The notes: generated by a model not told the origin, from the sequence alone. 64,000 bases of DNA from Piedraia hortae CBS 480.64 (GCA_010093745.1 MU005966.1:69628-133627); one strand, 5' to 3'; positions 1 to 64,000 are shown, counted from the stretch's first letter. A program made the numbers and translations.

Positions 1-1023
1 ATCGCGATAAACATCCCTTAGCCGTCTCGTCGCCGCCTTCAATCTCTGGTTCCGACTGGCCAAAGATATCTCCTCTTCCTCCACCTTTTCCTCACCCACC
101 TCTTCCTGACCATCCACATCCGCCAGGGTCTTAACCCCCTTCGCGTTAGCCTCCTCCTCACCCTGCAGCGTCTTGACAACCTCCGACCTGATGTCCTCCT
201 CAATCGCCTCCACGAGGGGCGCAATCCTCTCCCTCTCAACTGTTTCCCAAAACGTCTCAACCTCCGCCTGCCTATCTCTATACCCCTCCCCAGCGAACTC
301 CTCAACCTTCCTCCCAAGAAACGACCTCGGATGCGGCGGCAGGAACGCAAACGTGGGGATCAAATACTCATACCACCTCGAATCGCACGCCTGGTACGCA
401 CTAAACGAGTTCGTCGTCCGCACGATCCCCCACACCCTAATCTGTCCGTTCAAAAAACCATTGACCCTCTCCACCAGCCCTTCATCCTCCACAATCAACT
501 TCAAACTGATGACATTTCCCGCGGCGTGGACGCCCTTATCCGTCCGCGCACAGCGAACGAGACTCGCCTTCTTAGGATCGTCAGCGTTGGCTTTGCTGAT
601 CGCGCCCGCCTTGATAAACGCTTCGAAAAGATCCCCCTCGATGGTCTTTTCAGTAGGGGTAAGCTGCATCCCCTTGTACCCCGTACCCGCGTATCCGACC
701 AACACCGCAACCTTCCTCTTCGGTCTTCGCTCTTCGGCGGCGATTTCTTCTTGCGAGAAGGCGATTCCGTAGCGGGGGGCGGCGGGGTCTGATTCCCTCT
801 TTAGGCGCGATTGCTCCGCTTTGGCGCGTTTGTCTGGCCCTTCGCGACTGAGTGAGTTAGTGGGTTTGATGGGGGTAGGGGATGGGAAGACGTACAAGTA
901 TTCCCCGCGCCCAAGGTCGCCTTTCTTGCGCTTCTTGCTGTCCGCGTGCCCGCGAGAGCCAAAGGATTGTTTCGAGGAATCATAGTTCTTGCGCTTCCGC
1001 CCATCCGTGGCAGCATCGTCCAT
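1..1023 (-). CDS. PUS1: tRNA pseudouridine synthase 1 (TruA family); 3' end runs off the window; intron 848-895
   Basis: Manual minus-strand translation gives MDDAATDGRKRK...RRPKRKVAVLVGYAGTGYKGMQ...TIEGDLFEAFIKAGAISKANADDPKKASLVRCARTDKGVHAAGNVISLK, containing the catalytic RTDKGVHA motif. Intron reads GTACGT..CTAAC..CAG. Confidence 0.93.
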   Translation of the reverse strand, partial: MDDAATDGRKRKNYDSSKQSFGSRGHADSKKRKKGDLGRGEYLYVFPSPTPIKPTNSLSREGPDKRAKAEQSRLKRESDPAAPRYGIAFSQEEIAAEERRPKRKVAVLVGYAGTGYKGMQLTPTEKTIEGDLFEAFIKAGAISKANADDPKKASLVRCARTDKGVHAAGNVISLKLIVEDEGLVERVNGFLNGQIRVWGIVRTTNSFSAYQACDSRWYEYLIPTFAFLPPHPRSFLGRKVEEFAGEGYRDRQAEVETFWETVERERIAPLVEAIEEDIRSEVVKTLQGEEEANAKGVKTLADVDGQEEVGEEKVEEEEISLASRNQRLKAATRRLRDVYRD

Positions 1024-1044
1024 TGCACAGGTCAGAGATTGGTG

Positions 1045-1052
1045 TGACGTCA
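1045..1052. promoter_or_regulatory. Perfect ATF/CRE palindrome TGACGTCA in the 117-bp PUS1/TFA1 divergent promoter
   Basis: Exact palindrome between two head-to-head start codons (1023 and 1141). Function is inferred only. Confidence 0.4.
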
Positions 1053-1140
1053 GGGATAAGTTCCTTGGCAGCGGGACGGTCCGGTCCGCGTCGCGAACGT
1101 TTGCAGATAACAGCGATTCTGTTGGGGGTTGCGCGCGACA

Positions 1141-2325
1141 ATGGCTGAACTAGCAATGTCGCTGCTTCGCACCGTGCTGCGCGCGTTTTATCCCTCCGAG
1201 CACGTTATTGTTGTGGAGGCGCTGCTGACGCATTCCACCCTCGCGCGGCAGGATCTCGCGCACCTGCTCGGCGTCCAGGATAAGGCTCTGGGGAAGATTT
1301 GCGGGCGGCTGCGCGAGGATGGGATCTTAGCTGTTCAAGCCCGTCAGGAGCGAAGGACAGAGGATAACAACCCCTCTGGCAGAGAGCAGAGGCTGGCGAC
1401 TAGGGAATGGTACTTTATAAACTACCACCGCGCGATTGACAGTATCAAGTACAAGATGCATAGATTGAATAAGGTGTATGAGGGCCTTGGTGCCCCGACG
1501 ACGGAGAAGAAGGATCTGAATTGTCCAAGGTGTAATGCGCAGTGGACGCAGTTGGAGGTCCTTGGGAGGATCGATCTGTCGACGGGCAAGTTTATGTGTA
1601 AGAGGTGTAGATTTCCGTTGGAGGCGGTACAGCAAGAGGATAATGCGACGAGTAATGATAATATGAAGAGATTGAATTCGCAAATGGGGAGGATTGTGGA
1701 GATTATGCAGAGAATTGATGCCAGTCAGGTTCCGGAGAATGATTTTAATGCTGCGCTTGCGAACCATAAGCCGATTGATAGGACGGATGTTTCCCCCGGA
1801 CAGGTTACCGAGATGGTGGACCTGCCAACGGCGGGGGTGAAGAGTAGTAAGGGGTTGGAGATTAAACCGGAGAAGATTGCGGTCACGTTGCAAAAGGATG
1901 GAGAGAAGGGAGCGAAGGAGGAGAAGGGAGAGACGAAGCAACCTGCGCTTCCGCTGTGGTTTGCGAAGTCGACGGTGTCCGGGGAGGTTACGGCTATTGG
2001 GGCGGAGGAGAAGCAGAGAAAAGAAAGGGATGATGCGTTAGCCAGTCATGTCCCTAAGACAGACAAAGATGAAAGCAAAGCAATCACAACAGAAACAGCA
2101 GATGAAGACGTCATGGCTGCGTATTGGGCAGACATGGCCGCTGCGAAAGAGGCGGAAGCGGCTGAAGCGGCTAAAGCTGCTGACGATGACGCTGCCTCCG
2201 ACGACGACGACGACGAATTCGAAGACGTCAATCCTGACGAACCGCCCCCCAAGCGCCAAAAACTCTCCCCCGCCAGCGACGACGACGACGACGACGACGA
2301 CAACCTCGAGTTTGAAACCGTCTAG
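1141..2325 (+). CDS. TFA1: Transcription initiation factor TFIIE alpha subunit
   Basis: N-terminal winged helix (LLRTVLRAFY...WYFINYHRAIDSIKYKMHRL), zinc ribbon CPRC..CKRC, ALPLWF motif and an acidic tail ending LEFETV. Confidence 0.92.
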   Translation: MAELAMSLLRTVLRAFYPSEHVIVVEALLTHSTLARQDLAHLLGVQDKALGKICGRLREDGILAVQARQERRTEDNNPSGREQRLATREWYFINYHRAIDSIKYKMHRLNKVYEGLGAPTTEKKDLNCPRCNAQWTQLEVLGRIDLSTGKFMCKRCRFPLEAVQQEDNATSNDNMKRLNSQMGRIVEIMQRIDASQVPENDFNAALANHKPIDRTDVSPGQVTEMVDLPTAGVKSSKGLEIKPEKIAVTLQKDGEKGAKEEKGETKQPALPLWFAKSTVSGEVTAIGAEEKQRKERDDALASHVPKTDKDESKAITTETADEDVMAAYWADMAAAKEAEAAEAAKAADDDAASDDDDDEFEDVNPDEPPPKRQKLSPASDDDDDDDDNLEFETV

Positions 2326-2350
2326 TCTACACAATCCCACTATGATTACA

Positions 2351-2889
2351 TCACTCCATCTTCACAACCCCTCCCAGCGCTTTCATCGTCTCCACGATCT
2401 TCTCCGCCTCTTCCTTTGTGACCCCCTCCTTCATCATCTTCGGCGCACTCTCCACAAACTTCTTACTGTCCACAAGACTCAGCCCGAGTAGGGACTTAAT
2501 CTCCTTGATAACCTTAGGTTTAGCAGCCGCGTCAAATGACTCGAGCTTTAGCGTGAATAGTGTCTTCTCTTCTTTTGCGGGCGCGGCTTCTTCGGGTTCT
2601 TCCGCTGCTGGTGCGGCCGGCGCAGCGCTCGGCATGAACATTTGCTGGTCGGGGATGTTTAGTCGGGTCTGCTAGTCAGCGTAGTCGATCAATGCTCTTA
2701 CTATTAAGATACCTTAAGGAGAGAGACTAGGTCAGCCGTCTCAAGGAGTGTGAGTTGACTGATCTGGTCGACAATGGTAGAGATCTTGGGGTTATCTGCT
2801 GTGCTCTGCCATCGTCTTCGCGGTGTGAGGATGCTATAGTGAGGAATGCTCCGCGGAATGCGACGCAGACACTGGCGCTGGAGGGACAT
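2351..2889 (-). CDS. MNP1: Mitochondrial ribosomal protein bL12 (L7/L12); intron 2669-2712
   Basis: Arg-rich presequence, IVDQISQLTLLETADLVSLLK, and C-terminal KVIKEIKSLLGLSLVDSKKFVESAPK. Confidence 0.92.
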
Positions 2890-3073
2890 GTTTTTTTTAT
2901 TTTTTTTGTCGAGGTTTTGGAGGTGAGGTCCGCGGGCGGAAGTGCCACTAATCCAATCCATACTAGCGTTGTATCTCAATGCAGTTTAGCGTTTGCGCAC
3001 CACAGAAAATTTAGGTAGGACACTTATTCAAAGAACACCGCAACCCTACGAGATATCTTCCAAGAGATAAAAT

Positions 3074-6000
3074 ATGAAAATGGACACCGAACCTCCCGCG
3101 ACCACGACTATGTCAAAACGTACTTCTGAAATAACTTCACAACAAGAGAACGTCCTCCCGGAAGAACTTCTCACCCTCCTCCACCAAAGCCCCATATCCA
3201 TCATAACCCTCGCCAAGTACGTCCTCAACGGAAAATACACCGACCTCCTCCTTCCATCCATAATCAACATCTCCGCCGCCATTTTTTCTTCCATCCCCCC
3301 CTCAACCACCCAATCCCAAACCCTCGCCCTACTAGGCCGCATCGTCCCCTTCGCGGAGCATCTCCTCCCCTTCACCACCCAGTACCTTACCCACAACAAA
3401 ACCATCCCTACAGACCACGAAGGTCTCCTTGGCCTCCTCCGCCTCTTACGGTCTTATCCCGAGACTCTCGCCCCCTTAATTAACCCACAGGACGTAATTC
3501 CCTTATTACACCACAGGGCCATCAAATCGTTCCTCGCGGTATTGATCCTACAAATCACCCTCTCAGGCGCAGAATCTTGGACTCAAAGCATGCTCACTCG
3601 CTGGGTTGGCGTGGATTCCATCCCCGGAATCTGCGAGGGTCGAGATTTCAACCTCCGCACAGACTTCACAAAACTAGAAAAGAGCAGAGCCGATTGTCTT
3701 CGGGGCCTATTAAAAACTTCCAAACCCAGCCTCAAAGTTTCTCAGCCAGAGGGGGTCGTGAAGCTCGGAAAGGTGCTTTTCTTCAAAGAAGGGGGGGGTC
3801 ACTCCTCCGCATCCGCATCTCCTTCGCCTAAGACTTCGGTTTCAGTTCCAGCCGCCCCCCAACTAATCCCCACCCCAACCCTTGCAAAAAATATCGATAC
3901 CCTGTCAGAGCTGCTAAAGTCGTCCCACCCAATCCTCCTCACCGGCCCCGCAGGGTCGGGGAAGACGACCCTAATCCGTTACGCGGCAGCGAAACTCAAC
4001 AAACTGGATAAAATGGTTACAATGCATTTGAGCGAGCAGAGCGATGCGAAACTGCTTCTTGGTTTGCACACCACGGGGAGCTCCCCGGGGGAATTGGAGT
4101 GGAAACCTGGTGTTTTGACCACTGCGGTCGAGGAGGGGAGGTGGGTGTGTATCGAGGATTTGGATCGTGCGACCGCGGAGGTGATGGGTACGATTCTGCC
4201 GCTTGTTGAGAGGGGGGAGCTGCAGATTCCAGGAAGGGTGGGGAGGGTTGCCGGGGGGGGATTCAGGTTGCTTGCTACGGTGAGGACGGGGGAGCTTAGT
4301 GGTGTGGGGCACTTTCTTGGAAAGAGGCATTGGCGGATTATGGGTGTTGATGCCCTGCCTGTGGGGGAGTTGAGGGATGTGGTGCGGGGATTATACCCCA
4401 CGCTGGGTGGGTTGGGTGGGCAGGTCCTCGCGATGTATGCGAGATTGTTGAGGGTTGAGGTTAAGAGTAGCACTGGCACAGTGAGGGCGTGTAATCTTGC
4501 TGACTTGTTGAAGTTGTGTCGGCGGGTGGAATGTTTGATGGGGATGAGGGGGGAGTTTACGACCGCTTCGCTGGACGATGTGTTTCTCGAAGGGGTAGAC
4601 TGCTTCGCTGCTTCGCTGCCTGATGGACAGGCGAAGGGAAAAATTACGGCGGTCATTGCGGAAGAATTGCAGATTGATCCACGACGAAGGGACTACCTCC
4701 TGGAAGAGAGGAATGTAAATTACAAAGCTGGAAAAGGTGAGGTTGTGATTGGACGGTATAGGCTCATGACGGATCGACATGGATTTGCTGGGAAAGGAGC
4801 CCCGTTTTCGATCAATCCTCATACGAGTCGGACCCTTGAGCGTGTGGCCGCCGCTGTGGTGAACCGAGAGCCGATGCTGCTTGTGGGCGAGACGGGGGTC
4901 GGCAAGACTAGTGCCGTGCAGTACCTTGCTCGGCTCTTAGGGAAGAGGCTCGTGCCGTTTAATTTGTCGCAGCAGAGTGAAGCGGGGGATATTCTCGGTG
5001 GATTCAAGCCTGTGACGGCGCGGAGTCGGATGATGGGACTGAGTGAAGAGTTTACGGTGCTGTTTGATGCGAGTTTTAGTAGCAGCAAGAATGTGGAGTT
5101 TGTGGAGAGGTTGGGAAGGCAGATGAATAAGGGAAATTGGAAGGGAGTGTGTAAGTTGTGGAGGCAGGCGGTTAGTATCGTTGATCAGCAGAGACCTCGA
5201 CGACAGGCCGAGGAAGCTCCTTCTAAGAGACAGAAGAAGGCGATTGATTTTTCCCGGTGGGACGAGTTTTCTGCGCAGATTGCCGTCATGGAGAGACAGC
5301 TCAAGGCTGGGAGTGATGGGTTTACGTTTAGTTTTGTGCAAGGGAATATCGTCAAGGCGATGCGGAATGGAGACTGGGTTCTTCTTGATGAGATTAATCT
5401 CGCTTCGCCAGACACGCTGGAGGCGATTGCGGATTTGTTTGATCCTGCTGCACCGTCGTTGTTGCTCACAGAAGCAGGTAATATCGAGAGGATTCCAGCG
5501 CATCCAGACTTTCGTGTCTTTGCGGCAATGAATCCAGCTACGGATGTGGGTAGGAAGGAGCTTCCACCCGGTATCCGCTCTCGATTCACAGAACTCTTCG
5601 TCGAAAGTCCCGATAAAGACATCAAAAGCCTACAGCTGATCGTAAAATCGTACCTCCCTTCAAGTCCACCCGCCATCGCACTCGAAGTCAGCCAACTCTA
5701 CCAACGCATCATAACCCTCTCCAACGAAAGCCAACTCGTCGACGGAGCAGGCCAAAAACCTCACTTCAGCCTTCGCACCTTGACCAGAACACTAACCTAC
5801 GCTCGAAGCATCTCCACCCAATGTCCCATCCAACGGGCCTTATACGAAGGATTCCAAATGACCTTCCTCACCCTCCTCAACCTCCCCTCAACCCAACTCA
5901 TCCAACCCTTAATCATCCAATCCCTCCTCAAACACCCCCGCGCGGAGCTTGAAAAACCCCTCCTCCAACCCTCCCCTGAATACATCCAACCTTTCCCCGG

Positions 6001-9000
6001 CAGCAAGCATTACCTCCTCCGCGGCCCCCTCCCACTGTCCCCCCAAGAACACTACATCCTAACCCCCTTCATAACCCACAACCTCGAAAACCTCGTCCGT
6101 GCAGCAAGCACACGGCAATTCCCCATCCTCCTGCAGGGCCCAACATCCAGTGGCAAAACTAGCATGATCTCCTACCTCGCCGCGCGAACGGGCCACAAAT
6201 TCATCCGAATTAACAACCACGAGCACACTGATTTATCCGAATACCTCGGCACTTACACCAGCACCGAATCCGGCTCTCTACAATTCACCGAAGGCCTGCT
6301 CATACGCGCGCTGAGAGAGGGATACTGGCTCGTCCTTGACGAATTAAACCTAGCTTCCACTGAGATCCTCGAGGCGTTAAACCGCCTGCTGGATGATAAT
6401 AGAGAGATTATGATCCCAGAGACGCAGGAGGTTGTTCGGCCACATAAGAATTTTTTGCTCTTCGCGACGCAGAATCCCGCTGGACTGTACGGAGGAAGGA
6501 AGACACTCTCCCGCGCGTTCAGAAATCGGTTTGTAGAGATTCATTTTGATGAGATTCCGCAGGGGGAATTGGTTGAGGTGTTAGCAAAGAGGACAAGACT
6601 GCCGGAGTCGTGGTGTGGGAGGATTGGTGGGGTTTACAGTGAGCTTGCGCTCAGGAGGAGAGAGAGTGCACTCTTTGAGAGGAGGGGGTTCGCGACACTT
6701 AGGGATTTGTTTCGATGGGCGGGTAGGAAAGCGAGTACGGTGCAGGAGTTGGGGACGAATGGGTTTTTGTTGTTGGGAGAGAGGGTTAGGAGTGAAGAGG
6801 AGAGGGCGGTTGTGAAGAGTGTGATTGAGAGTGTGATGAGTAGGAGAGGGGCTAAGGTGGAGATTGATGTGGAGGGGGTTTATGGGTTTGAAGTTCCAAA
6901 GGTGAAGGGGGTTGTGTGGACGACTGCCATGAGGAGATTGTTCACCCTTGTGGAGAGGGCGGTGAGGAATAACGAGCCCGTACTGCTTGTGGGTGAGACG
7001 GGATGTGGCAAGACGAGTGTTGTTCAGGTTTTGGCTGAGGTGATGGGCAGGAGGCTCAGGATTTTGAATGCCCACCAGAATACGGAGACGGGCGATCTGA
7101 TTGGGTCGCAGAGGCCGGTTAGGGAGAGAGCTACCGTGGAGGGGGAGTTGAGAGAGAGATTGAGTGATATACTCGAAGGGGAGGTGGGTTCTACGGAGTC
7201 TTTGTTGAGGAAGTATGATGGAGTCTTTACACCTGAGCAAAGGGAGGGACATACTGAGATTAAGGCTCTGCGGACCCGATTCAAGGCGCTTTTTGAGTGG
7301 GTCGATGGAAGTCTGGTCTTGGCGCTCAAGCAGGGGGATTTTTTTCTGCTTGATGAGATTTCCCTCGCAGATGACTCGGTGCTGGAGAGAATTAATAGTG
7401 TGTTGGAGACGGATCGGTCGATTACCTTGGCGGAAAAGGGAAGTTTTGATGCTACCGTCACTGCTGCTCCGGGCTTTCAGTTTTTTGCTACTATGAATCC
7501 TGGTGGGGATTATGGTAAGAGAGAGCTGTCGCCGGCATTGAGGAACAGGTTTACGGAGATTTGGGTGCCTGCTCTCTCTGATCTGGATGATATTCTGCTG
7601 ATTGTCTCCACTAAGCTGATTGAGATCGCGAGACCGTATGCAAAGGGCATGATTGCGTTTGCGCAGTGGTTCAGGAATGAATACAATACGACTACGACGT
7701 CGGCGATTTCCATCCGCGATGTGCTTTCTTGGACGAGTTTTGTGAATGCTTTTTCGGAGTATCTTGTGGCTGCTATTGTTCATGGTGCGGCGATGGTTTA
7801 TATTGATACTCTTGGTGCCAGTCCTGCAGGTTTGATTTCCTTTACTGGACGCAATCTTGACGAGGAGAGGAAGAAGTGTCTCACACATCTGTCTATTGTT
7901 CTCAACATCGATGCAGCGGCGATATACAACCAGGAGATTTCTATCCAGAAGAATGGATCAACCCTACACGTCGGCCCATTTACCCTCCCCTGCTCAGACA
8001 TAGCTGCTCTTGCAAAGGCCTTTTCCTTTGACGTGGAGACAACTAGGAAGAATGCTCTGCGTGTTGTCCGCGCAATGCAAGTCAAGAAACCGATTCTGCT
8101 AGAAGGAAGTCCTGGAGTAGGCAAGACGGCACTCGTAACTGCTCTAGCTGAAGCAACCAATACCCCCCTCACACGGATCAATTTGTCTGAACAAACTGAT
8201 CTGATAGATCTCTTCGGGGGAGATGTACCTGCTGAAAGCACAGCTGAGACTGAAAGCTCATCCCAAGTCGGAACCTTTACATTCCGTCCCTCCCCTCTCT
8301 TCCTCGCCCTCCAAAACGGAACCTGGATCCTCCTCGACGAACTCAACCTCGCTCCACAGTCCATTCTCGAAGGCCTAAACTCCCTCCTCGACCACCGCGG
8401 AGAAGTCTACATCCCCGAACTCGGAAAAACATTTACTCTCCATCCAGAATTCCGCATCTTCGCCGCCCAAAACCCCCACCACGAGGGCGGCGGACGCAAA
8501 GGTTTACCCGCTTCCTTCGTAAACCGCTTCACCGTAGTCTACGCGGACGCATTCACACCCGCAGACCTCACAAAAATCTGCCGCGACAGATTCTCCATTA
8601 ACCCAGAAAAACCCGTCGAATTTATCCGTCGACTATCCTCAACCCTCAACTGCGAAGTCAATCTCCGTGACCTCGTCCGATTCTGCACATTATCCCAACA
8701 AGGTGGGATCCTCCGCTCTGGATCCATGTCCGACTATATCTCCGTCCTCTTCGCCCTACGCTTCCGCACCGCCGCGGAGCGAGCAACCGTGCTTTCCCTC
8801 GCAGAGGAAATTTTCGGAAAAACGAAGCGGTCGGATCTTGTAACCATCCTCTCGCCAGAGATAATGCAATGCGGCCTCGCTACCCTCCCGCGGGATCCTA
8901 TCTATGCCCCTCCCTTCCCCGCTAGGGGAGGGGGTGTAATTCCGCTCCGTGCGCTAGAGGCAACGATGCTCTGCATCCAGCATTCCTGGCCCGTGATCCT

Positions 9001-12000
9001 GACCGGCGCGTCCGGAGCCGGAAAAACCCTCCTCGTCCGTCGACTAGCAGCTATGGTGGGGGCGAAATTGACTACCATCGAAGTCAACAAGGAGACCGAT
9101 GCAAATGATCTCATCGGGGGGTTTGAACAACTTGATCCTGGCAGGGATCGGGACGAGGAGGCTCAAAAAGCGAACAAGCAGCTAATTCACAACGTGAAGC
9201 AGTCCCTCCTCAACGGCGAAGCTTCTCTACCCACCCTCCACGGGAATGCGCCCCCCGCGGAGAAAGTTTCAACAACAAAAGGTTCCTTCCAATGGCGCGA
9301 TAGCCCCCTCATCTCCGCCCTTCAAGAGGGAAACTGGATCCTCATCGAAAACGCGAACCTATGTCCGTCTTCTGTCCTGGATCGGTTGAACTCGCTACTT
9401 GAGCCGGGGGGGAATCTGCTTGTTAGTGAGAATGCGAATGCGGATGGGTCGGCGAGGGTGATTACGCCGGATAGGAAGTGTAGGGTTATATTGACGGTTG
9501 ATCCGAGATTCGGGGAGGTGTCACGCGCGATGGGGAATAGAGGGGTGCAAATTTATATCACTTCTGAGGAGGGGGAGGGGGTTGTGGAGAGTTCTGCTAT
9601 GCAGGAAGGTGGGAGGGTGTTTGTGGAGGGTTCGAGGAGGGAAAACGGTGGGCGGGAGTTGGGGGGTTTGTATGCCACTGCGCTGAGGGAGGCATCCCTC
9701 CCGAAGGGTTTGGTGGGCTATTTGCCGGAAGACCCGTTGGGGAATCAGCCGCTTGTTGGGCAGACTGATGAGCTGCTTTCCTCTGCCGTCGAACTTGCGG
9801 TAAGGATACAAATCTCCTCAACAGCGGGAAAGGTCGATCTGGCTTCCATGCGTGGGAGGAAGGGATTGTTGAAGGCGATGAGGGCGACAAGGCTCAATCT
9901 ACCCCTTCTTGAGAGAGTTCTTCATGAAATTACCTCGCTCCGCGTAGCTGTCGAGCTGCCCGCAATATATCCCCCGGGGTGTGTGCAAGTCATGCGCACA
10001 ATAGCACACTTTTCTTTCCTCAGCGAAGCATCTTGCGGAGCGTCTCTCGAAACATCCTCCGAGCCCGCGTGGCTCACGGCATGGCTTTCCTCCCTCCACA
10101 CCACCCTCCCCCCAGGACTTGGAAATACCCTCCCGGGCGTAAACGTAAAAGTCATACGCGCAATGTGGATTGCTCTGAAACCCCCCGTACCACGGACTTT
10201 GGAAGAGCTGGGGGAGAGGATAACGTTTGAGGAGCTGGTGAGGAGGTTTGACGACGTTGCGCTGGGGATGGGTGGGTCGCTGGATGAGGTTTTGAGGTTG
10301 AGGGGATTGCTTAGAGACGCACCTGCAGCTGGAAAAACCGGGGAGTTGGTGCAAGGAATCAAAAATTTGGTTCCTGATGAAAAGAGGGAGGCGGTGTTTA
10401 GGATGACGTGGGATTGGATTTGGAGAAGACTTGCTGAGACGGATGATAGGGATGAGGGCTGCAATTTTCTTGCTGGACGGGAGATGGATATTACTGGGGA
10501 TGGGGGCACTGCCCACGGGGGACTGTATCGCCTCAAAGATCTCCTGCCACGTCCGTTTTCGATTAAGCAGGAGTGGTGGGTGGATACGCTGATTGAGAGG
10601 TTGAGAGATGTACACTCCGTTCCGGTTAGGGATATTGGGAGGATGGCTGAGGAGGTGGCTCTTCTGGAGAAGACGGTGGCGAGGATGGCGGGAGTCCTCT
10701 GTAGATTGGATGGGGATCTTAAGGGGTGGTTGAGGAGGTTGGTTGAGGAACTTCTCGCCGATGTCCCCGAGGTGGGACAAACGCTGGGTGGGGTGGTTGA
10801 GTACCTTGATGATTCTCTCGGTGCGGCTGTCAATGGGCAGGATGCTACCGCCGCTGCCGGCAATGCTATGCAGAAAGGAAAGAATCAAAGGAATGGCACT
10901 GATGCAGGCCAAGCATGGAAATCCCTCGCCCGCGCATGTCTGACGCTCTACGTCCCCTCGGTTCCCTACGATCCGGCTTTGCAGACAATCATTGAAAATC
11001 GAGTACAGCAGAATCTATGCTCCGAGGCGGAGAGAGAGCTGCAATGTCTAATATTTGAAGAGAATAGTCGCACAGGTGAGACGGATTCGCTGCGGATTCG
11101 ATTTGCGAAAGAGTACCTCTCTCTACTTCAAGAAGATAGCCTGGCAAGGGGCATGGAGGGTCTTGGGATGAAATTGGAAGCTGCAACGGAAGTCGTCCGT
11201 CCACTGGTCTCTCAGACTGCCGCGCTTCATGCAGATTTACAAACTCTCCTCCGCTGCGTGCAGCAAGATGACATCAAGAACCTTCTGCTCGCGCGGGAGA
11301 GAATTCTCAGTTACCGCGCATATGCGGATTACGTCCTTCCGGTCAGTGGCTTCGTCGATGCCTTTCTCATCGGGGAGATGCTCTCCCGCAGAGCATCTCT
11401 CTCGTACAACGACTCTGCCGTCGGCAAGCTCATTCCCTTTGCCTCTGCAACATACTCCTCATGGCAGTCAGAGTCCGCTTTCCTAACCGCCTTCCGCTCT
11501 TGTTCATCTCTCCACTACAACGCCATCCTCCTCCTTTTACACGCTTTTTCCGTGCGCAGCACAATCTGGAAAATCGATTCCCTCTCCCCCGAAATGAGAA
11601 CAACCCTCTCCAACGTCTTCGAAACACTCTACCAGCGCTGGAAAGCCCACCAAATCAAAAAGGGAAAGGAAACCGAAAAGAAAAGCGCACTATACCACTA
11701 CAAAGACGAGGAAACACAACCCTCCGAATCCCTCTCCGAGGAAGAACCTGATACATCCAATTTCCCGCTCACGAAACTCGCAAATCTCCACAAAGCCATT
11801 TTCCTCCAACAGGAGGAAAGCAACATCATCCCCCTCCTCGCCGAACTCGCGGAGACAGATGAAGATAAAAGCTTCGCAACCGTCCTCGTTGCGTTGAATA
11901 ACCTACCTGGACGTGTGGACGACGACAACTACGACTTCTACACCGATGCGAACGTGGCGCAGATACGACTTTTGTCTCCGCTGCTTGGGAGGATCTATGC

Positions 12001-15000
12001 CAGGTTGGAGGAGATTCATGGGGTTTTCCCCGAACATGCCACCCCGCTTGAGGGCATGAGAGCGGTTGAATTGATTCGGGAGCACGCGCATTCGCTCCCG
12101 CTGCCGCGATTTCTTCCCCCGCTTGAGAGGCTGTATGCGACGATGGGACAGTGGGAGGATGTTGCGAGTAAAGAATTTTCGGTGGAGAACTTAATAGAGG
12201 AGGTTGTTGGGGTTGTGGTGCAGTGGAGGAGAATTGAGTTGGGGAATTGGGGAGGTGTGCTTAGAAGGGAGGCGGGGAGGGTGAAGGAAAAGTCGGCGAT
12301 GTGGTGGGCTGTTGCTTACGAGGTTTTGTTTGCGAGAGAGGCTCAGGGGGATGGGGATTCCTATGCTGAGAGGCTCCTCTCGACGCTGGATGACTTTTTG
12401 CACGCAGCGCCCATGGGGGAGTTTGAGGGTCGGGTGGAGATGCTGAAGGGCTTCATCCGGCATCTTGAAGTTGGGGGGAGGGATGGCGTTCTGCGAACCG
12501 CCCTCGCGAACTTCGTGGCGTTTTACGAGAAATACGTGCCCATCGTTGGGGAGAAGTTGAACGCGTCGAGGACGACGCTAGAGAAGGAGGTTGCGGAGAC
12601 GCAGAAGCTGGCATCGTGGAAGGAGAGGGATGTAAGGAGACTTAAAGAGGGGATGGAAAGAGTTCATGAGAGGTTGTTAAAGCTTGTTAGGAGGTGGAGG
12701 GAGACACTCGCTGAGCCGGTGGGCAGTGTGCTTGAGGCTGGCCTGCCAGAGACCAAATCGGAAACCAAGCCGCCAATACCAAGATTACCCACCCCAGAGA
12801 CCGCACAGTCTGATGAAATGACCACCACAAATGCATGGCTCACCCGACCCCCACGATTCATCAACATCGCCTCAACCGTCAATCTAATGACCTCCAAACT
12901 CCCCCCAATCACCTTAACCACCACCCACGACATTAAATCATTCACAAAAACTCTCCTCTCCGAGATCTTAACCCTCCGCACCTCCACCTCGTCCATCAAG
13001 TCCCTAACCGAAGAAACAAAACCTCAAATCCAACACCTCAAAGTCCAAAAAACGCGCCTTCTAGCAGAAACCCTCCGCCAACTCCGCGAAATGGGCTTCT
13101 CCACGAACCCCTCCCAAATAACCCTCAAAGCACAAGCCACGCTGCCAGCGATATGCGTGAATTCGCCGTTGCCGTTACCGAGCGAAGCAGAATTCCATAG
13201 GCTTCTCGCTCTAATGCCTCAGATAAGGCATTCAGCAAGGCGAGCGCATGAAGATGTGAAGGGAAGGGATACGTCGCGGGGCTTAAATCTGCTGGAGGGA
13301 GTCTTTGCGGTGGTGTTGGCGCAGAGACATGTCCTCTCGGAGGCGACAGCCGGGGTTGAAAGACTTAGTGTTGGAGTTTATCCTGCTGAAGAAGAAAATG
13401 AGGAAGGGGAGTGTATCGCCCTCGCGACAAAAACCGCGGAGAGGTTGTTGGGGATGCAAGCGGCGTTTGGTGGAGAGGAAGCTCCTGAGGTTACCCTTTC
13501 CGGCGTCGAGGCGCTGAAAGAGAGAAATCCAAACTTCCGTCCCGTTCTCGAGGGATTGGAAGCATTCCTCCTCCAGTCCGAACAGCAGAACGGCGGACAG
13601 CATAACGGCCGACAGCATAACGGCCATCCCGCCAACGCAGAAGAAAGCACAGCATCTCTCCTCGCCGCGGCCGATGCAGTCCTAGCGAGGGTCCAATCCC
13701 TCCCGGACCCCATCGAGGGGAAGGGTGAAGGTAAGAACTGGGTCCTCACCGCATCCAAAAACCTCACGCAAATTCTACGCGCTCTGCACCTCGCCCGCAT
13801 CGCGGATCATCTTTCCTCCACTGCATGCGGACCGCTAAGACCCATTTTCGAGACGTTCCTCACTTACGCCACCACCCACCTCGACGCCCTGCAGGCTTTG
13901 CATCACGCCCTCCTCTCAATGGCACTTGTCCTGGGGAGGGAGTTTATCAACCTCAATGAGCGGGGATTTTGTTCTCCCGCCCCACCGCAGGAGGGAGAAG
14001 CGAACGGAAAAGTGGAACCAGGCACGGGGCTGGGTGAAGGCGAAGGGGAGGAGGATATTTCGAATCAGATTGGAGATGAGGAAGATTTGGGGGAGTTGGC
14101 TGAGGAGAAGGGGGGGGAACAACCACAGGAGGGAGGGGAGGGAGAGGGGGTTGATATGACCTTTGATGAGATGAATGGGACTGTTGATGAGGGGGGTGAG
14201 CAAGAAGGGGAGGGGGATGAGGAGGAGGAGATTGGTAGTGTTGATGAGGATGAACAGGTTGATGAGAGGATGTGGGATGATGGGATGAGAGAGGAGGGAG
14301 AGGAGGGAGAGGAGGGAAAGGTGGATGAGGGGAGAAAGGAGGATGGACGGAAGGATGAGAAGGGACAAAAGGAGGATGGACAGGATGATGGCGGGAGGGA
14401 TGCTCCGCAAGAGGAGGGTGAACAGGCTGATGAAGAGACGGAGCGGGTTGGTGGAGAGCAGAAAGAGGAGGGATTCCCCGAAGAGATGGAAAATCTCGGA
14501 CTTCCTGAGGATCTGGATCTGGATCTGGATTTGGAGGGGAAGGATGGTGAGGATGAGATATCTGTTGATGAGGATATGGAGCCGCCCGGTGAGGGTCTGG
14601 ATGACGATGTTGCCGAAGATGCCCCCGCTGAGGGCGAGGATGCTACTGCAGAAGAAGGTTCGCCTGAAGATGACGATGCACAAGAGGACAGCCAGGATGA
14701 GATGCTTCAAGGAGACGACGCCGCTGAAGAAGACGACCAAGGCATGGAGACTGCATTACCAGACGACGCCAACGCCAGCGCGCAAGATACCCTCGTCCAG
14801 GGCGAAATCGGCACTGGGGCGGATGAGACTGAAGACACAGAAATGCAACAGACTGCGCCCGCAGAGCAACAAGACGAGGATGGCTCAGCGCCGCAAGAGG
14901 AACTCTCCGGAAAAGGCACCGCCGGACAAGGCGAAGATGCAACCGAACCCGCAGAGGAAGTTTCCGAAGGCCAGCGTCAGCCTTACAAGCAACTCGGCGA

Positions 15001-16237
15001 CGCTCTCGACGAATGGTACCGCCAGAGCCGACAGATCCAAGCCGCTTCGACGGGACAGAATCAGGACCAGGATGTCGACATGGCTGATGCAGCGTTTGAG
15101 CATCTCGCCGATGACAAAGCAGAAGCAGATGCTCAAGCCCTCGGCGCAGCATCCATAGAAGAATCCATGAACATCGACAAGGACAAAGGCTTGGCATCCA
15201 ACGAAAACATGGACGAATTCGTCGACAAGACTGAACATCCCCAGCGAGAACCATCTCCCATCCCCGAGAGTGAACCCACCCAACAAACCGACAACACAAC
15301 GCTCATTAACTCCCGCCCCCCCGTTCCATCAGAGCCCAACAACCCAACTGACCGCGACCCCGACGGCGACACAGACATGTCCCCCCCACCCTCCCCCTCC
15401 CTACCCCATTCGACCCCCAACCCATGGACATATTACCTCTCAAATACACACACCCACTCAATCTCCCTAACCGAACAACTCCGCCTAATTCTTACTCCAA
15501 CGCAAAGCACCAAACTCTCCGGCTCCTTCCGCACGGGCAAACGCCTCAACCTCCGCTCCATCCTCCCGTACATCGCAAGCGGTTTCAAAAAGGACAAAAT
15601 CTGGCACCGGCGAAGCATCCCTACCAAACGCACTTACAAAATCATGCTCTGTATCGATGATTCCCTCTCCATGTCCTCCTCCGCAAAGCGGGGTCTAGTT
15701 TACGAAACCCTCGCCCTCTTAGCGCAGAGCTTCGCGATGTTGGAGGTCGGGGACCTCGCCGTGCTGAAATTCGGGACGGATGTACAAATCCTCCAGGAGT
15801 TCGATTCTGTGCCGTTGGTAGGGCAGAGGGGGGAGGAAGTGATAACCGCGCTGCACTTTGATCAGAAACAAACGGATGTGGCGAAGCTACTTCACACCGC
15901 GATGGAACTGTTTAAAGGGAGGGACGCTTCGCGCAAACTGCAGATTATTCTCTCGGATGGAATTTTTTCCGATCCTGGAGCGATCGCTCCGCTTGTTAGG
16001 AGGGCGAAGGAGGAGGGGGTGTTGACGTTTGTTGTTGTGCTGGATGAGGGAATTATGCAGGGAGGAGAGGGGATACTTGAGTTAAAGAGTGTGGTGTATG
16101 ATAAAGGGGAGGTGGAGGTGAGGAGGTATATGGATGGGTTTCCGTTCGAGTATTATCTCCTTGTGAGGAGTGTGGAGGGTTTCGGAGGCGTGCTGGCGCA
16201 CGCGCTGAGGGAGTGGATTGGTGGAGAGGGGGAATAG
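3074..16237 (+). CDS. MDN1: Midasin (Rea1), dynein-like AAA ATPase of 60S biogenesis; 4387 aa in one uninterrupted ORF
   Basis: Six AAA modules (GPAGSGKT, GETGVGKT, GPTSSGKT, GETGCGKT, GSPGVGKT, GASGAGKT), a long linker, a D/E-rich region and a C-terminal MIDAS (IDDSLSM) with RTGKRLNLRSILPYIAS..KDKIW. Confidence 0.97.
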   Translation: MKMDTEPPATTTMSKRTSEITSQQENVLPEELLTLLHQSPISIITLAKYVLNGKYTDLLLPSIINISAAIFSSIPPSTTQSQTLALLGRIVPFAEHLLPFTTQYLTHNKTIPTDHEGLLGLLRLLRSYPETLAPLINPQDVIPLLHHRAIKSFLAVLILQITLSGAESWTQSMLTRWVGVDSIPGICEGRDFNLRTDFTKLEKSRADCLRGLLKTSKPSLKVSQPEGVVKLGKVLFFKEGGGHSSASASPSPKTSVSVPAAPQLIPTPTLAKNIDTLSELLKSSHPILLTGPAGSGKTTLIRYAAAKLNKLDKMVTMHLSEQSDAKLLLGLHTTGSSPGELEWKPGVLTTAVEEGRWVCIEDLDRATAEVMGTILPLVERGELQIPGRVGRVAGGGFRLLATVRTGELSGVGHFLGKRHWRIMGVDALPVGELRDVVRGLYPTLGGLGGQVLAMYARLLRVEVKSSTGTVRACNLADLLKLCRRVECLMGMRGEFTTASLDDVFLEGVDCFAASLPDGQAKGKITAVIAEELQIDPRRRDYLLEERNVNYKAGKGEVVIGRYRLMTDRHGFAGKGAPFSINPHTSRTLERVAAAVVNREPMLLVGETGVGKTSAVQYLARLLGKRLVPFNLSQQSEAGDILGGFKPVTARSRMMGLSEEFTVLFDASFSSSKNVEFVERLGRQMNKGNWKGVCKLWRQAVSIVDQQRPRRQAEEAPSKRQKKAIDFSRWDEFSAQIAVMERQLKAGSDGFTFSFVQGNIVKAMRNGDWVLLDEINLASPDTLEAIADLFDPAAPSLLLTEAGNIERIPAHPDFRVFAAMNPATDVGRKELPPGIRSRFTELFVESPDKDIKSLQLIVKSYLPSSPPAIALEVSQLYQRIITLSNESQLVDGAGQKPHFSLRTLTRTLTYARSISTQCPIQRALYEGFQMTFLTLLNLPSTQLIQPLIIQSLLKHPRAELEKPLLQPSPEYIQPFPGSKHYLLRGPLPLSPQEHYILTPFITHNLENLVRAASTRQFPILLQGPTSSGKTSMISYLAARTGHKFIRINNHEHTDLSEYLGTYTSTESGSLQFTEGLLIRALREGYWLVLDELNLASTEILEALNRLLDDNREIMIPETQEVVRPHKNFLLFATQNPAGLYGGRKTLSRAFRNRFVEIHFDEIPQGELVEVLAKRTRLPESWCGRIGGVYSELALRRRESALFERRGFATLRDLFRWAGRKASTVQELGTNGFLLLGERVRSEEERAVVKSVIESVMSRRGAKVEIDVEGVYGFEVPKVKGVVWTTAMRRLFTLVERAVRNNEPVLLVGETGCGKTSVVQVLAEVMGRRLRILNAHQNTETGDLIGSQRPVRERATVEGELRERLSDILEGEVGSTESLLRKYDGVFTPEQREGHTEIKALRTRFKALFEWVDGSLVLALKQGDFFLLDEISLADDSVLERINSVLETDRSITLAEKGSFDATVTAAPGFQFFATMNPGGDYGKRELSPALRNRFTEIWVPALSDLDDILLIVSTKLIEIARPYAKGMIAFAQWFRNEYNTTTTSAISIRDVLSWTSFVNAFSEYLVAAIVHGAAMVYIDTLGASPAGLISFTGRNLDEERKKCLTHLSIVLNIDAAAIYNQEISIQKNGSTLHVGPFTLPCSDIAALAKAFSFDVETTRKNALRVVRAMQVKKPILLEGSPGVGKTALVTALAEATNTPLTRINLSEQTDLIDLFGGDVPAESTAETESSSQVGTFTFRPSPLFLALQNGTWILLDELNLAPQSILEGLNSLLDHRGEVYIPELGKTFTLHPEFRIFAAQNPHHEGGGRKGLPASFVNRFTVVYADAFTPADLTKICRDRFSINPEKPVEFIRRLSSTLNCEVNLRDLVRFCTLSQQGGILRSGSMSDYISVLFALRFRTAAERATVLSLAEEIFGKTKRSDLVTILSPEIMQCGLATLPRDPIYAPPFPARGGGVIPLRALEATMLCIQHSWPVILTGASGAGKTLLVRRLAAMVGAKLTTIEVNKETDANDLIGGFEQLDPGRDRDEEAQKANKQLIHNVKQSLLNGEASLPTLHGNAPPAEKVSTTKGSFQWRDSPLISALQEGNWILIENANLCPSSVLDRLNSLLEPGGNLLVSENANADGSARVITPDRKCRVILTVDPRFGEVSRAMGNRGVQIYITSEEGEGVVESSAMQEGGRVFVEGSRRENGGRELGGLYATALREASLPKGLVGYLPEDPLGNQPLVGQTDELLSSAVELAVRIQISSTAGKVDLASMRGRKGLLKAMRATRLNLPLLERVLHEITSLRVAVELPAIYPPGCVQVMRTIAHFSFLSEASCGASLETSSEPAWLTAWLSSLHTTLPPGLGNTLPGVNVKVIRAMWIALKPPVPRTLEELGERITFEELVRRFDDVALGMGGSLDEVLRLRGLLRDAPAAGKTGELVQGIKNLVPDEKREAVFRMTWDWIWRRLAETDDRDEGCNFLAGREMDITGDGGTAHGGLYRLKDLLPRPFSIKQEWWVDTLIERLRDVHSVPVRDIGRMAEEVALLEKTVARMAGVLCRLDGDLKGWLRRLVEELLADVPEVGQTLGGVVEYLDDSLGAAVNGQDATAAAGNAMQKGKNQRNGTDAGQAWKSLARACLTLYVPSVPYDPALQTIIENRVQQNLCSEAERELQCLIFEENSRTGETDSLRIRFAKEYLSLLQEDSLARGMEGLGMKLEAATEVVRPLVSQTAALHADLQTLLRCVQQDDIKNLLLARERILSYRAYADYVLPVSGFVDAFLIGEMLSRRASLSYNDSAVGKLIPFASATYSSWQSESAFLTAFRSCSSLHYNAILLLLHAFSVRSTIWKIDSLSPEMRTTLSNVFETLYQRWKAHQIKKGKETEKKSALYHYKDEETQPSESLSEEEPDTSNFPLTKLANLHKAIFLQQEESNIIPLLAELAETDEDKSFATVLVALNNLPGRVDDDNYDFYTDANVAQIRLLSPLLGRIYARLEEIHGVFPEHATPLEGMRAVELIREHAHSLPLPRFLPPLERLYATMGQWEDVASKEFSVENLIEEVVGVVVQWRRIELGNWGGVLRREAGRVKEKSAMWWAVAYEVLFAREAQGDGDSYAERLLSTLDDFLHAAPMGEFEGRVEMLKGFIRHLEVGGRDGVLRTALANFVAFYEKYVPIVGEKLNASRTTLEKEVAETQKLASWKERDVRRLKEGMERVHERLLKLVRRWRETLAEPVGSVLEAGLPETKSETKPPIPRLPTPETAQSDEMTTTNAWLTRPPRFINIASTVNLMTSKLPPITLTTTHDIKSFTKTLLSEILTLRTSTSSIKSLTEETKPQIQHLKVQKTRLLAETLRQLREMGFSTNPSQITLKAQATLPAICVNSPLPLPSEAEFHRLLALMPQIRHSARRAHEDVKGRDTSRGLNLLEGVFAVVLAQRHVLSEATAGVERLSVGVYPAEEENEEGECIALATKTAERLLGMQAAFGGEEAPEVTLSGVEALKERNPNFRPVLEGLEAFLLQSEQQNGGQHNGRQHNGHPANAEESTASLLAAADAVLARVQSLPDPIEGKGEGKNWVLTASKNLTQILRALHLARIADHLSSTACGPLRPIFETFLTYATTHLDALQALHHALLSMALVLGREFINLNERGFCSPAPPQEGEANGKVEPGTGLGEGEGEEDISNQIGDEEDLGELAEEKGGEQPQEGGEGEGVDMTFDEMNGTVDEGGEQEGEGDEEEEIGSVDEDEQVDERMWDDGMREEGEEGEEGKVDEGRKEDGRKDEKGQKEDGQDDGGRDAPQEEGEQADEETERVGGEQKEEGFPEEMENLGLPEDLDLDLDLEGKDGEDEISVDEDMEPPGEGLDDDVAEDAPAEGEDATAEEGSPEDDDAQEDSQDEMLQGDDAAEEDDQGMETALPDDANASAQDTLVQGEIGTGADETEDTEMQQTAPAEQQDEDGSAPQEELSGKGTAGQGEDATEPAEEVSEGQRQPYKQLGDALDEWYRQSRQIQAASTGQNQDQDVDMADAAFEHLADDKAEADAQALGAASIEESMNIDKDKGLASNENMDEFVDKTEHPQREPSPIPESEPTQQTDNTTLINSRPPVPSEPNNPTDRDPDGDTDMSPPPSPSLPHSTPNPWTYYLSNTHTHSISLTEQLRLILTPTQSTKLSGSFRTGKRLNLRSILPYIASGFKKDKIWHRRSIPTKRTYKIMLCIDDSLSMSSSAKRGLVYETLALLAQSFAMLEVGDLAVLKFGTDVQILQEFDSVPLVGQRGEEVITALHFDQKQTDVAKLLHTAMELFKGRDASRKLQIILSDGIFSDPGAIAPLVRRAKEEGVLTFVVVLDEGIMQGGEGILELKSVVYDKGEVEVRRYMDGFPFEYYLLVRSVEGFGGVLAHALREWIGGEGE

Positions 16238-17793
16238 ATGTTATAGGAAGGGTGGATGGTATCGATGTATTGGGCTTTCGCGGTTGGTCTCGGGTCTCAT
16301 GATGGATGGGAATGTAAAGTTGTATTGGGTGAGTTCATAATGGGAGAAGCTGAAACAAACATTTTGCCCTTTTATTGAAAATGGGCAAGACTTTTACATG
16401 ATGTCCATCTTCAAGTTCATAAGCCTTTGTAAACGCTGTTGTGGAAAGCTAGAGGAATTTTTCCCGCCTAATGTGCACGAGATTGTCCACCTCTTCTAAT
16501 AAATCCATTGTAAACGCCGTGTAGAGTATTCGATCCCCGCAACTTCTCAATCTCTTTTGCTCTTTCCCATCCCCCTTCTCCCCATTTCTCATACTTCTCC
16601 TCCCCCCTTTCCATACTTCTCCTCCTCTCCTCAGACCAAGTAATCCCTATTGAAACGGCGGTGGACCCCATGGACATACTTCCCAACAGCACGGCGCCAA
16701 GCCTGATGTTTTCCTTGTGTTACGGTGCTTAGAGGAAAAGGTTCAATAAGTCCCAACAACGAGGACAATCCAGACTGCTATCTACTGGGAAGCTAGGATG
16801 TTATAAACCAATCCAGAAGCGCCGTTCATTCGTGCGTGGTAGCGAGCGTAGCTATGAATAACTAGCAGGGCGCATCGGTGTATCAAATTCCCTGTGCGCT
16901 TAGGCGGCGCGGGTCGTCCCGCGCACACACAGCCTCGCTGTAACACGCAGGAGGAGATTTCTTGTAGTATGCAGCACATGTATCACGCTACTTCCATGAT
17001 ATTGAAGTAGCTCTCCTTGGCTCTTAATGGTGTTTTTTTTGATGAGAAGTATCGGTGCCATACCTCGGCCTGATAATAAAAACTATAGAAAGAAAAATTC
17101 TGTATAGCAAAATGCTCAAAGAGCATAATAAAGAGGACAGTGGGGCAATGGAGTGATATTTGAGACTGTCTGAACCAAGAAGCTACTTGTACATAAGCTC
17201 GCTGCTGAACATCAGAAAATACAACTTTGTAAAAAACTCAATCTTCAAAAAGATTACGCTACGCAACAACTATCTTCCGACAGGTTCATGTTCCCTCGCA
17301 ACTACCGTTAATAGCAGGAAGAAGCACTTTACCGGTCTGAACGCACAATAACAACGCAAGGCAATAGAGCCAAATGCTGTCATTATACATTGACCGGCAG
17401 CTTAGCGGCTGAGCCTAGAATTAGCGGCTACTTGCAGGTAGAAATCAAGGTGTGACTTGGTGCGGATAATTCCACCTTCCAGCTAATTATTGGTTGCCTG
17501 GCCACCTTTTTATCTATAATGCATTTACTTTAAGCGTCGAGTAGACTTCGTCTCTCACAGCCTGAAATAGATGGTGCAGCGATAGGACTCTCGTGGATGG
17601 GAGTGCGCAGCGGCCCGAACTAAGAGGACGTAGCGATAGACGGAAATCGACAACAGGGAACAGGGCAGATGTAGATGGATAGGAGTCAATACCAGTGTCG
17701 ATATGACAGTATGAATAACTATCTATCTCAATGAGGGGACGTTCAGAATAAAAATTCTGTACCGGTTGGCCGGTGACGTCACATCGGACACTA

Positions 17794-17932
17794 AGCAGGG
17801 CGCATTCGCCGTGTCACATCTGACATGACCCTGAGGGAAAGTCTCTGTGAAGGAAAAAACCTAGGGTGCAGCTGGTAATGTAAGAGGTGTCGTGCAGTGT
17901 CATCGTACACTCATAGTAACAAGAGTTCATGC
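17794..17932 (+). repeat. Direct repeat copy A (~137 bp); pairs with 20323-20458
   Basis: Shares GACATGACCCTGAGG, AAAACCTAGGGTGCAGCTG, TGTAAGAGGTGTCG and CATCGTACACT with copy B; roughly 80-85% identity by eye. Confidence 0.9.
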
Positions 17933-18228
17933 CAACACAGCCTTCCGACGTTCTATTTACAACTCGAAAAACATGCGCTATGAATCTGTGGCAAGATATT
18001 TGACTTCCACTAGCACTCTGGCCGTCTAAACAGGTTGTATCGTGGCATGTTTACGTGTCATCTGGGGTACAAAATCCAAAAAGCTGAACGACACCTCGTC
18101 CACAATTCCAGCGACACATTCCAACAATTGATGCATATAAATTCGTTCCTGTCCTCCTCTAGCAGTCTAATTTCAATACGGCACGAACGAGAATCCTTCG
18201 GTGGCATGAGAACGAAGATTGACGCCGC

Positions 18229-18983
18229 TTGTTTGCAATGCCGTGGTCAGACGAGCCTAATGTGTACCCTACTTCTGAAGCAGCAGAGCCTGTGCCCAGG
18301 AGAATTGTCGTCGATCATGACGACGACTGTAGGGAGATATTACAGTCGCGCCCCGACTTCTGTCAATGTAACAGTGCTCCGGGACCTCGCAACATCAAGG
18401 CTCTTTCTCAGATTTGCACTATGCACCTGTCATCCAATGCGAATACTATCAACTCCGGTGCACCTGCTTCAGCATCAGATGCTATACAGGTCACGGCGGG
18501 AACTCTTTCGTCGAGCATAGCGTCCCCAACTGAACCAATGTCAAAGCCCTACGATTCTTCACCAGCAGTAGCCGACCAGGCCGATTCTTCGAACGGACAG
18601 AACGGTCTCAGCAAAGACCAGATTGTGGTCGGCAAATATTTCGTTTCTCCTTTAGGCTGTCTGCCAACCATCTTTGATAAAGTTACGGGCGCTGTGCCGA
18701 ACGAGTTGCTTTAGACAAAATTCAAAAAGAAGGCCTTAGTGAGGACGAGGCCGGGAGCCGCCGCAATCTGCGACTAACTGCAAGCATGAACTTGGTTTTT
18801 GCCGTGTGCACGGCTTCTGTGAAACAATCACTGATTGCAAGACTTGCGGTTCGAGCAGAACAAAATTTAAACTTCAGACCAATTTTCAATGGCGTTGAGA
18901 CGTTGCTCATTGGTTTTGTGTTGGTGTGGATGCTTTCGACGCCAATGGGATTTCTTCTCCTGTTTTTTGCGCTTTTCATCTGA
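18229..18983 (+). pseudogene. Degenerate fragment resembling the N-terminus of a P-type H+-ATPase
   Basis: Reads AVPNELL*TK, then a frameshift, then EGLSEDEAGSRR, followed by a hydrophobic segment. Resembles the Pma1 VPExLLQTD..GLT..EV..RR motif. TAG sits at the Gln position. Confidence 0.45.
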
Positions 18984-19320
18984 AGTTATGTCCAAGGGAT
19001 TCTACAATTATTGTCTTCTTTCCGTGGTTAGATCTGGTGAAGAATACTGTGTAGCTTACCTTCTACTGTCATAAGTTCTTCTCCCATCGCATCGATGTCA
19101 GTAGTCGATTGATTGAATGCAGAATGCTGGCGTGAGGCCCCACTGCTATGAGCATGTGAGGATATATTGCAGGAGTTTCATAGGTTTTCCCCCCGAGAAG
19201 CTTCCACATAGTGTATGATCACACCGATGACGTGGCGAATGCACTACCAGTGATAGATGTCATTGATGTCAACTGTCCACCCACCATCAACCTGTGTCTA
19301 CCTCATCGACTGACAAAACA

Positions 19321-20974
19321 ATGGACGCTCCACCAGTAAACCTTTCCCACGGCGACCGAAAGACCTCTGGTCTGTTTCAATTACAAGTGCACGGAGACAC
19401 CGTTGACAATGACAAACGAACTGCGTTTCCTAAAGTCGTATCAAACCTTGTAGACCTCGAGACAGGTGAAGCCACAAGGGCAATATACATCGCATGACCT
19501 CTCTAGAATGCTGTTCGTCTCCAACTCCCACATACGTTCCGGTATATCAACAACAAGTTACCTAACGGTGTCTTGGCAACGCTAGATCCTCGTCCTACGC
19601 CTATTGCTCAAAGAAGCCGAGTCAGAATCGATTCAAGCGGTGATGAAGACAGTGCTGTTGAGAGCTTAGTCGCATCTTATAACGCCACGGGTACCGCGCC
19701 CGATGGATGGCTTAGGACTAAGATCGGCGAAGGCCTTAATCACGACGAAGTTGCGAGAAGTCGCCTAATCTGCGGCTGGAACCAGCTATCGACGAGGAAG
19801 GAGAAGCGTCGCATGTCCGTTTTCTTATATCTCGTCAAAGCTCTCGCCACGCTGCCTGTTCTTTTCACTGGAATCGTGTCGTCTCTACTAATGTTCATCG
19901 CCTTTATCAAGCTTCTCTTGTTCCTCGGGAGTCCGTTGACCAGGTTCATCTCACAGCTAACAGCGGCTACTTTTCAAGCTATTGCTAACTTGCGCTACCG
20001 GACTGATAATTCGCTGAATACTTGGTATCAGACACTACCGACTACCTGGATAGTGCAACATCGCGTGGAGTGGCGTGATGAGAGCATTGTTTGAAAAGAC
20101 AGATAGTATGTACGAGTGAGAACGATGGATGGAGAGTAGAGATGTGTTTATGAGTGAATACAAATATATTTACGAGGGAACATCAGAGGATATATTCTGA
20201 GCTGGAAGGCCCGTGCGTAGCCTCGTATGATGAGTCATCAATTGTATGACCGCGAGCAAGTGGTCATACATGCAGTAAGACTGTCAGCATGCCGTCTTAC
20301 TCCATGACTCACCTCAAACAGTAGCAGGGTGCATTCACCATGTCGCATGCGACATGACCCTGAGGAAACCTCTGTGAGGACAAAACCTAGGGTGCAGCTG
20401 CTGGTGTAAGAGGTGTCGCGCAGTGGCATCGTACACTGATAGCAACGAGACTTCATGCGAAAATTGTTGCCATTCGCTAAGGTGGTGCTGAGTTGATTAG
20501 ACCACATGGGCTAGTTCCTAGCGACATCATAACTATCAGAAATGGCCACACCGTTCCTGCAGATATACGCATTGTTCGCGATTCGTTAAGGACTGGTGGT
20601 TCTCAAATGATGAAGTTTGGAATATGTGTTGGGAGGGACCGCAGGATTCAAGACACGAGGAATGCACATCCGCCAAGGAAGGTGAGAAACATCTTGATAG
20701 ACCTCTCGATTGGAATTCTCCGATGGCAAAGTTTATAGAAGACGCCCAGGTTAAAGTCGACTCCACACCGATCCTAAACAAGATAGGAAAATTTGTCCTG
20801 GCCATCATAGCTTCGGCCATTCGTTGTACAGGGAGCAACTACCTCCATACCTTTTTCAAGGGCCGGAACTACGAACATATTCTGCTGACGTACCTGATAC
20901 TCATCCCCATCGTAATATACGTGGTCATTTGTTCCATTATTTTCCCCCAAAGCGTCCGCGGACACCGGCCATGA
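19321..20974 (+). pseudogene. Decayed plasma-membrane P-type H+-ATPase (PMA-like) relic
   Basis: Three PMA-like segments in the correct order, with stops and frameshifts: Cation_ATPase_N-like APDGWLRTKIGEGLNHDEVARSRLICGWNQLSTRKE; A-domain AKIVAIR*GGAELIRPHGLVPSDIITIRNGHTVPADIRIV; TM3/4-like AQVKVDSTPILNKIGKFVLAII..LLTYLILIPIV. No clear DKTGT motif. Confidence 0.65.
20323..20458 (+). repeat. Direct repeat copy B (~136 bp); pairs with 17794-17932
   Basis: Same shared blocks as copy A. Lies directly upstream of, and partly overlaps, the ATPase A-domain-like reading frame. Confidence 0.9.
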
Positions 20975-21784
20975 CAAAATCGGAGATGAAGTAGACACGT
21001 CCATGGCAAGAGATGTATCCCGGGGTGACATCGACATCCAGTTTGTAGTCTACATATCAATCTTCTCATATGATATATTCCGTCATATCTAGCGCTAGTG
21101 ATCTTCGTGGATCCATCCCACAAGTCCCAGTGCTATGGTATGGAAGCGATTGACAGCAGGAGATAGTTATGTTAACATTAGTTGAAGGATGTATCACGTG
21201 ATGACTATGAACAACGTCGTCTCATTTCGTCCCCCTTTGACTATATACACGTTGTCATCCGGAAGGGCCCGGTCCGTCCGCGGCCCGAGTCTAGTGGCCC
21301 CACTCCGTGGCACTTACTCGGGCGGCGTTGTTCCCTGTCTACATAGGGTCTACGCAGTCCTCTCGTCCATGACCCATTGCTTTGAGCCTCTCGCCCTTGT
21401 CTCTTATCGATCCCTCGGTCCCGACCCCTCGTCCTTAGCCTCGTGTCGTGACACACGTTTACGTCTTAGTATACTCACACTATCAGTTCGTCCCCTTTAA
21501 CTACATTGCACCTATTACTCTCCCCGCCACCATAACCAAGCATCAGATTTGTATAGCCGACTCACTCATCTCTCGTCCGGGCAAATTTGACGAGGTGTGA
21601 ATCGTTAAGTGTGTTTAGCACGCACTTTTCTTGGTACCAGCCTCAAGCATCTACATAGACGTGGGGTTAATGTGTGGAGATGGAATGGCAGGAGGTTGCT
21701 GTATAACTGTTCTACGGATCCACGCTGCAAGGCAACCTTCCAACGTATATGTACCCTGGTCTGATAACCTGATCATCTCAAAGT

Positions 21785-22592
21785 TTATATAGCACCTAAT
21801 TCCTTCAGCTTGCTGACAAGACCATCAACGTTCTCGACTTTATCGCCTCCTTTCCTTGGAGGAGGATCCGTCACCTTCAGCGTCTCCAACCGTTTGGCAA
21901 CGTCAATACCACCGTAGTCTTTCAATGTCTTCTTTTCAAGAGGCTTCTTCTTAGCCTTCATGATGTTTGGCAGGGTCGTGTAGCGGGGTTCGTTGAGCCG
22001 CAGATCGGTAGTGATGACCATTGGTAATTTAGCTTTGATGGTTTCCACGCCGCCGTCGACTTCACGCGTAACGGTACAGGTTTCGCCTTCGATTTCGACT
22101 TTGGAGGCGCACGTTGCTTGCGGCCAGTTGAGGAGACCGGCGAGCATGACGCCCGTTTGGCTCGCGTCGTCGTCAATGCTTTGTTTGCCGAGGATGACGA
22201 GGTTGCGCTTCTCGTCTTGGACAACCTGGCGGAGGAGCTTGGCGACGCTGAGGGGCTCAAGTTCTGACATGGACTCGATGTGGAGGCCGCGATCGGCGCC
22301 CATGGCCATGGCCGTGCGGAGCGTGTCTATCGCCTTGGACGAGCCCGCTGAAATGGCCAGAATGTCCTCTACGGGCGACTTCTTGCGCTCGCGCAGACGG
22401 ACGGCTTCCTCGACGGCGAGCTCGTCAAAGGGATTCATGCTGTGCTTGACGCCCTCCGTCTCCACCGCCGTCTGCGCCTTGTTGACTCGCGGTTTGACCT
22501 TTCCACCATCAGCTGCAGCTACCACAGCAGGCTACGTGCCTTACCGCATAGTCGATGACGCGCTTGACCGGAACCAGGATTCTCAAAGACAT
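21785..22592 (-). CDS. CIR1: Electron transfer flavoprotein beta subunit; intron 22499-22544
   Basis: MSLRILVPVKRVIDYA|VKPRVNK..SMNPFDELAVEEAVRL..ILGKQSIDDD..DLRLNEPRY. Confidence 0.95.
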
Positions 22593-22735
22593 GTCGGTGA
22601 TCGGTCTGGAGGAAGTGGGGCCAGTCAAGGGTAAGGCGGAACAAGCCGCGGTATAAAAGTACAGAAGAATACATGTCTGAATCAAAACGACCGACTCGCT
22701 AAAGCTTTGTCGTGACAACCATTAATAATACTGCC

Positions 22736-24012
22736 TTAAGTAGCCGCGTCCGCCTTAGCAGTCTCGGCCTGCTTTCCGTCCGTCGTCTCGTCTCCCTTCT
22801 CTGTCTTTTCGGCCTTTTCGGCCTTCTCATCAGCCTTAGTCTCAGACTTGTCCTTGGACTCGTCATCAGTCTTCTTCGCGTCAGACTTCTCGTTCTTGTC
22901 TTCAGCCTGAGCGGCGGCTTCGTCCTTGCCCTTGGACGGAACATTCGGGTCCTCGTCTTCCTTACCCGGGCTATCAATAGCGACCTTAACGGCAATCTCA
23001 CGACCGTCGATTTCCTTGCCGTTCATCTCGTCACAGCATTTCTTTTGCAGCTCCTCACTAGCGAGCGTGACAAAGCCGAAGCCACGACCCTTCCGAGGCT
23101 CGTTGCGGGCCTGAAGCTTGCGAACCATGTATTTGGGGATCGGACGCAGAGCGATCTTGGCCGACGTAGGAGAGTAATCGGCAAAGATTTCGAGAAGCTT
23201 CTCCTCGCGAAGCTCATAGGGAAGGTTGGCAACCATGATCTTGGTCTTGGACGGGATGCCATCCTCCGGAGGGCCACGCTGCTTGCGGGGACGAGTGTTG
23301 TTCGGTTTGCCCTTGGTTTTGGCCGTCGAGGCACCCTCGGCACCGGCCTCCGCGGTCACGGCTTCGTTGGTGGTCTGGGTGAGAGCATCGGCATGAGCCG
23401 GGACATTGGAGGCAGTAGCTTCGCCGCCTGCATTCTCGCCAGTAGCCTCGGCCTCGTCATTGGTAGCACGACGACCGCCCTGAGCGCGGTTTCCACGGCC
23501 ACGGTTACGTCCGCGACGAGCCGATTGACGACGAGCGGGTTTACCTTCGCCAGCCTCGCCTTCAGTGTTGGCATCGGGCTTGCGGGCAAGCTGGACGGAG
23601 ACCTTGCGGTCCAGGATAGACTTGCCATTGAGCTCCTGAATGGCACGCTCAGCCTCGGCCGGCGTCGCAACATCGACAAAGGCATAGCCGACCGGACGGG
23701 TGGTGCGGGGGTTCAATGGAATCGACGTAGACTCGCTGACCCGGTTAGTCGAATCCCGAAAGCAAACGAGGACACTTACACGAGATAATCATTGAAGAAG
23801 TCTTTGAGCTCACCCTCCGAGGTGGCATAGGCAAGGTTGCCGATGTAAAGACGACGGCCCTCGGCGGCAGAGGCAATAACAGCTTCGTTTTGGCTGGCAT
23901 TAATGGGGGCATTGCCACCAGAACCGATGGTAGCGCCCTCGGCAGTGGGAAGAGGGTTATTCAGCGTCGTTTCCGACAGCTGCGAAGTGACCGCTTCTAC
24001 TGCAGCAGACAT
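22736..24012 (-). CDS. Two-RRM RNA-binding protein with RGG-like linker (Sbp1/Rrt5-like); intron 23736-23779
   Basis: RRM1 has RLYIGNL and RPVGYAFV; RRM2 has KIMVANL and RGFGFV; linker contains RRGRNRGRG. Confidence 0.88.
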
Positions 24013-24511
24013 GGTCTTGTCGTCAATTAGTTGATGACACGAAGAGAGCTTGAGTTGGATTCGTGTGGAAGGTTGAGGGACTCGGATGTCGCTGACTATG
24101 ACAGAGGTTAGCAGACAAGCTGTGCTGTCAACTGCTGACACTGACCGTTGACAGTTGGTTGTTGTCGGTGGGAAAGAGAACGCGAAGCGGAAAAGTTGAG
24201 GTGAGCAATCGCGCGCCAAGAACAGCACGTGACTCCACGTTTGGGGGCAAACTGTGAAACAAAGCCCTGACGTTCACTCCGCGGTGGCTAACTGCATGAT
24301 CGGGCATAACGGCGTGTCACGGCGTGGTTGCGCAACCTTCCTGGCTCCGCTGTGAGTGTGTCCGTAGCTCGCCGCTAGAATCGAATTGGATTATAATGGG
24401 CCTTTCACGCGCATGACTGCGCAGGCAACCTAGCAGCTGTCATTACATTCGTGGATAGGCGGACAAATTCCGCCGAGTGACGTAGGGTTCGAATTTTGTA
24501 GCGGGTAACGT

Positions 24512-26570
24512 ATGGATGGTAAACAAAATGTGACAAGCAGGTATGTAATTGTACTTGAGTAGGCTGTTGTGCATCGTTCATAATTGTAGGGTGTCTCCTC
24601 GCCGCACGGCCTTGATATTATATGGATCAGAGACTGGTAACGCGCAGGATGCGGCAGAGGAGGTTGGCAGGCTCACGGAGCGGATGCATTACAACACTGT
24701 TGTGCTCAGCCTATCATCGGTCAAACTCGGTGACCTTGGCCGAGCAGAAGTGGCCATATTCTGCATATCAACCACTGGGCAGGGCGAATTTCCACAGAAC
24801 GCGAAAGCATTTTGGCGGGCATTGCTCTCAAGCGCATTGAAGCCAGGAATTCTCCGCAAGGTCCGGTTTGCTTCCTTCGGACTCGGAGACAGCAATTATG
24901 TCAAGTATAATGTTGCCCATCGAATGCTTCAAAGCCGGTTGATCCAGCTCGGGGCAGTCGAAATATGCAGTCGTGGCGAAGGTAATGAACAGCATCCAGA
25001 AGGCTATACAGCGGGCTTCAATGAGTGGATAACCCGGTTACGATCCTCTCTTACGCTCCCCAAAGGCGAATCCATAATCCCGGAGAGCATCTTTCTCAAA
25101 CCCAGATGGAAGCTCCAGCTTGTCCCAAGCGATGAAGACTATGCCAACCCTCAGGCCGAGATGGAAACCCCACCATCCGAGCTCTTGCCCATCAAAGGAA
25201 CCCATGCCGCTCGCATCGTGCAAAACAAGCGTGTCACACCAGCAAACCACTTCCAAGACGTGCGCCTCCTCGAGCTCAAACTCGAAGGCGACCACGCCTA
25301 TTCTCCGGGAGACGTTGCAATCGTCCACCCCAAGAACTTCCCTTCTGACGTATCCTCCTTCCTCGATCTCATGAATTGGACCCCCATCGCAGACAGACCC
25401 CTCACCTTACTCTCCACATCCACAAATCCTCTAGACGTATCACCCCTCTCATATCTAAACCAAGAAACCCTCCCTCTGACCCTACGCTACCTCCTAACCA
25501 ACGTCCTGGACATAATGTCCATCCCGCGACGAAGCCTCTTCTCGCAAATGCTCCATTTCGTCAGCGACGACGAAGTCGGCCGCTACCAGCGTGAAAGGCT
25601 GGAAGAGCTATCAAACCCATCCCTAATCCAAGAAATGTGGGACTACACTACGCGACCTAAGCGGACAATCCTAGAGGTCTTTGAGGATTTTACCAGCGTC
25701 AAGATTCCCTACGAGTATGCCCTCAGCATCCTGCCAAGGATGAAAGGCAGAGCGTTTAGCATCGCTTCAGATTACGAGTTTTCGCGTGGATCCTCACCAG
25801 ACAAACCATCCCTATCCTCATCCAACCCCCCATCTAATACTCCTTTACATCCAAACCAACCCCACCCCCCAACCAAATCATCATCGACAAAAATCGAATT
25901 ACTAATAGCAATAACCCGCCCAAGCAGCATCATCAAACGTCCCCGCTGGGGCATCTGTACACGCTACATCTCTACACTATCCCAAGACACCCAAATCGCA
26001 ATATCCCTCCAAAAGGGAACAATGTCCCCTCCGGGTGACGAACCCAGCATCCTCATCGGGACGGGGACGGGAATCGCGCCGCTTAGAGCCCTGCTTTTGT
26101 ACAAAGTAAACTCGCTGCGTAGCAGGGGCGTACTATCGGACTCCCAGGCCATCGAAAACCCTTCGCATCCCCGCCTCTCCAACCCCTCCCCAAATCCAGC
26201 TCCCTCTGAAGATACATTGTCAAACTGGACCCTTTATTTCGGCTGCCGCACCCCGGGTATAGACGACTACCTCACCCCCGAATGGACACACTTGTCCGCT
26301 ACACACGGTCTGAACGTTCGGGTAGCTTACTCCCGCCACGGCGGCGGTGCGCAGGGTAGATACGTCCAGGATGTGATCCGGGAGGATGGAGACGCGCTTT
26401 ACGCGGCTTTGGTGAAAGGGAAAGGCAGGGTCTACCTCTGCGGGAGTAAAGGGAATATGCCCAAAGGCGTGCGGGAGGCGTTACGTGATATCCTCTCCTC
26501 GCGTGGGGTGGAGGGGGATTATCTCGAACAAATAGAGAGGGAGGGACGGGTTTGGGAGGAGAGTTGGTGA
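24512..26570 (+). CDS. TAH18: NADPH-dependent diflavin oxidoreductase (Tah18/NDOR1); intron 24541-24589
   Basis: ILYGSETGNA, STTGQG, FGLGDSNY, RAFSIAS, GTGTGIAP, LYFGCR, YVQD and a terminal EESW. Confidence 0.93.
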
Positions 26571-26668
26571 TTGACATTTGTATAGATGCGGTGGGAAGGA
26601 GGGTTTTCTGAAAGAAGAAAAAAGTGGTATCTATCAACGCCTCCAACGCCTTTCCAGAGTCTAAGAGT

Positions 26669-28408
26669 CTACAAATCAGCGTGTTCGACATCTCCGTTTT
26701 GGGACACGGAAATTATGGTTTGGTCCAACATTTTCGCTGCAGCGGCGACGAAACCTAGGTAAGGTTTTGAGGGGAGGAGGACCCGTGAGAGGTACTCTGG
26801 ATGGAACTGGACGCCGACGAACCAATCGTGGTCTTTTAGTTCAATGACCTCCATTCGTTGGCCGGTTTCGTCTTTGCCGATGAATTGTAGCCCTTTTTCT
26901 TGAAGGGCGTCAATGTACTTTGGGTTGACCTCGTAGCGGTGGCGATGACGTTCGTTGATGGATTCGTTTTGTAGACCGTAGAGTTTACGGAGGGAGGACC
27001 ACTCCGTGTCTTTCTGCCAGATGGTTTTGCGTAGACCGAGACGCATCGTGCCGCCCATGATACCTGGGTGGTGCTCCGGCATGGAGATGACCACACGATC
27101 TTCATCCGCGCCGTCGACTTCGTATGAGGTGGCCTGTGGTAGTTTCATGTTGCAGACGTGGCGTGCAAACTCGATGACGGCGATTTGCATACCAAGACAG
27201 ATGCCTAGGTAGGGGATGTTGTTCTCACGCGCGTATTTCGCTGCGCTGATCATGCCTTCGATGCCGCGACTGCCGAAGCCGCCGGGAATGAGGATTCCGG
27301 CTGCTCCACACAGATTGTGCCAGGCTTTGTGGTACTGCATCGCGTCTTTTTTCGAGACGTTCTCCTCGAGCATCTCCGCGTCAACGTACTTGACGACGAG
27401 CTTGCGGCGGCACTGCATAGCGCTGTGCTCTAGTGACTTGATGACCGACATGTAGGAGTCAGGTTGCTCCAGGTACTTTCCCACCAGGGCAATGACAACC
27501 TCATCGTGGAGCTGCTCCAGGCCTGACGTGAGGTCCATCCACGCTTTCCACGTCTTTTGTCCGCGTGCAAGGAGCTTTGGCGAGATCTGAATCGTGTCCA
27601 GACGCAGAGTTGTAGTCATGAGCTGCACGAGATTCTGCTCAGAGAGCAAGACGGGAACCTGATATGTGCTGGGCATATCCCTAACGGCGAGAACGTTGTC
27701 ATAAGTGACATGGCAAGAGCGGGCGATCTTATCAATCGTCGCCTCTTCCAACGGCTTCTCGCATCGGCAAGCAATAAGGTCCGGCAGGAGCCCGGCTGAA
27801 CGGACCGTCTTGATACTCATCTGCGTAGGCTTCGTTTTCTGCTCTCCATGCACGACGGGAACGTAAGAAACGAATATCTGCACAAAATCCCCTGGAGGGC
27901 TCTTGCGGCGAAGATCGGCAAGAGCCTCGACAAAAGCCATGCCCTCAATGTCTCCAATGGTACCGCCAAGCTCGACAATGCAGACATCCGGAACCTCCCC
28001 TGTATCATCGACCGGCACACGCGCCACGCGTTCGATCCACTCTTGGATGCAATTGGTCACATGCGGGACGACTTGAACCGTCTTACCAAGATATTTCCCC
28101 GACCGTTCTTGTTCAATGACTTTCGAGTAAATTTTCCCAAGGGTAATGTTATTTTCTCGACAAAGTGTAATGTTGAGATATCTCTCATAATTACCGAGAT
28201 CAAGATCTACTTCGCCGCCGTCGTCCAAAACATACACCTCACCGTGCTCGCGTGGGTTCATGGTGCCCGCATCAACGTTAATGTACGGGTCGATCTTGAT
28301 TGACGAGACTTTGAGTCCTTTGGTCTTGAGCAAGAGACCGGCAGAACTGGCAATAATGCCCTTGCCCACGCCAGAAATGACGCCGCCGGTCACAAGGACG
28401 TACTTCAT
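26669..28408 (-). CDS. URA7: CTP synthase
   Basis: MKYVLVTGGVISGVGKG, KIDPYINVDAGTM, and the GATase motifs GICLGMQ and QFHPE. Confidence 0.97.
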   Translation of the reverse strand: MKYVLVTGGVISGVGKGIIASSAGLLLKTKGLKVSSIKIDPYINVDAGTMNPREHGEVYVLDDGGEVDLDLGNYERYLNITLCRENNITLGKIYSKVIEQERSGKYLGKTVQVVPHVTNCIQEWIERVARVPVDDTGEVPDVCIVELGGTIGDIEGMAFVEALADLRRKSPPGDFVQIFVSYVPVVHGEQKTKPTQMSIKTVRSAGLLPDLIACRCEKPLEEATIDKIARSCHVTYDNVLAVRDMPSTYQVPVLLSEQNLVQLMTTTLRLDTIQISPKLLARGQKTWKAWMDLTSGLEQLHDEVVIALVGKYLEQPDSYMSVIKSLEHSAMQCRRKLVVKYVDAEMLEENVSKKDAMQYHKAWHNLCGAAGILIPGGFGSRGIEGMISAAKYARENNIPYLGICLGMQIAVIEFARHVCNMKLPQATSYEVDGADEDRVVISMPEHHPGIMGGTMRLGLRKTIWQKDTEWSSLRKLYGLQNESINERHRHRYEVNPKYIDALQEKGLQFIGKDETGQRMEVIELKDHDWFVGVQFHPEYLSRVLLPSKPYLGFVAAAAKMLDQTIISVSQNGDVEHADL

Positions 28409-28614
28409 GTTGCCGCCTCGCAAAACGTTGTTGCGGGGAGGAAAAACATTTTTGGGGCGGGGCACTGGAGTCGAAGCGTCGTACGGGTATTCCCGTCGGT
28501 TGTTCCCGTTGTCGTGAAGACGTAACGATGGGTCCAGATTAGGCAATTTCTAACTACACATTTTAAAGTTTGGAGAACGGTGTTAAAGCTAATGATACAG
28601 TTGCCAGTATTTGA

Positions 28615-30022
28615 CTAGAATCTGCGTCGCCCCCTTTGTCCGCGGAACGGAGGCGCCCCTCCACGACCTCGTCTGCCCCAGAACAGATTACCGAAAGCTC
28701 CACGATCGGGCCCTCCATCAACAAATTTGTAACCATCATCGAACGTATAACGACGCAACTCTCCGTCTGCGTAATTTGACAAGTCATACCGACGCTGCGG
28801 CCAGTCACGACTAACGGTGTGCCGAAGCTGTTGGATCCGATGCTCAACGATATCGGGTGGCTGCGGCTGAAAGTACAGCTTGGGCTTTGCGGTAGTAAAG
28901 TGGAAGCGTTGGTCTAGGATGTCAAAGCTGTCAGAATCGCGTCTGGATGATGCGGGCCGCTGCATTCCACGGGTATCTGCGCGGTCAGTCTCAAAATCGG
29001 ATGGCCGTCTCGTGGTCTCAGGGCGGTGATCCTCAAAGTTTGAGGGCTGGCGCTTTGCCTGAGCTGACCCAGACTGGACCTCCTTCAGTGTGGCTGTGAC
29101 GCTCCCATTGTTAGTATCGTAGACAACAGTATATCGCTTGGCATCACGCCTAGAGGTGCCGTCGGATAACTCAGTCTCGATCCATTCGCTGACCAGACTT
29201 TCTGGAGCAAAGTCCACCCAAAGGGGCTTGCGAGAGGGCTCATCCGGCCACACTGTGTCGTGAAGACGAGCACGGGCTCTGGAAGCCGCATGAACAGTAG
29301 TGAAGATGACGAAAGCGTGCGTCCTTAGGAGGTCGAGATGGAAGGATTCGACGAGTTTATCATTTGGCTGAGCCCCAGGAGGGGCTGCAGCTTTAGTAAG
29401 ATACTCCCGGAGAAGTCCGGGCTGAATTGGGCGGATGAGTTCTGTAAAATTAGGTTAGGGGCAAACTTATAACCAAGGAAGACATACCGCGGATGAAGAT
29501 TGCGCGGGTGGGGGGATGCAAAGATGGCGGCGAGTTCGTGTCCTCAATTGGAGCGTCTGCAACTGGAGCATCTGCGGCCGGAACCGTGGCTTCTTGGGCC
29601 GCTTTGAGCTTCTTGCTGACGGCGTCGTCGCTTAGAGGCGGGGTGGGACTGCGACGTTTGCGCTTCTTAGTGTCAGAGACGACCTCAGGAGCTTCGGAAG
29701 TGGCTTTCGGCGTGTCCTGAGCTTTAGCAGCAACTCCGTCCGTGACATTTTCCTCCGGCGCATCGCGAGTTTCAGCCGTGTTTGCCTCGACACTGTCGCC
29801 GTTTACAGGCTCCTTCTCGTCATCTGCATCTTCGACAACTTCTTGCTTGTCTTTATCCTCTGTCTGCTTCGCGTCGCTCGTGGGCCCATCTTCTTTGGCG
29901 TCAGACTGCACCAGCGCATCAATCATCTGCTGTTTCCGCGTCAGGCCCGTCTGCGGGATGCCACGCTCCTTGAGCAGCTCCCTCAGCTCAGTAACCTTGA
30001 ACGTGCTATAATCTGTAGTCAT
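28615..30022 (-). CDS. SAP-domain/RRM protein with RSB-like motif (Acinus-like); intron 29442-29487
   Basis: SAP domain FKVTELRELLKERGIPQTGLTRKQQMIDAL; RRM-like HPPTRAIFIR..RTHAFV..LHDTVWPDEPSRKPLWVDF; RFHFTTAKPKLYFQP; RGG tail. Confidence 0.8.
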
Positions 30023-30187
30023 GGCGGGTGCAGCAAAAGTGTCGGGGAGAAAGTCGCAGAAGGTGCGGCAAGAATTTGGCCACAGGCGGAACGTTTGCGA
30101 CGCGACGTAGTGGGGACGGAATTGGTTCCGCCGACAACACGCCCTCTGACTCTCACCGCCGGCCGCCTGCATTCCGCCCCCTACAAC

Positions 30188-31322
30188 ATGAGCAAACTGT
30201 GGGAAATTGACCCGGAGACGCGGTCCAAATTGCTGGCCATCCAGAAGACCAACGGCAACAACAAGTGCGTCGATTGCGGAGCGCCAAGCCCCCAATGGGT
30301 ACGTTGGTCTGTCCCGGTAAAAGCCACCGCTGATTGCGCAGATCTCACCCAAATTTGGCATATTCTTCTGTCTAGCATGTTCAGGTATCCATAGGGGTCT
30401 GGGGGTTCATGTCAGTTTTGTCCGATCTGCCACTATGGACGCTCTCAAGACGGGCGAAGTCAAGCGCATGGAACTCGGGGGAAATGAAGCCTGGAAGATG
30501 TTCTTCAATGAGCATTCGACAAACTCTCTCATCGGGAGAGAGTTTGATAGTTGCACCATTGCCGAGAGATATGACAGCGAGGCTGGGGAAGAGTGGAAGG
30601 AGCGGTTGACAGCCAAGGTCGAGGGCACCGACTATGTGCCGGGTCCTCGCAAGCCGCGGCCACAGAAAAAAGCCGAGCCAGAACCTTCTGCTTCTGCGCA
30701 GGACTCAGGCATGTCACAGAAAGCCAAAAACGAGGCTTACTTTGCCAAAATGGGGAGTGAAAATGCCTCTCGGCCAGACCATCTACCACCATCTCAAGGA
30801 GGCAAATACTCCGGCTTCGGTTCTGCACCGCCGGTACATTCCAGCTCAGCCAGCATGGACTTCCAGAGTGATCCAGTAGCGGCACTGACCAAAGGGTTTG
30901 GCTGGCTCAGCTCCGCCGTCACGAAACAAGCGGCTACAGTTAACAAAGCCATCATTCAACCGGGTGTTAAAAGCATTCAGGATGGAGAGCTTGCAGCACA
31001 AGCACAACGCTGGGGAACTACACTGGGGAGCCAGGCCCAAAAAGGTGTTCGTGGACTCGGCGAACAATTCCACAAATTTGTAGATCCAGACGACAGCAAT
31101 CAGTCCAGAATGGAGCCTGAGCGAAAGGAGTTCTGGGACAACTTTGGCCAAGCTCCTACAGGACCGCCAAAGGAGAAGAAGGCGTTTTGGGACGAGTTCG
31201 CCGCTGCGGGTGAGGCTCGACATAAGAGCAGCAGCAGCAAGTCTACCAATATAGGGACTGGTACCGTGAAACCCGGTAGCAGCAGCGGGAAAAAGGAAGA
31301 TGGAGAGTGGGGAGACTGGTAG
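30188..31322 (+). CDS. GCS1: ADP-ribosylation factor GAP (ArfGAP1/Gcs1); intron 30299-30341
   Basis: CVDCGAPSPQW|ISPKFGIFFCLACSGIHRGLGVHVSFVRS, and PPSQGGKYSGFG. Confidence 0.92.
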
Positions 31323-31482
31323 GGCGATCTTGGCGGGGTGTTTTGGTTTCACTTTTGCATGGTGTGGTGGGTCCTAGGGGGTGTTTTTGATGATTTCATC
31401 GTTAGTCACGTATTGCATTTTACGTAAGCACAAGGACTTTACATCCGTCTCACTTCCACGTTGGGCGCGCTGCTGTACAGCC

Positions 31483-32214
31483 ATGGCGCGCAATGCTGAA
31501 AAGGCGCAGTCGATGCTATTTCGCTTCCGGGCGCAACAGGCTAGCGACCTGGGCATCCTCGACGTCAACAAAACGCGCCGTCCTCGCGCCGTAACGACCA
31601 TCGACAGCGTCCCCGTTTGCGAGCGTTGGCGCGGACAAATCGTCAAGGAAATTTCACGCAAGCTTAACAAGATCCAGGATGTCTCCCTCAGCGACTACCA
31701 GATCCGCGACCTTAACGACGAGCTCAACAAGTTGTTCAAGGAGAAATGGCAGTGGGAAGCGCGCATCCGCGAGCTCGGCGGACCAAATTACATGCGGTCG
31801 CACATTGATGGTGTCGAGAGCGGTGGAAAGGGATACCGATACTTTGGTCGCGCAAAAGAATTGCCAGGCGTGAAAGAGCTGTTTGAAGCTGTGGCCAGGG
31901 CGCCGATAGAGGCAGAGGAAGAGAGACAAGAGAGGCGAAGGGCGGGAGAGTTGAGGCAGGAGATTCGGAATCGCGTCGATGCGGGCTACTACGGATGCAT
32001 TGATGAGGAAGACGATGCGCTTTTGGCAGCCGAGGCGGCCAAGGAGAAGGAGGCTTTTAGCGTCATGATGGATGAGCCAGAGACTTCGGGGCCCGAGTGG
32101 GAGCCATTACCGGGAGACATCGGGGATGGAAAGGCGTGGAAGCTGCCGACTGCGGCAGACGTCGAGGCCGAGTTGCTGGAGAGGAGAAAGAAAAGATTAC
32201 TGGATCGCTTGTAG
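31483..32214 (+). CDS. ISY1: Pre-mRNA splicing factor Isy1
   Basis: MARNAEKAQSMLFRF..QIRDLNDELNKL..GYRYFGRAKELPGVKELF. Confidence 0.95.
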   Translation: MARNAEKAQSMLFRFRAQQASDLGILDVNKTRRPRAVTTIDSVPVCERWRGQIVKEISRKLNKIQDVSLSDYQIRDLNDELNKLFKEKWQWEARIRELGGPNYMRSHIDGVESGGKGYRYFGRAKELPGVKELFEAVARAPIEAEEERQERRRAGELRQEIRNRVDAGYYGCIDEEDDALLAAEAAKEKEAFSVMMDEPETSGPEWEPLPGDIGDGKAWKLPTAADVEAELLERRKKRLLDRL

Positions 32215-32220
32215 CTAATG

Positions 32221-32709
32221 TCACGCACCATCGCCCCAGATGCCTACGACGCCCATGGCGAACCCAAGGCCGCTGATGCCCGTCCTCACAAATTCCATGT
32301 ACTGCTGTGCGCGTGTCGTCTTTTCCACCTCTTCACCGTTGACGTCTGATCCGTCCAAGTCGCTCTTGCCTGCTAGTGTAAGAGCCCCACTGCCGGCTGC
32401 CGCCAGTGATGTCCAGAGGAGGTACGGGTGCCTGATGCGTGCAGGGCTGAGGACAAACGCGAGGCCCAGAGACAAAGAGGACACGGCCGAGAGGGCCGTA
32501 ATGTGAAGCGCTGAGAGTCGAGCAACGTGCCGGAACGTGTTGGACGCCGACTTGGCGCTGGGTAGCGTCAGGAGTGCCGGCAACGTCTGCGTCGACAGCG
32601 TGTAGGAGACGCCCTACTCGGTTAGCGCGTGCCATGATCCAGTGCTTCATCTTACTGTCAGCAGTCCGAGGCTAACGGTTCCAATGACTTTGAACAAAGG
32701 GACTGCCAT
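32221..32709 (-). CDS. ATG33: Atg33/Scm4-like mitochondrial membrane protein; intron 32614-32655
   Basis: GTVSLGLLT|GVSYTLS, RHPYLLWTSL, VNGEEV and a terminal GIWGDGA. Confidence 0.8.
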
Positions 32710-33001
32710 ACTGTGTCTTGCGGAGGTTGACAGGTGCGGATGACTCGTTACGTCAGTCATGACACTGCCGTTGTAGGGACTAGCGTCAAGACGGCACTCG
32801 CTGCTAACGATGGCGCGGTGGACCAGCCTGTCAACAGTTAATGCCGGAAGGGAGCATATGCAATCTGTAGTCAACATTCAATACATTGACAGTTCGGCAT
32901 TCCGGCTTCCCGAACTCTCTCATCTCAAGCCAACGGATCAACGACCGTTTTGCCTCGGCAAACGGTAGAATCGGGGCCAGCTATCTCATATATTCATCAG
33001 A

Positions 33002-33948
33002 ATGGCAGGGAAATACTATAGCCCCGTCTGGAAGGACGGCATCTTCACAGGCAAAGTGCTCTTCTGCACAGGTGGTGCGGGAACCATCTGCTCTGTGCAG
33101 GTCGGAGCATTTGTCGCCCTCGGCGGGAACGCATGCATTACAGGCCGCAATGCGGAGAAGACTGCGCGTGTAGCGGACGGACTGGCCAGCCTGCGTCCGG
33201 GTGCCAAAGTATTGGGACTCGTGGCTGACGTGCGCGATGCCAAAGCCCTGTCCGACGCTGCCGAACGCTGTGCCAAGGAACTTGGCGGCATCGACTTCGC
33301 CATTGCAGGCGCGGCGGGGAACTTTCTTGCACCGATTGCGCAGCTCAGCACGAATGCGTTCAAAACGGTCATCGAGATTGATACCGTTGGCAGCTATAAC
33401 ATGGTCAAGGCCTGCATTCCGTACTTGGTGAAAAGCGCCGAGAAGTACAACAGGACGACGGGGAGGATCGTGTTTGTGTCTGCCACGCTGCATTATCAGG
33501 GAACTCCCGCCCAGGCCCATGTCATGGCGGCCAAGGCTGCTGTGGATTCGCTTGCGCACTCGATCGCGATTGAATATGGGCCGTTTGGCATCACTTCCAA
33601 CATTGTTGCGCCGGGGCCGATTGGCGGGACTGAGGGCATGGAGCGGTTAACCCACGAAGACCATCAAGAACAGTCTATCGTGCCTCTGGGACGGTGGGGA
33701 GAACCAAAAGAGGTATGTTTCTCTTCTACTGTTTCTATCAAGTTTTCTAAGACTCCAAGATTGCCGATGCCACGGTATATCTTTTCAGCGAGGCGGGGAA
33801 TTTCGTGAATGGGACCAGTTTGGTCGTTGACGGGGGCCATTGGCGATCTCCAGCCGGGTCTATGATAAGACCTTGGACTTATCCGGATATTTTCCTCTCC
33901 GGAATGAAGCTGGAGGGCGTTAAAACCGGACGCAAACCCAAACTATGA
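33002..33948 (+). CDS. SPS19: Peroxisomal 2,4-dienoyl-CoA reductase (SDR); intron 33713-33759
   Basis: TGGAGTIC, AGAAGNF, QAHVMAAKA, VVDGG; C-terminal PKL resembles a PTS1 signal. Confidence 0.9.
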
Positions 33949-34028
33949 GGCTTCTGCCCCGGGTTTGACAAGAAACGGTCGGGTGCCTCCGAGCCTCGGC
34001 CAATTCACTAACCTCACACCAAGGACAA

Positions 34029-36131
34029 ATGGATCTGGAGAGGGAGTTGACCTGCTCCGTGAGTTGTTTAGCAGTAACGCACACGGCAATATTAACCGGT
34101 AGATAGATATGCACAGAAATCTTGTACCATCCCCTGACCCTCCTCGACTGCCTGCACACCTGTTGCGGCAGCTGTTTGAAAGAATGGTTCTCCTTCCAAA
34201 GCACATCACGCAACAACAGTCCCTTTTATACCTGTCCGTCCTGCCGCTCACCCGTCCGTGGCACAAAGGCAGATTGGCGCTTGACGGGCCTCTTAGAAAA
34301 CTACCTCAAATCGCACCCGGAACGTGAAAGAAGCGCAGAAGAAAAAGAAGAACTCTCACAGGTTTACAAACCAGGAGACGAGGTTCTACCCCCAAAATTC
34401 TCGTCTAGGAGACCACACAGCGGTGTTCTCTCGGAATCTCGTTTGCGTGAACACGATCAACACCACCGACAACAGGTCGAACACCAGCCTTCTCTCAGAA
34501 GTATACTAAGCACTTCGGCGACAGATACAATTGATCCGAGCCAAGTGCAGGATATCATCCAGTCAATTTACGCAGAGGTCGCGCGGGAGGGCATTGATAC
34601 GGACAACCTGACTCCCGAGCAAGAAGAGCGTCTATCCGAAAGGATCATAGCCAAGTATCAGCAGATGCAGATGGAGAGACGGGCAGGCAGGGAGTCTGTT
34701 GTTGCAGTTGCGAACGAGAGGATGGACAGCACCGCGCGGAGGCAAGGTCTCGTATCCCATAGAGACGTTACGCTCCCGTATCGGGATGCTCCTAGCCGGG
34801 AACCACCCCTACGCGGATCACAGGTTAGCCGCCAGATCTCATTGCATGATACCCAATCCACCCGTGGAGACTCAATGCACGGCATCCAACTCAACCGCGG
34901 AGCGTCTCTCCACAGTCAACTAACTCGCGAAACGTCTGTTCGCAGCACCAGCGAAGCATCCCCCCACAACCGCGAGACCTCCCAACCATGCACATCATGC
35001 CACACCCCCGTAGGGACACATCCCGTGCACTACCTCTGTCCAACCTGCGAAGTACTGCTTTGTCTTCGCTGTTACCGCGAGGGTATAGGCTGTAAGCACT
35101 GGTTCGGCTTCGGGTATCGGGCGGACGAGCGATGGCTGGCTCGGGGAACATCACCCAGTGACCCTCCCAGCGGTCCACGCCAGTCTGACTCTCCCCACAG
35201 CCGATCTCGCAGCAACACCCACCACGATACCCCCCAGGGCGAACCACCACATACCCTCTACCCCCGACGGGCAGACACACAACTAGGCAGTCCCATCTGC
35301 GAAAAGTGCTTCAGTGGGTGTAGCGACTGCTACTGGTCATGCGGGTACTGTCTGGACGGGGCGTGGGGGTACTGCAACTCTTGCGTCAAAACGGGGAAGC
35401 ATTGCGGACACCCACTTTTAAGCCTGCGATGGAGTGCACAGGGGACTGGAGGGCACCTCGGAGGGGGGAGAGGGGGTATCACTTCCCATGGAACCATCTC
35501 CCACGGTCCTCCACTCCACGCCTTCCCATCCAATGACCCACCCTCCCGAACCCCCTCCCAGTCCCAAACCCAACCCTCCCAAATCCCAATAACACTCCCC
35601 CATCTCCTCGGCACCTTAACCCCCCTGCCCGTAACAACAGACTGCGACATCTGCGGCTCTACAATTCCAGGCCGTCGCCTGCACTGCTACGTCTGCAACA
35701 ACGGAGACTACGACCTCTGTCTAGCCTGCCATGTCGACTCGTCCTCCTCCTTCACCGAAGACGTGATCCCGCCGGCGGGAGTATTACCCCCTAACCGTGC
35801 AAGGTCCCTTTCTGCTGTGGGGCAGAGAATGTGTCCCCAGAACCATCACCTCGCGGTGTATAGTAGTGTTGAGAATGTGATTTTGGTGCTTGAGGAAGGA
35901 GTGGCTAGGAGAGGGACGCTCCGCGGCGGTAGTGGTGGTGGTAAGAGGGCAATTGCGTTGTGGAGTTCGTTCCCGTCGGTTCTTCCCACAGGTGAGAGGA
36001 GCGATGAACTTGATTTTCCGAAGAATGCGGAGATCACGGAGGTGGAGATCCTGAATGAGGATTGGGCGGTGGGGGCTTTTGAGGGACGGGTTGGCCTTTT
36101 TCCAAGACGGTTTGTGAGGGTTTTGGAGTAA
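34029..36131 (+). CDS. RING-finger / ZZ-type zinc finger / SH3 protein (putative E3 ligase); intron 34059-34106
   Basis: ELTCS|ICTEILYHPLTLLDCLHTCCGSC..CPSCR (RING); several CxxC ZZ-like units (HCYVCNNGDYDLCLAC); C-terminal SH3 DELDFPKNAEI..NEDWAVG..GLFP. Confidence 0.85.
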
Positions 36132-36341
36132 CGTTGGGGAGTGGAGGGTGGGTTGATGGTTGGATGGTCATGTTGGGAATGTAGCTGCTAAGGGTGATCA
36201 GTCTTGATGGGTATACATCCCCCAGGGGTTGTTTTATCGATGATAATTAACGCTCTCAATGGTTCAATGCGTACAAGCATTGACATTCGAATATCTACTT
36301 TACTCGCACAGTCTTCAAAGAGACAAGAATGTTGTCAAGCG

Positions 36342-37894
36342 CTATTCAACGCCCGCATAGAGATCGACAACGATATTGATGGCCGCAACGAGAATTTCCA
36401 CCGCTATGAGGACGATGACGATCCATTCTAGGTATTCCCCTGGCCTTTGATTAGCGGATTTTGACTACTTCCTTTTTGAAACGCACCGTGGGTATGGCTC
36501 AACTGGTCTTTGAGAACGGCAAGTAAATCACCGACGACGGACACACGTTCCTGCATGAGCTCGACGCGCTGGTCCATCTCAAGGTAAGATCTAACAGCCT
36601 GATAGATGGGCTCAAGCTGCGGCTCGGCCCACATAAGTTCCGGTGCATCCAGAACTGACCCTTGGAGATGGATGTTGATTCTGAGAATAAACAGCTCGCC
36701 AATCTGCATGTTGATTTGTCGTCTGCTGAGGTTGATCCTGCCCGTGCGGGAGATGGTTGCCGGTATGTTTTTCGTCGTGTCAATCGATGCCGTGAGCAAA
36801 ACCTCGTAGAGGGACGTCTTGGTCGACTGTGCCAACGCGTGCGAGATGGCGAGCTTGGTCATGTAGTTTCTCTTCTCGCGGAGGCTGATAAAGTCATTGT
36901 AGATGCGTGCCTGATACTCGCGCGTGTAGTAGAAATTGAATTCTTCGGTTTGGATGTTGTCATCGTCGAGTTTTTCGCTTTCAAACTTGGAGAGTTCTTT
37001 AAGGAACCGCTTTTCTTCTCGTACCGACATCCCCCAGATCACAACAACGCCGTACTCGAAGAGAAAGACTTCCGGAATATGCACAACGGTATCGAAATCA
37101 GGCGTCATCGGCCGCACCGGCTCTTCGTCGACTACAGCAGTTTCCTCAGCCGGAGTTATTGACTCGCCTTCTGTCTGCTGCATGTCAAGCAGCGTATCCC
37201 GTCGTCGTTCTGCATTTTCCTCGACTACAAGACGGCTATCTGAAAAACGACGCACCGAATGGCTCTGCACCTCTGTTTCCCCTGTAGAAGGTTCGCCACT
37301 CCTCCGTTCACCTTCTAACGAGTATGAATAGGGCGTGTATATGCACTCATCGAATCTCTTGGGCGCTGCGCTCCTTGAACGTGTTTTACTCTTGAGATAT
37401 CGCATCAGATCGTTCATCTGGTAGTCGCCCGCCGTGCAATACGCCGTTACACGCGGGAGTTTGGCACGGTCATCCTTGCCTAACCTTGCCGCATCTCTTC
37501 TGGCCGTTGGATCTTTGATCCGTTCAAACTGACTGTAGACATCTCCGCCACGTTCCGTCTCTGCACCCTCCTCGCTGACATCTGGGTTTGGAAGCAGCTT
37601 CAGCTTCTGGGCCGTGCGTGTCGTTCGCTGTGGACCAATTTTATTCGCTGCATTTTGCGGGTTGTACTGCAACGGTGCACCTGAGCTGTTGCGGCGGCGG
37701 AGTTTAGAATTTAGGGCAGAGAGTGTAGTATGGCCTTCCCTTGGGACTTCTCCAACGCCCGGCCGGTCACGTTTGGGCGGCGAAACAGCCGATACTTTGG
37801 GATTAAACGTTACGCTGCGGTTAGCCCGTGCAAGTACTGGCTGCTTGAGGCTTTGCTGGTCCGTAGGCAGCAACGGCGTGGATTCCGAAGGCAT
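36342..37894 (-). CDS. RMD1: Rmd1/DUF155 family sporulation protein; intron 36440-36486
   Basis: RVTAYCTA, EVFLFEYGVVVIWG, KLAISHALAQS; last exon GEYLEWIVIVLIAVEILV. Confidence 0.88.
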
Positions 37895-38032
37895 GGTATG
37901 GAAACGTCATGAAGTGACGTGTGGCGTCCCAATCGGGCACGCGGATGACAGCGGCCGCTAGGCTTGTCCAGAACTAGTGCGAGGGGCAGCTCACCGCGGG
38001 GCATCCTTATCTGATTGGGCATCAGGAGCCAG

Positions 38033-38845
38033 ATGGACCAAATAGTCCTCTTTGGCGACAGTCTGACGCAACAGTCGTTCAGTCAGGTTTCGCCAGATGG
38101 CTCTCCACCATTTGGTTTCGGCGCGGCACTGGCTAATGCCTATGTTCGACGCTTAGATGTTATAAATCGTGGCTTGTCAGGCTACAATACGGACCAAGCG
38201 CTACAGTGCCTAGACCAGTGCATTCCCAACGAATCCCGTGCCAGAACCAAGCTTATGACCATCTTATTCGGCTCAAATGATTGCCGCATCGCTGGCAGTC
38301 CGGGCACACCGCAGACCGTAGAGGTGGACAAATTCAGACTCAACCTTTCCAATATCTGCAGCCAGTTCGTCAATGGGTCCCACCGCAAGATCAGAGTTGT
38401 TCTCATAACTCCACCGCCAATCGACGAGAGAAAGCTACACCGGTGTGATATGGAGATTTTCCCCCATCTAAGACGAGATGAACTCCGCAGAACGGCTGAG
38501 AACACGGCCAAGTACGCGCAAGTCGTGCGGGACGTGGGCAGAGCAAATAACATTCCTGTTCTAGACCTCTGGCGTGCTTTCGGCGCGCGCGCGGGCTACG
38601 CGGGAGACGATAACTCCATGGGCTCGATGAAAAGGCCAACAAACGCTGTCCTGCAAAGCATGTTCAATGACGGGCTACACCTTAGCGGTGCTGGAAATAA
38701 AGTGGTATTTGATGAGCTAATGGCTCTGATAGAAGCCAAGTTTCCAGACTTAATGCCAGAGAAATTGCCAATGGCCCAGCCAGCGTGGGATGACAAGACG
38801 TGGGAAGGCGTGCAGGTTGAACGCCCTAAGACAGTCTGCAAATAA
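38033..38845 (+). CDS. IAH1: SGNH/GDSL esterase (Iah1-like)
   Basis: LFGDSLTQ, NRGLSGYNT, FGSND and DGLHL. Confidence 0.88.
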   Translation: MDQIVLFGDSLTQQSFSQVSPDGSPPFGFGAALANAYVRRLDVINRGLSGYNTDQALQCLDQCIPNESRARTKLMTILFGSNDCRIAGSPGTPQTVEVDKFRLNLSNICSQFVNGSHRKIRVVLITPPPIDERKLHRCDMEIFPHLRRDELRRTAENTAKYAQVVRDVGRANNIPVLDLWRAFGARAGYAGDDNSMGSMKRPTNAVLQSMFNDGLHLSGAGNKVVFDELMALIEAKFPDLMPEKLPMAQPAWDDKTWEGVQVERPKTVCK

Positions 38846-39065
38846 CTCGAGGGCACTATCTAGGGCTACGGAACTTCAATAACTCTTGTCGCTGGTTTAG
38901 ACGGACCATATGCCTGCTACCCTTCCACTTCACCAGAATCATTTACCAAATAGCAGCCTAATAAAGGCAAGTGGCTACATTAACCGTTGGGCTAGACAAA
39001 ACGGTTCGATCTAATTCTAATAGGTTTCAAAAATTTTGAGGGGCAAGAACAGAAGGACGGTCACT

Positions 39066-39968
39066 CTAAGATTTACTCTGACTCTGCTGAATGTTTTCTT
39101 CAACCTCGCCCTCATCCGCATCTCCCTCCTCATCCCACTCCTCGTTGTCCTTGCCGTCTTCCTCATCATCATCATCATCCTCGTCCCCATCATCGCCATC
39201 ATCTTCCCCCTCAACCCACCCCTCTTCCTTACTTGGATCGAGTCCCTGCGGGACCCTAGGAACCGTCGTGGCAGCAGAAACCTCGGGCTCAACGGACCTC
39301 TTATTCCAAATAACAGTCGCATCATACGCCGGTGGTGTTGTAATAATTTGCAATTCTCCCTGTCCATCCATAATCATATGCGGTACCGGAAGATCCTTCA
39401 ACGTGCACTCGACCTTCACCGATCTACCCTGAACATTCAGACAATGTCCCCCCACGGAAATATCTATTCATTGTCAGCCAGTCTCCAAAAGGTCCAAAAA
39501 AGGTCCAAAAAGAAAAAAATCGAATAAAACTCAAAAAAACAAGAACGGCAAGAAAACTCTACCTCTTGAAATCCACTTTGCGCCTTTGCATCCTCTCTGA
39601 GCGTAGATGATCAAACTGCAGCGACGATGAGGCATGGGTGGCTGCAAAGGAATTGTAACTAGGGATCCAAAGCCAGCATGGTATTTAAATGACTTGCATT
39701 GCTTGGTCCCAAGGTTGTGGGCGCCGTCGTTTTCATCGCCTGAGCAGCCGTGGAGTGAGTATTTCTCGAACCTGATCCTGAACCGTTTGCGCTTCGGCGG
39801 TTTGGCTTTCCCTGAGGCGTGGCCTCCTGTTTTTGGCGTCGCTGGTCCTGGACCTTGGCTTGGGGTATGACGCGCTGGTTGTCCTGCTGCTTTTCCAGGG
39901 GCTTGGACTGCTGCGGATGTGAATGCCACGAGGAATGTTAGGAGGGTGAGGATTGATGGGAGGTGCAT
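39066..39968 (-). CDS. Secreted Cys-rich effector-like protein, paralogue 1; intron 39464-39562
   Basis: Signal peptide MHLPSILTLLTFLVAFTSA, 6 Cys, LPVPHMIMDG..IITTPPA.DATV..NKR and an acidic tail. Intron position and phase are shared with paralogue 2. Confidence 0.8.
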
Positions 39969-41177
39969 GTGAGTTGCTTGGGGAGGGAAACGGTTGGGGG
40001 AGGTGCTGGAACCTGTCGTCGGTGTGGGTAGGTGTGTGGTGGAGCGCACTGTGTTAGCGGGAACCGATGCTCCGGGCTCGAGAAGCGTTTTTGTCGTTTG
40101 AGAATTTCCAAAGGAGTTTGCATGGACTTAATTGGTTTACCAAACATCCATACTCCAGTCAAGTTGCTGCCTTAATCCAATCTGGTGAGATGATCGATTT
40201 GCTTTGGCAAACTCTTTCTGAAGTCTGACTTTTTTTCAGATTGAGCCTCAACGATACGAGTCATCAGCTTTGCTGAATATAGTTGCAGGGCTATGAACGA
40301 CTATCAACCACGAGGTCGATCTAGAAACCGAACGTACGAAGTTGTGAACGTTCAGCAACCATCAAACGTTATTTGCTAGCATAACTCCATCACATGGCAA
40401 AGGCACCCTGTGGGCAAAAAAATCCATCTTACGCTAAGCTTTCCGAGATACCCATGACTCGAATTGACAAATTTGACTGCTGCGGTTCCCACCAGCTGTC
40501 GGAATCACGAGTCTACTTTATCTCCTTAGCAGAACAAAAGGACGTCAGCTTAGAGTATTAATAGGATACCGATATCATGAGTCCATGGTGATATGCCATA
40601 GCTCATGGGTGTAACCGCCAGGTTGCCTGGTCGGTTTCAACACACAGGGAAGTGTACATTTGAGATGATATTCAACTATTTTATGAAGTCGGCGGTTTAA
40701 AATATGAGATATCACTTCACTGCCTCTCAGGTTAGGTCTTACATGATGGGGGTTTTTTTTTCTCGAGGAGGAAAGATGGGTGTGAGTAGGCCTGCCCTGA
40801 GATGTTGCTTCTTGATACACATGGGCACTGATGTGGAAGAACGACTACTAATGGTGGCTTCGTCTGGGCATCTCACTGAAAAAAGGGAGGTCCTGGGGGC
40901 AAGCCCAGGTGATCATGATCTGGGATTCAAACAACAGCAGTGAAAGTGGAAAACTCGTCAGAATGGTACAATGAGAGCGCTTATCATAAATAATGCACGC
41001 GAGGAGAAGTCTGGCTCAAGGTAGTTGTGCTCCAGCCCGAGTGTTCAGCAACGGTGACGGCCGTCCTGGACGTGTAGCGTTCGGATAAATGTGCAAAGAG
41101 CACAGAACGTACAAACAGTTAAACTACGGAAATCATTTGAACCCAGAATTTCACAGCCTTGGGTATACTTTATAGCG

Positions 41178-41882
41178 CTACGGAGAATTGCCCTTTGTCT
41201 GTCCATCAAGCTCTCCATCTCGCTCCTCGTCATCCTCATCATCCTCCGCGTCACCAATTTCCTCGCACTCTCCCTCGTCTTCCACATTCATGCACCGTCC
41301 CTCAAGGTTATCGTCAGCCCCTTCCCACCCCTCCACATAATAAGGATTATGGTTTGCAGAGACAGCGGGGGCTTGCAGCTCGACAGCTCTCTTATTGAAA
41401 ACAACAGTCGCATCCGGAGCCGGGGGCGTAGTGATAATACTAAAATATCCCTCACCATCCATAATCATATGTGGTATAGGCAGAGCCTTGAGCGTGCACT
41501 CGATTATCACCGACTGTCCCCGGATATTCATACAATGGTTGCCTTTCGAAAGATCTGTCTTCTGCATCAACAACGACATCTGGGGGAATGCCTTGAACTC
41601 ACCCTTTGATCTCCATTTGGGCCCTTTGCAGTTTTTGTTGGTGTATATCAAGAGGTTACAGCGGCGCTGAGGCGCCAGTCTGGTTAGCTGTTCGGACGAG
41701 ATTGATCGAAAGAAGCCTTCTTTGAACGTTTTACATCCTCTAGAACGGACTTTGTCTATACCAATCAACCTGCCTTGGCAGCCAGGACCAGCATAGCGAC
41801 GCAGCATCAGCTTGAAGTACACTGCCTCCGTGAAGGGAGCGAGGAAGAGTGTTAGGAGGGTTAGAATGGTCGGGAAATGCAT
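41178..41882 (-). CDS. Secreted Cys-rich effector-like protein, paralogue 2; probable intron 41555-41602
   Basis: Signal peptide MHFPTILTLLTLFLAPFTEA, same Cys spacing, LPIPHMIMDG..IITTPPAPDATVVFNKR and an acidic tail. Confidence 0.8.
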   Translation of the reverse strand: MHFPTILTLLTLFLAPFTEAVYFKLMLRRYAGPGCQGRLIGIDKVRSRGCKTFKEGFFRSISSEQLTRLAPQRRCNLLIYTNKNCKGPKWRSKGEFKAFPQMSLLMQKTDLSKGNHCMNIRGQSVIIECTLKALPIPHMIMDGEGYFSIITTPPAPDATVVFNKRAVELQAPAVSANHNPYYVEGWEGADDNLEGRCMNVEDEGECEEIGDAEDDEDDEERDGELDGQTKGNSP

Positions 41883-42965
41883 GGTGGGATTGGCTTGGAG
41901 GAGGTGTGAAAATGGAGGGAAGTCGTGGTGGGATTGTACTTGTTCTAGCTTTTAATCGTCAAGTTGGATGTCTTGTCAGAAGGCATGTCAATGTACCCCA
42001 TTGGTTTGGAAAGTTACTGTCAGTCGGGAGTGTCCAGGAGCTTATAGTCACCTGCTTGATTCGGAAAAATTTTGTACTCGAAGAAAGGCCTCGTGCGAGG
42101 AGATGAACAGCATCATTCCAAAGGGTTGACTTTTTTTTCTTTTGAATTGCGAGGCGTCACAAGTCCAAATCGGCACCGATGTGAAGTAATCGATCATCAA
42201 TTGCGGCTTATGGTAGATACCTCGGAACCGAAGGCCCAGACACTCGAGCGTCAACGATTGAATGCGATTTGGCCCCGTAAGGCAGCAACTTGGGTGGCGA
42301 CAGAGCCAATCAGCAACCGTGATCGCTGTGGGTCAGAGTTTAGATTAGCTTAGCAAGCCGACTACGCCACAACTTTGGCGGACGAGATCACTTTGCCTCA
42401 ACGAGTCATTGAGGTAAAAACTTTGGGAAGCCCGGTGATACCCACGTTAACCCCTCTTCCTCCTCGCTACGCGATACACTGGGTGAGAACTCTTCCACTG
42501 TTTTGATATCAAACGATCAACCCCGGATATTGAGACATCAAGAAGCGTTAGGGTGACAAATTGAGTACGTCATTACTGGGGAATGGTCAACCTTGGGAGT
42601 GTTTGGCTTTTTCATATCGATCGTAGCCTGGCAAACTCTTCCCGAAGCTTCGTTATTCCCCGATGTGGTCTCGATGTACGCGCATGCTATTAGTTCTCGT
42701 AAATTCTCAATAAACGAAGATGGGTAGACTTGAAGATTCATTTTGGCTCACCAAGGCAGCGGGCAGGCTATGGCTTAAAGCCAATCAGCAGGTGCGGGTC
42801 ACAGTAGGCTAGTTAGTAGTTCACGGAACAGAACAAATAGCTAAACGACCGCATCTCTACAGCATCTGAACATTGCAGTTGGACAATCCCGAAACGGCTA
42901 GCGGGAGGAGCTAATATCCCAAAAGGAACACCCCCACCTCTGCTAGCAGGTCGACCGACAACAGA

Positions 42966-43943
42966 ATGGCCGCGACGGCCCAGACCGGCCAAAGCTCCCG
43001 CCTCAGCGGAGATTTCGCAACGATTGATGCGCTGGCGGATGCGCTGAAGCCAACGCTGAGCGGACGAACGCCGTGTGAGCTCCACCTGTCGGAGGATTCT
43101 GTTCTTCCGCTGCTGCGGCCGGCCGTTGGGCCCTATGCCAAGGGCGGCGTCCACGACCTTCCGCCCGAATACGAGACATCACCACTGGACATACCGTCAG
43201 CCATCGTATCGCACCTTCTAGCAACACCCACCGGCGAACCGCGCCAAATAGTCCAACGCGCCGCATCCCGCGCCATCGTCCGCGCCATCGAGACGACCGA
43301 CGGCTTCCGCTATGTCTTCAACAACGTCTGGGCGGCGATGAACGAAGAAGGACTACGCTTTTCCTACATATGCCAAGACAGCGTGCAGAACAAGGAGCGA
43401 CACCGGAACAAGGCCTTTAGCGAGAGCCCACAGGGCGGGAATGGGCGAAAACCCACCTTTGACTGCAAAGGCTGCATCAGCATCAAGTTCAGCCAGACGC
43501 GACGCCGCATCGACGTCAACTACAGACACTTACCCATCCACGACGCTGTGCCCGGCATGCGCATCAGCCACATGCAGGTCGCCACATCTCACAAATCGCG
43601 CAGCGTTTCTGGCTCGCCATCACAACGTCCACTCTCCCTCGCTGCGCTGCTTGAACAAAGCGGCGACAGCAGTCTCGAAGACATATTTCCGTCACCCTTT
43701 CCAGACCAGCAGCCACTACGAAGCAGTAGAATCACACCAGTAGACTACGCGTTACCGTCATGGTATGTCGTCTCACCGGAACCGCCGGATTATTCAATGC
43801 AATCGACATATACAACTCCGCCGCAGTATACACAGCTCACCACCCCCAGGATTCCGCACGGCCCCGGCCCGGGAAGTCCGCATGACGTGCCGGACAGAAG
43901 ACCGCAGGGGCTGTTCTGCACGTTGAAGAATGTGAAGCGGTGA
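42966..43943 (+). CDS. Hypothetical protein with putative Cys/His zinc-binding DNA-binding-like domain
   Basis: 325-aa ORF with coding-like composition: RFSYICQDS..NKER..KPTFDCKGCISIKF..VNYRHLPIH followed by a Ser/Pro-rich tail. Confidence 0.65.
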   Translation: MAATAQTGQSSRLSGDFATIDALADALKPTLSGRTPCELHLSEDSVLPLLRPAVGPYAKGGVHDLPPEYETSPLDIPSAIVSHLLATPTGEPRQIVQRAASRAIVRAIETTDGFRYVFNNVWAAMNEEGLRFSYICQDSVQNKERHRNKAFSESPQGGNGRKPTFDCKGCISIKFSQTRRRIDVNYRHLPIHDAVPGMRISHMQVATSHKSRSVSGSPSQRPLSLAALLEQSGDSSLEDIFPSPFPDQQPLRSSRITPVDYALPSWYVVSPEPPDYSMQSTYTTPPQYTQLTTPRIPHGPGPGSPHDVPDRRPQGLFCTLKNVKR

Positions 43944-44027
43944 CGTACACATGGCAGATTGGAAATCCTCTGGAAAAGAAACTGTGTTATGACTTATGAG
44001 ATTATCAGTAATACCCTTTCTTCCAAT

Positions 44028-44956
44028 TCATCTCTCATGGTTAAGCCCCAGGAGGGAGGCGAGTTCTTTGAACGATCTGACCCTCTTCCCATCCCCCAAC
44101 GTCGTAATCCCTCGATCCTCCTGACCGTCAAGAGAGAAGAGGATGCCCTCCCACCCCGCCCCCTCCGCGCCGAGGACATCCTCCTCCCAACTGTCCCCCA
44201 CATGAACTTTCCTCCACAGAGAAGCATCCCTCCCCGCCCTCCGTTCCGCCTCCCTAAATATCTCAGGCGAAGGCTTCCCAACACCAACCTCCCAACTCGT
44301 CACCGTGAAATCCACCATCCCCATCACTCCAAGAGATGTCAGGATGGAAGTGACGCGGGGGTCAGAGTTAGATATCACTCCCACTTTCACCCCGTCATCC
44401 CGGACGGAGCCGGACGATCCCTTTAGGGACTTGAGAAACTCCCCCGCGCTGGGTGAGAGGGTATATGCTTCGTTCGTGGAGAAGTGATGTAGCAGGTCGT
44501 TGATCAACCCTTCTGGGACAGAGGTAGGCCTATGCACGGGGGGAGTGCCCCCTACAAGTGGGAGGGGGTGGGTTCTACTCCGCCTTGGATTATGGGAGTT
44601 GATATCCTCAGAGGTAGGATCCTTCCCCCGATCATCGAAGTTGGGATCCCCAGAGGCTTCCCGAGGGGCGAATGTTTGTGTGATGACTTCACCCCACCAT
44701 TTCTCGGGCGAGAGGGCGTTTGCTTTGCCGTAGTTTGGGTATTGTTGTCTTAGGGTTTTGAATGCTGGAAAATTAGATGAGGGGAGCGGAAGGGCCCAGA
44801 CTTACCGCTGCGGAAGTTGACTTCGATTGTTTGGGGATCTGGGGGATTGGAGAGGTGACGCTTCGCGAGGAGGTGGTACTGTTTTGCGATGGGGAGGCGG
44901 GGGTAGAAGAGGGTGTTGAATGCGTCGAGGGTTAGGAGGAGGTTTTTCTGGGGCAT
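44028..44956 (-). CDS. HAD-superfamily hydrolase (HDHD3/REG-2-like); intron 44765-44805
   Basis: Motif I LTLDAFNTL, YPNYG, GVISNSD, KPSPEIF and HVGDSWEED..GA..AG. Confidence 0.88.
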
Positions 44957-45369
44957 GTGGAGGGTTGGGTTGGAGGAAGGGGGAAGGGGGAGGATGGAGG
45001 ATGAGAGGTTTGTTTGGTAAAGGGTTGATCCGCAGTGGATAGGTTGTTTGGTGGCAGATATTCACCGTCGTCGCCTGTGACGGAAAGGAAACTGGCGACT
45101 CGACTTTACGGGAAAACCAATCCAACGGATGGGTCCTATACTGAATGGAATCAAACAAGCAGGTAACTACCAACTCCCTATCGCCTTTCCAATCAACCCA
45201 TCATCACAATGGGTCACTGATTGTGCTTTTTTTCGTTCTCAATCTGGACGCCCCACCTAAACATACCTTTCTTAACTACTGTCTACGAGATCACTTCCCT
45301 CCCTTCCCCTCAAAATTGTTCAGACGATGGGGGCAAGATTAGATAACTTTTCTATGTAACTCAGCAGAA

Positions 45370-47037
45370 CTATATAAGAGCTTGCCCCCTATACATACAC
45401 TCCCGCACCTCTCGTACAACATCCTTCCGTGAATGCCGATCAACAAGAACAAGACCCCGTCCGCGTCGACCCATGCGGCCCACCCTTCCAAGGCGATGTA
45501 TAAAATCAATAGTCGTGTGCGGTACAGAGTAAAGAATCACATGTGTCGCGAGGAGGGTATCGACCCCTCGCGAGCTGAGGTCCGTTGTAACCAGAACCGA
45601 GGGGGCGTTCCCAAACTCACTGGCCTTGCCAGTAAAAGCCGCCAAAGCAGCCTGGGAGCGACCCTCGCTATCGCGAGATAGTGCCACTGCATTGATTTTG
45701 CGAGATTGGAGATATTCAGCCAACTGCACCGTCTTCTCGCGCTCGTTGACAAATACGATGATCTTTCGATCAGGTTCGGATTCGTGTGTGATGTCTTGAA
45801 TTGCTTGTGCACAAGCAAGGTCTTTGTTCCCCTGGAAAGGAACTTTATCGACATCGATTACATTGAGTTGGACGTGACGGGGTATGGCGTGTAATTTTGG
45901 AGTTGCGAGACGTCTGGTTTCTGGGTAGCGTTTCTGGAGATAGGCGTCGAGGCTCCGCGGGATGGTTGCGGAGCAGAAGATTAGTTGTTGTAATGATGGC
46001 GAGGCACGGTCGATGATGGAGGATGTTGTAGGGCTGAACGATCTGTCGAGCAAGCTGTCGGCCTCGTCGACGACTAGATGGGTGACGCGGGAGAGCACGT
46101 TGGGGTTGGACTCTGCTATACTGGCTATCAGATGCGGAGTGGAAACAAGAACGTCGACACCACCCGTTTCGAATAATCGTTTACGGATCACGGTGCTGCT
46201 GATACCCGCGTGGATCATCCGTCCCCGGAACTTGACGGTGTGGGCTAGACTTTTGATCAGCGCTCCCACCTGTTCTGCTAGTTCAGCGGTTGGAACGAGG
46301 ATGATGGCCCGTGGTCGACCAGTTTGTGGACCAACCTCGGGAGATTCAACGTCCATGGATGATTTCTTCATCTGCTGGCGTGAGAGCCGCTCGTTTTCCG
46401 CTTCCGAGATGTCATCCCGTTTGATTGCGTCGATGATGGGTAATGAATATGCCAGTGTTTTGCCAGTTCCTGTTTCTGCTGCGAGGAGATATTGCTGCAT
46501 GTGTTTCTCGTTAAAAGTCTGACCTTTCTCCGATCGTCTGCCTGTGCCTAGTAGGGCCGGAATGGCCAGCCGTTGTATCGGTGTTGGAGAGGCGTTTGTC
46601 CGTCCGCCTAAGGCCTGGCGCAAGATGGATGCTTTGATAACGGGCAACAGATCGAACTCATCAAATGAATCTCGGCTTTGAATGTTCTGCTTTACTCTGT
46701 TCCGCTTCTCATAGGGCATTTCTATCAACCTACGTTGCATTTTGAGCGCTTTCATCGGGTTTCTGCTGTCCTCTTTCCGACTATTCCGCCTGCCACCGTC
46801 CATTCCCTTTCCCAATCGCACCGGCCCATCAGCAGTTTTCGGAGGCCGTCTAACGTTCCTTCCACCACCGCCAAACGGGCCGTTGCGGTGTCGTTGGTCA
46901 TGCGTCCTGGCCTTGCTCGGGCCCGTCGCGACTTGATCCGAAAGGACCATGCGCGACGGATTGCGCCGCACGCGCGTTGAGGCATTCCGCACGGACTGCC
47001 ATGGTCGGCAAAGTAGGAGGCCGACAATCTTCGCCAT
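45370..47037 (-). CDS. MRH4: Mitochondrial DEAD-box RNA helicase Mrh4
   Basis: Q motif PTPIQ, AAETGTGKT, PTAEL, DEAD, SAT, SRGVD and HRLGRVGR, with an Arg-rich presequence. Start codon is inferred. Confidence 0.88.
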   Translation of the reverse strand: MAKIVGLLLCRPWQSVRNASTRVRRNPSRMVLSDQVATGPSKARTHDQRHRNGPFGGGGRNVRRPPKTADGPVRLGKGMDGGRRNSRKEDSRNPMKALKMQRRLIEMPYEKRNRVKQNIQSRDSFDEFDLLPVIKASILRQALGGRTNASPTPIQRLAIPALLGTGRRSEKGQTFNEKHMQQYLLAAETGTGKTLAYSLPIIDAIKRDDISEAENERLSRQQMKKSSMDVESPEVGPQTGRPRAIILVPTAELAEQVGALIKSLAHTVKFRGRMIHAGISSTVIRKRLFETGGVDVLVSTPHLIASIAESNPNVLSRVTHLVVDEADSLLDRSFSPTTSSIIDRASPSLQQLIFCSATIPRSLDAYLQKRYPETRRLATPKLHAIPRHVQLNVIDVDKVPFQGNKDLACAQAIQDITHESEPDRKIIVFVNEREKTVQLAEYLQSRKINAVALSRDSEGRSQAALAAFTGKASEFGNAPSVLVTTDLSSRGVDTLLATHVILYSVPHTTIDFIHRLGRVGRMGRRGRGLVLVDRHSRKDVVREVRECMYRGQALI

Positions 47038-47370
47038 GACATCAGGTTGCGCTTCGCAGATGAAGTGCCGACGAGATAGCGCTATGCCCAGATAGGAAAG
47101 TTGCGCCCATAATCGTGGAAGCCCCACTTTGTTTCCCTGGTAACAGCCGCGTATATGCAAAACACAACTTCTCCGCAGTGACATCAATACACAAATACAA
47201 CAAACGCCCGAGCTCTCCAACTCATCTTCACATTCTCTCAAGGTCGTTGCGCTCTGGCCTACGCGGTCGCATATCGTCGACGTTTGCTGTCGTTGTTCAA
47301 TTAAGGAAGGCACGGCCAGGCGCATTGCATTCCACTTACGTCGCGAGGCCTCTACATTCCACCCGTCGAG

Positions 47371-50300
47371 ATGGATCCCGTATGTATCGTTCAAGGCCAT
47401 TTGAACAGCTGACATTAATGCCGCGACAGGTGCACCCGTTGAGGATCAGCAAGTCTGCGTCGAGTTCGTCCAACAAGATGGCCAGGCCGCTCAGTGAGAT
47501 TGCGACCATGAGCCAGAGGAGGAACTCTCCCAGCTACAATCAGGCTGCAAAGGTAGGGTCATGCGGAAAAGTGCAAGGTCGACGAGCTAACATGCAGGAG
47601 AAAATGATCGTAACGGGAGAAACTTCTCCATATGGCGAAAACTCTTCGCCTTTTGCTGAAAAGGTTTCGCCTCGCACATTCTGGTCGTCCAGAGAAACGC
47701 GATCTCCATCGAGATTGGACGATAACAGTCCCAGGCTTTCGCCCTCATCGCCGTCGTCCACTAGGCGAGCCAGCATTGAGAGACTGAAACAGGCCAGCAG
47801 AGTCAAGACCAGCAACATCTTTGCCTTGGAAAACCGGGACAGCTACGATCCCACGTCTATGCCCGTCGTGGAGCGGCCTACGCTGCATCGTCCACAGAGC
47901 GAACAGTTTAGCAACACCATCCATCGCTACGACTCTCTGCGTCAGGACAACGGCTCGGTCAACAGCGTCCACCGCGTCAATATGACCCCCCAGACAAGCC
48001 CTCGCAAGCCTCTCTCTCCCAGTCCAACCAAGTCCAGCCTGGCCCGCAACAGCATGTTCACCTCTCCTCCCGGCGTCTATGATTCTGAGGCTGCGCCGTG
48101 GTCGGATGAGGAACCCACGGCCACTCCTCGGGCCCTGCACCGCCACAACAAGAGCGTTACATTCCACGATGATCCTCCCGTCATCAACGAATACGAACAG
48201 CAGACGCCAGAGCCTTCGGTTGACCTGGAATCGCGAGAAGGCAGCTGGGACAGCGAGGACTTTGAGCAAGGCGACTTCTACTACGAACGCGGCAGTTCTG
48301 CCGAGATGTCGCAGATGGGGGACGACGACAGCTTCGATGCTGACCTGGAAAATGCCGACAAGACGCCTGTTGTGCTACCTGAGGACTGGACCCGGATGAG
48401 CCCGGACGAGGCACGAACGGACCTTGTTGACAAGAACGACGACGTGTTTGACGGCGACGACGCCTTTGACGCCGACCGTCCGCTTCCGCCGCTCCCAGGA
48501 AATGTCCGGACGGCCGAGCCGGTGGTAATTTCTCAGGAAATTGGCCAGCCGTTGGATAATCTCCAGCTGTCTGAGCTTGCCAACGCGCCACCGCGCATAT
48601 CCAGGGAAAGCATCTTGCGTAATGTGCGGAACAGCAACTATGACTTGGACGACGTTCCTGTCGACGATTCCCTGGTCGAAACCTCGCTCAGCTACGAACA
48701 AATGGCCCGTATGCACCCGGATGAACCCATCCCATCCACGGAGACAGACAGCGACTCCATCGTCCATCGCCGCACCTCGGTCAGCCTCTCTCCAACTCGG
48801 GAAGTCCTCATCAAGCAGGAGCCACTCGACGACGGCATTGACATGAACGCGATCCCGCTCATGGCCGATGCTGAGCCCCGGAGCAGCGACCGTTTCAACA
48901 GTGTGGAGACGGATGCCAGCCACTATTCCAGCGTTGGTCCCGAGCCCCAGGCGACTGAAGCTGCACCTGATGCAGATGACGGCAAGGAGACGCTGCATGA
49001 CGCCATGCAGCTCCTTACTGTCAAGGACTACACCGAGCCCCAGACTGCTCCTGCTCCTGCTCCGGCCAGCAACACAACAGGCAGCTTCATGAACCTGCCG
49101 TCTTTCCAGGGCACCGGTGACTATGACTTTGGCTTGAACCAGTACATTACTCCTTCTCAGCCGCCGCAGGACGCGTCTCGGAAGGCGTTTGACGCCATGC
49201 CCACCCTCGCTCCGTCTACCGAGACGCACGACGACGACATCTCACCACCCGAAACGCCCAATTCCGTTGTCCATAACCGTACCAGCGATGTCAGTTCTTT
49301 GGAGTCTCTTGAACCACATCAGTCTTTGGAACAACAGGAGACGGCTCTCCCAGAGCCGGTTCTTCCTGAGGTCCCCCTTGCTCCCGAGATTCCTGAACGT
49401 CGGTCTACTATAAAAACCGGCGGCAAGTTGAAGTCTCGACCGTCTGCCACCGCTGCCGACATCTCCACCATGGCCGAACAGCGCAGAAAAGTCAGTCAAG
49501 GCTATCCCGTCCCGGACATTCCAGCCCAGTACCGGTCGGAGGTACAGTCTGAGGCACCAGCCGAAGCCGCCAGGCCCGCGTCTCGTCGTGCCAGCAACAA
49601 GCCCAGGCTCGACATTCCGATTGACGCCATTGAAGCCGACGATCTCACCGCCGGCCTGGACTTGGAGTTTGAGCGTTTGTTGGAAAGCCAAAAGGTTGGT
49701 GATCCCCATCCTGCCCCTTCCACGCCTATCCAGCAGGCTTCGCAAGAAGAAGCGTCTGCTGCGGCAGAAGGCGTTACCCCCTACAGCCCTCAATATGGAA
49801 ATCCAGGCGCTGACGGTTGTGTTCGCACGCAGAAGGGTTACTTGATGCGCCAGAACACCAAGGTCGTTGTCGCTTCTAACAGGAACTTCTCCAACGATGT
49901 CGGCCTCTTTAACAAGGCAGAGACCCGTCCCATGTCGCCCAACACCGACCCCGTCTCGCCTCATGCCAAGGTCTCCCCTCGCAAGCCCAGCGGCGAGCAG
50001 TTCCTTAAGACGGAACCATGGAACCCGCAGGCCAGACGACGAAGCGTTAGGAATGCCTCCGCTCAGAAGGCATGGTCCAAGGAGACTGCTCCGCCGCTTC
50101 CTCACGAAGGTCTCGGAGTCGTCGACGAAGGCTATGCTGCTGGACCCGGAGCGGCAGAAGACGAAGTGGGAGAGGGCGTTGAGCGAGGCCGTCTGTTTGT
50201 CAAGGTCGTCGGCGTCAAGGAACTCGACCTGCCCCTGCCCAAGAATGACCGTCTATACTTTCAGCTGACTCTGGATAACGGCCTTCACTGCGTAACTACG

Positions 50301-51650
50301 GCAGACTTGGATTTGGCCCGCAGTGCCCCCATCGGCCAGGAGTTCGAACTCGTCGTCCACAACGACCTTGAGTTTCAGCTGACTCTTACTACCCGACTTC
50401 CACCACCACCCGCCGCTCCAGCTCCCGTCCAGGCCGTACCCGCAAGGCCCGCCAAGCCCGCTGCCAAATCCGCTCTGTCCCGTTTCCTTCATAGCCCGAA
50501 GAAGCGTGCTGAGCGTGAGAGATTGGAGAGGGAAGCCGCAGCGGCCGAAGAGCAAAGGCAACGAGAGGAGGCTCAGCGGAGGCAAGCTGCGGCGAAGCCC
50601 AACATCTGGACCCTGCTGCATGAGCTTGTCAACGGAGGGGATGGATCATTTGCTCGTGCCTACGTTAATCTCAAAGCCCATGAGAATCAGTGTTTCGGTC
50701 GTCCTCTGGTGGTTGATATCCCCTGCTACAACGAGTGGGCTCTGGAAAAGGACAGCGCTGTCGTCAACAGCGTACGGAGCAAACGAGGAGCCAATGGTCC
50801 AGTTCGTCGTCCTCCATATGTCATTGGAAAGCTCGAACTGCAGCTGCTCTTCGTGCCCAAGCCAAAGGGAGCCACTGAAGACGATATGCCCAAGAGCATG
50901 AGCAGTGCCATTCGGGAGATGAACAAGGCCAGCGAAGCCGTGGAGATTGTGCACGAGGGCCATCTTAGCCAGCAGGGCGGAGACTGTGCAGTAAGTTTTC
51001 ACTGTGTCAACTAATGCATTATAACTAACGCGATACAGCACTGGCGTCGTCGCTTCTTCCGCCTCCAGGGCCCAAGACTGACAGCCTACCACGAAAATAC
51101 CCACCAAAAACGCGCCGTCATCAATCTCGCCAAAGCAACCCGCATCGTCGACGACAGGCGAACTCTCGTCGCCGACCCCCACAACCCTGCAGGTGCAAAG
51201 GGCCGGCGAAAGTCTGCCTTTGCCGAGGAAGACGAAGGCTACCAGTACGTCGAAGAAGGCTTCCGCATCCGCTTCGCCAATAGCGAAACCATCGACTTTT
51301 ACGCAGACAGCCACACCGAAAAGGAAAAGTGGATAACAGCTCTCGGCCAAGTTCTTGGCAAGCAATCCGCGGACAAGAAGCAGTCAAGCTGGACCGACGT
51401 CGTGCTCGCACGCGAGACGAAGGATGCGGCTGCAGCTGCCTCTGCCGACAAAATCGGCATGGCCGTCCCTCTCCCACCACGCGATTTCACCAAACCTCCT
51501 CCGCCACCAGCTCAAAGGAAAGCCGTCCCGAGTTCGCCTACAAGGGCTCCACCCGTTGCACCGCCTCAGCCGCCCACGCAGAGGCCTCGTACACCGCCCA
51601 TGGCTCCGAAAGTTACGGGTAAGAGGGCCGGGAATACAATGACGATGTGA
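47371..51650 (+). CDS. BUD4: Bud4/anillin-like septin-organising protein (DUF1709 + PH); introns 47380-47429, 47553-47597, probable 49695-49832, and 50991-51038
   Basis: MDP|VHPLRISK; GRLFVKVVGVKELDLPLP..LTLDNGLHCV..IGQEFEL; PH domain HWRRRFFRLQG..LTAYHE..FRIRFANSETIDFYAD. Confidence 0.9.
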
Positions 51651-52319
51651 GTGGGATGATTGGGTATCCTGTTATGCTCTGATGTTTGCTTCCCCAGTGG
51701 GAAAGTTTCCTTTTTTTTTTTTCAATGTGCTTTCGGTGTATTTTTTTTTTTTCCTTTTTTGGGAGGGGGGGGGGGGGGGGAAGATAGGTTAGAGTGGGGT
51801 TTAATGACGGTTCTGAAAATCCTGTTCTCAGTTGTTCTCACCATTGTAGTATATCGGTCGGGGCCTCGCAATACAATGTTGATGGTCAACGACTAAAACA
51901 CCATCCCGTGTTTGCTACATGCTGGATTTTCCAGTCCACTTGATCGATATCAGCTAGTGAAGAGTTTTTACACATCCTCTCGTCTGAGTTTCAATCGATA
52001 TTAACACGGGCGTGATATTTGCCTAATCGAGTATGCAAAGTCAGACCAGATCACGCCAAGCCAACTGACTCGAGCGAGCAGGAATTCAATGTCTCGGTGC
52101 TTGGCATTCACATTACCAACCTTATCAACGAAACAAAAATGATTCCCGAAGCACCCAAATATCAACACCCTAATCCTCAACCACCTCATCCCTCCTATCA
52201 ACACAACAAAGAAGTGATCACCTTGCCCTCACCTCACCCCCACCCCTCATCACAATACCAAAACCCCCGCAACCTTCACCCCAATCCTTCTATCATAGTA
52301 CCCGCGGAGCATCTTTACA

Positions 52320-52820
52320 TCACCAAACATCCCTCGCAAGCGAGAGAACGCGTCCCCGCCCCTTATCCCTTAACTCCCTCCCCACAACCCCATTCAGTCT
52401 CGACCCAATCGGTTCCCCACTCTTATTCAACAACACGCACGCATTATCCCCGAACCGGGCGTAACTTCCATCACTCCTCCGTACCTCCTTCTTTGTCCTC
52501 ACAATCACCGCGTGGCGGATATCGCCGACTTGGACTTTGTTCTGTGCGAGGGAGGATGCGTTCTTGGCGGCGCCTTTACCAGCTCCACCTGCTGCGCCCC
52601 CTCGCCCCCCCGCCGCCCCCCCTCCAAGTTTCCGAGCTTTTTGCACAACGATGACGATGCGATCTCCGATTTTCGCGCAGGATTTTTTCTGCGGACGGTG
52701 CAGGAGCTGGATGCATTCTGCTACGGCTGCACCGGAGTTGTCGATTACGTTTAGGAGGGTCTATAGCGGGTTAGTGGGGTTCGAAAATGGGGATGGGGGT
52801 GGGACTTTTAGGTTAATCAT
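52320..52820 (-). CDS. MRPL38: Mitochondrial ribosomal protein uL14; intron 52761-52805
   Basis: MINLK|TLLNVIDNSGA..IGDRIVIVVQK..HAVIVRTKK..DG...FGDNACVLLNKSGEPIGSR. Confidence 0.92.
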
Positions 52821-53599
52821 TGTTTTTGACTACGAGTGGATGTTGGGGTGGATTGGTTAGTGAGGTGAGGTTGGGCGGGTAGATCCGCTGGAAGATTGGG
52901 TATGATTAAAGTTGGGTGGGGTAAATTGTGATGGATGATGATGATGATGAATGATGGGCCAATGGAGGTAGGATGTGTTTGATGTGTATTTGCGTCTTGG
53001 ATCAATGGTTTGTGGATATACTGTTGCCGTGGGTGTTGAGTGATTCCAAGGAGATGACGATTCTTGAAAAGATTTCTACTTTTGACTAGCTGTTGAATGT
53101 ATTTCGCCTTTTCGGGGAATTTATTGGCCAGAAGAGCCTAGCTTTTGTTGGATAGCTTGATTGAAGGCGTGTGTTCACCTGCGAACTAAAGACGAAGCGG
53201 AGAGTGTTCCCTGATAGAACATGAACAATTCCGAAAGAGTGGCTGGGTTCTTTGCTGGGTTACTCTCATGACTGCTCATTAGTCTGAACAGCAAAAGATG
53301 AATTTCTTGCATATCACTTCACTGGCCGCCTGATGACCGACCGTCCCTAGAAACTTGTGAAGTCCTACAGAACTTGGGGCTGGAAGGGGGGACCACCTTC
53401 TTACCTCTTCCAATGGACCTGCGACATCTGGCAGGCCTGGGACTGGTTTGTTCAAAGAGAGTGGGCATGGTAAGCTTCTAAGTCGACTGAGCGAGCTAAC
53501 AGGGGACTGTCTGTCCTCATGCGGGATAAATTGAGGACGCTTGGTCCACTTGAAGCTTGTGTTAGGGTCTCTGCTCGTCAATAGCTGGAGCAAACTAGG

Positions 53600-54255
53600 T
53601 CACCAAGAGAGTGTCTGAGCACACCATGTTTGTTCAAGCAAGAATGCCAAGCTGAAAGGTGCTCAAACGCCCTCAGACGAGCGTATAGCCACCTGTAAGG
53701 TGTCTCTCTGTTGGTAGTTGCCGCGAGAGCGGTTACTAAGAGTGTCTGCGCAAGCCACAGTTATTCGAGCAACAATATCGAGCTGGCAGGTGGCTAAACG
53801 GTCTAGGTATTTAACCCAATTTGAAAGCGTCCTGCCACCTGTAAGATCTCTAGCCACTGCAAGAGTGGTTGCCAAGAGCGCCTAGGCACTCCATACTCAC
53901 TCAAGCAACGATATCGAGCTGACAAGTGGCCAAACAGGCCAGGCAGCTCTGCTTGAGAGCTGCCAGTTGTAGCATCTCTTTCACCTGGCATCTGCCACTG
54001 GAGTGGTCGCCAAAAGTGTTTGAACATGCCATGATCGTTGGAGACGCGATGCCAAGCTGACAGGTTGCCAAATGGCCCAAACAGCCCAGCTTGGAAGCGT
54101 TCTGCCACCTGTAAGCTCTCGTTTAGTTTGTAACTGCAGGAAGACTGCTTACCAAGAGTGTCTGAGCACTGAGGCAGCTCGGTTTTAGAGCGCTCTGCCA
54201 CTTGTACGACCTCTGAACATTGATAGCTGCAACAGGAGTGGTTGTCAAGGGTGCC
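53600..54255. repeat. Degenerate tandem array of ~5 units, period ~133-142 bp
   Basis: GCCACCTGTAAG-like block at 53688, 53834, 53962, 54104 and 54197; GAGTGGTTGCCAAGAG-like block at 53727, 53863, 54001, 54143 and 54237. Confidence 0.85.
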
Positions 54256-55061
54256 AAGATGCAGTTAGTTGACGATCGATGAGGTGCAATGCAGAGTTCC
54301 GTACTCAGCTGATGCCATCTCTCTGCCTGGCTTCACTGTGCCAAGACAGTAGTGGGCCCCATTGAATTGTCTGACAGCTGGTTCTCTGATGTAAACTTGC
54401 CTTGGTTGTACAGAGCCGCTCATCTTCCGATGTAGATACTTGAACGGCCTAATGGCTGTCATGTACAGTTTAGAGCTGCTACAGGCGTACGTCGTTGGAG
54501 TCCAACGATGTGGTACCAGAAAACATTCCATTTCCGCCCAGCAGTGCTCCTGTGCTGGCCGGTTGAATGGGACTCCAAGGGACAGAACCTTTCCAGTACG
54601 TGCCAGGCTTCCAAGAGCTTTACGTGTATGAACGCTGGGCATTGTAATTGAATGGGGCTTTCTGAACGAATAAATACCGCATCGAGTGGCAGGTGCATAC
54701 CTTGGCACTTGGTCGAACCAAGAGACTGGGACGGTATGAGTTAATCGAAATGCATTTAGACAAATGGAAGGCTGTCTATAAAGGTCCAATGTATTAGCAT
54801 GCCGTCCTACTGTGGCCGACTTCCACGTCAATGTCGTCATTGGCTTGCATTGGCTGGTTGCTACCGGCGCGCGCACGGACAGAGTTTTGCCTACCCGGAA
54901 TCACTTTCAGCATTTCACTCCGCACTTTCCGTGACAGACTATGTTTTAACCGCTGTGTTCTTCGGAACAAGTTCCCTCGTTGACGTGGTGATGATAACAA
55001 CTGCACTCCCGGCGTTTACCAACCACCGGAATTTTGACAACTTCTCAGCCTTACCCTCAAC

Positions 55062-57220
55062 ATGCCTCGTCGCTCTGCAGATGTTGATGAGGCGATCAAG
55101 AAAAAGGGCGGCCTTACCAAAGAGCAGCTAGAAGCCTACGACGATGTCTGCACGGATGCGCTCGTGGATCGCGTAAGTGTGTTTGCTGCGGGAGATCCGC
55201 AATATTGACAGCGCAACAGGTCTACTTCTGGTCCACTATTCGTAAGATGAATGACAAGCGCCATCCCAGCCGTGGAGTTCGTGAGGAGAGCGTGTGCGAC
55301 ATTCTGCGAAAGTTTGTCATTAACGAAAAGGATCCTGCGACTGCAAGCCAAGAGCTCCTCAAACAGCCCGGCTTGAACAAGTTCCTCAACTCGCTGAAGA
55401 CAGACGTGGAGAAGGACTATTTTCAAAAGCACCTGCGGAAATACATCAACATCTACCTTCCAGACTGCCCTTTCGAGGTGGGCACCACTAATCGTTACAC
55501 AATCTCCAACGCTGAAGCCGCCATTTATGCAAGGCGCAAGCTCAAGCGTGGCGAGGTTATTAAGTTTCTAACCGGCATTCAGGTGGAGATGACAGAGGAA
55601 CAGGAGGAGAAGCTCACGGTCCTTCAAGGTGACTTCAGCGTGGTCATCTCAAGTCGTAAGAAGAGGCCCTGCATTTTCCTCGGACCTGCTCGCTTTGCAA
55701 ACCATGATTGTGACCCCAACGCTCGTTTAGACACGTCTGGTACCCAAGGACTGCACATTGTGGCCACTAAAGACATCGAGATTGGCCAGGAGATAACCGT
55801 TTCGTACGGCGAGAATTATTTCGGTACCGATAACTGCAACTGTCTCTGCGAAACGTGTGAGAACAAACAGATAAATGGCTGGGATCCGCGTGGCCCATTG
55901 ATAGAAGACAGCAGTGACGAAGAAAGCGAGAGCGAAGAGGTTCATCAGAAGAAAAGTGAGAGTAGACTCAGGACGAGTGAGCGAGGCAAGGCTGCAATGG
56001 CACCAGCACCCCCGCCACCAAAGAAGAAGTCCAGTTTAAAGCGTAAACGAGGCGAGGAAGCTCCAGCTTCGCCCTGTCAACCGTCTGAAACTTCCAATGA
56101 TGCGTCAACGGACAGTGGCGGGCTGCCCAAGAGGGCACGTGGTCGACCTAGGAAACATCCCAAGAAAGACAACGGAGAGAAGAGAGGACGTGGTCGGCCC
56201 AAGAAAATTCTAGGTGAAAACAATGGAGAAATACAACAGGTGCTCCTTCGACAGACCACTGTTAACACATTGCCACGATCTGGCCTGATGAGCAAGCTTA
56301 GAACCTTTCTTGGCAACGTTGTATCTAGCTTCGATTCACCTTTAACAACAAACACGGAGGAGCGTGACACCGGAAGGATCACTCGATCTTCCAAAAGGAA
56401 GATGCAGGCTACCATGGAAGTGGAAATCCCAACAAAGCGTGTGAAATACAAGCAGAGCGTCTCAACACTACGCCGAGTTGCGTATAGGAAGGACGATGAA
56501 CCTGCCCTAACTCGGCCCAGACGGAGCAGTCGGCACCTAAAAGCCATTTCTGGCGTCTCCACTCCTGCATCAGCCCCTAGTACGGATATTTTCTCCCGTG
56601 GGTCGCTGGCTTCGAGTGCGACGTCCATGGAAACCCGTTCTCAGTCGAAAGCTGCGGCGAAGGTACGCGAAGTGGTCACAACTAAAGTCTGTAAAGAAGA
56701 GGAAGTCGTACCGCTCCGACGGGGACGTTCGGCGAAGAAGCTAGGAACATCAACAATCATGATGTGCAGCATCGAAACAACCAAGACCGGTGCATCCAAG
56801 GAGAAACGCGGGGAACCTCGAGCGCCAGGTGACTACTATCTATGCCAGGCGCTGCTTGCCAGTGCTTATCACCGGTGGGTACAATGCCGAAACTGCGATA
56901 AGTACTTCGTTCAAGATTGCGCTTACCACACCCGAATCGGATGCCCCCGGTGTGAGCGTCATAGCAAATTATATGGCTACCACTACCCGAAAACAGACAA
57001 GGAAGGCAAATGGGACCGGGAAGAGCGGGTGGCTGACCACCGCACGATCAATCGTTTCATTGATCCTGAAGACGAGCGGATGGAGTTCAGGGGCCGCAAA
57101 GCACTGGAACAGCTCCGCATGCAGGCTGCGAGCAGGTCCGTAAGCACAGAGGTGCGGAGGGGCAGTGATTCTCATCCCAACGAACGGAGGAGGTGTCTAA
57201 GGCGCAGGTCAGGTCTATGA
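55062..57220 (+). CDS. SET9: Histone H4K20 methyltransferase Set9 (Suv4-20); intron 55173-55219
   Basis: DDVCTDALVDR|VYFW, LGPARFANHDCDPN, EITVSYG..FG..CLCETCE, AT-hook-like RGRPRK, and C-terminal CRNC..CPRCERHSKLYG. Confidence 0.93.
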
Positions 57221-57376
57221 CAGGATGGCACTTTTTTAAGTAATCGTAATGACAATGGGGGACGTGTATGAAGACCGTTTAACAGTTAATTAATGAATGC
57301 AGTGATGCTGAACAAGATTGACATAAACAGTTGGGTATCATGGACAGTACTAACACCTAGCTTGAGGCTCTCCGAA

Positions 57377-58035
57377 CTACCGCGAGCGATCCAAGGTGGA
57401 CCACTGATGGCGGCAATTGACACAGACGAAGAACAGGGCCTGGTCCAGGTCAATGCATGCAAGATAGTTGACGATGTTGAACCTACCATGCCAGTTTCCT
57501 TGGTTCTCTGTTGGCTTTGGAAAAAGACGGCGTCGCAGGTGCCGCACTTGGCGCAGGGTTCTGCATCGGTATGCGGGAGCTAGAAAACAGTTTAGCGCCA
57601 TCTAAGATGTCGCATTCGCGGACTCCACTTCAACAGGCTCGGAATCCTCTTCTATCTTCGGATCAAGAACCTCCAGTACGACTCCGTTTTCCGTTGGTCT
57701 ATCACAGCCAGGACACAAGATATCGCGCCCGCAGAGAGTGCAGAACAATAAATCACATACCGTTGGATCATCGGCGACATCTTCAATGTTTCCAGCCGTC
57801 TCCTTAATTTCCTCCTTGAGTGAATTGCGGTATACGCACGCAGACTCGGCCGGTTCGCTTGAGTTGCAGTTGCGGCACATGAACATTAGCTGACTGTTAA
57901 TGTCGTCCTCACGCGGGTAGAGCATGTTTGAGCTATGGCAGGGTTAGACGCGTTGGAAAACGGGAAGCGCACAACGTACCATTCGCGACAAAAGCGGAAG
58001 CTGACCTTTTGCGTCTTGTCGGTTGGATCTTCCAT
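57377..58035 (-). CDS. RPB9: RNA polymerase II subunit Rpb9; introns 57933-57979, 57580-57760, 57440-57486
   Basis: FRFCREC|SNMLYPRED..CRNC..DPT|LPHTDAEPCAKC..AVFFQSQQRTKETGM|ALFFVCVNCRHQW. Confidence 0.93.
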
Positions 58036-58403
58036 TGCGACGAAATTGAGATTGTGGAGGTGAGGAATGAAGTCGCAGGCGCGGCGTCAGATTTTCCCAC
58101 AGTGGGGCAACCACGTGCATCGGACATTTTTGTCATCTCTGTTTCGCGGCAACTCTCCGCTGACCAGATCAGATAAATTAGCGCTTTTCGTGAATGCTAA
58201 AATGTTTCACAACATTCATGCCAGGAAGCATGTACGACAACAAACAACAATGCAGAACTAATCACGTCATTTCCCTTGCCCACCCGTTCGCTCGGAAGCC
58301 ACGTTTCGCATCAAGGGTCGGCCCGAGCCTCCTCCCTTAGCCTGCTCCCTAGCCTGCTCCCCCACCTTAGGCAGATCTTGAGTTCCACACTCGCACAAAC
58401 ATC

Positions 58404-59179
58404 ATGGTAGGTACCCGTCGCCCTGAAGAGATGGATAGCTGATAGTTACAGGCTACCGGACTACCCGCTGGTCAGTCAATGAGTAATATTTTCGTCTATC
58501 AACTAACCCCTTGTAGGATGGGAAGTTAGGCATTCGAACAGGCATGCCGCGCAAATCATTTATTCATAAACTGTCTAACCTTTCTCCAGCAAAAACCTTC
58601 CGTACTACTTCAACAACCAAACCAAGGAATCGCAATGGGAGCCCCCCGCCGACACCGATAGCGAGACGCTCAAGCACTACATGGGCCAGTATCATACCGC
58701 TAAGAGCGGTCCGACGTCTATTGCCCCTACTAATCTCGAGGGCAAAATTCGTTGTGCTCACCTGCTGGTCAAGCATAATGGCTCGCGTCGTCCATCCTCG
58801 TGGCGTCAGGCTAACATCACCCGTTCAAAAGATGAGGCCATGAACACGATCAAAAGCCACGAGAGCAAGATCAAATCGGGCGCTACCTCTCTGGGCGATC
58901 TCGCCGCGCTGGAAAGTGACTGTAGTTCTGCGCGTAAACGTGGCGATCTGTGAGTTTCAGCCATTGGAATAATGGAGGTAGCTGATTTTCATCCAGCGGC
59001 TTCTTCGGTAAAGGCGACATGCAAAAGGAGTTTGAGGATGTCGCTTTTACTCTCTCGCCTGGCGAGATCTCGGGAGTGGTTGAAACCGCGTCGGGGTTGC
59101 ATCTCATTGAACGGTTTGTATTCAATCATTGTCACCCTTGGTTCGGGATTTACTGACTTGTTGCTTCAGTCTTGAATGA
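58404..59179 (+). CDS. ESS1: Parvulin peptidyl-prolyl isomerase Ess1/Pin1 (WW + PPIase); five introns, one with a GC donor
   Basis: M|ATGLPA|GWEVRHSN|SKNLPYYFN..WEPP; IRCAHLLVKH..SRRPSSWR; ESDCSSARKRGDL|GFFGKGDMQKEFE..SGLHLIER|LE. Confidence 0.93.
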
Positions 59180-60372
59180 GTGTGCATAATGAGTGTGTGT
59201 CATTGGAGGCTCGTCCATATGATGTCCTTTGCTGCGTATATTCCGCCGGTATGATCGTTTCATGACCAGTGCATTCTATCTTCGTTTTCTTCTGCCATTG
59301 TCAAGTCCAGGTTCTACTTGGATAGTGCATTTCAAAGTTCTTTCAGATGGACATTCACTCGTCACTTGATAATCATGATGTTGAGTAGCTGCATTGAATA
59401 ACTGTCTATTTGGGAGGCAGATGTCGCGAATCTAAAGGAGTGGACATGAGAGCTCACAAAATCAGGTTTGACAGCTCTATGTCGGCTTCCTTTGAACAAA
59501 CATCTGCACTGTTTCGAAACATTTGCCTCTTTTACAAATTCGCAGTCGTTGACTCAAACGGCCGCGGAGTGCTTATCTTACTCACTAAGTGAAGTGCAGT
59601 TCGATCTTGTGGCGTTGGCTATTCTGATGCAAATTCTATCAATCATAATCCATTAAGTGCGCCTAGTCCAGTACGCAACTGGAACGTGAGGTTGCTCATC
59701 GTGTATTTGGAAGAAGCTGCAAGTAATTCTCAAATTGTTTTCCCAACGTCATATGAATATTTTAGAGGATTTGTTTTGCATCTTGTTCCGCTCAATTCGG
59801 AGGGAAGTATTCCTTCTCTTGATGAAGTTTACTTGAGGAAAAGAGTTCGTCTAGTCCGAACTTGTGGAGAACGTAGTAGGAGTATATTCCCGAATGCGTT
59901 CTCCGTAGGTTGTGAGTTTTGGTCATGGGCCTTGGTGGATGGATATATCGTTCTGCGGGTTGTGTGCGGGGTGATAAGGGAGGAAGTGGGCGAAGAGACA
60001 TCTTGGAAAGCTTTTGATATGGGTGGGAGGTGTTAGGCATGGCAAAATTGCGTGTGTACTGAAGTTTTGTCAATTCATGAAATTTGCGATTGTTGGTTTC
60101 TTCGGCTCGAGTTAGACATGGACAGACTGGAATTGGGATGTTTTCCTGTGCACGTCTGATCAGGAATGGGAGCGCTGTAATGAATAGAGTAGCCACGATG
60201 CGATGTGCTTTTGCATCTCCCTAAACGCCACTCTTAAATGTAGACGGCTGGTCATGAGGGTTTTGAGAAGCATTTGAAACACTATCATTCGAAGAGATGA
60301 CGCATCGTTGCTATGGAGCCCTCCGTAAAGTTGCTTCGAGGCACTAGAAGTATGCCACAGTGGTATTCTGCC

Positions 60373-60400
<28 letters not shown>
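60373..60400 (+). repeat. Poly(A) mononucleotide tract (~28 nt)
   Basis: Directly visible run of A. Confidence 0.9.
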
Positions 60401-60405
<5 letters not shown>

Positions 60406-60596
60406 AGCAGAGTTACACTGAAAATTTCCGATTTTGTGTTAAAACAATTGCATACTCCAATTTCACCTAAGGGCCAAGATGATGCTGCCGATAATCTATA
60501 TCTTGACTCAACATCCTTCCAGCGCCACGATAGCGACAATAAAACCCAAACGTAAGAGAAAAGCTACCAAATGACTGCCAACCGAGTCATACCGCC

Positions 60597-61455
60597 CTAA
60601 TCATGTTGAGTGCCATTGATTTGACCCTGGATATGCTCCACGTGGAGCTCAAAGTCATCACCAGCGCCGGGCTTGGGGGTGTAGACAACATCTCCGATTT
60701 CGGCTCCGCCGGGGATCCACAACTGCGTTCCATTGGTGGTGATGTAGTGCTCGTAGACATCACCGCGGGTTTCAAGAACTTCACGCTTGCTCAGACCATC
60801 CTTGGTATATTCGTTGCCATCTGGTTTTAGGCTGTTAGCTTTATGGAGAACTGGGAGGAGTTAACGTTACCGTTCGTGCAACTAGGCCTGGTTCCGCAAT
60901 ACTTTATGCCGCTATCATGAGCAAACGCCAACTTGAACCATCCGGGCTTGCCCTCAAGTCCCCTGTCCTTGTACAGGCCTTCAGAGTAATAAAAGTTTCT
61001 GAGGACGCTTCCCTGGACTGGTGTATATTGTTAGCAATCATTCCAAGCCACGTAGCTGGCTTGCTTGAATACTTACTGCTGTTCTGCACGGAAGGAACAC
61101 AGCGATTGATGGGCTTGGCAATCCCCGAGGTATCCGTGGAGGCAAATGGGAACTCATCGCATGAATATCCCTTCTTACCAAACTTGGCCGCGCTGCAGCG
61201 GTTCTTGCTGGAGCACCCGGACTTGGTCCTGCGTGCTTTCTTGACTCTGTTGGTTGGCTTATCGAAGAACATTTTAGCGCTAAAGCCCTTGCAGTTGATG
61301 CCGTAACACATGTTCTTGCATATTTCGTGCAGGTCGGACTTCTTATTGCCCTGGCAGGGGAAGTTGAGGATGGCTGCTTTCGGGGGCTTTGCTTTAAGCG
61401 TTGCGGCAGAACTTAGTATCGCCAAAGCGAATAGAAAGAAGATTGTCTTGAACAT
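60597..61455 (-). CDS. Secreted NucA/NucB-type deoxyribonuclease-like protein; introns 61018-61076 and 60821-60870
   Basis: Signal peptide MFKTIFFLFALAILSSA; ICKNMCY..C; RRTKSGC; YSCDEFPFAST; RCVP..QNSIQG after splicing. This pattern is typical of the DNase_NucA_NucB family. Confidence 0.82.
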
Positions 61456-64000
61456 GGTGAATGGAGTAGAAGTTACTGCTTGGCAGTGGCGAGAAGTGAA
61501 GTGCACGATGGTGATGAGAAGAGTATGGGAAACGCATGGGCAGCTTTATACCAGCTATCATTGCGTTGCTCTCCTTGCAGACAACAGCTTACTGCAGTTC
61601 CATCCAACCACTTGTCACAGGGCCCGCGATCCTGTAGTTGGTCGAGGCATACCAACATGATGACGACAACCATTAAGAGGCTATCCATTGTTGCTCGTGC
61701 CGTCTCATGACCTGAGTGGAAAACAGGCAGAATCCTCAGCTCAGCCTTATAGACGGTGCAACAAAGGAGCTACTTCTTAGCTGATGGCTTTTAGACAGCA
61801 AAGGCCCTGGTGTGGTAGAGGTCCCACGTACAGCAAAGAATTTGACAAAATGGCTCACCAAGCTTCCTGGCTGATCATTCTAGAATATGGAAGTGGACCA
61901 AGAAAACCCTAGCGAGATGTGTCTTGCTCTCTCTCTAAAAGCCCAACCCTCGAGCACGATCAAAGCAAAAGCCTGCAAGTAGGGCCTACGTATACACAGC
62001 CCTGAGCCTCGCGAATTACAGCAAAGGAATTTGGCACTACTACGTAGGATCCAAAGTAGCTACGCCATCCAACAGCATACGAAGTAATTGAGTTACACGA
62101 AACTGAGATAATGCGCCACAACAAGGCTGCGACGCCAACGCCAGCATGATTACACAAGACAGACTGGTGCGATCTAGGCGAACCATTTCGAGCGATTTCC
62201 GCATTTGACTTGCCCTTGTAGCCTGGTCAGTCCAATTACAGCATGCGTCCTTTTCTTAAACGAGTAAATGGTACATTACCCAACCAAGGACAATGTATTT
62301 GTAAGCACATTGCGCTACGCCTCGATCTTGTTTTTATATACACTCGACAGGGATACATGGTGCAATCACCAAGAGACGGCTTCGCTTTCGCCCTATCTCT
62401 TAAGAAAATCTATGCCACAAGATACCTTAAATCCCTGGAGCTAATTTAGAGACATTCTTGGTCAGTGGTTTGTGGTTACGGTCGGTTCATTACCAGAAAG
62501 AAAGTGAAAACTCTTACTGTGTGCCAAACAAGCCCCACTTACCGAAACAACCCAGATTTGCCAAGGTCCCGTGACAAGTATTGTGACCTCGTCCCGTGGA
62601 TACATATTTTTGAACGTTTTGGAGATATTGCTCCTGGTGACCATCGTTTGGCGTTGGTGCTTTTCCACCCACGACGTTGGCAGTGCCATTAGCCCGTGAT
62701 GCCACAGCATGCCAAGATTACTAATACTGTTGCTGAGGACCACAAGGTACTGAAGGCAAAGCGTCCAGTCCACTCTCCTGAACCTAGGCTGTGAATCTGC
62801 AAAGCAGTATTACTGTAGATATCTGTGTGAGGCTTCACACTCCCGTAGATCCCTCAAAGGGACAATGCGCGAACATATTGGTTGCGAAGGTAGTGTTCAA
62901 TCTGTGGGGCATTTTCGCATTTTGATGTGTGAAGGAAACCCCATCTTCTACCACTCGACTCAGTGCAAGCGCAATTAGAGCCCATGCATAAGCAGTTCCG
63001 AGTGCGATGTGTTCAGCGCGAGACATGGAGTAATTCAGTCCAGCATGAAACAGAATACACTTTCATCCGAATTCTTCCAGATTGATAGGATTGTGGCTAA
63101 GCCCGTTCTATTAAGGCAAATTCCCGCTTTACGGATCTAGATCGGAAATAGCCAGAGGGTCGGGTCTAAGTTGTGATCAACCGGCTCTTGCAAAGACCAT
63201 TTCCGAGTAAGTTTCGGTGCTAATGAAGGTTAAATTTAGATGAGTTGTTCTGCTGCCCTTGCCCGAGACGTCGAACCCGTTGAACCAATGTGGCGTGAAC
63301 CTTGGTCGGGTGAAGACACGTTGAACGCATGGGGAAACAGTTAAAACGAGCGGCGGATTACCAGATCCGGGCCCGATAATGGAAACGGCTCAGTTTATCT
63401 GGCCACGCGGTCGCGAAATTGCAAAACGTTATGGACGCAGGGCGCCACACAAGCCATACCGCCAACCAGGAGTCGTGGTAAGAGCAGCGGGTGGATGGAA
63501 GCAGAGTGCGGAGCAGACAGGGAACTCTTTTCAAGCAACTTCCTTGTTCGCTCTCGGAGTAGAAGCACAGCGTTGGGTGCACTGCCCGCACACATCCATG
63601 GCAATGGAGGCGGAGATCTGCGAACGGCATTTGCATCCCAAAAAGCATCGCATGAGAGACCGCCTACCGGGCAACGAGTTGGAGAAATGCAATATTCGTG
63701 CAGGGTGCCTCCAGCTTAGCGACTGAACACGGCATAGGCCTGAATGCCCGGAACCGAAACCAACGAAGCCGGGCCAGCGGATATTTTAATTTGCAAGCTG
63801 GCTGGCACGACGTTGCACAACGCGGGCCACGAGGGCGTGGCCCACCATACACCGGCAGGCACAGCGGATATGGTCAGTCCCTTGACGCTCGAAGCTTTGC
63901 GCACGGAAATACCCTGTTCCGTCGGAGAAGGAGTCAAACCTGGGTGAGATCTACCGGAACGCGAACTAAAAAACAAACATGAACGAGCGCGTGGCGGAAA

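Follow-up and report, generated by a model that had tools for sequence, protein, structure and literature searches.

Fungal genes that yield a second protein by alternative splicing have been described in two cases close to the present one. The PTC7 gene of budding yeasts has a translated retained intron that gives a second isoform and is replaced by duplicate genes in some species (PMC3597508 and PMC7491326), and an old alternative splicing event at SKI7/HBS1, widely conserved in fungi, produces two functionally distinct proteins (PMC3597508). The same paper treats conserved or proteome-diversifying alternative splicing as rare in fungi. The RPB9 gene of Piedraia hortae CBS 480.64 resembles PTC7 in that conserved intron retention would lead to a second protein from one fungal gene and can be recognised because the intron's ability to code has been kept in evolution. 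At PTC7, translation continues through the intron and into the following exon, whereas the RPB9 frame ends inside the intron, so that a C-terminal domain would be swapped instead of a segment being inserted; RPB9 also differs in its occurrence in Pezizomycotina and in encoding a core subunit of RNA polymerase II (Pol II), and replacement by duplicates is represented here by two candidates only (P0126 and P0156). Unlike SKI7/HBS1, which uses alternative 3' splice sites and has two functions proven by experiment, RPB9 relies on intron retention, and we infer the function of its second form.

The spliced product of the locus is a textbook Rpb9 (POLR2I) with both the N-terminal zinc ribbon (PF02150) and the TFIIS-type C-terminal ribbon (PF01096). 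The variant comes from the same gene, lacks PF01096 and ends instead with 13 residues of Cys core and then an acidic tail, neither of which has a counterpart in Pfam or among solved structures. Pol II is commonly regarded as an invariable assembly of twelve subunits, and the C-terminal zinc ribbon of Rpb9 is linked to start-site selection, fidelity, the response to TFIIS and transcription-coupled repair. Variants of the ninth subunit and of its TFIIS-like ribbon are found in plant NRPB9a/b, A12.2 of Pol I, C11 of Pol III and TFIIS, which are duplicates that keep the TFIIS-type ribbon. The likeness to these paralogs is that a polymerase would be tuned via the C-terminal module of an Rpb9/TFIIS-like subunit; in contrast to them, RPB9 would make both forms from one gene, and hhalign detects no relationship between its alternative module and the ribbon (probability 10%). 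For Schizosaccharomyces pombe, PMC13300194 states only that rpb9 has four introns. A literature search for an RPB9 intron-retention isoform found no description, most subscription journals being outside its scope, and a conserved alternative C-terminus of a core Pol II subunit is thus apparently undescribed, as far as we searched.

The gene occupies positions 57,377-58,035 of the window, by which we mean the whole stretch of 64,000 nt analysed (GCA_010093745.1 MU005966.1:69628-133627), and is encoded on the minus strand. A taxonomy look-up places P. hortae in the Dothideomycetes, order Capnodiales. In the features below, P0001 denotes exon 2 plus the extension without exon 1, and P0004 the NCBI model of the canonical protein in this strain.

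57980..58035, minus strand: coding part of exon 1, with ATG at 58035-58033, 18 codons plus 2 nt, and the first CxxC of the N-terminal zinc ribbon
57932/57980, minus strand: exon 1/2 joint, joined in an RNA-derived contig
57933..57979, minus strand: intron 1, 47 nt, GTACGT..TAG, contig depth zero
57761..57932, minus strand: exon 2, the remainder of the Zn1 ribbon and the linker, ending ..DVADDPT; PF02150 match on P0001
57580..57760, minus strand: intron 2, 181 nt, GTATGT..TAG, alternatively retained and proposed as a 'coding intron'
57579/57761 (spliced joint) and 57551-57790 (unspliced contig), minus strand: evidence on intron 2 from RNA-derived contigs
57605..57760, minus strand: putative intron-encoded alternative C-terminus, 52 codons in frame with exon 2, with homologous extensions at 78 loci and in 121 other proteins
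57704..57742, minus strand: Cys core CTLCGRDILCPGC, residues C64-C76 of P0001, core dN/dS 0.00-0.36
57605..57676, minus strand: acidic tail of the extension, 24 residues with 8 D/E and 1 K/R, predicted disordered
57602..57604, minus strand: TAG stop of the retained-intron isoform, within intron 2 and 22 nt 5' of the acceptor
57487..57579, minus strand: exon 3, LPHTDAEPCAKCG..FFQSQQRTKETGM, first half of the TFIIS-type C-terminal ribbon; PF01096 match on P0004
57440..57486, minus strand: intron 3, 47 nt, GTAGGT..CAG, contig depth zero
57377..57439, minus strand: coding part of exon 4, ALFFVCVNCRHQWSTLDRSR plus TAG

Scripted joining of the exons gave a product of 127 aa identical to P0004. Exon 2 closes with GAT CCA ACG (DPT, last base 57761), and reading on in frame gives VCDLLFCTLCGRDILCPGCDRPTENGVVLEVLDPKIEEDSEPVEVESANATS, 52 codons followed by the TAG at 57604-57602. 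The retained-intron product has 128 aa and a single stop, shares its first 76 residues with canonical Rpb9 and spaces its four additional cysteines as C-x2-C-x5-C-x2-C (C64, C67, C73 and C76 in P0001 numbering). The original prediction had given this intron 181 nt, against 41-50 nt for most introns of the window, and had described a read-through of about 52 codons after ..DVADDPT with a CxxC-x5-CxxC motif and an acidic tail; length, coordinates and sequence were all exact. RPB9 introns 1 and 3 and one intron of a neighbouring gene measure 47 nt each, and all of them show up as joints of RNA-derived contigs. Our main reading, to which we give a probability of about 0.8, is that intron 2 is a conserved, alternatively retained coding intron that provides one gene with two mutually exclusive C-termini. 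Splicing of intron 2 would give canonical Rpb9 of 127 aa, with N-terminal zinc ribbon, linker and TFIIS-type C-terminal ribbon. If intron 2 is kept while introns 1 and 3 are removed, translation would run from exon 2 through the 52 intron codons to the stop within the intron, and the predicted variant of 128 aa would carry the N-terminal ribbon and linker as far as DPT, then a Cys knuckle (CxxCG-x4-CxxC) and a disordered acidic tail.

RNA forms were assessed in a single run (X1) from one sample, available as contigs only and not recorded as RNA, which we mapped over 56400-59400. The contigs leave out five stretches of intron size. Four of these, among them the three RPB9 introns, have GT..AG ends; the fifth measures 48 nt and has non-canonical ends. 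Given these splice-like skips at GT..AG, we took the run as RNA-derived. A contig with the spliced junction 57579-57761 (depth 359.6) occurs beside a 240-nt contig that covers 57551-57790 unbroken and with zero mismatches (depth 219.1), so that, as had been proposed, intron 2 is retained in part of the RNA. The two depths sum to 578.7, near the 569.1 of the upstream exon contig. Bin depths at introns 1 and 3 (304.3 and 137.4) correspond exactly to exon cover alone, hence both introns are without cover, and the intergenic stretch 59127-59400 has zero X1 contig cover; the intron-2 contig is therefore not explained by contaminating DNA. Retention comes to about 38%, a rough figure since contig depth is a poor measure of level. 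As at PTC7, spliced and unspliced mRNA are both present, here as contigs of run X1. A fraction of the intron-2-retaining RNA could be nuclear pre-mRNA, and the retained-intron mRNA could be a target of nonsense-mediated decay because 115 nt separate the alternative stop from the exon 3/exon 4 junction downstream of it.

Conservation was examined in proteins and in metagenome contigs. A first protein search with P0001 returned five matches, two of them canonical models (P. hortae and Acidomyces richmondensis) and three ORFs called in prokaryote style on fungal contigs, which continue from exon 2 without a break. All three share (M/F)C(T/M)LCG.EI with the window, and two of the three also share the second CxxC (..CP.C.(K/R)PT.N..(A/V)LE..DP). 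An alignment of these relatives, with the extension in the query, was used to scan metagenome contigs, and we analysed the best 80 of 147 confirmed stretches; the ranking favours extension-bearing lineages, and the counts that follow do not measure prevalence. Two of the 80 loci (L025 and L027) are spliced, cDNA-like contigs with the canonical join and the other 78 bear the intron. In all 78, exon 2 ends with DPT followed by GT. Intron 2 measures 159-627 nt (median 259) at the 61 loci with clean placement of exon 3, which leaves aside 10 loci with a late exon-3 match that failed the acceptor check and 7 at which the contig ended first. The in-frame read-through spans 23-152 codons (median 63) at the 74 loci with a stop inside the locus, covers a median of 0.73 of the intron and always stops before exon 3. 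The intron length is divisible by three at 18 of 61 loci, the chance rate.

CxxC[G/Q] is present in all 65 distinct extensions. The putative C4 zinc motif of the original prediction is there in the window and in 40 extensions, which have four cysteines (CxxC[G/Q]-x4-CxxC), and does not hold throughout, as 17 have three (of the type CLLCG..(V/I).C(E/Q)G(R/K)) and 8 have two (for example CTYCGKDLELEEE), the second CxxC being missing from 25 of the 65. In an alignment of 49 sequences V58 (encoded by the donor GTN), C64 and C67 never vary, and at least 90% of the sequences retain G68 and C73. Beyond the Cys core, the length and sequence of the extension vary widely. The intron is, as at PTC7, open in frame with the upstream exon and conserved across species, and the orthologous introns are open and carry the cysteines, a check named with the original prediction.

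Intron 1 is absent from 15 of the 78 genomic loci, several of them on long contigs, and exon 1 runs straight into SNMLYP there (L042-L046, L048, L049, L057, L060, L064, L069, L072, L074, L075 and L080). We considered whether these loci were transcripts and rejected this, the long genomic contigs among them indicating that the intron is simply absent. Intron 2 is present in 78 of 78, and the comparison suggests that it is protected from loss. Contigs from other species with intron 2 kept and introns 1 and 3 removed could not be demonstrated among the 80 loci.

One protein, P0053, is an ORF call from a 993-nt Logan contig in which exons 1 and 2 are joined (..ISFRFCRECSNMLYP..) and followed by the intron-2 extension. 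It is of a Dothideomycete-like type, for which the genomic loci collected here all have intron 1, and may be a retained-isoform transcript contig from another species.

A profile of 49 ORFs matched 1092 proteins at E ≤1e-10, the best 120 of which were listed in a ranking that favours the extension. Among the 124 proteins collected from best-ranked matches, the extension is present in 122 (114 with four cysteines, 7 with three and 1 with two), and 2 are canonical. They include eukaryote-style NCBI gene models in which exons 1 and 2 are rightly joined, the read-through is taken as coding sequence and PF02150 is the only domain. Examples come from Cladosporium allicinum, C. fusiforme, Pseudocercospora fijiensis, Recurvomyces mirabilis, Cercospora berteroae, Septoria linicola, Lobaria immixta, Pleopsidium flavum, Xylographa soralifera, Caeruleum heppii, Tricladium varicosporioides, Ophiocordyceps unilateralis, Cordyceps sp., Colletotrichum tofieldiae and Sclerophora amabilis. 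The Lecanosticta acicola model also has the read-through, with an exon 1-2 join one residue short (FCRDSNMLYP). Taxonomy look-ups assign read-through models to five classes, Dothideomycetes, Lecanoromycetes, Leotiomycetes, Sordariomycetes and Coniocybomycetes, and our class-level claim covers these five. The open frame and the Cys core are accordingly kept in at least five classes of Pezizomycotina, and the similar extensions in Pezizomycotina gene models that the original prediction mentioned do exist. Public RPB9 annotations in these fungi conflict, some giving the canonical and some the read-through form, and both annotated forms are probably real products.

The 52-aa peptide alone gave zero matches at E ≤10 in a word search of the protein collection, which reflects the sensitivity limit of that search, as whole-ORF and profile queries found many extension-bearing proteins where it had none. 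A profile of the 40-position core, compared with 1.84 billion proteins at E ≤0.001, retrieved 63 representatives, 61 of which are by inspection Rpb9 read-throughs or fragments thereof. The remaining two are P0175, of 1023 aa with seven weak stretches, and P0179, of 186 aa with the pattern ..PSC..CGK.IYC..CG.. in two copies. P0179 has neither an Rpb9 part nor a Pfam family, carries the core-like motif twice (..LPPSCLNCGKRIYCLKCGK.. and ..LSPSCQHCGKKIYCPGCGE..) and matches the core profile at E 2.8e-4; its motif could be a further occurrence of this small module outside Rpb9, or a product of convergence.

Two other ORFs have the Cys core in an Rpb9-like context. P0126 matches PF02150 and continues after DPT without the GT-compatible Val (DPTASAL..), and P0156 has a degenerate linker without DPT and no Pfam match. 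Both are candidate duplicate genes that could be dedicated to the variant form, and if they are, a distinct function of the variant would be favoured.

The substitution pattern indicates that the intron-encoded peptide is under purifying selection. By the Nei-Gojobori method, dN/dS of the intron ORF in the seven independent groups A-G is 0.17, 0.24, 0.09, 0.26, 0.43, 0.06 and 0.25, in agreement with the expectation of values below 1; the divergent group I reaches 0.53 and one pair (H) is saturated. Intron ORF and exon 2 have similar dS, and dN/dS of exon 2 is 0.00-0.17. By part, the Cys core is tightest (0.00-0.36); values are 0.03-0.48 for the tail, where they could be computed, and 0.18-0.73 for the acidic spacer that precedes the core. 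Indel runs were counted pairwise in seven groups, within each of which the pairs are non-independent events: all 282 in the open part have lengths divisible by three, against 54 of 305 in the rest of the same introns. The other five frames over the open part are each free of stops in just 2-21 of 61 distinct loci, and an antisense or other-frame ORF as the conserved object is ruled out by stops in most loci.

The donors of intron 2 are also unusual. Among 65 of them (from L001-L080) we found GTGGGT 26 times, GTTGGT 20, GTTAGT 11 and GTAGGT 4, along with four singletons, and G stands at position +4 in 50 of 65, compared with 4 of 48 intron-3 donors at the same loci, where GTAAG and GTGAG predominate. 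In the window the donor is an ordinary GTATGT. This bias is consistent with a constraint to encode Val-Gly, with a weak donor, or with both, and the unusual donors (mostly GTNGGT, Val-Gly) could together with the intron length plausibly keep splicing partial.

A weak, long intron could also serve regulation alone, with unproductive retention tuning the dosage of Rpb9 through nuclear retention or nonsense-mediated decay and the peptide being functionless. Fungal alternative splicing most often takes the form of intron retention, and the position of the alternative stop, 115 nt upstream of a spliced junction, and the atypical donors with +4 G (50/65 versus 4/48) fit such a role. However, an RNA-only role does not predict invariant Cys codons with freely varying synonymous sites, nor dN/dS of 0.06-0.43 at a dS equal to that of exon 2, nor indels in threes confined to the open part, and we consider it unlikely as the whole explanation. 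Regulatory retention and a coding role are not mutually exclusive, and regulation is a possible additional role of the coding intron.

On the reading that intron 2 is coding, the variant would be translated. The N-terminal ribbon profile PF02150 scores 42.6 bits on P0004 and 26.8 bits on P0001, which is without exon 1, against a cut-off of 25.2. The C-terminal ribbon profile PF01096 scores 45.6 bits on canonical P0004 (cut-off 21) and had no match on P0001, P0047, P0008, P0090 or the 52-aa extension; because it is missing, the variant is a truncated and swapped Rpb9 and not a full member of the family. The extension matched no Pfam family. A comparison of the core profile with solved structures found no homolog, the best value being E 0.09 for LysW, followed by archaeal RNA polymerase subunit P and rubredoxins; we rejected kinship with these as generic zinc-knuckle likeness. 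An origin of the knuckle from a duplicated start of exon 3 (LP..CxKCG versus LP.FCTLCG) was likewise rejected at an hhalign probability of 10%. In the ESM Atlas, the nearest neighbours of the extension were Ascomycota clusters with PF02150 only, at scores of 0.79-0.83, below the significance level.

AlphaFold2 modelling of the full-length variant P0047 with a 51-row alignment predicted the N-terminal ribbon at pLDDT ~90, the linker at ~55, a small hairpin-like knuckle at ~69 (moderate) and a disordered tail, and the picture for P0001 of the window was similar (knuckle pLDDT 67-68). The Cys knuckle probably binds zinc.

In yeast Rpb9, the N-terminal half anchors the subunit and suffices for several functions, and the C-terminal ribbon sits on the Rpb1 jaw. 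The variant would dock on Pol II via its retained N-terminal ribbon and linker, and since the N-terminal half is the anchor and the C-terminal ribbon the jaw part in the yeast work, it should compete with canonical Rpb9 for the same site and would change jaw-linked properties. Part of the Pol II population would then have a jaw without the TFIIS-like ribbon and with a small putative zinc knuckle and an acidic tail. Alternatively, the variant might be translated but work independently of Pol II, as a small, free acidic protein with a zinc knuckle, using the promoter and N-terminus of RPB9. It lacks the C-terminal ribbon that packs on the Rpb1 jaw, its tail is predicted disordered and acidic, and P0179 shows two similar motif copies in a protein other than Rpb9. 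Against this, the N-terminal ribbon and the linker through DPT, the anchoring half in yeast, are not only kept but are the most conserved part of the protein in our alignments, which makes a role away from the polymerase quite improbable compared with docking on Pol II.

A chance open frame in a long, poorly spliced intron, with a coincidental Cys motif and gene models that are annotation errors, has in its favour that automatic annotators prefer long ORFs and that 194 of 5000 dinucleotide shuffles of the window's intron keep at least 52 in-frame codons open. For this reason the 52-codon frame alone is weak evidence. The motif and the comparative data put the feature far beyond chance: an open frame with CxxC-x3-8-CxxC arose in 0 of 5000 dinucleotide shuffles of intron 2, and the same motif, frame and intron position recur in 65 of 65 distinct extensions and in five classes and bear the marks of selection for coding. 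The dS of 0.3-1.3 among the loci speaks against contaminants or copies of a single sequence. We regard coincidence as very improbable. Long introns among short ones are often snoRNA hosts in fungi, but the idea that intron 2 is conserved for a snoRNA or other non-coding RNA, or for a structured splicing element, is hardly credible, as an Rfam scan of 57200-58200 at E ≤10 gave nothing in 57580-57760 and two chance-level snoRNA matches, both outside, the RNA fold energy of the intron is ordinary (z = -0.39), and conservation is codon-like and not pair-like.

As a coding intron, intron 2 would provide a second, selected form of a core Pol II subunit through one retained intron in at least five classes of Pezizomycotina. 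Numerous pathogens of plants and humans, as well as moulds used in industry, belong to the Pezizomycotina. Swapping the C-terminal ribbon is a plausible route to altered polymerase behaviour because the ribbon is tied to fidelity, start-site choice, the response to TFIIS and repair. Speculatively, and with considerable doubt, filamentous ascomycetes might have two kinds of Pol II that differ at the jaw, with the splicing ratio of this intron as a switch for fidelity, TFIIS/TFIIE responsiveness, repair coupling or dormancy. The acidic tail, anchored beside the downstream-DNA channel, would then possibly mimic DNA or recruit factors. If so, this would be an ancient regulatory layer common to at least five classes, which yeast models cannot reveal since yeasts lack the intron.

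Two neighbours of RPB9 were seen in the window. A SET-domain ORF (PF00856, E 2.2e-12) of 709 codons at 55091-57220 on the plus strand is convergent with RPB9, which ends at 57377 on the minus strand. An unbroken RNA-derived contig, 56400-57438, spans the 156 nt between the two stop codons, thus the 3' ends of the two genes abut or overlap. On the plus strand, 58723-59126 reaches a contig depth of up to ~5000, about 10 times that of RPB9, and includes a 47-nt GT..AG intron (58950-58996); it looks like a highly expressed neighbouring gene.
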